From: Candidatus Xenobia bacterium
GTDB lineage: Bacteria; Vulcanimicrobiota; Xenobia; Xenobiales; QWHO01
Direction of reading: 5' to 3'
Length of the DNA stretch: 42,147 bases
NCBI GenBank assembly: GCA_045863235.1
Contig: BTUM01000069.1
Coordinates: 1 to 42,147 of the forward strand
Shown: piece after piece, positions 1 through 42,147 of the stretch
How positions within the stretch are numbered: the stretch's first letter is position 1
Layout: each line of letters begins with the position of its first letter
The notes under the pieces: generated by a model
What the model was told of the DNA's origin: nothing
Databases searched by the model: none
Seen by the model: only the letters and a program-made list of their open reading frames with translations
Position numbers and translations under genes: made by a program

Positions 1-69
1 TGGCCGCTACCCAGGAGTCCCTGGCCGCTACCCAGGAGTCCCTGGCCGCTACCCAGGAGTCCCTGGCCG
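1..69 (+). repeat. Perfect 21-bp tandem repeat (TGGCCGCTACCCAGGAGTCCC x3 plus partial), coding heptad
   Basis: Three identical adjacent units at 1-63 plus TGGCCG; may continue beyond the window. Confidence 0.95.
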
Positions 70-311
70 GAACGCAAGGGGCACAGGTCTCCATGCAGGC
101 GTCGATCAACAGGCTCGAAGAGGCACAGGCCTCTACCAGCCAGGCCGTGCTCCGGCTGCGGGCCGACCTCGACCAGGCGCAGGCCAGCGACGAGGCCCAG
201 GAGAGCAATCTGGGCAAGGTCGTCCGGGCACTCAACACCTTCGTGGATGGCTATGACGTGCGCCTGTCCAATGTCGAGCAGCGCCTCGAGCGATTGGAGA
301 AGACCGCCTGA
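1..311 (+). CDS. 5'-truncated coiled-coil protein (C-terminal part)
   Basis: Frame of ORF 93..311 is open to the window edge; heptad repeats AATQESL, then a coiled-coil tail ending RLSNVEQRLERLEKTA. Confidence 0.75.
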   Translation, partial: AATQESLAATQESLAATQESLAGTQGAQVSMQASINRLEEAQASTSQAVLRLRADLDQAQASDEAQESNLGKVVRALNTFVDGYDVRLSNVEQRLERLEKTA

Positions 312-330
312 GGCGTTAAACGCTTCAGGC
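306..330 (+). terminator. Stem-loop over the stop codon of the coiled-coil gene
   Basis: GCCTGAGGCGT-TAA-ACGCTTCAGGC, 11-bp stem with one G-U pair; no U-tract. Confidence 0.4.
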
Positions 331-378
331 GCTGGCGCGGCGCGAGGGCCCGGGCCGGAAGGGCGCGAACCTCAGGGG

Positions 379-1401
379 GTGGATCCGCTGCGCCCGACCT
401 CCTCAACCGGCCCCTTCCCGCGCTCGGGTCCGCCCGCCCGAGTGGCCGAGGAGGGGCCGTGCGATGGCTTCGCCCCCGGCCTGGTGCGCCCGGGGCGCCC
501 GGAGGAGGAGCCGAAGACCAGGGTCGAGCTCATCCACCCTCTCACGGCCGAGGAATTCCTCTCTGACCTCCAGTCCGCGCTGCGGCTGCTGCCGCGCCGG
601 CTTGTGGCCAGCATCGCCGAGCAGGGCTACCGGCTGCACGTAGTGGACAGCCAGGGGGTCTATCCCCTGACCCTGGAGGTGGAGGAGGTCCACGACCCGC
701 CCCTGGAGGACCTCCAGGCGGAAGCCTCCAGCCTGGCCGAGCTGGCTGGCCAGCGAGGACTTGCGCCTGACGCGGAATGGTTGGGCCGCGTGCTGCCGGC
801 CAACCCCGAGCTGAACGTGCTGCGCGACCACCCGGCCGAAACCCCGCTGACCCCGGGTCAGAGCCTGCAGGTCCCGGCCTGCTACGGTTGGCAGGGCCGC
901 CGAGTCAGCCCGGCCGCCTGGAGCTTTCTGACCGCACCCCGGCTCACCAACCTGGCCGGAATGGTGATCAACGGCGAGCTTGCCGGCCTGAAGGGCACGC
1001 AACTGGCCATCGTCCTTTGGGACAAGGTCTTCCGCCGGGGAGACGGTCTGGCGGATTGGTACGTGCTCCACGAGCTGGGCCACACTACCGACTTCAGCTT
1101 CGCCTTCCGGCAACCCCAGTCATGGCGAGAATGGCGGGGGCGCCTGGAGGCGGCCTTCGGTCAGGCCAGCTTTCTGACGCGCTACGCCAGCGAGAGCCCC
1201 GTGGAATATTTTGCCGAGGGGTTCGCCGCCTGGGCTACCCCGGCCGGCCATCGCCGCGCCCCCAGGCCCGGGGTCGAGCCCGAGCCCCTGGCCCGACAGC
1301 GCTATGAGGTCGACCGGGCCGTGCTGCAAGAGCGCGACTCGGAGCTCTACTCGCTGGTCGAGGAGGCGGTGCGGCAGACGGGCACCTCGAAATACTCCTG
1401 A
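379..1401 (+). CDS. Zinc metallopeptidase, anthrax lethal factor/Pro-Pro endopeptidase-like, with LysM-like insertion
   Basis: VLHELGH (HExxH) and downstream YASESPVEYFAEGF; ANPEL...LTPGQSLQVP resembles a LysM C-terminal half; GTG start at 379 inferred. Confidence 0.65.
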   Translation: MDPLRPTSSTGPFPRSGPPARVAEEGPCDGFAPGLVRPGRPEEEPKTRVELIHPLTAEEFLSDLQSALRLLPRRLVASIAEQGYRLHVVDSQGVYPLTLEVEEVHDPPLEDLQAEASSLAELAGQRGLAPDAEWLGRVLPANPELNVLRDHPAETPLTPGQSLQVPACYGWQGRRVSPAAWSFLTAPRLTNLAGMVINGELAGLKGTQLAIVLWDKVFRRGDGLADWYVLHELGHTTDFSFAFRQPQSWREWRGRLEAAFGQASFLTRYASESPVEYFAEGFAAWATPAGHRRAPRPGVEPEPLARQRYEVDRAVLQERDSELYSLVEEAVRQTGTSKYS

Positions 1402-1928
1402 TAGTCGATTCCGTCCGTGGCGGCACCCACGTGCACGCGCCAGGTCACGTACCGGCCGTCCGATTCGGGGCCCTGCTCGGGGATGTCGAACACGAAGCTG
1501 AGCAGGGTGCGATCCGCCTCGACGCGCGGGTGAGCGGTGGTATCCTCGGCCAGCAAGAGCAGCTTGCCATGGTCGACGCATTGCAGGGCCAGGCGCGCCG
1601 CCGCCATGCCAGGCACGGCCCGGGGCACCACGATGGTGCCGCCTCCTCGCTGGCCGGGAATCCAGGGCACCCGGTCGAGCACCAGCTCGGAGACTCCGAA
1701 ACGGCGCCGCTGGAGAAAGCGCGAGAAGACCGCCAGCAACCAGGGCATGGGAACCGCCAGGGCCACCAGCACCAGCGCGACCCAGAAAGGCCAGCGCTCG
1801 ATCACGGCATTGACGGCGAAGCCAAGCAACAACCCCGGGATCAGCACCTGACCTGTCTGCACCCGGTCAGGCACGGGCGGAGGCTCCGTGCTCGGAACGC
1901 GCAGGCTGGCCCAGCGCTCGAGATTCAC
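1347..1928 (-). CDS. Hypothetical membrane protein (2 TM plus beta-rich C-terminal domain)
   Basis: GTG start overlaps the TGA of the upstream gene (GTGA at 1928-1925); two hydrophobic segments; C-terminal GIDYQEYFEVPV. Confidence 0.7.
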   Translation of the reverse strand: MNLERWASLRVPSTEPPPVPDRVQTGQVLIPGLLLGFAVNAVIERWPFWVALVLVALAVPMPWLLAVFSRFLQRRRFGVSELVLDRVPWIPGQRGGGTIVVPRAVPGMAAARLALQCVDHGKLLLLAEDTTAHPRVEADRTLLSFVFDIPEQGPESDGRYVTWRVHVGAATDGIDYQEYFEVPVCRTASSTSE

Positions 1929-2449
1929 CGGGGTTGAAACACCGCCTGAAAGCGCGGCTGCTGGTGGCGCTCGAGGGTATAGGTCAAGCGCTGGCCGTCC
2001 GGGCTGAACTCCAGGCACCACGCGTTGCTGCTGGCCTCGGGCAGCATGGCCGCGGTTTCTCTATCAGCCGGGAAGATCTGAACCAGGCCCAGGCCCCCGG
2101 GCAGGGCCAGCCCCCCGTACATCGTGACCGGGTCGGGGCTGCCATCGGCCAGACGGTGGTCGTGCTTGAGCAACAATCCGTCCACCGTCTGACGCAGGAT
2201 CCAGGTGCGCGAGGCATCCTCACCCACCTGGAAGGGGATGCGGATCTCCTCGGCGGAGACGACCTGGACCCTTAGCAGCATGGGCTTTCCGGCCATTTCG
2301 TGATCGGGGCGGTCAGTGGGGTAGACCATGCGCCCCTCGAAGGTGCGCCCGTCCAGCGCCCGCCAGCGCTCAAAGAAGGCCAGCGAAGCCGGATCGGTCT
2401 CGGCCAGCGAGGGGGCGAGCAGCAGCAGGCAGAGGAGCAGAGCGCGCAT
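1925..2449 (-). CDS. Conserved secreted hypothetical protein
   Basis: Signal peptide MRALLLCLLLLAPSLA; motifs IRIPFQVGEDASRTW and LKHDHR..DGSPDPVTMYGG; TGATG coupling with upstream gene. Confidence 0.8.
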   Translation of the reverse strand: MRALLLCLLLLAPSLAETDPASLAFFERWRALDGRTFEGRMVYPTDRPDHEMAGKPMLLRVQVVSAEEIRIPFQVGEDASRTWILRQTVDGLLLKHDHRLADGSPDPVTMYGGLALPGGLGLVQIFPADRETAAMLPEASSNAWCLEFSPDGQRLTYTLERHQQPRFQAVFQPR

Positions 2450-2871
2450 CAGTCGCGCTTGTGCTTGCCCGCTTTGAGGCATTCCTTGGCGCGGATCAAT
2501 GTGCCGTCGTCCTCTTTCTCGATCACGATCGTGATGGACTCGCCCTTCTCGGCTCCCGGAAAGCCGCTCCAGGTGAAGAGGGTCTGGCCCAGATCAGTAT
2601 CCTCCTCCATCTTTGCCTGGGAGAAATTGGTCTTGTACCAATCGCGCACCTTGTCGGGCGGGTCGGCGGTCTTGAAGTCGAAGTACTTGGAGTAGAAGGC
2701 ACCGTCGTCGCCGGCAAGATCGGCTCCGGCCAGGGACTGCCCCGGATCGGGCGCAGCTTTGGGGTAGATGGGGATCTTGTCCGGGTGGATGGCCCCTTCG
2801 GCTTTGGGTGGGGCGCTCGAGCAGGCGCAGAGAAACAGGGCAATGAGAAAGACGAACAGATGATGACGCAT
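2449..2871 (-). CDS. Hypothetical lipoprotein
   Basis: Lipobox-type signal LFVFLIALFLCAC; DPPDKVRDWYK motif. Confidence 0.75.
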   Translation of the reverse strand: MRHHLFVFLIALFLCACSSAPPKAEGAIHPDKIPIYPKAAPDPGQSLAGADLAGDDGAFYSKYFDFKTADPPDKVRDWYKTNFSQAKMEEDTDLGQTLFTWSGFPGAEKGESITIVIEKEDDGTLIRAKECLKAGKHKRD

Positions 2872-2931
2872 GAGCCCGAGTTTCGAGGCCGTCCGGGCAA
2901 CTTTCCTCCGACCGACCGGTTCCATCCGGGC

Positions 2932-3849
2932 ATGAAGAAAGCCCGGCTCCTCCTCGCCACCCTCATCCTCGCGGTGACCGCCGCCGTCTTCGCCCAGCGC
3001 GACGACCCTCTGCTCGAGGGCAAGCTCAGCGTGGACGGACGCGAGCGCACCTACCGCCTGGCTCTACCCGACAAGCTGGATGGTCCCACCCCCCTGGTGC
3101 TGATCTTCCACGGGGGCGGAGGAAACTCTCGCCAGATGGCCCGCCACACCGGCTTTGCCAGGCTGGCTCGCCAGGAAGGGTTCATCGCCGTCTTCCCGGA
3201 CGGATACAAGAACAACTGGAACGACGGTCGGACCGATTTCAAAGCTCCCGCGTTCAAGGAGCAGGTGGACGACCTGGCCTTCATCCGCCAGCTGCTCGAC
3301 GAACTGAGCAAGAAGTATCCGGTCGACCCCGAGCGCATCTTTACCACCGGCATCTCCAACGGCGGGATCTTCTCCCACTACCTGGCGGCCCGCATGGCCG
3401 AACGAATTCGGGCCGCGGCCCCGGTGGTGGGCGGCATCGCCGAGCCGGTGGCTGCCTCGTTCGCCCCCTCGCGGCCGGTCTCGATCCTGATCCTCCAGGG
3501 CACCGACGACCCGCTGGTTCCCTACGCCGGGGGCGGGGTGGGATTTCGCGGCGAGCGGGGCCGGATCGTCTCCACCCAGAAGGCTCTGGAGCTCTGGCGC
3601 CAGGCCGATGGATGCCAGCCAGAGGCCCGGGTGGACGAGCTCGAGGATCGCGACCCCGAGGATGGCTGCCGCGTGACTCGCTCGGTCTGGGCTGGCAAGA
3701 ATGGGACCGAGGTGGCCTATTACGAAGTGCGAGGTGGGGGGCACGGCTGGCCCGGCTCCTCGCAGTATCTGCCTCGGCGCACCATCGGCACGGTCTGTCA
3801 GGACTTCGACGCCACCCGGGTCATCTGGGACTTCTTCAAGTCACGCTGA
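2932..3849 (+). CDS. Secreted LpqC/PHB-depolymerase-family alpha/beta esterase
   Basis: Signal peptide MKKARLLL; FHGGGG, GISNGG nucleophile elbow, GTDDPLVPY, GGGHGWPG. Confidence 0.85.
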   Translation: MKKARLLLATLILAVTAAVFAQRDDPLLEGKLSVDGRERTYRLALPDKLDGPTPLVLIFHGGGGNSRQMARHTGFARLARQEGFIAVFPDGYKNNWNDGRTDFKAPAFKEQVDDLAFIRQLLDELSKKYPVDPERIFTTGISNGGIFSHYLAARMAERIRAAAPVVGGIAEPVAASFAPSRPVSILILQGTDDPLVPYAGGGVGFRGERGRIVSTQKALELWRQADGCQPEARVDELEDRDPEDGCRVTRSVWAGKNGTEVAYYEVRGGGHGWPGSSQYLPRRTIGTVCQDFDATRVIWDFFKSR

Positions 3850-3987
3850 GCCTGGCCAGTTCGCCAGCGAGTCTCCTCTTTCCGGGCCAGTGACCAGAGT
3901 GCACATCGATTCCGGGCTGGAGGACCCTCCTGACCCGTAAACGAATGCACGCCCGCGCGTCCCATTCCCTGATCGGAGCTTTGTGCC

Positions 3988-5553
3988 ATGCTGAAATTCA
4001 AAGTCACTTACGCCACCCTGACGGCCGACAACACCGAGCTGCACGCCCAGCTCGACGAGGCCTTCGCGAAAGTCAAGGCGGAGTTCGGCAAGGAATTTTC
4101 CTTGCTCATCAACGGCCAGCAGCGAACCGGCAACCAGACCATCTCCAGCTTCAACCCGGCAGCCAGCGAAGTGCTGATCGGCAAAGTGCACGCCGCCACC
4201 GAGGCCGACGTCAAAGAGGCCGTTGCGGCCGCCCGAGCCGCTTACCCCGCCTGGCGCCGGACCCCCTGGCAGGAGCGCTGTCGCCTGCTCGAGCGAGCCG
4301 CCGAGATCATCCGCGAGCGCTCCTATGAGCTGACCGCCTGGCTCGTCTACGAGAACGGCAAGAACCGGGTCGAGGCCCTGGGCGAGATCGAGGAAACGGC
4401 CGATCTTTACGACTACTATGCCCAGCAGATGCGGGCCAACGACGGGTTCGTGCGCGAGATGAACAAGCTCTCGCCGGCCGACAGCAACACCAGCGTGCTG
4501 CGCCCCTACGGCGTGTGGGCCGTGGTGGCTCCCTTCAACTTCCCTTACGCCCTTCTGGGCGCGCCCATGGCGGCCGCCCTGGTGGCGGGCAACACGGTGG
4601 TGGGCAAGCCCTCCTCCGAGACCCCCATCTCGGGCGCCCTGATCGCCGAGATCTTCCACCAGGCCGGCTTCCCGGCCGGGGTGGTCAACCTGGTGGCGGG
4701 CGGCGGTCGGGTGGTCGGCAAAACCCTGGTCGAGCACCCGGACGTGGACGGCGTGACCTTCACCGGGTCGTATGACGTGGGCTTCAAGCAGCTGTTCAAG
4801 AACTTCAGCCAGCGCTATCCCAAGCCGTGCATCGCCGAGATGGGCGGCAAGAACCCGGCCGTGATCACCCAGCACGCCGATCTCGACCGGGCCGTGCAGG
4901 GCGTCTTCCGCTCGGCCTTCGGGATGGGCGGCCAGAAGTGCTCGGCCTGCTCGCGCGTCTTCGTGCACGAGGAGGTGGCCGACAAGTTCCTGGCCGGACT
5001 CAAGGAGATGGCCGAGAAGGCGGTGATTGGCGATCCAAGCGACAAGAACGTCTTCCTGGGCCCGGTGGGCCTGAAATCAGGCTATGAGGACTACAAGCGC
5101 TTCGCCGAGCTGGCCCGCAAGGACGGCAAGGTGGTCAGCGGCGCCGAGGTCTTCAGCGAGGGACCGCTGTCGAAGGGATACTTCGTCAAGCCCACCATCG
5201 TGACCGACCTGCCTTCCGACCACGAGCTGGTCAAGACCGAGCTCTTTCTGCCCATCGTGGTGGTGGAGCGGGTCAAGAGCCTGGACGAAGGCCTGCGCAA
5301 GGCCAATGACACCGACCTGGGCCTGACCGCCGGGTTCTTCAGCCAGCGTCAAGACGAGGTGGACGAGTTCCTGGACCGCATCGAGGCCGGCGTGGTCTAC
5401 GTCAATCGCGCCGCCGGAGCCACCACCGGTGCCTGGCCGGGCGTACAGCCGTTCGGAGGCTGGAAGGGGTCGGGTTCCACCGGCAAGAATATCGGCGGGC
5501 TTTACACCGTGCAGTGCTATCTGCGCGAGCAGAGCCGCACCATCACATCCTAG
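3988..5553 (+). CDS. Aldehyde dehydrogenase (P5C-dehydrogenase/RocA-like)
   Basis: PFNFP, FTGS, EMGGKN (catalytic Glu), GQKCSACSR (catalytic Cys), QPFGGWKGSG; GGAG RBS. Confidence 0.9.
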   Translation: MLKFKVTYATLTADNTELHAQLDEAFAKVKAEFGKEFSLLINGQQRTGNQTISSFNPAASEVLIGKVHAATEADVKEAVAAARAAYPAWRRTPWQERCRLLERAAEIIRERSYELTAWLVYENGKNRVEALGEIEETADLYDYYAQQMRANDGFVREMNKLSPADSNTSVLRPYGVWAVVAPFNFPYALLGAPMAAALVAGNTVVGKPSSETPISGALIAEIFHQAGFPAGVVNLVAGGGRVVGKTLVEHPDVDGVTFTGSYDVGFKQLFKNFSQRYPKPCIAEMGGKNPAVITQHADLDRAVQGVFRSAFGMGGQKCSACSRVFVHEEVADKFLAGLKEMAEKAVIGDPSDKNVFLGPVGLKSGYEDYKRFAELARKDGKVVSGAEVFSEGPLSKGYFVKPTIVTDLPSDHELVKTELFLPIVVVERVKSLDEGLRKANDTDLGLTAGFFSQRQDEVDEFLDRIEAGVVYVNRAAGATTGAWPGVQPFGGWKGSGSTGKNIGGLYTVQCYLREQSRTITS

Positions 5554-5564
5554 AAAGCTGCACG

Positions 5565-6845
5565 ATGATGTCTGAAGTCATGGATCTGGCCACCCACCCC
5601 ATCCTGCTGCGCACCGAGCTGCCCGGGCCACTCGCCCGTGCGGCCATCGAGCGCGACAAGCAGCACATGTCGCCCTCACTCATCCACTGCTATCCGCTCT
5701 ACGTCAAGAAGGCGGCCGGCTGCATGGTGGAAGACCTGGACGGCAACATCCTGCTCGACTGCCAGGCGGGGGTGGCCACCGCCTCCACGGGCCATTGCCA
5801 TCCGGCCGTGGCGGCCGCCGTCAAGGAGCAGGTGGACACCCTGATCCACATCTGCGGCACCGACTTTTTCTACCCGGGCTATGGCGCGCTCTGCGACCGG
5901 CTCGACCGGCTTGCGCCCAGGGTGGACAACGGTTGGCAGGTGTTCTTGTCCAACTCGGGCACCGAATCGGTGGAGGCGGCCATCAAACTGACCCGCTACC
6001 ACACCGGCCGGCACCACATGATCGCCTTCCGGGGCGGTTTCCACGGACGCTCCATGGGCTCGCTCTCACTCACGGCCAGCAAGACCAAGTATCGCAAGGG
6101 GTTCGGGCCGCTCATCCCGGGCATTCACCACGTGGAGTACGGCGACATCGAGGCCATCGAGAAGGGCCTGTTCCGCTCCACCCTGCCGGCCAACGAGGTC
6201 GCTGCCATCGTCGTGGAGCCGATCCTGGGCGAGGGCGGCTACATCGTGCCCGACAAGAGCTTCCTGCTCGAGTTGCGCGAGATGTGCGACGAGCACGGCA
6301 TCATGCTGGTATTCGACGAGGTGCAGGCGGGCATGGGTCGCACCGGCAAGATGTTCGCCTGCGAGCACTTCGGGGTCACGCCCGACGTGATCTTGCTGGC
6401 CAAGGGCATCGCCTCGGGCTTCCCGCTGGGAGCCATGATGGCCCGCAAAGAGTTCATGACCTGGCCGGCCGGCTCGCACGGCTCCACCTGCGGCGGCAAC
6501 CCGGTCTGCATCGCCGCCGCCATGGCGACCCTGGACCTGTTGGAGGGCTCGCTCATCAAGAACGCCGCCGAGGTGGGCGCTTTCTTCAAGAAGGCTCTGC
6601 ACGACAGGCTGACATCCAACCCCATCGTCAAGGACGTGCGCGGACTGGGCCTGATGCTGGGGGTGGAGTTCGATACCCACGACCACTCCGAGCGGGTCGC
6701 CAACCGCTGCTACGAGCGGGGCCTGCTGGTGCTCGAGTGCGGAGCCAGCACCATCCGCATCTCCCCTCCCCTGGTCATCACCCAGGAACAGGCCCGGGTG
6801 GCCGCCGACCTCTTCGCCCAGGTGTGCCAGGAGGTGGCCGCCTGA
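5565..6845 (+). CDS. Class-III PLP aminotransferase (4-aminobutyrate/acetylornithine-AT-like)
   Basis: NSGTESVEAAIK, FHGRSMG, EPILGEGG, FDEVQAGMGRTG, AKGIASG. Confidence 0.9.
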   Translation: MMSEVMDLATHPILLRTELPGPLARAAIERDKQHMSPSLIHCYPLYVKKAAGCMVEDLDGNILLDCQAGVATASTGHCHPAVAAAVKEQVDTLIHICGTDFFYPGYGALCDRLDRLAPRVDNGWQVFLSNSGTESVEAAIKLTRYHTGRHHMIAFRGGFHGRSMGSLSLTASKTKYRKGFGPLIPGIHHVEYGDIEAIEKGLFRSTLPANEVAAIVVEPILGEGGYIVPDKSFLLELREMCDEHGIMLVFDEVQAGMGRTGKMFACEHFGVTPDVILLAKGIASGFPLGAMMARKEFMTWPAGSHGSTCGGNPVCIAAAMATLDLLEGSLIKNAAEVGAFFKKALHDRLTSNPIVKDVRGLGLMLGVEFDTHDHSERVANRCYERGLLVLECGASTIRISPPLVITQEQARVAADLFAQVCQEVAA

Positions 6846-8116
6846 GCGAGCTCGTTACCCGCCAGTCCGAGCGGGTCTTCTTCACCTGGACGGCTCAGAA
6901 GAAGGCGGCTCCGCTCGAGGTCATCGGCGGCGAAGGGGCCCGCTTTCAGACCGCCTACGGGGACTGGTGGTGGGATCTGGGCAGCACCACCTGGAACGCC
7001 AACCTGGGCCATGGCCACCCGGCCATGCGCGCCGCCCTGACCGAGGCTGCCTCGCGCGGCCTGGTGGCCGGGCCCACGGCCGTTTTCCCGGACAAGGCCC
7101 GGGCCGGCGAGTTGCTGGCCGAGATCACCCCGCCCGGCCTCTCCAAGAGCTTTCTCTGCCTCTCGGGAGCCGAGGCCAACGAGAACGCCATCAAGATCGC
7201 CCGGCTCGTGACCGGACGCTCGAAGGTGGTCAGCCGCACCCGCAGCTACCACGGCGCCACCCTGGCCGCCCTCTCCATCTCGGGCGACCCGCGCCGCGAG
7301 CCCTTCGAGCCGGGCTACCCGGGCGTGGTGCGCATGACCGACCCCTACTGCTACCGCTGCAACTTCGGCCTCAGCCCCGACAGCTGCCAACGCGAGTGTG
7401 CTCAAGACCTGGAGCGGGCCCTGCTGGAGGCCGGCCCCGAGACCGTGGCGGCGGTGATCGTGGAGGGCGTGACCGGCGCCAACGGGGTCTTCCCCGCCCC
7501 GCCAGGTTACTTCACGCGCCTGCGCGAGCTGTGCGACCGTTACGGGGTGCTCATGGTCGCTGACGAGGTGCTCTCGGGCTTCGGCCGCACCGGCAAGTGG
7601 TTCGCGGTCGATCACGAGCCGGTCGTGCCCGATCTGTTGACCTGCGCCAAGGGGCTTACCGGGGGTTACGCGCCCGGAGGCGCAGTGGTGGTGCACGAGC
7701 GCATCGCTCGCCACTTCGACGAGGAAACTCTGCTCTGCGGGCTGACGGCTTATGCCCACCCGCTCGTCTGTACCGCCATCCGAGCCGCCATCGAGGCGTA
7801 CCGGGCCGACAACCTGATCGAGCGAGCCGCGCAGCTCGGTCAATGGTTGGGAGAGCGACTGAGCGTCTTGCGGACGCGCCCCTGCGTCGGCGATGTACGC
7901 GGCCTGGGCCTGCTGTGGGCGGTGGAGCTGGTGCGGCCCGGCACCCGCGAGCCGCTGGACGCCACCGGGGTCTACAACGCTTTGAAAAGGCGCCGTGTGT
8001 ATACTCACCGGCGCGACAACATGATTTACCTGGCGCCTCCGCTGGTGATCGGCCAGGAGCAGCTCGACGAGGTCGTGGGGCTGCTCGAGCAGGCGCTGGA
8101 CGAAGGGACAGCATGA
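6842..8116 (+). CDS. Second class-III PLP aminotransferase, probable CTG start
   Basis: SGAEANENAIK, SYHGAT, DPYCYRC, ADEVLSGFGRTG, AKGLTGG; in-frame CTG at 6842 overlaps upstream TGA and follows GGAGG. Confidence 0.88.
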   Translation: MSELVTRQSERVFFTWTAQKKAAPLEVIGGEGARFQTAYGDWWWDLGSTTWNANLGHGHPAMRAALTEAASRGLVAGPTAVFPDKARAGELLAEITPPGLSKSFLCLSGAEANENAIKIARLVTGRSKVVSRTRSYHGATLAALSISGDPRREPFEPGYPGVVRMTDPYCYRCNFGLSPDSCQRECAQDLERALLEAGPETVAAVIVEGVTGANGVFPAPPGYFTRLRELCDRYGVLMVADEVLSGFGRTGKWFAVDHEPVVPDLLTCAKGLTGGYAPGGAVVVHERIARHFDEETLLCGLTAYAHPLVCTAIRAAIEAYRADNLIERAAQLGQWLGERLSVLRTRPCVGDVRGLGLLWAVELVRPGTREPLDATGVYNALKRRRVYTHRRDNMIYLAPPLVIGQEQLDEVVGLLEQALDEGTA

Positions 8117-8811
8117 AAGTCGTCAAGGACGCCCGCCAGGCCCTGCAGGGGCTGGAGTCGGGCATGAGCGTGATGTCCGGGGGCTTCGGCCTGTGCGGCA
8201 ACCCCGAGCAGTGCATCAAGACCCTGGCCGAGAGCGGGATCAAAGACCTCACCATCATCAGCAACAACTGCGGCAACCAGGGCCGTGGTCTGGCGGCCCT
8301 GCTGCAGAATCGCCAGGTCTCCAAAGTAGTCTGCAGCTTCATCGGGGGCAACCCCGATCTGGCCGCCCAGTACCTGGCCGGCGAGGTGCAGGTGGAGCTC
8401 AACCCGCAGGGCACCCTGGCCGAGCGCATCCGGGCCGGCGGGGCCGGGCTGGGAGGCTTCTTCACCCCCACCGGGGTGGGCACGGCCGTGGCCGATGGCA
8501 AAGAGCTGCGCGAGATCGACGGGCGACTCTACCTGTTCGAAAAGCCCCTCAAGGCCGACTTTGCCCTGGTGCGAGCGGCCGTGGGGGACACGTTCGGCAA
8601 CCTGCGCTTTTACCGAACCTCGCGCAACTTCAACCCGCTGATGGCCATGGCTGCCCGGGTGACCGTGGCCGAGGTGGACAAGCTCGTGGAGGTGGGCGAA
8701 CTCGACCCGGACGACATCCACCTGCCGGGACTCTTCGTCGACCGCATCTTTGAAGCGAGCCACGAGAACCCCATCGAGCACCGCACGGTGCGAACCAGGG
8801 AGGCCAGATGA
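8113..8811 (+). CDS. scoA: 3-oxoacid CoA-transferase subunit A
   Basis: GGFGLCGNP, ISNNCG, PQGTLAERIRAGGAG, RNFNPLMA; ATGA overlap. Confidence 0.88.
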   Translation: MKVVKDARQALQGLESGMSVMSGGFGLCGNPEQCIKTLAESGIKDLTIISNNCGNQGRGLAALLQNRQVSKVVCSFIGGNPDLAAQYLAGEVQVELNPQGTLAERIRAGGAGLGGFFTPTGVGTAVADGKELREIDGRLYLFEKPLKADFALVRAAVGDTFGNLRFYRTSRNFNPLMAMAARVTVAEVDKLVEVGELDPDDIHLPGLFVDRIFEASHENPIEHRTVRTREAR

Positions 8812-9440
8812 GCTGGAGTCGAGAGGAGCAAGCCCGGCGCGCCGGCGCCGAGCTGAAGGATGGGGACATCGTCAATCTGGGTATCGGCCTGCCCACCGAG
8901 GTAGCCAACTACGTGCCCGAAGGCATCCAGGTGATGTTCCACTCCGAGAACGGCCTGCTGGGGATGGGCCCGTTCCCCTACGAGGACGAGATCGACCCCC
9001 AGGTCATCAACGCCGGCAAGCAGACCGTCACTCTGGCCAGGGGCGCGAGCTTGTTCGATTCGGCTCTTTCCTTTGCCATGATCCGGGGCGGACACGTGGA
9101 TGTGGCCATCCTGGGCGGGCTGGAGGTGGCCCAGAACGGCGACCTGGCCAACTGGATGATCCCCGGCAAGATGGTCACCGGCATGGGGGGCGCCATGGAC
9201 CTGGCCGGCGGCGCCAAGAAGACGCTGGTCATGCAGACTCACACCTCCAAGACCGGCGAGAGCAAGCTGATGGATCGGCTCAGCCTGCCGGCCACCGCGC
9301 TGGGCTGCGTCAACCGGGTGATCACCGAGTTGGGCGTGTTCGACTGCTGCGGGGACCACTTCTTGTGCCTGGAGCTGGCTCCGGGGGTCAGTCGCGAGGA
9401 AGCGGTGGCCAGGACGAAAGGCGAGCTGCGGTTCGCCTGA
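8808..9440 (+). CDS. scoB: 3-oxoacid CoA-transferase subunit B
   Basis: VNLGIGLPT, HSENG (catalytic Glu), INAGKQ, GDLANW, GMGGAMDL. Confidence 0.88.
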   Translation: MSWSREEQARRAGAELKDGDIVNLGIGLPTEVANYVPEGIQVMFHSENGLLGMGPFPYEDEIDPQVINAGKQTVTLARGASLFDSALSFAMIRGGHVDVAILGGLEVAQNGDLANWMIPGKMVTGMGGAMDLAGGAKKTLVMQTHTSKTGESKLMDRLSLPATALGCVNRVITELGVFDCCGDHFLCLELAPGVSREEAVARTKGELRFA

Positions 9441-9513
9441 TGCGACTGCTGCGCGGGCTCCTTCTGCTGGCCAGCCTGACGGCTGCCAGCAAGCGAGGGA
9501 ACCTCGCCGGGTT

Positions 9514-10110
9514 TCAGGGGTCGCAGAACGGGCAGCTGAGCTCGGAAAAGGGTAGCTCCACCTCCCCCACCGCAGCCTCGGCCACGTAGGTCAGCTCGAA
9601 ATCGCACTGCTTGCAGGCGAAGACCATGCGCGACTCGCCCTGATGGCGGAACACGCGGGCCGACCAGCGCTCCTGCCATTCGCGCTGCAAACCTGGCGCG
9701 ATGCGCAGCCTCTCGGGAAGGTCATTCCCTTCAAGCTCGGCTCGGGCCATGGACTGCTCCAGCATCCAGGTGGCCCGGCGAGCGGTGGCCAGCCCCCGGT
9801 CGAGATCGCCCAGAGACTTCTGCTCCACGAAGGCGCGCACGGAGGCCATCGCCTGCTCGAGCTCGTCCAGCCCTTCCAGCTCACGTCCGGCGAGCCACTG
9901 GCGAACCCCGGCCAGATGGCGCTCGAGGCGAGTAAAGCCATAGGCGAAGTCGACGGCGAAGATTTTCTGGGCCAGCACCTCCTCTACCAGGTTCTCGAGG
10001 TGCCGAGCGGGATTGACGGGTTGCTCCACGAGGACTGCTTCGTGTATCTGGGAGGGTTTCCCGGCTGTGAGCCAGAGCACCAGGCATCTGTCATCCAGAC
10101 CACAGAGCAA
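9514..10110 (-). CDS. Hypothetical protein with C-terminal zinc ribbon
   Basis: Fills the gap; helical body, then CKQC...CPFC; start uncertain. Confidence 0.55.
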   Translation of the reverse strand: MLCGLDDRCLVLWLTAGKPSQIHEAVLVEQPVNPARHLENLVEEVLAQKIFAVDFAYGFTRLERHLAGVRQWLAGRELEGLDELEQAMASVRAFVEQKSLGDLDRGLATARRATWMLEQSMARAELEGNDLPERLRIAPGLQREWQERWSARVFRHQGESRMVFACKQCDFELTYVAEAAVGEVELPFSELSCPFCDP

Positions 10111-10160
10111 GACCTGCCAGGAGAGCTATGCTCTGCGCATCAGAAAGGCAGGCAATCAAG

Positions 10161-10775
10161 ATGCTCAAGAAGTCGTTTCTCCAGATCGTGCTGCTGGGAG
10201 CCCTACTCTCCCCGATGGCTCAGGCCAGCCCTACAGGCCCCGTCGACTGTGGTGGAGGCGGAGCACATACGGTCGATGCCCCCCGCATCATCTTCAGCGA
10301 GCTCTTGCAAGACAATGAGTCCGACCCGCCCCGATATCGCGATGGCTACTACCAGGATGCCAAGAAGGATCAGAGCACCGTGGTGGTTCGCAAGCCGCGC
10401 TGGCGCGTCTACGCTGTGGACCGTGGGGAACCGAAGTCTACGACGGAGCAAATTCAACAGACCATCAAGGACTGGCTGAAGGACAAAGCCCTGTCGGCCC
10501 TCCAGAAGGTCGCCGACAGCATCCCACTGACCAGGATCATCAAGAATGCCGACAAGACGGCCGATGCCCTGGCCTCGGGCGACTTCCGCCGGGGAGTCTG
10601 GGTTACCTACATCCGCGAGGGCTCCAACGGAGAGGTGCTCGAGAGCAAGGTGGAGCGGCTCAGCGGAGACGACGAACTGCCCTGGCAGATCAAGGGCGGC
10701 GACGAGGCCGGCCAGCAGAAGGTCCTCAAGAGCCACCTGACGGCCTTGAACCGAGCCGCGGATGCAGGCAAGTAA
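10161..10775 (+). CDS. Secreted hypothetical protein
   Basis: Signal peptide MLKKSFLQIVLLGALLSPMAQA; codon usage typical of the window. Confidence 0.75.
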   Translation: MLKKSFLQIVLLGALLSPMAQASPTGPVDCGGGGAHTVDAPRIIFSELLQDNESDPPRYRDGYYQDAKKDQSTVVVRKPRWRVYAVDRGEPKSTTEQIQQTIKDWLKDKALSALQKVADSIPLTRIIKNADKTADALASGDFRRGVWVTYIREGSNGEVLESKVERLSGDDELPWQIKGGDEAGQQKVLKSHLTALNRAADAGK

Positions 10776-10823
10776 GCTCCTGGTCGCCCTGTCCGTGCAA
10801 GGATTCCCAACCGGGTCAACGAA

Positions 10824-12080
10824 ATGAGCTCTGTGAAGAGCGATCTCGACATCCTGCTGGAAACCTTGCCGCCCGAGTCGCGCGAGACGGCCCGGGCCCT
10901 GTGGGCCGGGATGCCGGCCGACATGCGCCGCGAGTTGACCCTCACGCTGGGGGCGTTCGTGGGGCTCTTGCGCCAGAGGCCTGGCACGGCCGCCGACCTG
11001 GTCAAGTTGATCCGTCGGCTGGCCGCGCCGGTCTACGCGCCGGTCACCAAGGTGGCCATTGTGGGGCCGGTCAACGTGGGGAAGTCCACACTGTTCAACG
11101 TTCTGGTGAACGACCCCGAGTTGCAGGCCGAGGTTTCGCCGATTCCGGGCACGACCCGGGCGGCGCTCACCTCCGACAAAGGGCTGTTCGCTCTGGTGGA
11201 CACGCCCGGGGCTGACCGGCCTCAGACCATGGGGCTGGAAGAGCGCGAGCGAGCCTTTAAGGCGGCTGCCGGGGCGGATTTCCTGCTCATCGTGCTCGAC
11301 GCCACGGTGGGGGTGAATACTTCGGCCCGCATCCTGTTCGGCGAGCTGAAGGCGCTGGGCAAGCCCTATCTGGTCTGCCTGAACAAGATCGACATGGTGA
11401 CGGGCAAGCTGAAGGCCGAGGTCGTGCGCTCGGCGGCCCAGGTGCTGGACCTGGACCCGGAGTCGGTGGTGCCGGTCTCGGCTCAGGAAGGCAACGGCGT
11501 GGAGCGGTTGCTGCTCGAGCTGGCGGCGGCCGAGCCGCGCCTGTTGGGCAAGCTGGGTGAAGTGCTCACCCCCTTGCGGCGAAAGCTTGGCTGGCAGGCG
11601 GTGCGCCGGGCGGCGGTGGCCTCAGGGCTGGTGGCCCTCTCGCCCATCCCGATCCTGGACCTGATCCCCCTGACCGCCATTCAGGCCACCATGGTGCTGA
11701 CGCTGGCCCGCATCTACGGGCGTGAGTTGACCTGGAAACGAGGGCTCGAGATCCTGGCCACCTTCGGAGCCGGCCTGTTGGGCCGCACTCTCTTCCAGCA
11801 GCTCTCCAAGTTCGGCGGGGTGCCAGGCTGGGCCCTGTCGGCCTCGGTGGCCAGCTCGGCCACGGTGGCCATCGGCTTTGCGGTGATGCGCTGGTTCGAA
11901 ACCGGCCAGAAGCCGACCCACAAGGACATGCTGGAGGTGGCCTCCCAGACCCAGAAGGCGCTGACGGCAAAGCTGCGCGGCAAGAAGCCAGGCAAGAAGC
12001 AGCTCACCGAGGAGCTCGAGGAGCTCTTACCCGAGGTGACCCGCCAACTCGATCCCGAGGATGCACCCCGGCCCGAGTGA
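10824..12080 (+). CDS. Era-like GTPase fused to DUF697/YcjF-like membrane domain
   Basis: G1 GPVNVGKS, G2 PGTT, G3 DTPG, G4 NKID; SPIPILDLIPLTAIQATMVLTLARIYG. Confidence 0.85.
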   Translation: MSSVKSDLDILLETLPPESRETARALWAGMPADMRRELTLTLGAFVGLLRQRPGTAADLVKLIRRLAAPVYAPVTKVAIVGPVNVGKSTLFNVLVNDPELQAEVSPIPGTTRAALTSDKGLFALVDTPGADRPQTMGLEERERAFKAAAGADFLLIVLDATVGVNTSARILFGELKALGKPYLVCLNKIDMVTGKLKAEVVRSAAQVLDLDPESVVPVSAQEGNGVERLLLELAAAEPRLLGKLGEVLTPLRRKLGWQAVRRAAVASGLVALSPIPILDLIPLTAIQATMVLTLARIYGRELTWKRGLEILATFGAGLLGRTLFQQLSKFGGVPGWALSASVASSATVAIGFAVMRWFETGQKPTHKDMLEVASQTQKALTAKLRGKKPGKKQLTEELEELLPEVTRQLDPEDAPRPE

Positions 12081-12151
12081 GCCTTCAGATCCTTTTCAGG
12101 TCGAAACGGTAATCTTCCGGCAACAACACTCTGAGAGAAACGGAAGAGCCA

Positions 12152-12637
12152 GTGATGATTCAGACCAACTTCAGCAACTTCATGCCCGGGGGCAGCTACG
12201 TGAGCCGCGCCAGCTCGGGCGGCCAGCAGGCCTCCCCGGAAGTCCAGGATGGCGTTGGGACCGCGCGCGAGGATGCCGGGCTGATGCCCAGCCGCCTGCC
12301 GGGAGCGGGGACTGGCTCCGAGTCGAAGGGCTCTTCCTTCGGAGCACTCGGTCGCACCGTCGCCCTGTGCGTGGCCCTGTTGGCCGCCGGCGGACTGAGC
12401 GGTTGCGCCAGCATGGGCCAGCACGGCCGCGGTCCCAACCAGGAGCCGCCCAGCGCCAGCTACCAGACCGGCCAGGGGATGCGCGACGTCGGTCTTGGTT
12501 TCCGCGATCTGGGAAAGGGAATCTACGAGAGCGTGCTCAAGCCCATCGGTCACGCGGCCCGCGATAGCGCCCGCGACTTCAGTCGGGGCATCACGGGCCA
12601 GCCGCCCCAGGAGGCTCCCGCCCAGCAGCGGCGCTGA
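12152..12637 (+). CDS. Hypothetical protein with low-complexity N-terminus and internal lipoprotein-like signal
   Basis: Ser/Gly-rich first ~68 aa, then RTVALCVALLAAGGLSGC. Confidence 0.7.
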   Translation: MMIQTNFSNFMPGGSYVSRASSGGQQASPEVQDGVGTAREDAGLMPSRLPGAGTGSESKGSSFGALGRTVALCVALLAAGGLSGCASMGQHGRGPNQEPPSASYQTGQGMRDVGLGFRDLGKGIYESVLKPIGHAARDSARDFSRGITGQPPQEAPAQQRR

Positions 12638-12640
12638 CGC

Positions 12641-13414
12641 TCAGGAACCCGGCTCGGCCAGGTTGCGCTCGATCTCGCGCGCGCCCTGGCCGTAAATCAT
12701 GGTGAAGTGATCTCCGGCCACGGTGGCCAGCTCCAACTGGGGGATGGCTGAGCGAGTGGCCTGCAACTGCTCCGAGCCTACGATCCCGCGCTCGGCCATA
12801 AGCAACCGGACGGGTTGCCGAACGCGAGCCGCCAGTCCCAACCAGTCCTCTCCCTGCACGGCTGCCAGGAGCCGGGCCAGGGTCTCGGGCCGGGTGCGGC
12901 AGATCACCTGTCCGCCGGGCAGCTCGCGCACGTCGGCGCGACAGAAAGGTTCAGCTTCGGTCGGCCAGCCCGCCGCCCGGGCCTGCTCAAAGTAGGCCTC
13001 GAAGCTGGCGTAGGTGCGGCCCAACCTCTGCAGAGAAGGGCCGATCACCTCCAGCGTGCGGGGATTGGCCACCCCCACGGCGGCATCGAGCAGCATCACG
13101 CGGGCGATCCTCTCGGGATGGCGGGCGGCCAGATAGAGGCCGAGCAGCCCTCCGAACGAGTGCCCCACCACCGTGGTGGGCTCCTCGATAAGCTCGAGCA
13201 CGTCCAGGGCGTGCTCCTCCAGCGAGTAGCCGTCCTCCGGCTGCTCGCTCAGGCCACGCCCCCGCAGGTCCGGCAACCGGGCAGCCGCCGGCAAGGCCAG
13301 CGAGTCGAAGGCCCGGGCGTTGGCCGTCAGCCCGTGCAGGACCAGCCAGGCCGGCCCGGGGCCGCTCCGCTCGAGGAAGTGAAGCCGGACATCGCCGCGA
13401 CGGTAGAAAGGCAT
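12641..13414 (-). CDS. Alpha/beta hydrolase
   Basis: LHGLTAN, DLRGRGLS, GHSFGG, GDHFTM. Confidence 0.88.
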   Translation of the reverse strand: MPFYRRGDVRLHFLERSGPGPAWLVLHGLTANARAFDSLALPAAARLPDLRGRGLSEQPEDGYSLEEHALDVLELIEEPTTVVGHSFGGLLGLYLAARHPERIARVMLLDAAVGVANPRTLEVIGPSLQRLGRTYASFEAYFEQARAAGWPTEAEPFCRADVRELPGGQVICRTRPETLARLLAAVQGEDWLGLAARVRQPVRLLMAERGIVGSEQLQATRSAIPQLELATVAGDHFTMIYGQGAREIERNLAEPGS

Positions 13415-13435
13415 CCAGGCCGATTCTCGGGATCG

Positions 13436-13475
13436 GTTTACACAGCCTTCACATCGGTTACAAAACGTCAACAGC
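13436..13475 (+). promoter_or_regulatory. Phased TTTACA/TTCACA/GTTACA/TCAACA direct repeats, candidate regulator binding array
   Basis: ACA cores at 13440, 13451, 13460, 13471; similar array at 19168-19215. Confidence 0.5.
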
Positions 13476-13517
13476 CGGTCAGGCCTGGAAACGGGAACGG
13501 GAGGCTACCATCAGGGC

Positions 13518-14189
13518 ATGCAACTCGCCCTGCCCGCCCCCCACGGCCTGGCCGCTTTCTTCGGACCTCGACGCGACCACAAGGTGGAGCGCCAGGTGCA
13601 TGAGCAAGCCCGCGATCAGTTCGAGCTGAACAAGCCCCGCATGGCCGCAAGCTGGGGAGCAGCCATGGCTGGCTCCTACCTGGCCGGGGCACTGGTCAAC
13701 GCCGGCTGGCAGGCACTCGGGCTCGCGCCCACGGCCAACCTGGGACCGGTGGGCATGCTGATCGGAGGGGGCATCGGGGCCGCGGCCACCTACTTTCTGA
13801 CCCGCGAGAAGCTGGGCACGATCAAGGCGCTGGGCGCGGCGGCCCTGGCCGGGGCGGCCTCAGCCGCGGCCTGGAGCACCTTCGGGTTGGCCGGGCTGCG
13901 CGAGGGATTGGGAATGGCGCTGGGCGGAGGGCTGGGGGTGGCCATCGGGCTCAAGTCGGTGCCCGAGCAGAACCGCTCGCTGCTGGGCACGGTGGCGGCC
14001 GGGGTGCTGGGGCTGGGATTCTGCCACTCGGCGGGCATCGTGGGGGCGGCCACCGGATTCTCGGTGCCCGCCCTGGCCATCGGCCTGACCGGCACCTACG
14101 CCGCCCTGGGGGCCGGGGCTGGCAACCTGGTGGCACGAGCCAACCAGCGCGCCCTGCGCCGCTTGCTCTCACGCCAGAGCCAGGCGTAG
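13518..14189 (+). CDS. Gly/Ala-rich multi-pass membrane protein (glycine-zipper-like)
   Basis: Repeated GxxxG hydrophobic helices; TACCAT 6 nt before ATG. Confidence 0.7.
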   Translation: MQLALPAPHGLAAFFGPRRDHKVERQVHEQARDQFELNKPRMAASWGAAMAGSYLAGALVNAGWQALGLAPTANLGPVGMLIGGGIGAAATYFLTREKLGTIKALGAAALAGAASAAAWSTFGLAGLREGLGMALGGGLGVAIGLKSVPEQNRSLLGTVAAGVLGLGFCHSAGIVGAATGFSVPALAIGLTGTYAALGAGAGNLVARANQRALRRLLSRQSQA

Positions 14190-14244
14190 CAGTCGGGCAC
14201 GGAGCTTGCCGCCAAGAGCTTGTGAAACGTCTTTGCGTGCGCGC

Positions 14245-14796
14245 TCACTCGTCAGGCACGATCAGGTAGCAGGTGCTGCCCGAGTACAGACCCTGGAAGG
14301 CTCCCGAACCGGTGGGTACCTCCACTTTGCGCGACTTCAAGGCCGGCCTGGTGAGCCAGGGCTGCACCGCCGCCAGGATCTCCTCACGCGAGCGCAGCAG
14401 CTTGAAACTCGAGGTGTAGGCGGCCTGCTCGCCCCGAGAGGGCGGGTGCTTGAGGCTGAGAACCCGACGCACCGAATGGCCCCGCCAGAAGGCCAGCAAG
14501 TCCTCCCCTTCTTGGGGCTGGGAATTGAGCTCGCCCGGCCGGGCCGAGTCCAGCACCAGGATGCCGTAGGTGGTGGTGGGAGGAGGCTGGCCCTTGAGTG
14601 CCTTCACCAGCCCCAGCTTGAGGGTGGTCTGGATGTAACCGACGTCGTCACGATTCTCTCGGACCGCTCCCTCCACCCTCATCACCGCTACGGTTGGGCT
14701 GGAGACCACCAGCCACTCCAGGCTATCGGCCACCATGATCTCGGCCCGGGCCAGTGTGACCAGCACCAGCACGCCCAGCAATACGCGCCCCCCCAC
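14245..14796 (-). CDS. Secreted hypothetical protein
   Basis: GGAGG RBS before GTG at 14796; signal peptide RVLLGVLVLVTLARA. Confidence 0.7.
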   Translation of the reverse strand: MGGRVLLGVLVLVTLARAEIMVADSLEWLVVSSPTVAVMRVEGAVRENRDDVGYIQTTLKLGLVKALKGQPPPTTTYGILVLDSARPGELNSQPQEGEDLLAFWRGHSVRRVLSLKHPPSRGEQAAYTSSFKLLRSREEILAAVQPWLTRPALKSRKVEVPTGSGAFQGLYSGSTCYLIVPDE

Positions 14797-14893
14797 GTTA
14801 TGCGAACCTCCCAGCCCAATCTGTCGGGCGGCGCGCAGCCGGAAAACCGTGTCAACGGGGTTTCCGGCTCCGCCCCTGGCGCCCATCAAAAGC

Positions 14894-16663
14894 TCAGCAC
14901 GTCACGATGGGCGAACGCCGCAGCACCGGCTTGCCGCCCTCGCTCACCACGTTCAGCTGCAGATACTGGCTGGCGAACTTGCCGTGCTTGCAGGTGCGGT
15001 CCCCCGGCTCGCACCTGGCGGAAGCGCTGTCCGAGCGAGGGGTCAGGCCCGAGGCCACCAGCATCTCGGCCGACACGGCCGACTTGAGGTGGTTCTTGAC
15101 CTCCTCGATCTCGCGCTCGGTCACCTTGTCGTGGTTGGAGGCGAACAGCTTGCCCTCGGCGTCGAAGGCCAGCACCAGGCCGCCATTCATGCGGGCCCGA
15201 GCGCCTTCCATCACGCCGTAGTCGGGGCCCTCCAGGTCGACGTCCTGGTAGTACTTGTAGAGCACGAAGGTCTCGCCTCGATTGTTGGTGTGGGCCTGGT
15301 CGAACTCGAAGGGCAGGTCCTTGCCCAGCTTGAGCTCGTCGCGGTGGTTGTCCAGGAACTCCAGGGCCGCTTCCTCCGACTCGATGGCCGCCCGGTCGAG
15401 GGTCAGCTTGGGCAAGGCGGCCTCGTGCTTGTCAAAGGCCTCCAGGTCCGCCTGGCTGATGATCTTGCGACCCACGAAGACGCTCTCGAGCAAGGGACGC
15501 AGGGCCCCGTCGAAGTCGACCTGATCGGCTTTGAGCATGGCCAGGGCCACCTCGCGATAGGTCGGCTCGCCCACCGGCGCAAACTCGGTGCCGCGCATCA
15601 GCAGCATGCCGGCCATGTCGCGCGCCTCACCCAGGGCGTCGGCAAATGAGCGCGACGTATCCGACGAGGTCACGCTGTAGAGCCCGAACAAGACCTCGTA
15701 GAAAGCGCCGGTGAACAGATTGGCGTAGGCGTGCGGCTCCTGGCCCAGGCCGCTGAACGGGTCCTTGGGGTCGATGTAGGGCAGGAAGTGCTGGTCCTTG
15801 TACTTGTGCGAATTCAGGGCTTGGCGCAGGCAGTCGGTGTCGATGCCGTCCATCTTGCCGGCCACCGAGCCCAGGTTCTCGGCCACGCCGGAAACCAGGT
15901 TGGGGATGGCCAGGTTGCCCTGGGTCTCCTGCTGCAGCGCCTCCACCACCGTGGGGTCATTGAGAGCCACCAGGATGGCCAGCATATCCCCGAACGACTC
16001 GTGGAAGCCGCCCGCCGACACGGTCAGCGAGCTCAGGTAGTTGTGGCGAATCCCGTCGAGCACGGCGTGACCGGTCTCGTGGGCCACGATGTCAGCCGAG
16101 GTGCCGGTGCGGTGCAGCTCGCTGGTGGAAGGATCGGTGAAGTGGAAGAAGTTGATCGAGCCCGCCTCGGAGTGATAGAAAGCGTTGGCCGTGTTGCCCC
16201 CGGCATGGGGGTGGATCAGCATCTGCTGGCGCTCGAGGTCATTGGAGAAGCCCCAGGGGATCTCGCGCCCGAGGTACCCCTCGGCGACCTCCAGAGCCCG
16301 GTTGGCGGTGTAAAAGGTATTGGTGGAGTCAAAACGCGGATCGTCCAGGTCGTAGACCATGTTGCCATTCTCGTCAGGGCGGGCCACCGGCATGTTGCGC
16401 GGCACGGAGACTTTGAAGCGCTCGTTGGCCGGGCCGCCGCTGGTGGGCTCGAAATCCATGGGAGCCTGGGCCGGAGGCAGCATCCCTTCGTCTTGAGGCA
16501 GATAGCTCACCATGCCTTTGGGAGGCTGCTCCTTTGGAGCGGCCTCCGACTTCTTGAAGGTTTCCTTCGGCTCGGCGGCGGCTTCCGCTTTCGGCTGTTT
16601 GGCCGAGCGGGCGCGACGAGCGGCCTCGAGGCTCACCTGGCTGACTGCGTTCAAGACTTCCAC
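14894..16663 (-). CDS. Thermolysin/fungalysin-like (M4/M36) zinc metallopeptidase without Sec signal
   Basis: NAFY, DIVAHETGH, GGFHESFGD, EPH; GGAG RBS before GTG at 16663. Confidence 0.85.
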   Translation of the reverse strand: MEVLNAVSQVSLEAARRARSAKQPKAEAAAEPKETFKKSEAAPKEQPPKGMVSYLPQDEGMLPPAQAPMDFEPTSGGPANERFKVSVPRNMPVARPDENGNMVYDLDDPRFDSTNTFYTANRALEVAEGYLGREIPWGFSNDLERQQMLIHPHAGGNTANAFYHSEAGSINFFHFTDPSTSELHRTGTSADIVAHETGHAVLDGIRHNYLSSLTVSAGGFHESFGDMLAILVALNDPTVVEALQQETQGNLAIPNLVSGVAENLGSVAGKMDGIDTDCLRQALNSHKYKDQHFLPYIDPKDPFSGLGQEPHAYANLFTGAFYEVLFGLYSVTSSDTSRSFADALGEARDMAGMLLMRGTEFAPVGEPTYREVALAMLKADQVDFDGALRPLLESVFVGRKIISQADLEAFDKHEAALPKLTLDRAAIESEEAALEFLDNHRDELKLGKDLPFEFDQAHTNNRGETFVLYKYYQDVDLEGPDYGVMEGARARMNGGLVLAFDAEGKLFASNHDKVTEREIEEVKNHLKSAVSAEMLVASGLTPRSDSASARCEPGDRTCKHGKFASQYLQLNVVSEGGKPVLRRSPIVTC

Positions 16664-16793
16664 AATGTTGGCTCCTTGGAGAGGTTCCCCCGGGCTGCAT
16701 TGTAAGGGCTGAAAATTTGCTGAATGGTTGCGCGGATGTGAACGGATCCCCCGGGGTGTGATCCAGCTCACAGACTTCCCCGCCCCCGACGGC

Positions 16794-16816
16794 TATAATT
16801 GCTTTAGCGCTAAAGC
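16794..16816 (+). promoter_or_regulatory. -10 box TATAAT followed by perfect 16-bp palindrome (LacI-family-like operator)
   Basis: TATAAT 16794-16799; GCTTTAGCGCTAAAGC 16801-16816 with central CG. Confidence 0.65.
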
Positions 16817-16850
16817 CTCACCCGGCGGCCGCGTGAATCACACCACCCCC

Positions 16851-16890
16851 GCCCCGGCCGATCCCGCTCACGGCCGGGGCACCCTTTTTT
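16851..16890 (+). terminator. Intrinsic terminator-like hairpin
   Basis: GCCCCGGCCG-N10-CGGCCGGGGC, then ACCCTTTTTT. Confidence 0.65.
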
Positions 16891-16982
16891 CCTGGAGCCA
16901 GGCATGCAAGCGCGCAGCAATCCCAGGAGGCGCGGGACGGTCGTCCGGCAGGGGCCGAATGCCAATCGGCGAAGGCGCGCCG

Positions 16983-18692
16983 ATGCGACGATTCCTGACG
17001 ATCTGCCTGATCTTGTGCGCCACCCTGGCCGCCCGGGCCCAGAGCCCCGACCCGACCTTCGTGCAACTGGCCGAGCGCTACGTGGAGGAGTGGCTCTCTC
17101 TCAGCCCCGAGGCGGCCACCAGCCTGGGCGAGCACCGCTTCGACGGCCGGCTGACCGACTACAGCCCCGCCGGCATCGCCCGCAGCCGCGAGCTGGCCTC
17201 CCGCTATCTCGAGCAATTGAAGGGCATCGACCCCGGGCAGCTCTCGATCGAGAACCAGGTGGACTACGAGATCATGAAGACCAGCCTGGAGTATTCCCTC
17301 TTCTCGCTGGACAAGCTGCAGGAGCACCTGTGGAACCCCCTGACCTACAACCCCGGGGCGGCGCTCTACGCGCTGATGGCGCGTGACTACGCCCCCCTGC
17401 CCGAGCGAGTGGAGTCGCTGGCTCAGCGGCTGGATGCCATCGAGACGCTGCTGCAGCAGGCTCGCCAGAACCTCGAGAACCCTCCCCGCATCCACACCGA
17501 GACAGCCATCGCCCAGAACAAAGGGGCGCTCAGCTTCGTCGAGCACGAGATCGACACGTTCCTGAACGGTGACTCGGCCCTCACCGCCCGCCTGGCTCCC
17601 CATCGCCAGAAGGCTGCTGCCGCTCTGAAATCTTACGGGGACTGGCTCGAGCAAGACCTGCTGCCCCGCTCCAACCGTGACTTCCGCCTGGGCGACGCGC
17701 TCTATCGCCAGAAACTGCGCTTCGCGCTGGAATCGGACCTGAGCAAGGAAGAGATCCTCAAGCGAGCCGAGGCCGAGCTCAAGCTCACCCACCAGGAGAT
17801 GGCTCGCACCGCCCGACCACTGTACGAGCGTTACTTCCCCGGCAAGCCGGTGCCGGCCGACCGGGTCCTGATCAAGGCCGTGCTCGACCGCCTGGCCCAG
17901 GATCGTCCCGACAACGACACCATCGTAGCCCAGGCCACCCGTGACCTGGAGGAGACCACCAGCTTCGTGCGAGAGCACCAGCTGGTCAGCGTGCCCGATG
18001 ACCCGCTCCAGGTGATGGTCATGCCCGAGTTTGCCCGCGGTGTTGCGGTCGCTTACTGCGACTCCTCGGGCCCACTGGAGAAAAAGCCCTCCACCTTCTA
18101 CGCCATCTCGCCCACCCCGACGGACTGGAAGAAGGAGCGGGTGGAGTCGTTCTTCCGCGAGTACAACGATTCCATGCTGAAAAACCTGACCGTGCATGAG
18201 GCCATGCCCGGACACTACCTGCAGATCGCCCATGCCAACCGCTTTCAGGCGCCCACCCGGGTCAGGGTGATCACCATGAGCGGCACTTTCGTGGAGGGCT
18301 GGGCCACCTACGCCGAGCAGGTGATGGTGCAGGCCGGCTACGGCGGGCCCGAAGTCAAGATGCAGCAGCTCAAGATGCGCCTGCGGCTGATCATCAACAG
18401 CATCCTGGATCAGAAGGTGCACACCGCCTCGATGACCGAGGCCGAGGCCCTCAAGCTGATGATGGAGGATGGCTTCCAGGAAGAGGGGGAGGCGGCCGGA
18501 AAGTGGCGGCGCGCATGCCTGTCTTCCACCCAGCTGTCGACCTATTTCGTGGGCAACCTCGAGCTCAACGACATCGCCCGCGCCTACCAGGCGCGCAATC
18601 CGGGCAAAGTCGACCTCAAGGCCATGCACGACCGGATGCTGAGCTTCGGCTCGCCTGCTCCCAAGTTCGTGAAGAGGCTGATGGGACTTTAG
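16983..18692 (+). CDS. DUF885 family secreted protein (putative metallopeptidase)
   Basis: Signal peptide; SPEAATSLG, HEAMPGHYLQ, FVEGWATYAE, QLSTYFVG. Confidence 0.9.
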   Translation: MRRFLTICLILCATLAARAQSPDPTFVQLAERYVEEWLSLSPEAATSLGEHRFDGRLTDYSPAGIARSRELASRYLEQLKGIDPGQLSIENQVDYEIMKTSLEYSLFSLDKLQEHLWNPLTYNPGAALYALMARDYAPLPERVESLAQRLDAIETLLQQARQNLENPPRIHTETAIAQNKGALSFVEHEIDTFLNGDSALTARLAPHRQKAAAALKSYGDWLEQDLLPRSNRDFRLGDALYRQKLRFALESDLSKEEILKRAEAELKLTHQEMARTARPLYERYFPGKPVPADRVLIKAVLDRLAQDRPDNDTIVAQATRDLEETTSFVREHQLVSVPDDPLQVMVMPEFARGVAVAYCDSSGPLEKKPSTFYAISPTPTDWKKERVESFFREYNDSMLKNLTVHEAMPGHYLQIAHANRFQAPTRVRVITMSGTFVEGWATYAEQVMVQAGYGGPEVKMQQLKMRLRLIINSILDQKVHTASMTEAEALKLMMEDGFQEEGEAAGKWRRACLSSTQLSTYFVGNLELNDIARAYQARNPGKVDLKAMHDRMLSFGSPAPKFVKRLMGL

Positions 18693-18708
18693 CCAGAACT
18701 TGTCCAGC

Positions 18709-19188
18709 ATGCGTGTGATTGTGTGTCTGTTGCTGCTGGTCGGCCTGGCCCGGGCCGAGGTGATCGAGGTGGCGCCCGATCTGAAGGTCTCCAGCATCAC
18801 CTTCGGGCTGTTTCAACAACAGCCCAACGGCAGCCTGACGTTCGTGTCCAGTCGCGAGGTGCCGTTGCGGCCAGGCCAGTACTTCGGCTGGTGCATGAAC
18901 GTCGCCACCGATCGCCCGATGGTACGCTGGCGTGAAGAGCTCGAGCTTCCTCAGCCCCCCGAGAAGTGGGGCACCGACACGAGCGTGCAGGGCGACCGGC
19001 GGGTGGGCATCACCGAGCGCGAGGAGGACGTGTTCAACGGTTTGGTGGTGCATATCTGGAAAGTGGCCGCCGGAGATCCCCCCGGCGATTACAGGCTGAA
19101 GTTGTTCCTGGAAGGCAAGCCTGTCGGCGTTTTGGAGTTCAAGGTGGTGCCTCCCCCCCAACCCGAGGCAACAAGTTGTTCACATTAA
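18709..19188 (+). CDS. Secreted hypothetical protein
   Basis: Signal peptide MRVIVCLLLLVGLARA; WREELELP..P..W and GDPPGDY. Confidence 0.75.
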   Translation: MRVIVCLLLLVGLARAEVIEVAPDLKVSSITFGLFQQQPNGSLTFVSSREVPLRPGQYFGWCMNVATDRPMVRWREELELPQPPEKWGTDTSVQGDRRVGITEREEDVFNGLVVHIWKVAAGDPPGDYRLKLFLEGKPVGVLEFKVVPPPQPEATSCSH

Positions 19189-19215
19189 GTTACAAACCGG
19201 TAACATCGGCAACAT
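19168..19215 (+). promoter_or_regulatory. Five phased nnnACA direct repeats upstream of the 86-aa gene
   Basis: GCAACA, TTCACA, GTTACA, GTAACA, GCAACA; ACA cores at 19171, 19182, 19192, 19203, 19212. Confidence 0.55.
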
Positions 19216-19296
19216 GAAATCGCGATAGCCAGGGCTAGTCGACCGGGGTGGGCTGTGGGAGAATAACATCAACAATCGATACCGGAGGTACACGAA

Positions 19297-19557
19297 ATGA
19301 TCGGTGGAGCAGGTGGAGGCGGTGGCGGGGCAGCTGATGCGGCCTCAAGAGCCCAGATGGCCCAGAGCGACCAGAACCAGGCCCAGACCATTCAGACCCA
19401 GATGCAGGCCGACGCTCAGAAGCAGCAGGCCGAGCGCTGGAAGATCCTGCGCGAGACTCAGACCAAGATCTTTGAGATTCAGCAGGACGTGACCGTCAAC
19501 CAGGCCAAGGCGCAAGACAAGGCCTTCAACAAGTGGAGCGACTACATCAAGGCCTAG
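19297..19557 (+). CDS. Small Gln/Ala-rich helical protein, possible secretion needle/pilus subunit
   Basis: GGAGG RBS, own terminator; Gly-rich disordered N-terminus and amphipathic C-terminal helices; function inferred only. Confidence 0.8.
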   Translation: MIGGAGGGGGGAADAASRAQMAQSDQNQAQTIQTQMQADAQKQQAERWKILRETQTKIFEIQQDVTVNQAKAQDKAFNKWSDYIKA

Positions 19558-19592
19558 ACCTCCCGCTCAGTGAGAGTCGTCGGTCGGTCAAA

Positions 19593-19627
19593 GAAGGGCG
19601 CCCGTGGTGGGGCGCCCTTCACGCTTT
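19593..19627 (+). terminator. Terminator hairpin after 86-aa gene
   Basis: GAAGGGCGCCC-GTGGTG-GGGCGCCCTTC, perfect 11-bp stem; weak U-tract. Confidence 0.7.
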
Positions 19628-19732
19628 GGAGGGTTTTCGCCGACGGTACCCAAATCGCGCATTCTCCCTGTGCTGCACGAACACGGCCAAGTGATCGCGC
19701 GCGTATCCGGAGCGGACTACGATGGAGGTCGT

Positions 19733-20641
19733 ATGGTGAAAGAGAACAGCTTGATCCGGGGGGCCGAGGGGCTGCCCATCGACGTGCGCGATCTGTACCC
19801 GTTCCAGTCCCACTTCCACCGCGAGCCCGGCATGGGGCTGCGCATGCACTACCTCGACGAGGGCCAGGGCCAACCGATCCTGATGGTGCATGGGAACCCC
19901 ACCTGGTCGTTCTACTATCGCGACCTGGTCCGGGCCTTCTACAAGTCCCACCGGGTGGTGGCGGTCGACCACCTGGGCTGCGGCCTCTCCGACAAGCCTC
20001 AGCGCTACCCCTATTGCCTGGCCCAGCACATTCGCAACCTCGAATCGCTGGTGCTCGACCTCGACCTCAAGGACATCACCCTGGTGGTGCACGACTGGGG
20101 CGGTCCCATCGGCCTGGGCGTGGCCGTGCGCCATCCCGAGCGCTTTAGCCGGCTGGTCATCATGAACACGGCCGCCTTCCCCGACCCGGCCATGCCCTGG
20201 CTGCTCAAGCTGTGTCGCCTGCCCGGGTTGGGCCCCCTCCTGGTGCGCGGCCTGAACGCCTTCGCCGAGGGCACGGTGCGCTTCGCGGTGGCCCGACAGG
20301 ATCGGCTCTCGCGCGCCGCCCGGCGCGGCTACCTCTTCCCCTACCGCAACTGGCATGACCGGGTGGCCAACCTTCGCTTCGTGCAGGACATCCCCATGAG
20401 CCGCTCCCACCCCAGCTACGACGCCCTGGCCGAGGTCGAGGCCGGGCTGCCGCGCCTCTCCAACCTGCCCACCCTGCTCATCTGGGGCGAGAAAGACTTC
20501 GTCTTCACCCCCCGCTTCCTCAAGCGCTTCCAGACCTTCTTCCCCCACGCCGAGGTGCAGCGGCTCTCCTGGGCCGGCCACCTGGTGGCCCAGGACGCCT
20601 CGCCCGAGGTGATCGCCTTTCTCAAGGAGTTCATCTCCTGA
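19733..20641 (+). CDS. oleB: OleB-like beta-lactone decarboxylase (haloalkane dehalogenase fold)
   Basis: MHYLDEG, HGNPTWSFYYR, VHDWGG, RFVQDIP; directly upstream of oleC/oleD; GGAGG RBS. Confidence 0.8.
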   Translation: MVKENSLIRGAEGLPIDVRDLYPFQSHFHREPGMGLRMHYLDEGQGQPILMVHGNPTWSFYYRDLVRAFYKSHRVVAVDHLGCGLSDKPQRYPYCLAQHIRNLESLVLDLDLKDITLVVHDWGGPIGLGVAVRHPERFSRLVIMNTAAFPDPAMPWLLKLCRLPGLGPLLVRGLNAFAEGTVRFAVARQDRLSRAARRGYLFPYRNWHDRVANLRFVQDIPMSRSHPSYDALAEVEAGLPRLSNLPTLLIWGEKDFVFTPRFLKRFQTFFPHAEVQRLSWAGHLVAQDASPEVIAFLKEFIS

Positions 20642-22248
20642 ACGTCGCCCAGCTGCTCGACCAGGCCACCGAACGGAATCCCGACGGCCGGGCCCTGATC
20701 TACCGACGCCAGGGTCGCTGGCAACAGATGTCCTTCTCCGAGCTGCTCGAGCTCTGCCGCCACTACACCGGCACCCTGCGCGAGCTGGGCCTGGAACGGG
20801 GCCAGCGGGCCCTGATGATGGTGCCCAATGGCCCCGAGTTCGTAGCCCTTACCTTCGCCGTATTCCGAGTGGGGGCGTTGCCGGTGCTGATCGACCCCGG
20901 GATGGGGCTCAAGCCGATGCTGCGCTGCATCGAGCACGCCCACCCCGACTTTCTCATCGGCATTCGCAAGGCGCACCTCTTGCGGACCGTCTTCCGCAAG
21001 GCCTTTGCCAGCCTGCGCCAGGCGATCAGCGTGGACGGCGCCTTTCCCGGGGCCCACCGACTGACGGCTCAGGGCCCTCGAGTGGTCGATCTGGCCAGCA
21101 CCCACCAGGACGAGCCGGCCGCCATCTTGTTCACCTCGGGCAGCACCGGCCCGGCCAAGGGCGTGGTCTACCGCCACGGCATCTTCCAGACCCAGGTGGC
21201 CTGCCTGCGGGATACCTTCGGCTTTCAGGCGGGCGAGATCGACCTGCCCGGCTTCCCCCTGTTCGCGCTCTTCTCGACCGCGCTGGGGCTCACGTGCGTG
21301 CTGCCCGAGCTCAACCCCAGCCGCCCCGCCACCTGCGACCCGGTGAAGATCGTGCGGGCCATCCAGGAGTTCGGGGTCAACAACCTGCAGGGCTCTCCTG
21401 CCATCTGGACCCGGGTGGGACGCTGGTGCGAGCAGCACTGCGTGCGCCTGCCCTCGCTCAAGCGCCTGCTCACCTTCGGGGCGCCCATCCCCCCCGCCCT
21501 GATGGCGCAGTGGGCCGACATCATGCCCCCTGAGGCCGAGCTCTACACGCCCTACGGAGCCACCGAGGCGCTGCCACTCTCGAGCATCACCGCCCGCGAG
21601 GTGCTGCGCGAGACGGCCGTGCTCAGCGCGGCCGGAGCCGGTACCTGCGTGGGACGCCCCCTGCCCGGGGTGGAGCTGGCCATCCTGGCCATCACAGACG
21701 AGGCCATCCCCGAGTGGCGAGAGGATCTGGTGCTGCCGGCCGGGGAGTATGGCGAGGTGGCCGTGGCCGGCCCCATGGTCACCTGGGAGTACGACGGCCT
21801 GCCGGAGGAGACGCGCCGCTCCAAGATCCGCCAGGGCGACAGGATCTGGCACCGGATGGGCGACATGGGCTACCTGGACGAGCAGGGCCGGGTGTGGCTG
21901 CTGGGGCGCAAGTCCCATCGCGTGGAAGGGCGCGTGCGCTACTATCCCGAGCAGGCCGAGGGCATGGTCAACCCCCACCCGCTGGTGGCCCGCTCAGCCC
22001 TGGTAGGCGTAGGCGAGCGAGGGGCGCAGGCCCCGGTGCTGGTGGTGGAGCCCGAGGCCGAAGCCCTGAAGTACGACCGGCGCCGCCAGGAGGAGTTGGC
22101 CGGGGCCCTGCGCCGGATTCTGTCCGAGCACCCGGTCTATCGCGACGTGGAGAAGGTGCTCTATCACCCGGCCTTTCCGGTAGATCCGCGCCACAACGCC
22201 AAAATCCACCGCGAGGAGCTGGCCGCCTGGGCCAGCAAGCGCTCATGA
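20638..22248 (+). CDS. oleC: OleC-like beta-lactone synthetase (AMP-dependent ligase), probable CTG start
   Basis: LIDPGMG, FTSGSTGPAKG, TPYGATEALP, WHRMGD, FPVDPRHNAKI; N-terminus (M)NVAQLLDQATERNPDGRAL begins at CTG 20638 after AAGGAG. Confidence 0.85.
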   Translation: MNVAQLLDQATERNPDGRALIYRRQGRWQQMSFSELLELCRHYTGTLRELGLERGQRALMMVPNGPEFVALTFAVFRVGALPVLIDPGMGLKPMLRCIEHAHPDFLIGIRKAHLLRTVFRKAFASLRQAISVDGAFPGAHRLTAQGPRVVDLASTHQDEPAAILFTSGSTGPAKGVVYRHGIFQTQVACLRDTFGFQAGEIDLPGFPLFALFSTALGLTCVLPELNPSRPATCDPVKIVRAIQEFGVNNLQGSPAIWTRVGRWCEQHCVRLPSLKRLLTFGAPIPPALMAQWADIMPPEAELYTPYGATEALPLSSITAREVLRETAVLSAAGAGTCVGRPLPGVELAILAITDEAIPEWREDLVLPAGEYGEVAVAGPMVTWEYDGLPEETRRSKIRQGDRIWHRMGDMGYLDEQGRVWLLGRKSHRVEGRVRYYPEQAEGMVNPHPLVARSALVGVGERGAQAPVLVVEPEAEALKYDRRRQEELAGALRRILSEHPVYRDVEKVLYHPAFPVDPRHNAKIHREELAAWASKRS

Positions 22249-23240
22249 AGGCCCTGGTCACCGGGGGCGGCGGCTTCCTCGGTGGAGCCCTGGCCCGTCG
22301 CCTGCTCGCTGACGGCCACGAAGTCTTCGTGCTGGGGCGCAACCGCTACCCCGAAATGGAGGCGCTGGGAGCAAAGGGGGTTGTGGCCGACCTGGCCGAT
22401 CGCTCCCGGGTGGTGGCGGCCTGCGCCGGCATGGACGTGGTCTTCCACGTGGGCGCCAAGGCCGGCCTCTGGGGCAGCTTCGAGGACTATTACAACAGCA
22501 ACGTGCTGGCCACCATCAACGTGCTGGACGGCTGCCGCGAGGGCGGTGTTCGCCGCCTGGTCTACACCAGCTCTCCCAGCGTCACTTTCGACGGCCAGGA
22601 CCACCTGGGCGCCGACGAGCGGCTCCCCTACCCGCGCAAGTTTCTCAACTTCTACAGCCAGACCAAGGCCATGGCCGAGAAGCTCGTGCTCAAGGCCAAC
22701 GGCGAGCACGGCGTTCTTACCGTGGCCCTGCGCCCGCACATCATCTGGGGGCCGGGCGACAACCACATCTTGCCTCGCCTGATCGCCCGGGCCCGCCAGG
22801 GCAAGCTCTTGCGGGTGGGAGACGGCAGCAACCGGGTGGACGTGACCTATGTGGACAACGCTGTCGAAGCGCATGTCGTGGCTGCCGATCGGCTCGAGCC
22901 GGGCGCCCCGCTGGCGGGAAAGGCCTACTTCCTGAGTCAGGGGCAGCCGGTCGTGCTGTGGGACTGGGTCAACCAGTGGCTCGAGCGCCTGGGCATCGCC
23001 CCGGTGCGGCGGTCGATCCCGTTCCGGGCGGCTTACGCTCTGGGAGCGGCGCTGGAGACGGCCTACGGCCTCCTGCGCAAGACCGAGGAGCCTCGCATGA
23101 CGCGCTTTCTGGCCTGCCAGCTGGCGCGCTCTCACTACTACAACCTCGAGGCGGCCCGGCGCGACCTGAGCTATCAGCCCGCGGTGGGGATGGCCGAGGG
23201 AATGGACCGCACGGTGGAACGGCTCATTTCGGCCCCCTGA
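22245..23240 (+). CDS. oleD: OleD-like 2-alkyl-3-oxoalkanoate reductase (3-beta-HSD/SDR family)
   Basis: VTGGGGFLG, YTSSPSV, YSQTK, LRPHIIWGPGD; ATGA coupling to oleC. Confidence 0.82.
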   Translation: MKALVTGGGGFLGGALARRLLADGHEVFVLGRNRYPEMEALGAKGVVADLADRSRVVAACAGMDVVFHVGAKAGLWGSFEDYYNSNVLATINVLDGCREGGVRRLVYTSSPSVTFDGQDHLGADERLPYPRKFLNFYSQTKAMAEKLVLKANGEHGVLTVALRPHIIWGPGDNHILPRLIARARQGKLLRVGDGSNRVDVTYVDNAVEAHVVAADRLEPGAPLAGKAYFLSQGQPVVLWDWVNQWLERLGIAPVRRSIPFRAAYALGAALETAYGLLRKTEEPRMTRFLACQLARSHYYNLEAARRDLSYQPAVGMAEGMDRTVERLISAP

Positions 23241-23293
23241 TCAAGATCATTTCGACCAGCAGGCATCTCCCCTAGACTGACCCGGGGGAGAAG

Positions 23294-23704
23294 GTGGAGC
23301 TGATGCCTCGATTCATCCACGACTCTCCACGGGGATACCTGCCTGTCGCCCGGGTCGAGGACGACCGGACGTTCAATGCCAGTCCCCTGGGCCATCGGCC
23401 GGTGGGTTACTATGAAGCGGCGGGCGTGATCCACGACAGGCCCTCGGCCTTTCACCCGGTGGGGCGGGTCGACCGGTTTGGGCTCGTGCACGATCACGTT
23501 TACCGATACCACCCGGTCGGCCGTATCGAGCCAGGGGGCATCATCCACAGCGATCCCTTCAAGACTCACCCGGTGGCTCACGTGGAGACGGAAGATCCGG
23601 TCGAGCTCAGCACTCCCGAACTGGCCGCCGCAGGCTACTATCTCCTGATCTACCGGCGCATGACCCACCGGCTCCAGGCCCGCAAGCAACGAGAGAAAGG
23701 ATAG
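23294..23704 (+). CDS. Small beta-repeat protein (five 19-aa repeats plus C-terminal helix)
   Basis: Repeats of type G.IH......HPVG.V; start 23294 (GTG) or 23303 (ATG). Confidence 0.75.
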   Translation: MELMPRFIHDSPRGYLPVARVEDDRTFNASPLGHRPVGYYEAAGVIHDRPSAFHPVGRVDRFGLVHDHVYRYHPVGRIEPGGIIHSDPFKTHPVAHVETEDPVELSTPELAAAGYYLLIYRRMTHRLQARKQREKG

Positions 23705-23737
23705 GTTCCTTTCAGTCCTTCCGGCTACACTCCAATC

Positions 23738-24376
23738 ATGCTCGGTTACATTCGAGGGCTGCCTCTTTTCAACCCGGCCGCCAAAGAGTTCTACAAGGGC
23801 TATGACGAGGCCCTCAAAGGGCTGGATGAGACGCGCGACCTGGCCCTCAAGGCCAAAATGCCCGACGAGGACATCGCCGCCCTCGACCGTCACAAACTTG
23901 CCCTCAAGGCCGACGTGAAAAAGAGCAAGATGGCCGACACGCTGGTCACGCTGGGTCGGCCCTTCATGGAGGGCGCGCCCATCGCCTTCACCGCCTCCCT
24001 GTTCATGGGCTGGGGCACCTTCGGCATTCCGGGCAACGCCGCCATCCTGGTGGGCTGCTCGCTGGCCACCTTCGCCGGCCTGGCGCTGTTCGTCAAGGGC
24101 GTCAAGATGGGCCGCAACTGCTCGCCCCAGAACGCCTTCCAGAACGTCAGCCTGAGCGACCGCCTCCGAGTGGGCAACCTGATGAAGCACGGCACGGAAG
24201 TGCTCAAGATGGCCGCCACCCTGACCCCGGGCGCCACCGCCCCGGCCATCTCCCAACAGGCCAACCGCATGGTGATCGGCGGCGTGGTCATCAAGCGCCG
24301 ACCTGACGGCCAGCACATCGCCGACTCGGTCAACGCGCCCGAAAAACCCGAGCCGGGGGGCTTCTTCAGGCCCTGA
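23738..24376 (+). CDS. Hypothetical two-TM protein with C-terminal IGGV motif
   Basis: Hydrophobic hairpin in the middle; TACACT 6 nt before ATG; AISQQANRMVIGGVVIKRR. Confidence 0.75.
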   Translation: MLGYIRGLPLFNPAAKEFYKGYDEALKGLDETRDLALKAKMPDEDIAALDRHKLALKADVKKSKMADTLVTLGRPFMEGAPIAFTASLFMGWGTFGIPGNAAILVGCSLATFAGLALFVKGVKMGRNCSPQNAFQNVSLSDRLRVGNLMKHGTEVLKMAATLTPGATAPAISQQANRMVIGGVVIKRRPDGQHIADSVNAPEKPEPGGFFRP

Positions 24377-24590
24377 GCGTCTGCTCGAGCGCGCTGCGGG
24401 CCTCCTGCATCTTTCCCTGACGCAAGAGCTCGATGGCCGGCGAGTCGACCAGTTTGTGCCAAATCTCGCGCCGCTCAGAGAAGCTGGCGTAGCCTGCGGC
24501 GATCTCGGCGCGAAGCTCGGGGGCCATGTCCGGCCCGAGCTCCTCCCGGAAGCGCTCGCGGGGGGGTTCAGCAGGACGGGGATCGCTCAT
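24366..24590 (-). CDS. 74-aa protein resembling the C-terminal helical region of precorrin-2 dehydrogenase/siroheme synthase
   Basis: ATGA coupling with cysE stop; ERREIWHKLVDSPAIELLRQG. Confidence 0.5.
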   Translation of the reverse strand: MSDPRPAEPPRERFREELGPDMAPELRAEIAAGYASFSERREIWHKLVDSPAIELLRQGKMQEARSALEQTLRA

Positions 24591-25438
24591 ATGGCAAAGT
24601 CCACGTCGCCGGGCAGGAACTCGCCGTTGGGCCCGCTGCCGCGCGGACGGGCCAGCACGCGCAGGTTGGGCGGTTCTTGCGCGACCAGGCGCCCGGGCGG
24701 AACGCTCCTGGTGAGAAAGACCGAGCCCCCCACCACGCTCCCCTGGCCCACCACAGTACGCCCTCCCAGCACGGTGGCGTGAGCGTAGACCACCACGTCG
24801 TCCTCCAGGGTGGGATGGCGGGGGCGCTCTCGAGTGAAGCTCAACGCCCCCAGCGTCACCCCCTGGTAGAGGCGCACCCGGTCGCCCACGCGGGCCGTCT
24901 GGCCGATCACCGTTCCGGTGGCGTGATCGAGAAAGAAGCTCTCCCCGATCTCGGCACCCGGGTGGATGTCGGCGCCGGTGCGGGAGTGGGCCCATTCGCT
25001 CAGGATGCGAGGCAGGGTGGGCACTCCGAGCTGGTGCAGCCGGTGGGCGATGCGGTAGACGGTGATGGCCAGAAAGCCGGGGTAGGCCAGGATCACCTCA
25101 TCCAGGCTGGTGGCGGCCGGGTCTCCCTCGAGGGCGGCCCGGGCGTCGAGCAGGAGCCGGCGGCGCAGTTCGGGCAGGAACCGCAAGAATTCACCGGCCA
25201 GGGCGGGGTCGGCCCCGCACAGGCCAACCTGGCGCCCCAGGCGCTGCTCGAGCTCCTCCAGGTGAGCCTCCAGGTCGACCGGTTGCTCTGAGAAGTAGCC
25301 GGGCAGGACGATATCGAGGATCAGCTCGAGCAGCGCCTCCGCCTCGCGGGGAGAGGGGCGCTGACCCGGCTCCGGAGGGTTGAGACGAAGCTGCTCGGCC
25401 AGATCCCTCAGGTCGTTGACCACGGCCCGGGAGCTCAC
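24587..25438 (-). CDS. cysE: Serine O-acetyltransferase
   Basis: [43 protein letters not shown]-terminal DFAI, the Ile-ending tail that docks CysK. Confidence 0.92.
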
Positions 25439-26430
25439 GAGGCCACCGCCTTCTCGACCTCGTCAAACAGGCCCTCGAAGAGGGCCCCGCTGAGGTAGCG
25501 CTCGGCCGCGTCGGGCAGAACCACCACGATGGTCTTGCCCTCGAAGCGCCGGTCGCGGGCCAGGCGCAGAGCAGCCACCGTGGCCGCGCCCGAGGAGATG
25601 CCGGCCAGAATCCCCTCCTCGCGAGCCAGTCTGCGGGCCATGTCGAGTGCCTCGTCGTTACTCACCGTCTCCACCTGGTCCACCAGCGAGAGATCCAGGT
25701 TGCCGGGCACGAACCCGGCCCCGATGCCCTGGATCTTGTGGGGCGCGGGGCGCACCTCCTGACCGGCCAGGGTCTGCGTGATCACGGGGGAGTGGGAGGG
25801 CTCCACCGCTACCGAGTGCAGCGCCTGACCGCGGGTGTGCTCGAAGTAGCGACTCACGCCGGTGAGGGTGCCGCCGGTGCCGATGCCGGTGACCAGCACG
25901 TCGGTCCGCCCTCCGGTATCCTGCCAGATCTCCGGTCCCGTGGTGCGCTCGTGGATGAGTGGATTGGCCGGGTTATCGAACTGGCGGGTCAGAAAGTAGC
26001 GGCCCGGATCCTCCGCGGCCAGCTGCTCGGCCCGGTCGATGGCCCCCTTCATCCCCAACGTCCCGGGCGTGAGCACCAGCCGCGCGCCCAGGGCCACCAG
26101 CACCTTACGACGCTCCAGGCTCATGGTCTCGGGCATGGTCAGCACGCACTCCAGTCCGCGGGCGGCGGCGGCGAAGGCCAGGGCGATGCCGGTGTTGCCG
26201 CTGGTGGCCTCCACGATGGCCCGGCCGGGGCCGAGCAGCCCTTTCTCCTCGGCGTCCCACACCAGCGAGGCCCCGATGCGACACTTGACCGAATAGGCCG
26301 GGTTGCGCCCCTCGATCTTGGCCAGCAGGGTGGCCCGGGTCCCCCCCACCACCTTGTTGAGAGCCACCAGGGGCGTGCGCCCGATACTCTCGGCGTTGTC
26401 GGAATAGACGTTGGGATAAACTTTCAGCAT
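25435..26430 (-). CDS. cysK: Cysteine synthase A (O-acetylserine sulfhydrylase)
   Basis: [52 protein letters not shown] before ATG 26430. Confidence 0.95.
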
Positions 26431-26552
26431 GATGTCGCTTCCTTTCTTTGGGGAGGGTCTTGAGAAACTCGACCCGATGCGCGTTGTGGTACATGGGATG
26501 GAAGCGGCTCGGCGGGCCTGCCTGGCTGCTTCGGCTTTTGTGGCTCTTGCAA
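26424..26552 (-). CDS. Putative 42-aa uORF overlapping the cysK start
   Basis: GAGGAGG 8 nt before TTG at 26552; ends ...KEATSC-TGA within ATGCTGA. Confidence 0.35.
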
Positions 26553-26580
26553 TCTGGGGTCCTCCTCGGGTCGCCGGTGT

Positions 26581-26622
26581 CTGAAGAAACACGAAGGCCC
26601 CCAGGAATCATCCTGGGGGCCT
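26581..26622 (-). terminator. Attenuator terminator of cysK leader
   Basis: Perfect 12-bp stem AGGCCCCCAGGA-N4-TCCTGGGGGCCT (26595-26622), then TCGTGTTTCTTC on the minus strand. Confidence 0.8.
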
Positions 26623-26650
26623 CGAGACCGCGACTCTGGGTCGGGTTTAG

Positions 26651-26758
26651 CTAACTTTCCCTCAGGTGAATCCTGCGTCGGGCGTGGGCGCGACAACAAC
26701 AGAGGGAAACGGAGCAGCAGAACGCAGACCGAGATTCGACGGAGCTTCTACCACTCAT
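26651..26758 (-). CDS. Cysteine-rich leader peptide MSGRSSVESRSAFCCSVSLCCCRAHARRRIHLRES (35 aa)
   Basis: Hand translation; TGC TGC and TGT TGT TGT runs; lies between a promoter and a terminator upstream of cysK-cysE. Confidence 0.85.
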   Translation of the reverse strand: MSGRSSVESRSAFCCSVSLCCCRAHARRRIHLRES

Positions 26759-26765
26759 GGCACGA

Positions 26766-26795
26766 ACAGTAACACAGGCCCGGGAAAGCTGTCAA
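26766..26795 (-). promoter_or_regulatory. Sigma70-type promoter for the cys leader (leaderless transcript)
   Basis: TTGACA (26795-26790), 18-nt spacer ending TGT, TACTGT (26771-26766), 7 nt, ATG. Confidence 0.7.
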
Positions 26796-27226
26796 GCTGA
26801 GCCAAGCTGAAGACGGGTCCAGGCCACGATCTGGGGAGCCTGCATGAAGCCCGAGTGGCGGGCTACTTCCCGACCGGAGCGAAACAGGATGAGGGTCGGG
26901 ATGCCCCGGATGCCGAGCGAGCGGCTGATGGCCGGGAAGGCCTCCGTATCCAGCTTGGCGAGGCGAACCTCGGGCTCGAGCTGACCCGCCGCCTGCTCGA
27001 ACTGGGGAGCCATCATCTGGCAAGGCCCGCACCATTCGGCCCAGAAGTCGACCAGGACGGGAATTTCGTTGCGCTGCAGGTGCCGTTCGAAAGCGCCCTG
27101 GCCGTTCAGAACCACGGGGTGAGCAGCAAACAGCGTGTTCTGGCACTTGCCACAAATCGGGCGGTCGACCAACCGCTCGCTCTGGACCCGGTTCACCGCT
27201 TCGCAGTGGGGACAGACAATGTTCAC
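26792..27226 (-). CDS. trxC: Thioredoxin 2 with N-terminal zinc finger
   Basis: CPHC...CGKC plus WAEWCGPC and GIPT; exact start uncertain. Confidence 0.9.
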   Translation of the reverse strand: MNIVCPHCEAVNRVQSERLVDRPICGKCQNTLFAAHPVVLNGQGAFERHLQRNEIPVLVDFWAEWCGPCQMMAPQFEQAAGQLEPEVRLAKLDTEAFPAISRSLGIRGIPTLILFRSGREVARHSGFMQAPQIVAWTRLQLGSA

Positions 27227-27345
27227 GAAAGCTGGTTCGAGCGCCCCCTCGGGTCTCCTCGCTGACCAGCAAGTGCCGCGCAAGCACTTTCTACCGCAAG
27301 CTCAGAGCCCTGCTGCTGGCCATCGCCCGGAGCCACGCCAGTGTC

Positions 27346-28881
27346 TCAGAAGGACGACACCGTGATGGTAAAGGTGGCGACCGTGTTGTTCTGGAGTTGG
27401 GACGACACGTTCCCCTCGTTGTCAGGAGCCAGGCCGTACTGGAAGGTGACGCCCGTCCCCGGGCAGCCCGCGCTGGGCTCCGTCGGACCCAGGCTGTTCT
27501 GGTGCAGGATCTTGGAATACTGGTTGACCACCGGCACCTGGGCCGAAGTCACGTAGAAGTTCGCCGGGGTGAAGTCGGGCTGGCCGGGAGTGACTGCGGT
27601 GAAGGGGATACAGGACGGGCTGGTGTTCTTGTTGAGCAGGGTGCCTCGATTGAGCCCGACGGCCAGGATGTCGTTGATACGACTGGCCGGACCGCCGGCC
27701 GCGGTCTTGAGCGTCAGTACACAGGCAAAAGCGGCCGTAGAATCGGGTTTTGCGAAGGTAACCGCGGCGCCCCCGCCCTGCGGCGTGAAGGTCCAGTCGC
27801 CCGAGGCCGGGGCGGCCGCTGCCGTGTAGGTGCCAAACCCGTAGGTATTGAGGGAGGGGATCGCCTTGCCCCACTGGTTGTTGATACTTGCAGCCAGGAC
27901 ATTGGTGGGAAAGCCGGCGCTGATGGCCTCCTTTCTCCAGGGAGCCAGCAGGCGAATCGGGGTCTGGCCGTCCATGACGATCAGCTTGTTCCAGGGGGCG
28001 CCCAGAGCCTGGACGGCCTGGAAGATCTTCGTCCTTCCCCCGGCATCGATCCCCACCTTGGGCGGGAACCAGCCTCCCACGTTCTGCTGGTTGGCGGGGG
28101 TGGTCTGGATGATGAAAGGGAGCGAGAAGGCGTCCACGCAGGTCGTGTTGGCGACCAGGGTGGGGCTGGTGTAGGTGTACTCCACGAAGTCGAACAGCTG
28201 CTTCGAGCTGTAGGAAGGCGCCAGCTCCCAGCCCGAGAAGCTCAGATCGCCCTTGGAGAAGTAGACCCGCCCCAGGGCCTGGAAGGCCGGCAGGCTCAGG
28301 CTCTTCGTGCCCTTAGCGGGAATCGTGGCCACGCTGGGCACATTGAGCCCCGAGGTGTAGGCCTTCACCGCGCCGCTTGCCTCCATGTAGGATTGCGTTC
28401 CATTCAGAACCCCAAAGACATAAACGTTCAGGGGGGTGGACGAGTTGTTGACCAGCGTCGTGGGAAGCGTGGCGCCGGCCTGAACGTGCTCGGCGAAGAC
28501 GTTGACACTCTCGCCACCATCGCTCAAGTCGACCGGAAGCCTGGCTCCGTGCCGCAAGATCTGCCCCTCGCCGTCCGGGTCCGGTGCGTAGTATTCGATG
28601 CGGAGCAGCGTGACCGAGGTGGGCACGATCAGCTCGTGGACCTCGCCTTCCGGGAGCTGCTGGGTAAACACCTCGTTGCCCGCGGCGTCCTCTCCGGTGT
28701 AATGGTATTCGGTCACGTCCTCGACGATGAAGTCCTCATCATTTTCATGCCGAACCTGCACATTGGAGGCGAGCATGGGCACGGCGTTGCCGTTGATCGT
28801 CAGGGTGTCTCCTCCGGTGCAGCCCATCAGGCAGGCTGCCAGCACCAGCAGTGAGGTCTTCGCGGCACACAAGCGTTTCAT
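27346..28881 (-). CDS. Lipoprotein with C-terminal GH64-like beta-1,3-glucanase domain
   Basis: Lipobox LAACLMGC; GRVYFS, FDFVEYTY...NTTCVDAFSLP, GLNRG, NQYSKILH. Confidence 0.7.
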   Translation of the reverse strand: MKRLCAAKTSLLVLAACLMGCTGGDTLTINGNAVPMLASNVQVRHENDEDFIVEDVTEYHYTGEDAAGNEVFTQQLPEGEVHELIVPTSVTLLRIEYYAPDPDGEGQILRHGARLPVDLSDGGESVNVFAEHVQAGATLPTTLVNNSSTPLNVYVFGVLNGTQSYMEASGAVKAYTSGLNVPSVATIPAKGTKSLSLPAFQALGRVYFSKGDLSFSGWELAPSYSSKQLFDFVEYTYTSPTLVANTTCVDAFSLPFIIQTTPANQQNVGGWFPPKVGIDAGGRTKIFQAVQALGAPWNKLIVMDGQTPIRLLAPWRKEAISAGFPTNVLAASINNQWGKAIPSLNTYGFGTYTAAAAPASGDWTFTPQGGGAAVTFAKPDSTAAFACVLTLKTAAGGPASRINDILAVGLNRGTLLNKNTSPSCIPFTAVTPGQPDFTPANFYVTSAQVPVVNQYSKILHQNSLGPTEPSAGCPGTGVTFQYGLAPDNEGNVSSQLQNNTVATFTITVSSF

Positions 28882-29037
28882 AGGACTCCTCGATTCCTCA
28901 GATCCATGGGGCCGACCTGGTTCGGTTCACCCGGCAGACTCCCTCTCGCCACGAATCGGTTCCCAGTCCCGTCAGCTCCTGGGAGTTTCGAGCCTCGACC
29001 GGCAGGCACGTCAGCCGGCCGCACGAAATGCTCGACC

Positions 29038-29727
29038 ATGCAAGTCTACTGCCCTACCTGCGGAGCGCCAGTGGGAGTCGAGCAGGTCAACGTGCAGGCC
29101 CTGGTGGCCACCTGTCAGCCGTGCAACGCCATTTTCTCCTTCGCCGACCAGGTGCCGCGTGAGCCCTCGGCGCCTCCTCGCCCGGCGATTCCCCGACCCG
29201 ACGCCATCCAGGTGAGCGGGCAGGGGAACGTGCTCACCCTCACCCGGCGCTGGTTCAACCTGGGAGCCATCCCGCTGACCATCTTCTGCTTGTTCTGGGA
29301 TGGCTTCCTCATGGTCTGGTATACGGCTGCGCTGCTGTCGCCTCATCCCAACATCATCATGCTGGTTTTTCCCGTCTTCCACGTGGCCGTGGGCGTGTTC
29401 TTGACCTACACCTGCCTGTCCATGTACGTCAACAGCACCGTGCTCACCATGACCCGACACGACGTGAGCATCAAGCACGGCCCGCTGAAGTGGCCCGGCA
29501 ACCGCACCATCCCGCTCAACGACGTGGATCAGTTCTACTCCGAGGAGATTCGCGGGAGCAAGGGATCGCGCAGCTACAACCTCAGCGTGCTGCTCAAGAG
29601 CGGGGCCAAGGAGAGGCTCCTGACCGGTCTGTCCGACGCCCAGTCGGCGCTGTTCTTCGAGCAGCAGCTCGAGCAGTGGTTCGGTATCAGCGACCGTCCG
29701 GTGGAAGGCGAGCTGCAGCGCCGATAA
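29038..29727 (+). CDS. Zinc-ribbon plus two-TM membrane protein
   Basis: CPTC...CQPC; FCLFWDGFL.VWY, HVAVG, HGPL, EQQLEQWFGISDRPVEGE. Confidence 0.8.
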   Translation: MQVYCPTCGAPVGVEQVNVQALVATCQPCNAIFSFADQVPREPSAPPRPAIPRPDAIQVSGQGNVLTLTRRWFNLGAIPLTIFCLFWDGFLMVWYTAALLSPHPNIIMLVFPVFHVAVGVFLTYTCLSMYVNSTVLTMTRHDVSIKHGPLKWPGNRTIPLNDVDQFYSEEIRGSKGSRSYNLSVLLKSGAKERLLTGLSDAQSALFFEQQLEQWFGISDRPVEGELQRR

Positions 29728-29770
29728 GGGCTTTCAGCGGGCTTTGAGCGCCGCCGACTCGACTCGGGGG

Positions 29771-30203
29771 ATGAAGTCCTCTGCCCTGTTTCGCCTCGGT
29801 GAGCCGGTCAAGCGTCTGCCCGGACAGGTCTGCAGGGCCAGCGTTCCGCTGAGCGATGGGGATACGCTGGTGATGACCGACGCCTCGCTCCAGTGCCTCG
29901 AGCCGGATGGACGGGTCAAGTGGTCGAAGACGCACGGACTCCGCTGAGCTCCTGACGCTCGACCCGCGCACCCTCGAGCCGCTGGAGCCTCCTCTGGCGA
30001 CGGCCGGCTCGGCTCCGAAACTGGTGCCCGGGACCGACTGGCTGATCAGCCGCGAGCCCTCCGGCACCCTGCGATTGGACCACCTGCATCCCCCCTCCCC
30101 CACCGCCGTGCTGGCCGAGCCCGGCCGTTCGTCGGCGGGGTGGCCGTGCCCAGGCGCTGAACCGCGGCGCCTCACGGGGAGGCAACTGTCCCCAGGGGTA
30201 TAA
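29771..30203 (+). pseudogene. Probable degraded gene fragment (PQQ/beta-propeller-like), frame change near 29940
   Basis: LQCLEPDGRVKWSK in one frame; ELLTLDPRTLEP...GTLRLDHL in another; neither ORF looks complete. Confidence 0.35.
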
Positions 30204-30232
30204 AAGTCCACCAAGAAGGACAATCACGAGCT

Positions 30233-30260
30233 GATGTCCAAAGATGTCCACCGATGAGCA
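30233..30260 (+). promoter_or_regulatory. 10-bp-phased direct repeats GATGTCCA/GATGTCCA/GATGAGCA upstream of the HTH-EIIA/hyf operon
   Basis: Units at 30233, 30243, 30253; a further in-phase GTCCA at 30206. Confidence 0.55.
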
Positions 30261-30273
30261 TCTCTGAGAAACC

Positions 30274-30948
30274 ATGCGCCTGACCGTCCAGGACGCGGCC
30301 GAGCTGCTGAAGGTCTCGGAAAAGTCGATCTACCGCTGGATCAAGCAGGGCAGTCTGCCGGTCTACAAGGTCAGCGAGCAGTACCGCTTCAACCGCGCCG
30401 AGCTGCTGGCCTGGGCCACCTCCAGACGACTGAACGTGCCCCCCGAGGTGCTCTCGGAGCACCCGCCCGCCTCCCCCATCCCCACCCTGCGCCAGGCCAT
30501 CGAAGCCGGCGGCATCGTCTATCGACTGGAGGGACGCAACCCGGACCAGGCCTTGCAGCACGTGGCCGAGTCGATCCGGCTGCCCGAAGAGGTCGACCGG
30601 AGCTACCTCGGCTCGCTGCTGCAGGCACGCGAGGGACTGGCCTCGACCGCCCTCGGGCTGGGGGTGGGCGCCCCCCAGCTGGTCTTTCCGAACGTGCTGG
30701 AGATCACCCGGCCGGTGGCCGGGCTGTTCTTTCTCGAGCGACCGGTCGACTTCGGGGCCCTGGATGGCCAGCCCGTGCGATGCCTGATCGCCCTGGTCAG
30801 CCCCGCCCAGCGGGCCTCGCTGCAGCTCTTGAATCGGGTGCTCTTCACTCTGCGCTCCTCCCGCTGGCACAAGGCGCTCCTGCGCCAGGCCAGCCGAGAG
30901 CAGCTGATGCAGGCGCTCAAGGCAGCGGAGGACCAGCTGTCCACGTGA
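30274..30948 (+). CDS. Excisionase-type HTH / PTS EIIA(Ntr-like) fusion regulator
   Basis: LTVQDAAELLKVSEKSIYRWIKQG.LP....QYRFNR; REGLASTALGLGVGAPQ and FLERPVDFGALDGQPV. Confidence 0.85.
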   Translation: MRLTVQDAAELLKVSEKSIYRWIKQGSLPVYKVSEQYRFNRAELLAWATSRRLNVPPEVLSEHPPASPIPTLRQAIEAGGIVYRLEGRNPDQALQHVAESIRLPEEVDRSYLGSLLQAREGLASTALGLGVGAPQLVFPNVLEITRPVAGLFFLERPVDFGALDGQPVRCLIALVSPAQRASLQLLNRVLFTLRSSRWHKALLRQASREQLMQALKAAEDQLST

Positions 30949-32774
30949 ACGAGGTGCTGACGGGTCTGGTCATCCTGGTGGTGGGGGGCCTGGCCACGCT
31001 GTTTCTCAATCACCGCTGGGTGGCCCTGGTGACGGCCGCGGCCGGCTTTCTCACGATTCTGGAGGGCAGCGGTCAGGTGCTGGCGCTGCAGACCCCCCAG
31101 AGCCTGGAGCTGCCCTGGGCCGTGCCGGGCGGCTCCTTCTCGCTGCTGCTCGACCCCCTGGCGGCCTTCTTCCTGGTCCCCGCCGCCCTGCTCGGGATCC
31201 TGGCCTCGGTCTACGCCGTGGGCTACTTCCCCCGCCCCGGCCGGCGCTCGACCTGGTTCTTCCTTCACCTGATGATGGCCGCCCTGGGTCTGGTCTTGCT
31301 GGCCCGCAACGGGGTGCTCTTCCTGGTGGCCTGGGAAGTGATGGCCCTGGCCTCCTTCTTCCTGGTCACCAGTGAGGACGAGCAGCGCCAGGTGCGCCAG
31401 GCGGGCTGGATCTACCTGGTGGCCACCCACCTGGGTAGCTTCTTCCTGATCGCCTTCTTCGCGATCACGCCCGACTTCGGCCAATCCGGCGTGGGGCCGG
31501 TGGCTTTCGCGCTGGGCCTGATCGGATTCGGCTCCAAGGCAGGCCTGGTGCCGCTCCACATCTGGCTGCCCGAGGCCCACCCGGTGGCCCCCTCGCCCGT
31601 CTCGGCGCTGCTCAGTGGGGTGGTGATCAACACCGGCATCTATGGCCTGATGCGAGCTCTCTCCCATCCTCCCGAGCACGCCCGGGCCATCGGCTGGACC
31701 CTCCTGCTGGTGGGCGCCATCACGGCCCTGACGGGAGTGTTGTTCGCTCTGGCCCAGCGCGACCTGAAGGGACTGCTGGCTTACTCGAGCGTGGAGAACA
31801 TGGGGCTGGTCTGCCTGGGTCTCGGCCTGGGCCTGCTGGGGCAGCCGCTGGCCACGGCCGCGGCCATGCTCCACCTGCTCAGCCACGGGGTGCTCAAGAG
31901 CCTGCTCTTTCTGGCCGCCGGCAGCGTGCTGCACCAGACCCACACCCGCGACCTGGAGGAGATGGGTGGGCTTCTGCGCCGCATGCCCCGTACCGGCCTG
32001 GCCTTCCTGGTGGGGGCGGCCGGACTGGCCGGGCTGCCTCCGCTGGGGGGCTTCATCACCGAGCTGCTTCTCTTGCTCTGTGCCGTGCAGGCCATGCAAC
32101 ACAATGTGCTGGCCGGACTGGTCACGCTGCTCACGGTGGCGCTGGTGGCCGGTCTGGCCCTGGCCGCCTTCACCAAGGCCTTCGGCATCGCGTTCCTGGG
32201 AGAGCCGCGCAGCCAGCGCGCGGCTCACGCCCACGACCCGGGGCCGCTCATGCTCACTCCCATGGCGCTGCTGGCGCTGGCAGCGCTGGGCCTGGCCGCC
32301 GGCACCCCCTGGCTGCTCTCCAGCACCTACCCCGAGCAGGCGGCCGTGCTGGCCAGCCTGCTCAGCTTCACCGGCCTGGTGGTGGCCCTGGCGGCGGCGC
32401 TCTACGCCCTGAGAAGCCAGCTGCTCAAGACCCGTCCCGTGGGGGCGGCGCCCACCTGGGACTGCGGTTACCTGGCCCCCAGCGCCCGCATGGAGTATAC
32501 CGGGCTCTCCTTCACCCAGCCCCTGACCGACCTCTTCGCCTCGGTGCTGCACCACCGGGTGCGCCAGCCGCGCATGGAGCCGATCTTTCCAGCCGAGGAG
32601 AGCTTCTCGGATGAAACCCCGGACCTGTTCGAAGACGAGGTGTATCGCCCCATGCTGGAGGGGCTGGAGCGCCTCTCCGGCTTGCTGCGACGACTGCAGC
32701 ACGGGCGCGTGCAGCTCTACGTTCTCTACGTGCTGATCACCCTGGTGGGCCTGCTGGCCTGGGGGCAGCTGTGA
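30945..32774 (+). CDS. hyfB: HyfB-like antiporter-type membrane subunit
   Basis: FLVAWEVM, KAGLVPLHIWLPEAHP, LLAYSSVEN, TWDCGY...RMEYT; GTGA coupling. Confidence 0.88.
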   Translation: MNEVLTGLVILVVGGLATLFLNHRWVALVTAAAGFLTILEGSGQVLALQTPQSLELPWAVPGGSFSLLLDPLAAFFLVPAALLGILASVYAVGYFPRPGRRSTWFFLHLMMAALGLVLLARNGVLFLVAWEVMALASFFLVTSEDEQRQVRQAGWIYLVATHLGSFFLIAFFAITPDFGQSGVGPVAFALGLIGFGSKAGLVPLHIWLPEAHPVAPSPVSALLSGVVINTGIYGLMRALSHPPEHARAIGWTLLLVGAITALTGVLFALAQRDLKGLLAYSSVENMGLVCLGLGLGLLGQPLATAAAMLHLLSHGVLKSLLFLAAGSVLHQTHTRDLEEMGGLLRRMPRTGLAFLVGAAGLAGLPPLGGFITELLLLLCAVQAMQHNVLAGLVTLLTVALVAGLALAAFTKAFGIAFLGEPRSQRAAHAHDPGPLMLTPMALLALAALGLAAGTPWLLSSTYPEQAAVLASLLSFTGLVVALAAALYALRSQLLKTRPVGAAPTWDCGYLAPSARMEYTGLSFTQPLTDLFASVLHHRVRQPRMEPIFPAEESFSDETPDLFEDEVYRPMLEGLERLSGLLRRLQHGRVQLYVLYVLITLVGLLAWGQL

Positions 32775-33568
32775 GCCTGGTGCTGGCAGCGCTCGTGTCC
32801 CCCTTCTTGCTGGGCGTCATCACCCGGGTCAAGGCCTGGTTTGCCGGGCGTCGCGGCGCGCCCCTGCTGCAGCCTTATCACGACCTCTTGCGCCTCGTCC
32901 AAAAGGGGGCGGTCTACAGCCACACCACCACCTGGGTCTTCAAGCTGGCCCCCAGCGTCTGCCTGGCCTGCTCGCTGGGAGCGGCCGCTCTGCTGCCCTC
33001 CCAGGCCCTGCCCACCCTGCTGCTGGCCTGTTCCCTGCTGGCCCTGCAGCGGTTCTGGATGGTGCTGGCGGCCCTGGACACCGGCTCCAGCTTCGAAGGC
33101 ATGGGGGCCAGCCGCGAGGTGCAGTTCTCGGCCCTGGCCGAGCTGGGGCTGCTCTTCTCGCTGGCGGTGAGCGTGTCGCAGCAGCAGCCCTCCCTGCTGC
33201 TCGGGCTGGCCCTGTTCATCGTGGTGCTGGCCGAATCGGCCCGGGTGCCGGTGGACGACCCCAACACGCACCTCGAGCTGACCATGATCCACGAGGTGAT
33301 GATCCTCGATCACAGCGGGCCCGATCTGGCCTTCATGACCTGGGCGGCCGCCATCAAGCTGTGGGTCCTGGGGGCCCTGGCGGCCAGCCTGCTGGCCCCC
33401 GGCCTGAGCCTGCTCGAGCTGATGGGGGCCGAGATCGGCCTGGCCCTGGCCATCGGGGTGGTGGAGTCCAGCGTGGCCCGGCTGCGACTTCTGCGCGTGA
33501 GTGAGCTCTTGGCCACGGCCTCGGCCCTGGCCGCTCTGGCCTTGCTCTTGCAGACGAGGGGCAGCTGA
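32771..33568 (+). CDS. hyfC: HyfC/HycD (NuoH-like) membrane subunit
   Basis: GRRGAPLLQPYHDL, LDTGSSFEGMGASRE, RVPVDDPNTHLELTMIHE. Confidence 0.88.
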   Translation: MSLVLAALVSPFLLGVITRVKAWFAGRRGAPLLQPYHDLLRLVQKGAVYSHTTTWVFKLAPSVCLACSLGAAALLPSQALPTLLLACSLLALQRFWMVLAALDTGSSFEGMGASREVQFSALAELGLLFSLAVSVSQQQPSLLLGLALFIVVLAESARVPVDDPNTHLELTMIHEVMILDHSGPDLAFMTWAAAIKLWVLGALAASLLAPGLSLLELMGAEIGLALAIGVVESSVARLRLLRVSELLATASALAALALLLQTRGS

Positions 33569-34194
33569 TGGATACCGCCCTGGTGCTCATGATCCTCAGC
33601 CTGTTCTGGCTGCTCGGCTCGGGCTCGATCCCCTCCCTCATCCGGGTGGTCGGCTACCAGGGGGTCCTGCTGGGGATCATGCCCATGCTGGCCTACGGGC
33701 TGGAGAGCGAGGTTCTGCTGGTGGGCCTGTCCGGGCTGGCGGTCAAGGGGCTGGTCTTCCCATGGCTGATGCAGCGGGCCCTGCGCGAGGCCCGGGTCCG
33801 GCGCGAGGTGGAGCCCCTGGTGAGCTACAACCTGTCGCTTCTTTTCGGCGTGTTGGCGCTGGGGGCGTCGCTGGTCTTCACGGCCGAGATCCCCCTGCCC
33901 TCCGAAGCTCCCTCCAAGCTGCTGGTGCCGGTGGCCTTCACGGCCGTGGCCGTGGGGCTCTTCCTGGTGGTGGCGCGGAAAAAAGCTCTGGTGCAGGCGC
34001 TGGGCTACCTGGTCTTCGAGAACGGGATCTACGCCTTCGGGCTGGCCGTGCTGCCCCACGCTCCGCTGGTGATCGAAGCCGGCATCCTGCTCGACGCGCT
34101 GGTGGCCGTGCTGGTCATGGGCATCACCCTGTTCCACATCAATCGAACCTTCGACTCGCTCAGCACCGAGCGGCTCGTGCAGCTGAAGGACTAG
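33568..34194 (+). CDS. hyfE: HyfE membrane subunit
   Basis: QALGYLVFENGI, IEAGILLD; operon position. Confidence 0.85.
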   Translation: MDTALVLMILSLFWLLGSGSIPSLIRVVGYQGVLLGIMPMLAYGLESEVLLVGLSGLAVKGLVFPWLMQRALREARVRREVEPLVSYNLSLLFGVLALGASLVFTAEIPLPSEAPSKLLVPVAFTAVAVGLFLVVARKKALVQALGYLVFENGIYAFGLAVLPHAPLVIEAGILLDALVAVLVMGITLFHINRTFDSLSTERLVQLKD

Positions 34195-34197
34195 CCC

Positions 34198-35652
34198 GTG
34201 GACCTGTTGATCGCCCTGCCCGCCCTCACCGCCGCGCTGGCCTTCATGACCCGCCGGCCGGGCCTGCTCTTCGCCCTGCTCCTGGGCACGGCGCTGATCC
34301 ACCTGGGCCTGACCTGCTGGCTGCTCGGTCAGCCGCTGGCTCCCCCGAGCGCGGAGTGGATCCAGCTCGACGCCACCGGAGCGATGTTTCTGGGCATCAC
34401 CAGCCTGCTCTTCCTGATGGGCGCGATCTATGCCGTGGGCTACCTCAAGCGCGAGGAGGCCGGGGCGCGAACCGACCTGATCGAGGGCTTGCTCTTCAAG
34501 AACGCTCCCCTGTCGATGTTCGTGGGCTGCCTGCTGGCCTTCCTGGCCAGCATGACCCTGGTCTGCCTGAGCCACCACCTCAACCTGCTCTGGATCGCGG
34601 TGGAGGCCACGACCCTGGCCAGCGCTCCTCTGATCTACTTCCACCGCCACCACCGCTCGCTGGAGGCCACCTGGAAGTATCTGCTGGTGTGCTCGGTGGG
34701 GATCGGGCTGGCTTTGCTGGGCAACCTGTTCCTGGTGGTGGCCGGCTCGACCGTGAGCGAGCTGGCCTCCTCCCCCCTGCAACTCTCGGCCCTGGTGGCC
34801 CGGGCCCGACAGCTGGACGTCCCCTGGCTCAAGCTGGCTTTCGTGCTCCAGCTGGTGGGCTACGGCACCAAAATGGGCCTGGCCCCCCTGCACACCTGGC
34901 TGCCGGACACCCACAGCGAGTCGCCCAGCGTGGTCAGCGCCCTGCTCTCGGGCACGCTGCTCAACTGCGCCTTCCTGGCCATCCTGCGCAGCTGCCAGAT
35001 CACCGAGGCGGCCGGCATCGGAGCGTACTCGGGCGGGATGCTGGTCACTCTGGGTCTGGTCAGCCTGGGCGTGGCCGCCCTGTTCATCCTCAATACCCGC
35101 GACTTCAAGCGCATGCTGGCTTACTCCAGCGTCGAGCACATGGGCATCCTGGCCCTGGGCACCGGGCTGGGCGGCCTGGCCCGCTTCGGGGCCATGCTCC
35201 ACGCCGTCAACCACTCGCTGGTCAAGGCCACCCTGTTCCTGGTGGCCGGAAACCTGATGCACGCCTACCACACCCGCACCATCGCCCGGGTCCGTGGCCT
35301 GACCCGCTGGCTGCCGGCCTCGGGGGCACTCTGGCTGGGAGGCTTTCTGGCCCTCTCCGGCTCGCCTCCCTTCGGACCGTTCATGAGCGAGCTGATCATC
35401 TTTCGGGGAGCTCTCCAGGACGGGCGATTCGTGGTGGCCGGGCTGTTCGCGGCCACGCTGGCCCTGGTCTTCATCGGCATGTCCCGGGCCGTGCTGGGGA
35501 TGGCTCAGGGTGCGCCGCCCGAGCGACCCCCGCAGAGTGAGCCAGGCTGGTCTGTGCTGCCTCCGCTGCTGCTCTTGTCCCTGTCACTGGTGCTGGGCGT
35601 CTACCTTCCCGAGCCGCTGGCCCAACTTCTGCGCGGAGCCGCCGGGCAATGA
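34198..35652 (+). CDS. hyfF: HyfF antiporter-type membrane subunit
   Basis: WIAVEATTLASA, SLEATWKY, GYGTKMGLAPLHTWLPD, KRMLAYSSVEH. Confidence 0.88.
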   Translation: MDLLIALPALTAALAFMTRRPGLLFALLLGTALIHLGLTCWLLGQPLAPPSAEWIQLDATGAMFLGITSLLFLMGAIYAVGYLKREEAGARTDLIEGLLFKNAPLSMFVGCLLAFLASMTLVCLSHHLNLLWIAVEATTLASAPLIYFHRHHRSLEATWKYLLVCSVGIGLALLGNLFLVVAGSTVSELASSPLQLSALVARARQLDVPWLKLAFVLQLVGYGTKMGLAPLHTWLPDTHSESPSVVSALLSGTLLNCAFLAILRSCQITEAAGIGAYSGGMLVTLGLVSLGVAALFILNTRDFKRMLAYSSVEHMGILALGTGLGGLARFGAMLHAVNHSLVKATLFLVAGNLMHAYHTRTIARVRGLTRWLPASGALWLGGFLALSGSPPFGPFMSELIIFRGALQDGRFVVAGLFAATLALVFIGMSRAVLGMAQGAPPERPPQSEPGWSVLPPLLLLSLSLVLGVYLPEPLAQLLRGAAGQ

Positions 35653-37010
35653 TCCTGCCGCTGAGCCAGATCCCCCGCCTGGACATGCACGAATGGAGAG
35701 GCGCCTGCAGGCAGGGCCGGCTGGCCTCCCTGACCTTCTGGCAGGGCGAGCTGCTGGCGGTGCTGTGCCGTCCCGAGGGACTGGTCGTGCGGGCCACCCG
35801 GGTGGAGCAAGAGTACCCCGCCCTTACCAGCGACCTGCCCTCGGCCCAGGCCCTGGAGCGAGCCCTCTTCGAAGAGCACGGCCTGCGAGCGGTGGGCCAC
35901 CCATGGCTCAAGCCGCTGCGCCGGCTGCGCGAGGGGGATCAGTTCTACCGCGTGCGCGGCCCCCAGGTGCACGAGGTGGCGGTGGGACCGGTGCACGCCG
36001 GCGTCATCGAGCCTGGCCACTTTCGTTTTCAGTGCAACGGCGAGCACGTGCTGCACCTTGAGATCGCGCTGGGCTACCAGCACCGCGGGGTGGAGCGGGC
36101 GATGGTGGGGGGGCCTGCTCGGCGCAGCATCCACTATGCCGAGACGGCCGCCGGCGATTCGAGCATCGCCCACGCCACCTGCTACAGCGAGCTGTGCGAG
36201 GAGCTGGCCGGGGTGCAGGCGACGTCGCGGGCCAGGGCGGTGCGCATGGTGGCCCTCGAGCTCGAGCGCCTGGCCAACCACGTGGGCGACCTGGGGGCGC
36301 TGGCCGGAGACGTGGCCTTCCTGCCCACCGCCTCGTGGTGCGGGCGCTTGCGCGGAGCCTACCTGAACCTGACGGCCGAGCTGTGCGGCAACCGCTTCGG
36401 GCGAGGTCTGGTGCGACCGGGCGGAGTCCGCTCCGATTTCGAGCTGCCCCCCCTGGATGAGCTCCGCCGCGATACAGCCGGAGCGGTGGAGCTGATGCTG
36501 GACAATTCGTGGGTGCGGGCTCGCTTCGAGGACACCGGCCGGTTGAGTCCCGAAACGGCCCGGGAGCTGGGCCTGGTGGGTCCGGCGGCGCGGGCCTGCG
36601 GCCTGGCCCTGGACGTGCGCCACGAGCTGCCCCAGGAGGATCTGCCCCGACCGGCGCTCTGCACCGCCGAGGGCGGGGACGTGATGGCCCGAGCCCTGGT
36701 GCGCTGGCGGGAGGTGCAGGCCTCGCTCGACTTCCTGCAACAGCTCTCTCTGCCCGAAGGGGAGCTCTGGCGGGAGGTCGGGGCGCTGGCCCCCTCCCAC
36801 CTGGCGGTCTCGCTGGTGGAGGGCTGGCGCGGGGCCGTCTGCCACCTGGCTGTGACCGATGACGAGGGGCGCTTCGGGCGCTACCAGATCGTCGATCCCA
36901 GCCTGTTCAACTGGCCAGGGCTGGCGCTGGCCATGCGCGGCCAGGAGATCTCCGACTTCCCGCTCTGCAACAAGAGCTTCAATCTGAGCTACTGTGGGCA
37001 CGATCTTTGA
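35649..37010 (+). CDS. HyfG/HycE-like large subunit lacking NiFe-binding CxxC motifs (Ehr type)
   Basis: GPVHAGVIEPGHFRF, YQHRGVE, ELERLANH, VEGWRG; ends DFPLCNKSFNLSYCGHDL. Confidence 0.88.
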   Translation: MILPLSQIPRLDMHEWRGACRQGRLASLTFWQGELLAVLCRPEGLVVRATRVEQEYPALTSDLPSAQALERALFEEHGLRAVGHPWLKPLRRLREGDQFYRVRGPQVHEVAVGPVHAGVIEPGHFRFQCNGEHVLHLEIALGYQHRGVERAMVGGPARRSIHYAETAAGDSSIAHATCYSELCEELAGVQATSRARAVRMVALELERLANHVGDLGALAGDVAFLPTASWCGRLRGAYLNLTAELCGNRFGRGLVRPGGVRSDFELPPLDELRRDTAGAVELMLDNSWVRARFEDTGRLSPETARELGLVGPAARACGLALDVRHELPQEDLPRPALCTAEGGDVMARALVRWREVQASLDFLQQLSLPEGELWREVGALAPSHLAVSLVEGWRGAVCHLAVTDDEGRFGRYQIVDPSLFNWPGLALAMRGQEISDFPLCNKSFNLSYCGHDL

Positions 37011-37753
37011 TGCTGAAGATTCTTACCGAACGACTTCGCCAGGGCCACCGGACCCTGGCCGACAAGGCTCCGCCCTCGCTGCCCTCGGGCTACCAGGGCC
37101 TGCCGGTGCTCTCTTCCGAGCACTGTCAGGAGGGCTGCAAGTCGTGCGCTGAGGTCTGCCCCACCGGCGCCGTCAGCCCCGGGCCGCAGCTCGACCTGGG
37201 TGCCTGCCTCTTCTGCGGCGAGTGCGCCCGGGCGTGCCCCTCGGGAGCCATCGCCTTCGGAAATGACCATCGCATGGCGGTACGCTCGCGATCCGACCTC
37301 GTGCTCACCGGACAGGAGCTCAAGCTGGCCGAGGCCCTCGAGGCCCGCTCGCGCAAGCTGTTCGGACGCTCTTTGAAGCTGCGCCAGGTCAGCGCCGGCG
37401 GCTGCAACGCTTGCGAGGCCGAGATCAACGTGCTCTCCACGGTGGTCTTCGACCTGGGCCGGTTCGGGGTGCAGGTGGTGGCCTCGCCGCGTCACGCCGA
37501 TGGGCTGATCGTCACCGGACCGGTCAGCCAGAACATGCGCGAGGCCTTGCTCAAGACCTACCAGGCGGTGCCCGAGCCTCGCCTGGTGATCGCGGTGGGC
37601 GCCTGCGCCGTCGCGGGCGGGCCCTATCGCGATCACCCGGAGGTGGAGAACGGCCTGGGCGGGATCCTCCCCGTCGACCTCTCCATCCCCGGCTGCCCTC
37701 CCCACCCGCTGACCATCCTCGATGGCCTGCTGCGTCTGCTGGGCAGGCTTTGA
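37007..37753 (+). CDS. Ferredoxin (2x[4Fe-4S]) / NuoB-like small-subunit fusion (HyfH-HyfI-like)
   Basis: CQEGCKSCAEVCP, CLFCGECARACP; GGCNACE, SPRHAD, GAC, GCPP. Confidence 0.88.
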   Translation: MMLKILTERLRQGHRTLADKAPPSLPSGYQGLPVLSSEHCQEGCKSCAEVCPTGAVSPGPQLDLGACLFCGECARACPSGAIAFGNDHRMAVRSRSDLVLTGQELKLAEALEARSRKLFGRSLKLRQVSAGGCNACEAEINVLSTVVFDLGRFGVQVVASPRHADGLIVTGPVSQNMREALLKTYQAVPEPRLVIAVGACAVAGGPYRDHPEVENGLGGILPVDLSIPGCPPHPLTILDGLLRLLGRL

Positions 37754-37777
37754 GCCGGATAGCCGGAAGGCTGAGCG

Positions 37778-38902
37778 ATGCTGGAATCGGTCTTTGCCTC
37801 GCCCCGCGTGCAGGCTCTCTTCCCCCGCCTCGACGAGCTGGCCCGCGACTTTGCCTCGCGCGCAGCCGAGCACGACCGTGAGGGGAGTTGCCCGGGGGAG
37901 AACTTTCCCCCGCTGATCCAGGCGGGGATTCCCGCCCTGAGCGTACCCGAGCGGTTGGGAGGGCAGGGCTACGACCTGGTGGAGACGCTCTTCGTGGTGG
38001 AGCGATTGGCCCGGGGCTGTCCGTCCACGGCCCTGATCCTGGCCATGACCCTGCACCTGGTCGGGGGCGCGGCCGACGCCGAGGTCTGGCCCGAGCCGGT
38101 CTACGCCGCGCTCTGCGAATCGGTGCTGCAGGGGGCTCTGATCAACTCAGTGGCCTCCGAGCCCGAGCTGGGCAGCCCCTCGCGGGGTGGGCTGCCCTGC
38201 ACTCAGGCCGAGCAGGTGGACGGGGCCTGGAGGTTGACCGGGCGTAAGACCTTCGCCACCGGAGCCCCGGTGCTGACCCACTTCCTGGTGCAGGCGCGCA
38301 TCCAGGACGAGATCGGCGAGTTTCTGGTTCTTTCGAGCGACCCGGGCCTTCGCATCGACCCCACCTGGGACACGCTGGGAATGCGCGCCACGGCCAGCCA
38401 CGACCTGGTGCTGGAAGGGGCGGTGGGATCGCTGATGCGCCGCTTCACCGGGGATCGCTTCAAGCGCAGCCCGCGCCCCTGGTTCTACCTCAGCGTGGCG
38501 GCCGTCTACCTGGGGCTGGCCGCATGTTGCGCGCGCGAGGCGGCCGCCTACGCTTGCTCGCGCCGCCCCACCAATCTGGGCGGCAAGTCCATCGCCGAGC
38601 TGGAGAGCGTGCGCGCGCTGATGGGCCAGCTCGAGGCCGAGCGGCTGCAGGCGGGCAGCCTGCTCTACACGGTGGCGCGTGCGGCCTGTGATCCCCTGCT
38701 GGGGCCCGAGGTGGGCCTGGCCAAGGTGCGCGCCACCGAAGCCGCTCTGCAGGCCGCCCAGCTGGCGGCGCGCATCGTGGGGGGAGCGGCGCTGGACCGT
38801 CGGCTCCCCTTCGAGCGATTGCTGCGCGATGCCCAGGCGGGTCCTTTCCACCCGCCCAACCCGGCCCAGGCGCTGGACGCGCTGGCGTTCATCAATCGTT
38901 AA
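37778..38902 (+). CDS. Acyl-CoA dehydrogenase family flavoprotein
   Basis: VPERLGGQG, SEPELGSPSRGG, LTGRKTFATG, WDTLGMRATASHD, ERLLRDA. Confidence 0.85.
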   Translation: MLESVFASPRVQALFPRLDELARDFASRAAEHDREGSCPGENFPPLIQAGIPALSVPERLGGQGYDLVETLFVVERLARGCPSTALILAMTLHLVGGAADAEVWPEPVYAALCESVLQGALINSVASEPELGSPSRGGLPCTQAEQVDGAWRLTGRKTFATGAPVLTHFLVQARIQDEIGEFLVLSSDPGLRIDPTWDTLGMRATASHDLVLEGAVGSLMRRFTGDRFKRSPRPWFYLSVAAVYLGLAACCAREAAAYACSRRPTNLGGKSIAELESVRALMGQLEAERLQAGSLLYTVARAACDPLLGPEVGLAKVRATEAALQAAQLAARIVGGAALDRRLPFERLLRDAQAGPFHPPNPAQALDALAFINR

Positions 38903-39004
38903 GCTCCCGGCAAGACTCTGGCAACGAATCGGCTTCACCCGGTTCACATGCCTGCCTCACCTGCCTGCGCATGCGCGGGGCAATTGCGTGGATCAGGGCC
39001 CCGA

Positions 39005-40675
39005 TCAACCGCGCGGGGCGTTAGCGTCGCTGGCGCGCACCTTGACCCGCACGCCGCCGACGATGATGGCGTCTTCCTTCTGCACGATGGCCACGGGCTC
39101 GGCCTTGCCGGTGACGGCCTCGGCCAGCTTGCGAATGTGAGCGGCGTCGTCGTCGGCGCCCTGGATGGAGGCGAAGGCCTCGCGCAGGGCCGCCACCCGC
39201 TCGCGCGAGCTGTCGCCTGCCTGCATGGCCCGATCGAGGCGGTCGCGGGCGCCGCTGTAGCGGCCAGCCAGCACCTTCGCCATGGCCCGTCCGGCCTCGG
39301 CGGCTTCCTCGGAGTAGTTTGACGTGGGGATCGCCTCCAGCATGCGCAGAGCCACCTGGGCCAGGGGCGGGGAATCAGGACTGCTCATGACCTCCAGCGC
39401 GACGCCGGCGATCATGCGTTGAGGCAGTTGATAGCTCGACGTTTCCATAGCCCGCACCGCCATGTCGGCCACGGGGTCGGCGCGCAGCCGCTTGAGTGCG
39501 GCCAGGGCGGCGGCCGCCGCCTCCTCGCCGTAGTTACTGGTGGGGATGGCTTGCACGGCCAGGCGGGCTGCTTCCACGGGCGTGCCGCCCCGGGCGGCGG
39601 TCTCCAGCACCTTGTCCGCGATCATGCGCTGAGGTAGCTGGTAGCTGCTGGTGCTGATCATCGCCAGCGCCAGCTCGGCCAGCTCCTTCGTCTCGGGATG
39701 AGCCTTCAGCGATTTGAGCAAGCTCTGGCCCGCAGCGGCCGCTTCCTCGCCGTAGTTGCTGGCGGGCACGGCCCGCACCATGGCCAGGGCCAGCCCGGCC
39801 AACTCTTGAGGCTTCTCGACGCTGGCGTTCTCCAGAGCCGCCTCTACCAGGATGCGACGCGGGAGGGCGTAGCCGCTGGTACCGGCGGCGGCCAGACCCA
39901 TGGCCAGGGCGGGACGACCGGCCTGCAGGCTGCGGGCGAACTCCTCCCCCGCCAGGGCGCGCTCCTCGGCATAGTTATTGGTGGGGATCTGATCCAGCGC
40001 CTTCAGAGCCAGGGCCACCGGGTCGCCGCTGGGCTCGGCCAGGAAGGTCTCCATGATGGCCCCCCGAGGGAGGGCGTAGCTCGAGGTGCCGGCCGCCGCC
40101 AGGGCCAATCGGGCGTTGGGATCGTCCTTGAGCAGCTCCAGGGTCTTGCGGGCCACTTCGACCCGCTCTTCCTTCCAGTTGGAGACGGGAAGCGCGGTGG
40201 CGATGCTCAGGCCGAGTGCCGCCAGGGGGACCCCGGGCGCGGCCGCCAGGGCCTGCTCGCAGGCGGTCCAGCGCACCTTCGCGTAGCTGCTGGTGGAGGC
40301 CAGCTTGAGCCCTTCGGCCCAGGGGCCGGGGGCTCCATGCTTCTTCAGATGGGTGAGCGCGGCCTCGCCCAGGCTGGCTCGATCGTCCTCGTGGCGGGCC
40401 TCGCGGCAGAGCTCCAGGGCGATTCCGGCCAGGCCGCTCTGACTCTGGGCCACCTGCATGGCCGCCGCCCGGCCCTCCAGCCGCGCTGCCAGGTGGTCGT
40501 CGGCCTGCCGGGTCAGGGCGCGGCAGAGCGACTCCACGGTCGGGTCGGCGAAGGTCAGCTGAACCGACTCGGCGGGCTCGGGGGGCGGCGTTGGGGGCGG
40601 CGTCGAGGGCTGGTAGACAGGCTCACGCTCGGGCGCGCCCGTGATCAAGCCCCACAGCCGACTGGCGATGCTCAT
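39005..40675 (-). CDS. Ala-rich helical repeat protein (five ~70-aa repeats) with C-terminal VGGV motif
   Basis: Repeats TSSY.LP ... IP.SNY.EE; Pro-rich N-terminus; C-terminal AIVQKEDAIIVGGVRVKVR. Confidence 0.8.
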   Translation of the reverse strand: MSIASRLWGLITGAPEREPVYQPSTPPPTPPPEPAESVQLTFADPTVESLCRALTRQADDHLAARLEGRAAAMQVAQSQSGLAGIALELCREARHEDDRASLGEAALTHLKKHGAPGPWAEGLKLASTSSYAKVRWTACEQALAAAPGVPLAALGLSIATALPVSNWKEERVEVARKTLELLKDDPNARLALAAAGTSSYALPRGAIMETFLAEPSGDPVALALKALDQIPTNNYAEERALAGEEFARSLQAGRPALAMGLAAAGTSGYALPRRILVEAALENASVEKPQELAGLALAMVRAVPASNYGEEAAAAGQSLLKSLKAHPETKELAELALAMISTSSYQLPQRMIADKVLETAARGGTPVEAARLAVQAIPTSNYGEEAAAAALAALKRLRADPVADMAVRAMETSSYQLPQRMIAGVALEVMSSPDSPPLAQVALRMLEAIPTSNYSEEAAEAGRAMAKVLAGRYSGARDRLDRAMQAGDSSRERVAALREAFASIQGADDDAAHIRKLAEAVTGKAEPVAIVQKEDAIIVGGVRVKVRASDANAPRG

Positions 40676-40794
40676 CACCGCGAGTTTATCGGATTGCTCT
40701 GACCAAAGCCTGAAAAGCATGGTCGGGCGTTCTTTGTCCAGATAGACACAGGAAGAGACACCAACGCCCAGAACATGCTGGCTTCATCTATAGA

Positions 40795-41424
40795 ATGGAG
40801 AACTCAAAAGTGTTCGCGAAACGGATGCTCATCGCCCTGGCCCTGGTCCTGCTCACGGGCCTGGCCCAGGCCGAGCCGGGTAAACCGAACATTCTCATCA
40901 TCTGGGGGGATGACATCGGATATTGCAGCGTCAGTGCCTACAACCAGGGCATGATGGGCTACCGGACGCCCAACATCGACAGCATCGCCCGCGAGGGCGT
41001 GATGTTCACCGACTGGTACGGTCAACAAAGTTGCACTGCGGGACGCGCCTGCTTCATCACCGGCCAGGTCGGCTTCCGCACCGGCCTGCTCAAGGTCGGT
41101 CTGCCCGGCGCCCCGGAAGGCCTTCAGGCACGCGACGTGACCATCGCCCAGTTGCTCAAGGCGCAGGGCTACAAGACGGGACAGTTCGGGAAGAACCATC
41201 TCGGAGACCGGGACGAGCATCTGCCCACCGCTCACGGGTTCGACGAGTTCTTCGGCTCGCTCTACCATCTCAATGCCGAGGACGAGCCGGAGCATCCGGA
41301 CTATTTCAAGGACCCCCAGATGCGCAAGAAGTTTGTGGCCACGTTCCGAGAATTTCCGCCCAGCCAGAAGCCCGGCAGTTGCAGCCTGGACAAGGTCATG
41401 GAATCGCTGCAGGGACCTCCGTAG
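40795..41424 (+). pseudogene. Arylsulfatase with large in-frame internal deletion
   Basis: Signal peptide, [20 protein letters not shown] (CxxxR), GKNHLG, HGFDEF; then jumps to family-type C-terminus [16 protein letters not shown]; only 209 aa. Confidence 0.75.
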
Positions 41425-42107
41425 TGAGAAATGCGCTCCGTCTTGCAGCCCTGGGACTCTGGCTGGCGGTCGTGGCCCTGGGAGCTCCCGGGCAGGCCGA
41501 GGACCATGCAGTCCTACCTCCAGACCAGGTTCTGAGCCGACTGCTGGAGGGAAACCAGCGGTTTGTGAGCGATACCAGCAAGCATCCGCACATGACCCAC
41601 CAGTGGCGAGATCGGCTTACCAGAGAGCAACATCCGGTGGCCGTTATCGTGGGCTGCGCGGACTCGCGCGTGCCGGTGGAGCTCGTCTTCGACCAGGGCT
41701 TCGGTGACCTATTCGTGGTCCGCGTGGCCGGCAACATCGTGGACGAAAGCGTCGCTGCCAGCGTGGTCTACGGGGTGCTCCACGCCGGCGCGTCGCTGGT
41801 GCTGGTCCTGGGCCACGAGCAATGCGGAGCGGTGACCTCGGCTCTGGGGGATTACAGGGCCGAGCCTCTAAGTGTGCAGAGCCTGCTCAAACAGATCGTG
41901 CCCGCCCTGGTCGGGATCGGGCCTGGCCCCCTGGAGCAACGCGTTCAGCTGGGCGTGGAAGCCAACGCACACCAGACCGTGCGCGAATTGAGCGGGCTGG
42001 GGGCCCTGCAGGAGCCCCTCAAGACGGGGCGCGTCCGGATCGTCGGGGGCGTCTACCGCCTCGAAACCGGGCGGGTCGAGTTGCTCGAGAGTGAGAGCAA
42101 ACCCTGA
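41424..42107 (+). CDS. Beta-class carbonic anhydrase with signal peptide
   Basis: LLEGNQRF, GCADSRV, RVAGN, GHEQCGAV; GTG start overlaps sulfatase TAG. Confidence 0.9.
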   Translation: MRNALRLAALGLWLAVVALGAPGQAEDHAVLPPDQVLSRLLEGNQRFVSDTSKHPHMTHQWRDRLTREQHPVAVIVGCADSRVPVELVFDQGFGDLFVVRVAGNIVDESVAASVVYGVLHAGASLVLVLGHEQCGAVTSALGDYRAEPLSVQSLLKQIVPALVGIGPGPLEQRVQLGVEANAHQTVRELSGLGALQEPLKTGRVRIVGGVYRLETGRVELLESESKP

Positions 42108-42130
42108 CCGGGTAGAACAATGTCGGGCAG

Positions 42131-42147
42131 GGCCCCGCGTCGGGGCC
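42131..42147 (+). terminator. GC hairpin after carbonic anhydrase (at window edge)
   Basis: GGCCCCG-CGT-CGGGGCC. Confidence 0.35.

Follow-up and report, generated by a model that had tools for sequence, protein, structure and literature searches.

The DNA upstream of cysK and cysE in the window analyzed here, a stretch of 42,147 nucleotides from Candidatus Xenobia bacterium (contig BTUM01000069.1), very probably encodes a transcription attenuator that is operated by the ribosome and responds to charged tRNA-Cys, as judged from sequence comparison and folding models. According to the proposed mechanism, transcription would begin with the A of the ATG at 26758 (minus strand), and a ribosome would load onto the leaderless message. 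When cysteine is plentiful, this ribosome would reach the stop codon and cover codons 28-36, including the antiterminator strand, such that the hairpin could form and transcription would end near 26587. When Cys-tRNA is scarce, stalling on UGU codons 20-22 would cover segment 1 of the leader; 26675-26659 could then pair with the terminator arm and loop as these emerge, and polymerase would continue into cysK-cysE. Should the ribosome be absent, or stall upstream of codon 14, formation of the protector would make termination the default outcome. The recurrence of the same layout at least 40 times, mostly before sulfur genes, suggests that the ribosome likely switches these genes on when cysteine is short. 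The features of the locus, in order of transcription, are as follows.

26792..27220, minus: trxC-like thioredoxin gene, the upstream neighbor (NF008229, 124.8 bits against a cut-off of 125); the neighbor differs in the same-genus genome G004
26790..26795, minus: -35 box TTGACA of the predicted promoter, invariant in all four aligned genomes
26766..26774, minus: predicted extended -10 box TG-N-TACTGT; TATCGT at the same spacing in G004
26651..26758, minus: leader ORF of 35 codons, predicted leaderless (ATG at about +1); 35 codons in G001 and G002, 32 in G004
26712..26756, minus: 5' hairpin, -18.9 kcal/mol by folding, predicted in G004 too
26714..26719, minus: Cys14-Cys15 (TGC TGC), lost in G004
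26702..26709, minus: protector 5' strand (segment 1), which changes jointly with its partner in G004
26693..26701, minus: Cys20-22 (three TGT), the likely sensor; invariant alignment columns, with a modelled terminator probability of 0.00-0.03 when the ribosome is there
26659..26675, minus: antiterminator 5' strand, within codons 28-34
26656..26663, minus: protector 3' strand (segment 2), pairing with segment 1 and overlapping the antiterminator strand
26602..26619, minus: antiterminator 3' strand, comprising the terminator 5' arm, the loop and the start of the 3' arm, as folded
26595..26622, minus: terminator-like hairpin of 12 bp with loop TGAT, from a terminator scan and folding
26586..26595, minus: interrupted U-tract, 5 U in 8 (6 U in 8 in G004); predicted RNA 3' end near 26588-26586
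26424..26567, minus: Shine-Dalgarno GAGGAGG (26567-26561), then a frame of 42 codons (26552-26424) that opens with TTG and overlaps the cysK start with its stop
25435..26430, minus: cysK, cysteine synthase A (TIGR01139, 423 bits, cut-off 351)
24587..25438, minus: cysE-like serine O-acetyltransferase gene (TIGR01172, E 2.6e-45, 154 bits, under the cut-off of 211)
24366..24590, minus: short ORF matching the siroheme synthase dimerization region only (PF10414, E 1.1e-10)

Much of this anatomy had been described in an earlier, sequence-only reading, and at the level of promoter and ORF that description was borne out. The TTGACA box (26795-26790) overlaps the trxC stop codon and is followed after an 18-nt spacer by TACTGT (26771-26766) and, 7 nt further on, by the ATG, which is not preceded by a Shine-Dalgarno sequence. 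The ORF ends in TAG (26653-26651), contains eight Ser codons, and carries both the CC and the CCC runs previously described, the latter written in a codon, TGT, that is indeed disfavored, accounting for 14% of the Cys codons in the genes of the window genome. A consensus promoter scanner made no call at the leader promoter. Within the same genome, the motif TANNNT lies 5-8 nt before the ATG of 189 of 2583 first genes, as compared with 34 at 15-18 nt (crude gene calls), and it peaks genome-wide at 6-7 nt, a position that makes leaderless starts plausible in this organism. Short ORFs of the leaderless type, with a -10 box at 5-8 nt and at least five of six matches to the -35 box, number eight in the whole 8.36 Mb genome, and two of the eight contain CCC; among ATG starts in this genome, no conspicuous leaderless leader for Trp, His, Phe, or Met was seen.

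Both the promoter spacing and the TANNNT peak fit an RNA start at the start codon, the arrangement characteristic of leaders of the mycobacterial Ms5788A type. Parts of the region are also present in eight RNA runs, all as low-depth assembled Logan contigs that are uninformative as to start, end, strand, or level. One such contig consists of the leader alone (26745-26591, depth 2.8) and another, from a different study, has one end at 26751 and extends into cysK (depth 20); together these provide a weak hint of a start near 26758 and of an attenuated leader. Two contigs (X3 and X7) span the promoter from trxC, which could reflect read-in from that gene or carry-over of DNA. The position 26727, at which two contigs end, was considered as a transcript end and discarded on account of a strain difference at 26726.

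The mutually exclusive helices were likewise recovered, with all four segments lying where the sequence-only reading had placed them and duplex energies of -10.8 kcal/mol for segments 1 and 2 and -9.8 kcal/mol for the 8-mer formed by segments 3 and 4. The antiterminator proved longer than that 8-mer, in that 26675-26659 pairs with 26619-26602 at -21.4 kcal/mol. The terminator stem of 12 bp also stands, with the qualification that it consists of 11 Watson-Crick pairs and a 12th, A-U pair that is made by the first U of the tail (-28.3 kcal/mol with flanks). Behind the G-C stem the tail reads TTCGTGTT, broken at positions 3-4. This hairpin is the sole terminator-like site in 26300-27200, a count that alone is not rare (shuffle mean 1.1), and the fold of the leader as a whole beats 200 of 200 shuffles (z -4.1). 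The 5' hairpin, which begins at nucleotide 3 of the predicted RNA, could hinder leaderless ribosome loading, and may act as a pause signal or as a limit on re-translation. To call the attenuator complete, as was done earlier, overstates the case, as the U-tract is weak and the start site, translation, termination, and response to cysteine are predicted. Identity as a riboswitch or T-box was rejected, the leader matching no Rfam model up to an E of 5 and the window genome yielding no T-box.

Among the checks proposed alongside the original description were folding under constraints that mimic the ribosome footprint and alignment of leaders from relatives. For the former, the first 13 nt beyond the P-site codon and all RNA before them were masked, and folding was done at the point at which six terminator pairs can form. 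Modelled in this way, the terminator has a probability of 0.98-0.99 with the ribosome on codons 2-12 and of 0.8 on codons 13-14 or when the ribosome is absent; the value falls to 0.00-0.03 when the A site is on codons 15-26, and is 0.96-0.99 on codons 28-36. Shuffling of the part that follows the Cys codons gave a switch of at least 0.5 in 3 of 60 cases. The switch at codons 20-22 is fragile: with footprints of 10-19 nt it operates when the exposed RNA extends to 26603 or 26601, is mostly lost when exposure reaches 26599, and disappears at 26596, the terminator then prevailing in every state; similarly, equilibrium folding of the full leader never favored the antiterminator. Loss of the switch at fuller exposure implies that, in the model, it must be kinetic, and classical attenuators are held to be kinetic switches. 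An antiterminator that excludes the terminator and is freed by stalling at the sensor codons is thus seen in silico at the nucleation stage only, and the model shows that the geometry is suitable, with function lying beyond its reach.

Alignment of relatives lends further support. The leader is nearly unchanged in the same-genus genomes G001 and G002, and in G004, the CysK of which is 91% identical, all helices are kept, as are the spacing of the promoter and the ORF, here of 32 codons with CCCC-P-C. Read by eye, two protector-core pairs in G004 are changed on both strands, one terminator pair is changed on both sides from A-U to G-C, and the antiterminator is still complementary to the loop GGATGAT, this covariation being that of a single diverged homolog and the four-genome alignment being out of register in the switch region. 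Cys20-22 are conserved in four of four aligned genomes. In G003, the fifth genome of the genus (64% complete), an orthologous cysK was not found. Together, conservation, gene context, and folding models support the core of the mechanism first proposed, in which a stalled ribosome permits read-through.

Two subsidiary proposals fared less well. The CC pair (Cys14-Cys15) makes a weak candidate for the main sensor, since it is absent in G004 and a modelled stall at Cys14 leaves the terminator in place at shorter footprints. A role for serine, the substrate of CysE, was rejected: the G004 peptide has four Ser and, outside the Cys run, nothing in common with the window peptide; a Ser run is absent from the other leaders; and modelled stalls on codons 2-12 keep the terminator. 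As regards lineage, the earlier impression that the DNA is not actinobacterial is upheld by a tree of 38 chosen CysK rows, in which the window protein groups (97/87) with CysK of the same order and with a record titled Vulcanimicrobiota. A CysK 97% identical to that of the window occurs in a record titled Burkholderiales, which conflicts with the tree and may be a mislabel. As the tree covers a single mobile gene, it makes Vulcanimicrobiota the probable phylum.

In G004 the leader heads a longer series of genes, namely those for sulfite reductase and a tetrapyrrole methylase-like protein (by eye), followed by cysH, cysK, and cysE. The window operon has likely shrunk to cysK-cysE with retention of the leader, the ORF at 24590-24366 is likely a truncated cysG, and the 42-codon frame at 26552-26424 is likely a remnant of a deleted block running from sulfite reductase to cysH. 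The G001 and G002 versions of this frame have PSKV in common with the start of the G004 sulfite reductase (by eye); BLAST of the frame against the G004 operon was not significant, and no NIR_SIR (sulfite reductase) match was found in the window genome. No Cys frame was found before this genome's own cysS. Upstream of trxC, an ORF at 27346-28881 (minus) encodes a predicted lipoprotein-like protein of 511 aa with no NCBIfam match.

Leaders of this kind are spread across the phylum. Pattern searches covering 40 genomes from the order and 401 from the phylum, followed by fetching, frame-checking, and tRNA-anchored searches, recovered at least 47 leaders in at least 31 genomes, comprising at least 40 of terminator type and at least seven with no terminator; these totals are lower bounds, as the pattern searches probably missed leaders. 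A promoter-free Cys pattern gave mostly noise, with 16 of 35 regions having a -35 box and a short ORF and the other 19 being dropped for lack of a -35 box, for a long ORF, or for lack of an in-frame match. Among the 40 terminator-type leaders listed, 28 precede clear cysteine, sulfur, or methionine genes: cysK in eight cases (one named from its start at a contig end), cysH in three, sulfite reductase in two, cysE and cysG in one each, tRNA-Cys directly in seven, tRNA-Cys with a sulfate permease further on in two, and sulfonate-type and MetN-type ABC transporters in two each. Plausible genes follow another six of the 40 (a NIL-domain protein and other binding proteins, two each; a FAD flavoprotein and a nitrogenase-like pair, one each), and for the remaining six the downstream gene belongs to no family. 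As a control, a sulfur gene was found behind none of nine scanned look-alikes that have no -35 box. When modelled, 30 of 35 leaders, kin among them not being independent, switch by at least 0.5 at the Cys run, as compared with 168 of 1140 shuffles (15%); the five that do not are L153, L211 minus, L215, L217, and L224. The device is patchy, and most cysK genes are without one: a leader lies within 1.5 kb of 5 of 110 cysK loci (one leader being divergent and another repeating the L002 peptide), and within family f15 the figure is 3 of 29, query included (30 loci less one from an unpublished genome).

Several individual loci merit mention. One leader (L207:393-3312) precedes two nitrogenase component 1-like genes, which we presume may encode a methylthio-alkane reductase for sulfur scavenging. 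Leaders L147, L148, and L223 (and also L224, L156, and L215) stand before proteins with no Pfam family, for example a protein of 105-109 aa, and these are candidates for new sulfur functions; a search of the ESM Atlas with the 105-aa protein gave no match at or above 0.9. In G270 and G322, two divergent or nearby leaders (L211 and L212) lie about 2 kb apart, and each heads a unit resembling one for sulfur uptake. In genomes of family f3 (L027 and L028), a divergent Rrf2-like regulator ORF adjoins cysK, seemingly in place of a leader (by eye).

It might be argued that Cys codons are sensed in the manner described and that the hairpin acts only as a pause site or weak terminator, release requiring a factor such as Rho, NusA, or NusG. 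Such an arrangement would suit the interrupted tail, the window genome encodes a Rho protein over the family cut-off, and Rho control has been proposed for actinobacterial cys leaders (PMC1262725, in the portion available). We nevertheless regard it as unlikely. Tails with six to eight U in eight positions occur in 19 of 24 phylum leaders of one modelled set, and likewise in G004 and G005, and only 38 of 146 strong downstream hairpins of the window genome, many of which are possibly not terminators, have at least 5 U in 8, which places the tail of the cysK leader in the upper range. Set against what defines an intrinsic terminator, the cysK leader offers a strong hairpin and a weak, interrupted tail, with stronger tails in G004 and in most other leaders.

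The leaders with no terminator bear on a second alternative, namely that the switch controls translation or RNA stability by altering access to the Shine-Dalgarno sequence at 26567-26561. Four of these leaders precede a peptidase C26 (gamma-glutamyl hydrolase-like) gene (L175:4755-4833, L142, L143, and L149). The first, at G000:C7:49332 (minus), is the second leaderless poly-Cys ORF of the window genome; in silico, the ribosome site of the next gene is paired with the Cys codons of this ORF and is opened by a stall, the unpaired fraction rising from 0.1 to 0.4-0.7 here and in three relatives. Three others (L146, L150, and L151) stand before genes for an mtnB-like aldolase II and a UPF0047 protein, and have stable hairpins, no U-tract, and no ribosome-site switch that could be found in the model. 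The mycobacterial Ms5788A leader acts translationally as well, according to the accessible part of its description (10.1101/834739). At the cysK leader, by contrast, the Cys codons are predicted to lie inside the protector helix instead of pairing with a Shine-Dalgarno sequence, and the modelled alternative helices involve the terminator and not the ribosome site.

A further argument against translational control comes from seven leaders of the same layout that precede tRNA genes, which have no ribosome site. In family f15, a leader and terminator stand directly before a second tRNA-Cys gene (L208, L214, L234, L236, L237, L238, and L274). A tRNA-Cys pattern derived from such leader-gated copies matched in 6 of 61 genomes of the family, and a Cys-rich leader and hairpin lie upstream in all six (one leader having C-x-C-x-C and two having CC plus C). 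The gated gene is taken to be a second copy because a tRNA-Gly, tRNA-Cys pair is found elsewhere in five of the five such genomes tested. In the window's own class, a leader was found at none of nine tRNA-Cys loci, and none precedes the tRNA-Cys of the window genome itself. Control through access to the Shine-Dalgarno sequence at 26567-26561 is, on balance, highly improbable.

Composition of the leader peptides addresses a third possibility, that free cysteine or thiol redox state causes the nascent peptide to arrest the ribosome. Nascent-peptide arrest of ribosomes is known from peptides of the TnaC type; here a thioredoxin gene adjoins the leader and the peptide is nearly invariant in three genomes. 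Beyond the Cys run, nothing is common to the peptides phylum-wide or to those of the window and G004. Moreover, TGT makes up 81 of the 105 Cys codons in 19 accepted leaders (a hand count; the phylum-wide pattern applied to the 401 genomes required a TGT) versus 14% in genes, and such a preference implicates decoding speed or RNA pairing rather than the sequence of the peptide. An arrest peptide is accordingly a slimmer prospect still. That the hairpin merely terminates trxC and the ORF is incidental is scarcely credible, for while no further terminator-like site lies between trxC and cysK and RNA-library contigs span trxC and leader, the promoter, ORF, and helices are kept in G004 with no trxC alongside, CCC occurs in two of the eight strong leaderless short ORFs, and the layout recurs elsewhere, mostly before sulfur genes.

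With transcription attenuation by the ribosome as the preferred reading, we propose, with moderate confidence, that a phylum-wide cysteine "ribulon" independent of transcription factors exists in the Vulcanimicrobiota, in which unrelated leaderless Cys frames would gate sulfate assimilation, sulfonate and methionine uptake, the nitrogenase-like pair, and spare tRNA-Cys genes, acting by termination at most loci and by occlusion of the ribosome site at others within one genome. If so, the tRNA-Cys leaders would constitute a ribosome-read feedback in which too little charged tRNA-Cys induces further synthesis of tRNA-Cys, and unknown proteins encoded behind leaders would be marked as having new roles in sulfur scavenging. 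The leader likely offers a view of the control of sulfur metabolism in a mostly uncultured phylum, can serve as a tag that assigns unknown genes to sulfur supply, and provides, in 170 nt, a compact test case for transcription attenuation by cysteine. A literature search in which few subscription journals were covered turned up neither leaders of this kind in the phylum or ahead of tRNA-Cys genes nor a second tRNA-Cys copy attenuated by way of Cys codons. In Clostridia, tRNA genes have reportedly been found under T-box control, and the Lyubetsky group is said to have published a comparative survey of attenuators in 2010.

The suggestion that a cysteine attenuator of this kind looks undescribed does not survive comparison with known systems, at least two of which come close. 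In 2020, a classical transcription attenuator for cysteine was stated never to have been described, the authors' own case being translational (10.1101/834739, in the part available). The same source, as far as its accessible text extends, reports that leaderless poly-Cys ORFs are proven in mycobacteria, that Ms5788A is translational with the mode at other loci undetermined, and that in Mycobacterium tuberculosis such a frame, Rv2334A, precedes cysK1-cysE. The window leader resembles this mycobacterial "Cys ribulon" in its leaderless ORF of consecutive Cys codons, in the presence of several independent loci per genome, and in the cysteine genes behind them, once the same cysK-cysE pair. Ms5788A, however, hides the next Shine-Dalgarno sequence and does not terminate transcription, whereas the window leader has a terminator and an antiterminator, and its Cys run lies 13 codons before the stop, unlike the Ms5788A type.

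Another is uORFC-8-2 of the Rhodobacterales, which combines tandem Cys codons with an intrinsic terminator and is likewise predicted to attenuate by way of the ribosome (PMC8632094, in the sections seen). There, two Cys codons, mostly UGC, are found only before cysS and in Alphaproteobacteria; the phylum leaders have at least three, chiefly UGU, and precede many sulfur genes, and the gene downstream in the window is cysK, not cysS. Cys-codon leader peptides have also been predicted before actinobacterial cys operons (PMC1262725), and these share the runs of Cys codons upstream of cys genes and differ, in the portion of that work available, in having no conserved terminator. The available portions of PMC13236596 and PMC2965389 hold nothing further on Cys terminators.

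Finally, the window leader shares with trpL of E. coli and hisL of Salmonella, as summarized in the accessible part of 10.1101/834739, a short ORF with a run of codons for the end product, a series of protector, antiterminator, and terminator, and biosynthetic genes behind, here Cys20-22 followed by cysK and a cysE-like gene. It differs from them in sensing cysteine, in its predicted leaderless start where theirs employs a Shine-Dalgarno sequence, in its weak U-tract, and in an antiterminator strand that lies inside the ORF. The kind of attenuator is thus already known, and it is the cysteine specificity and the likely leaderless start that set the window leader apart.
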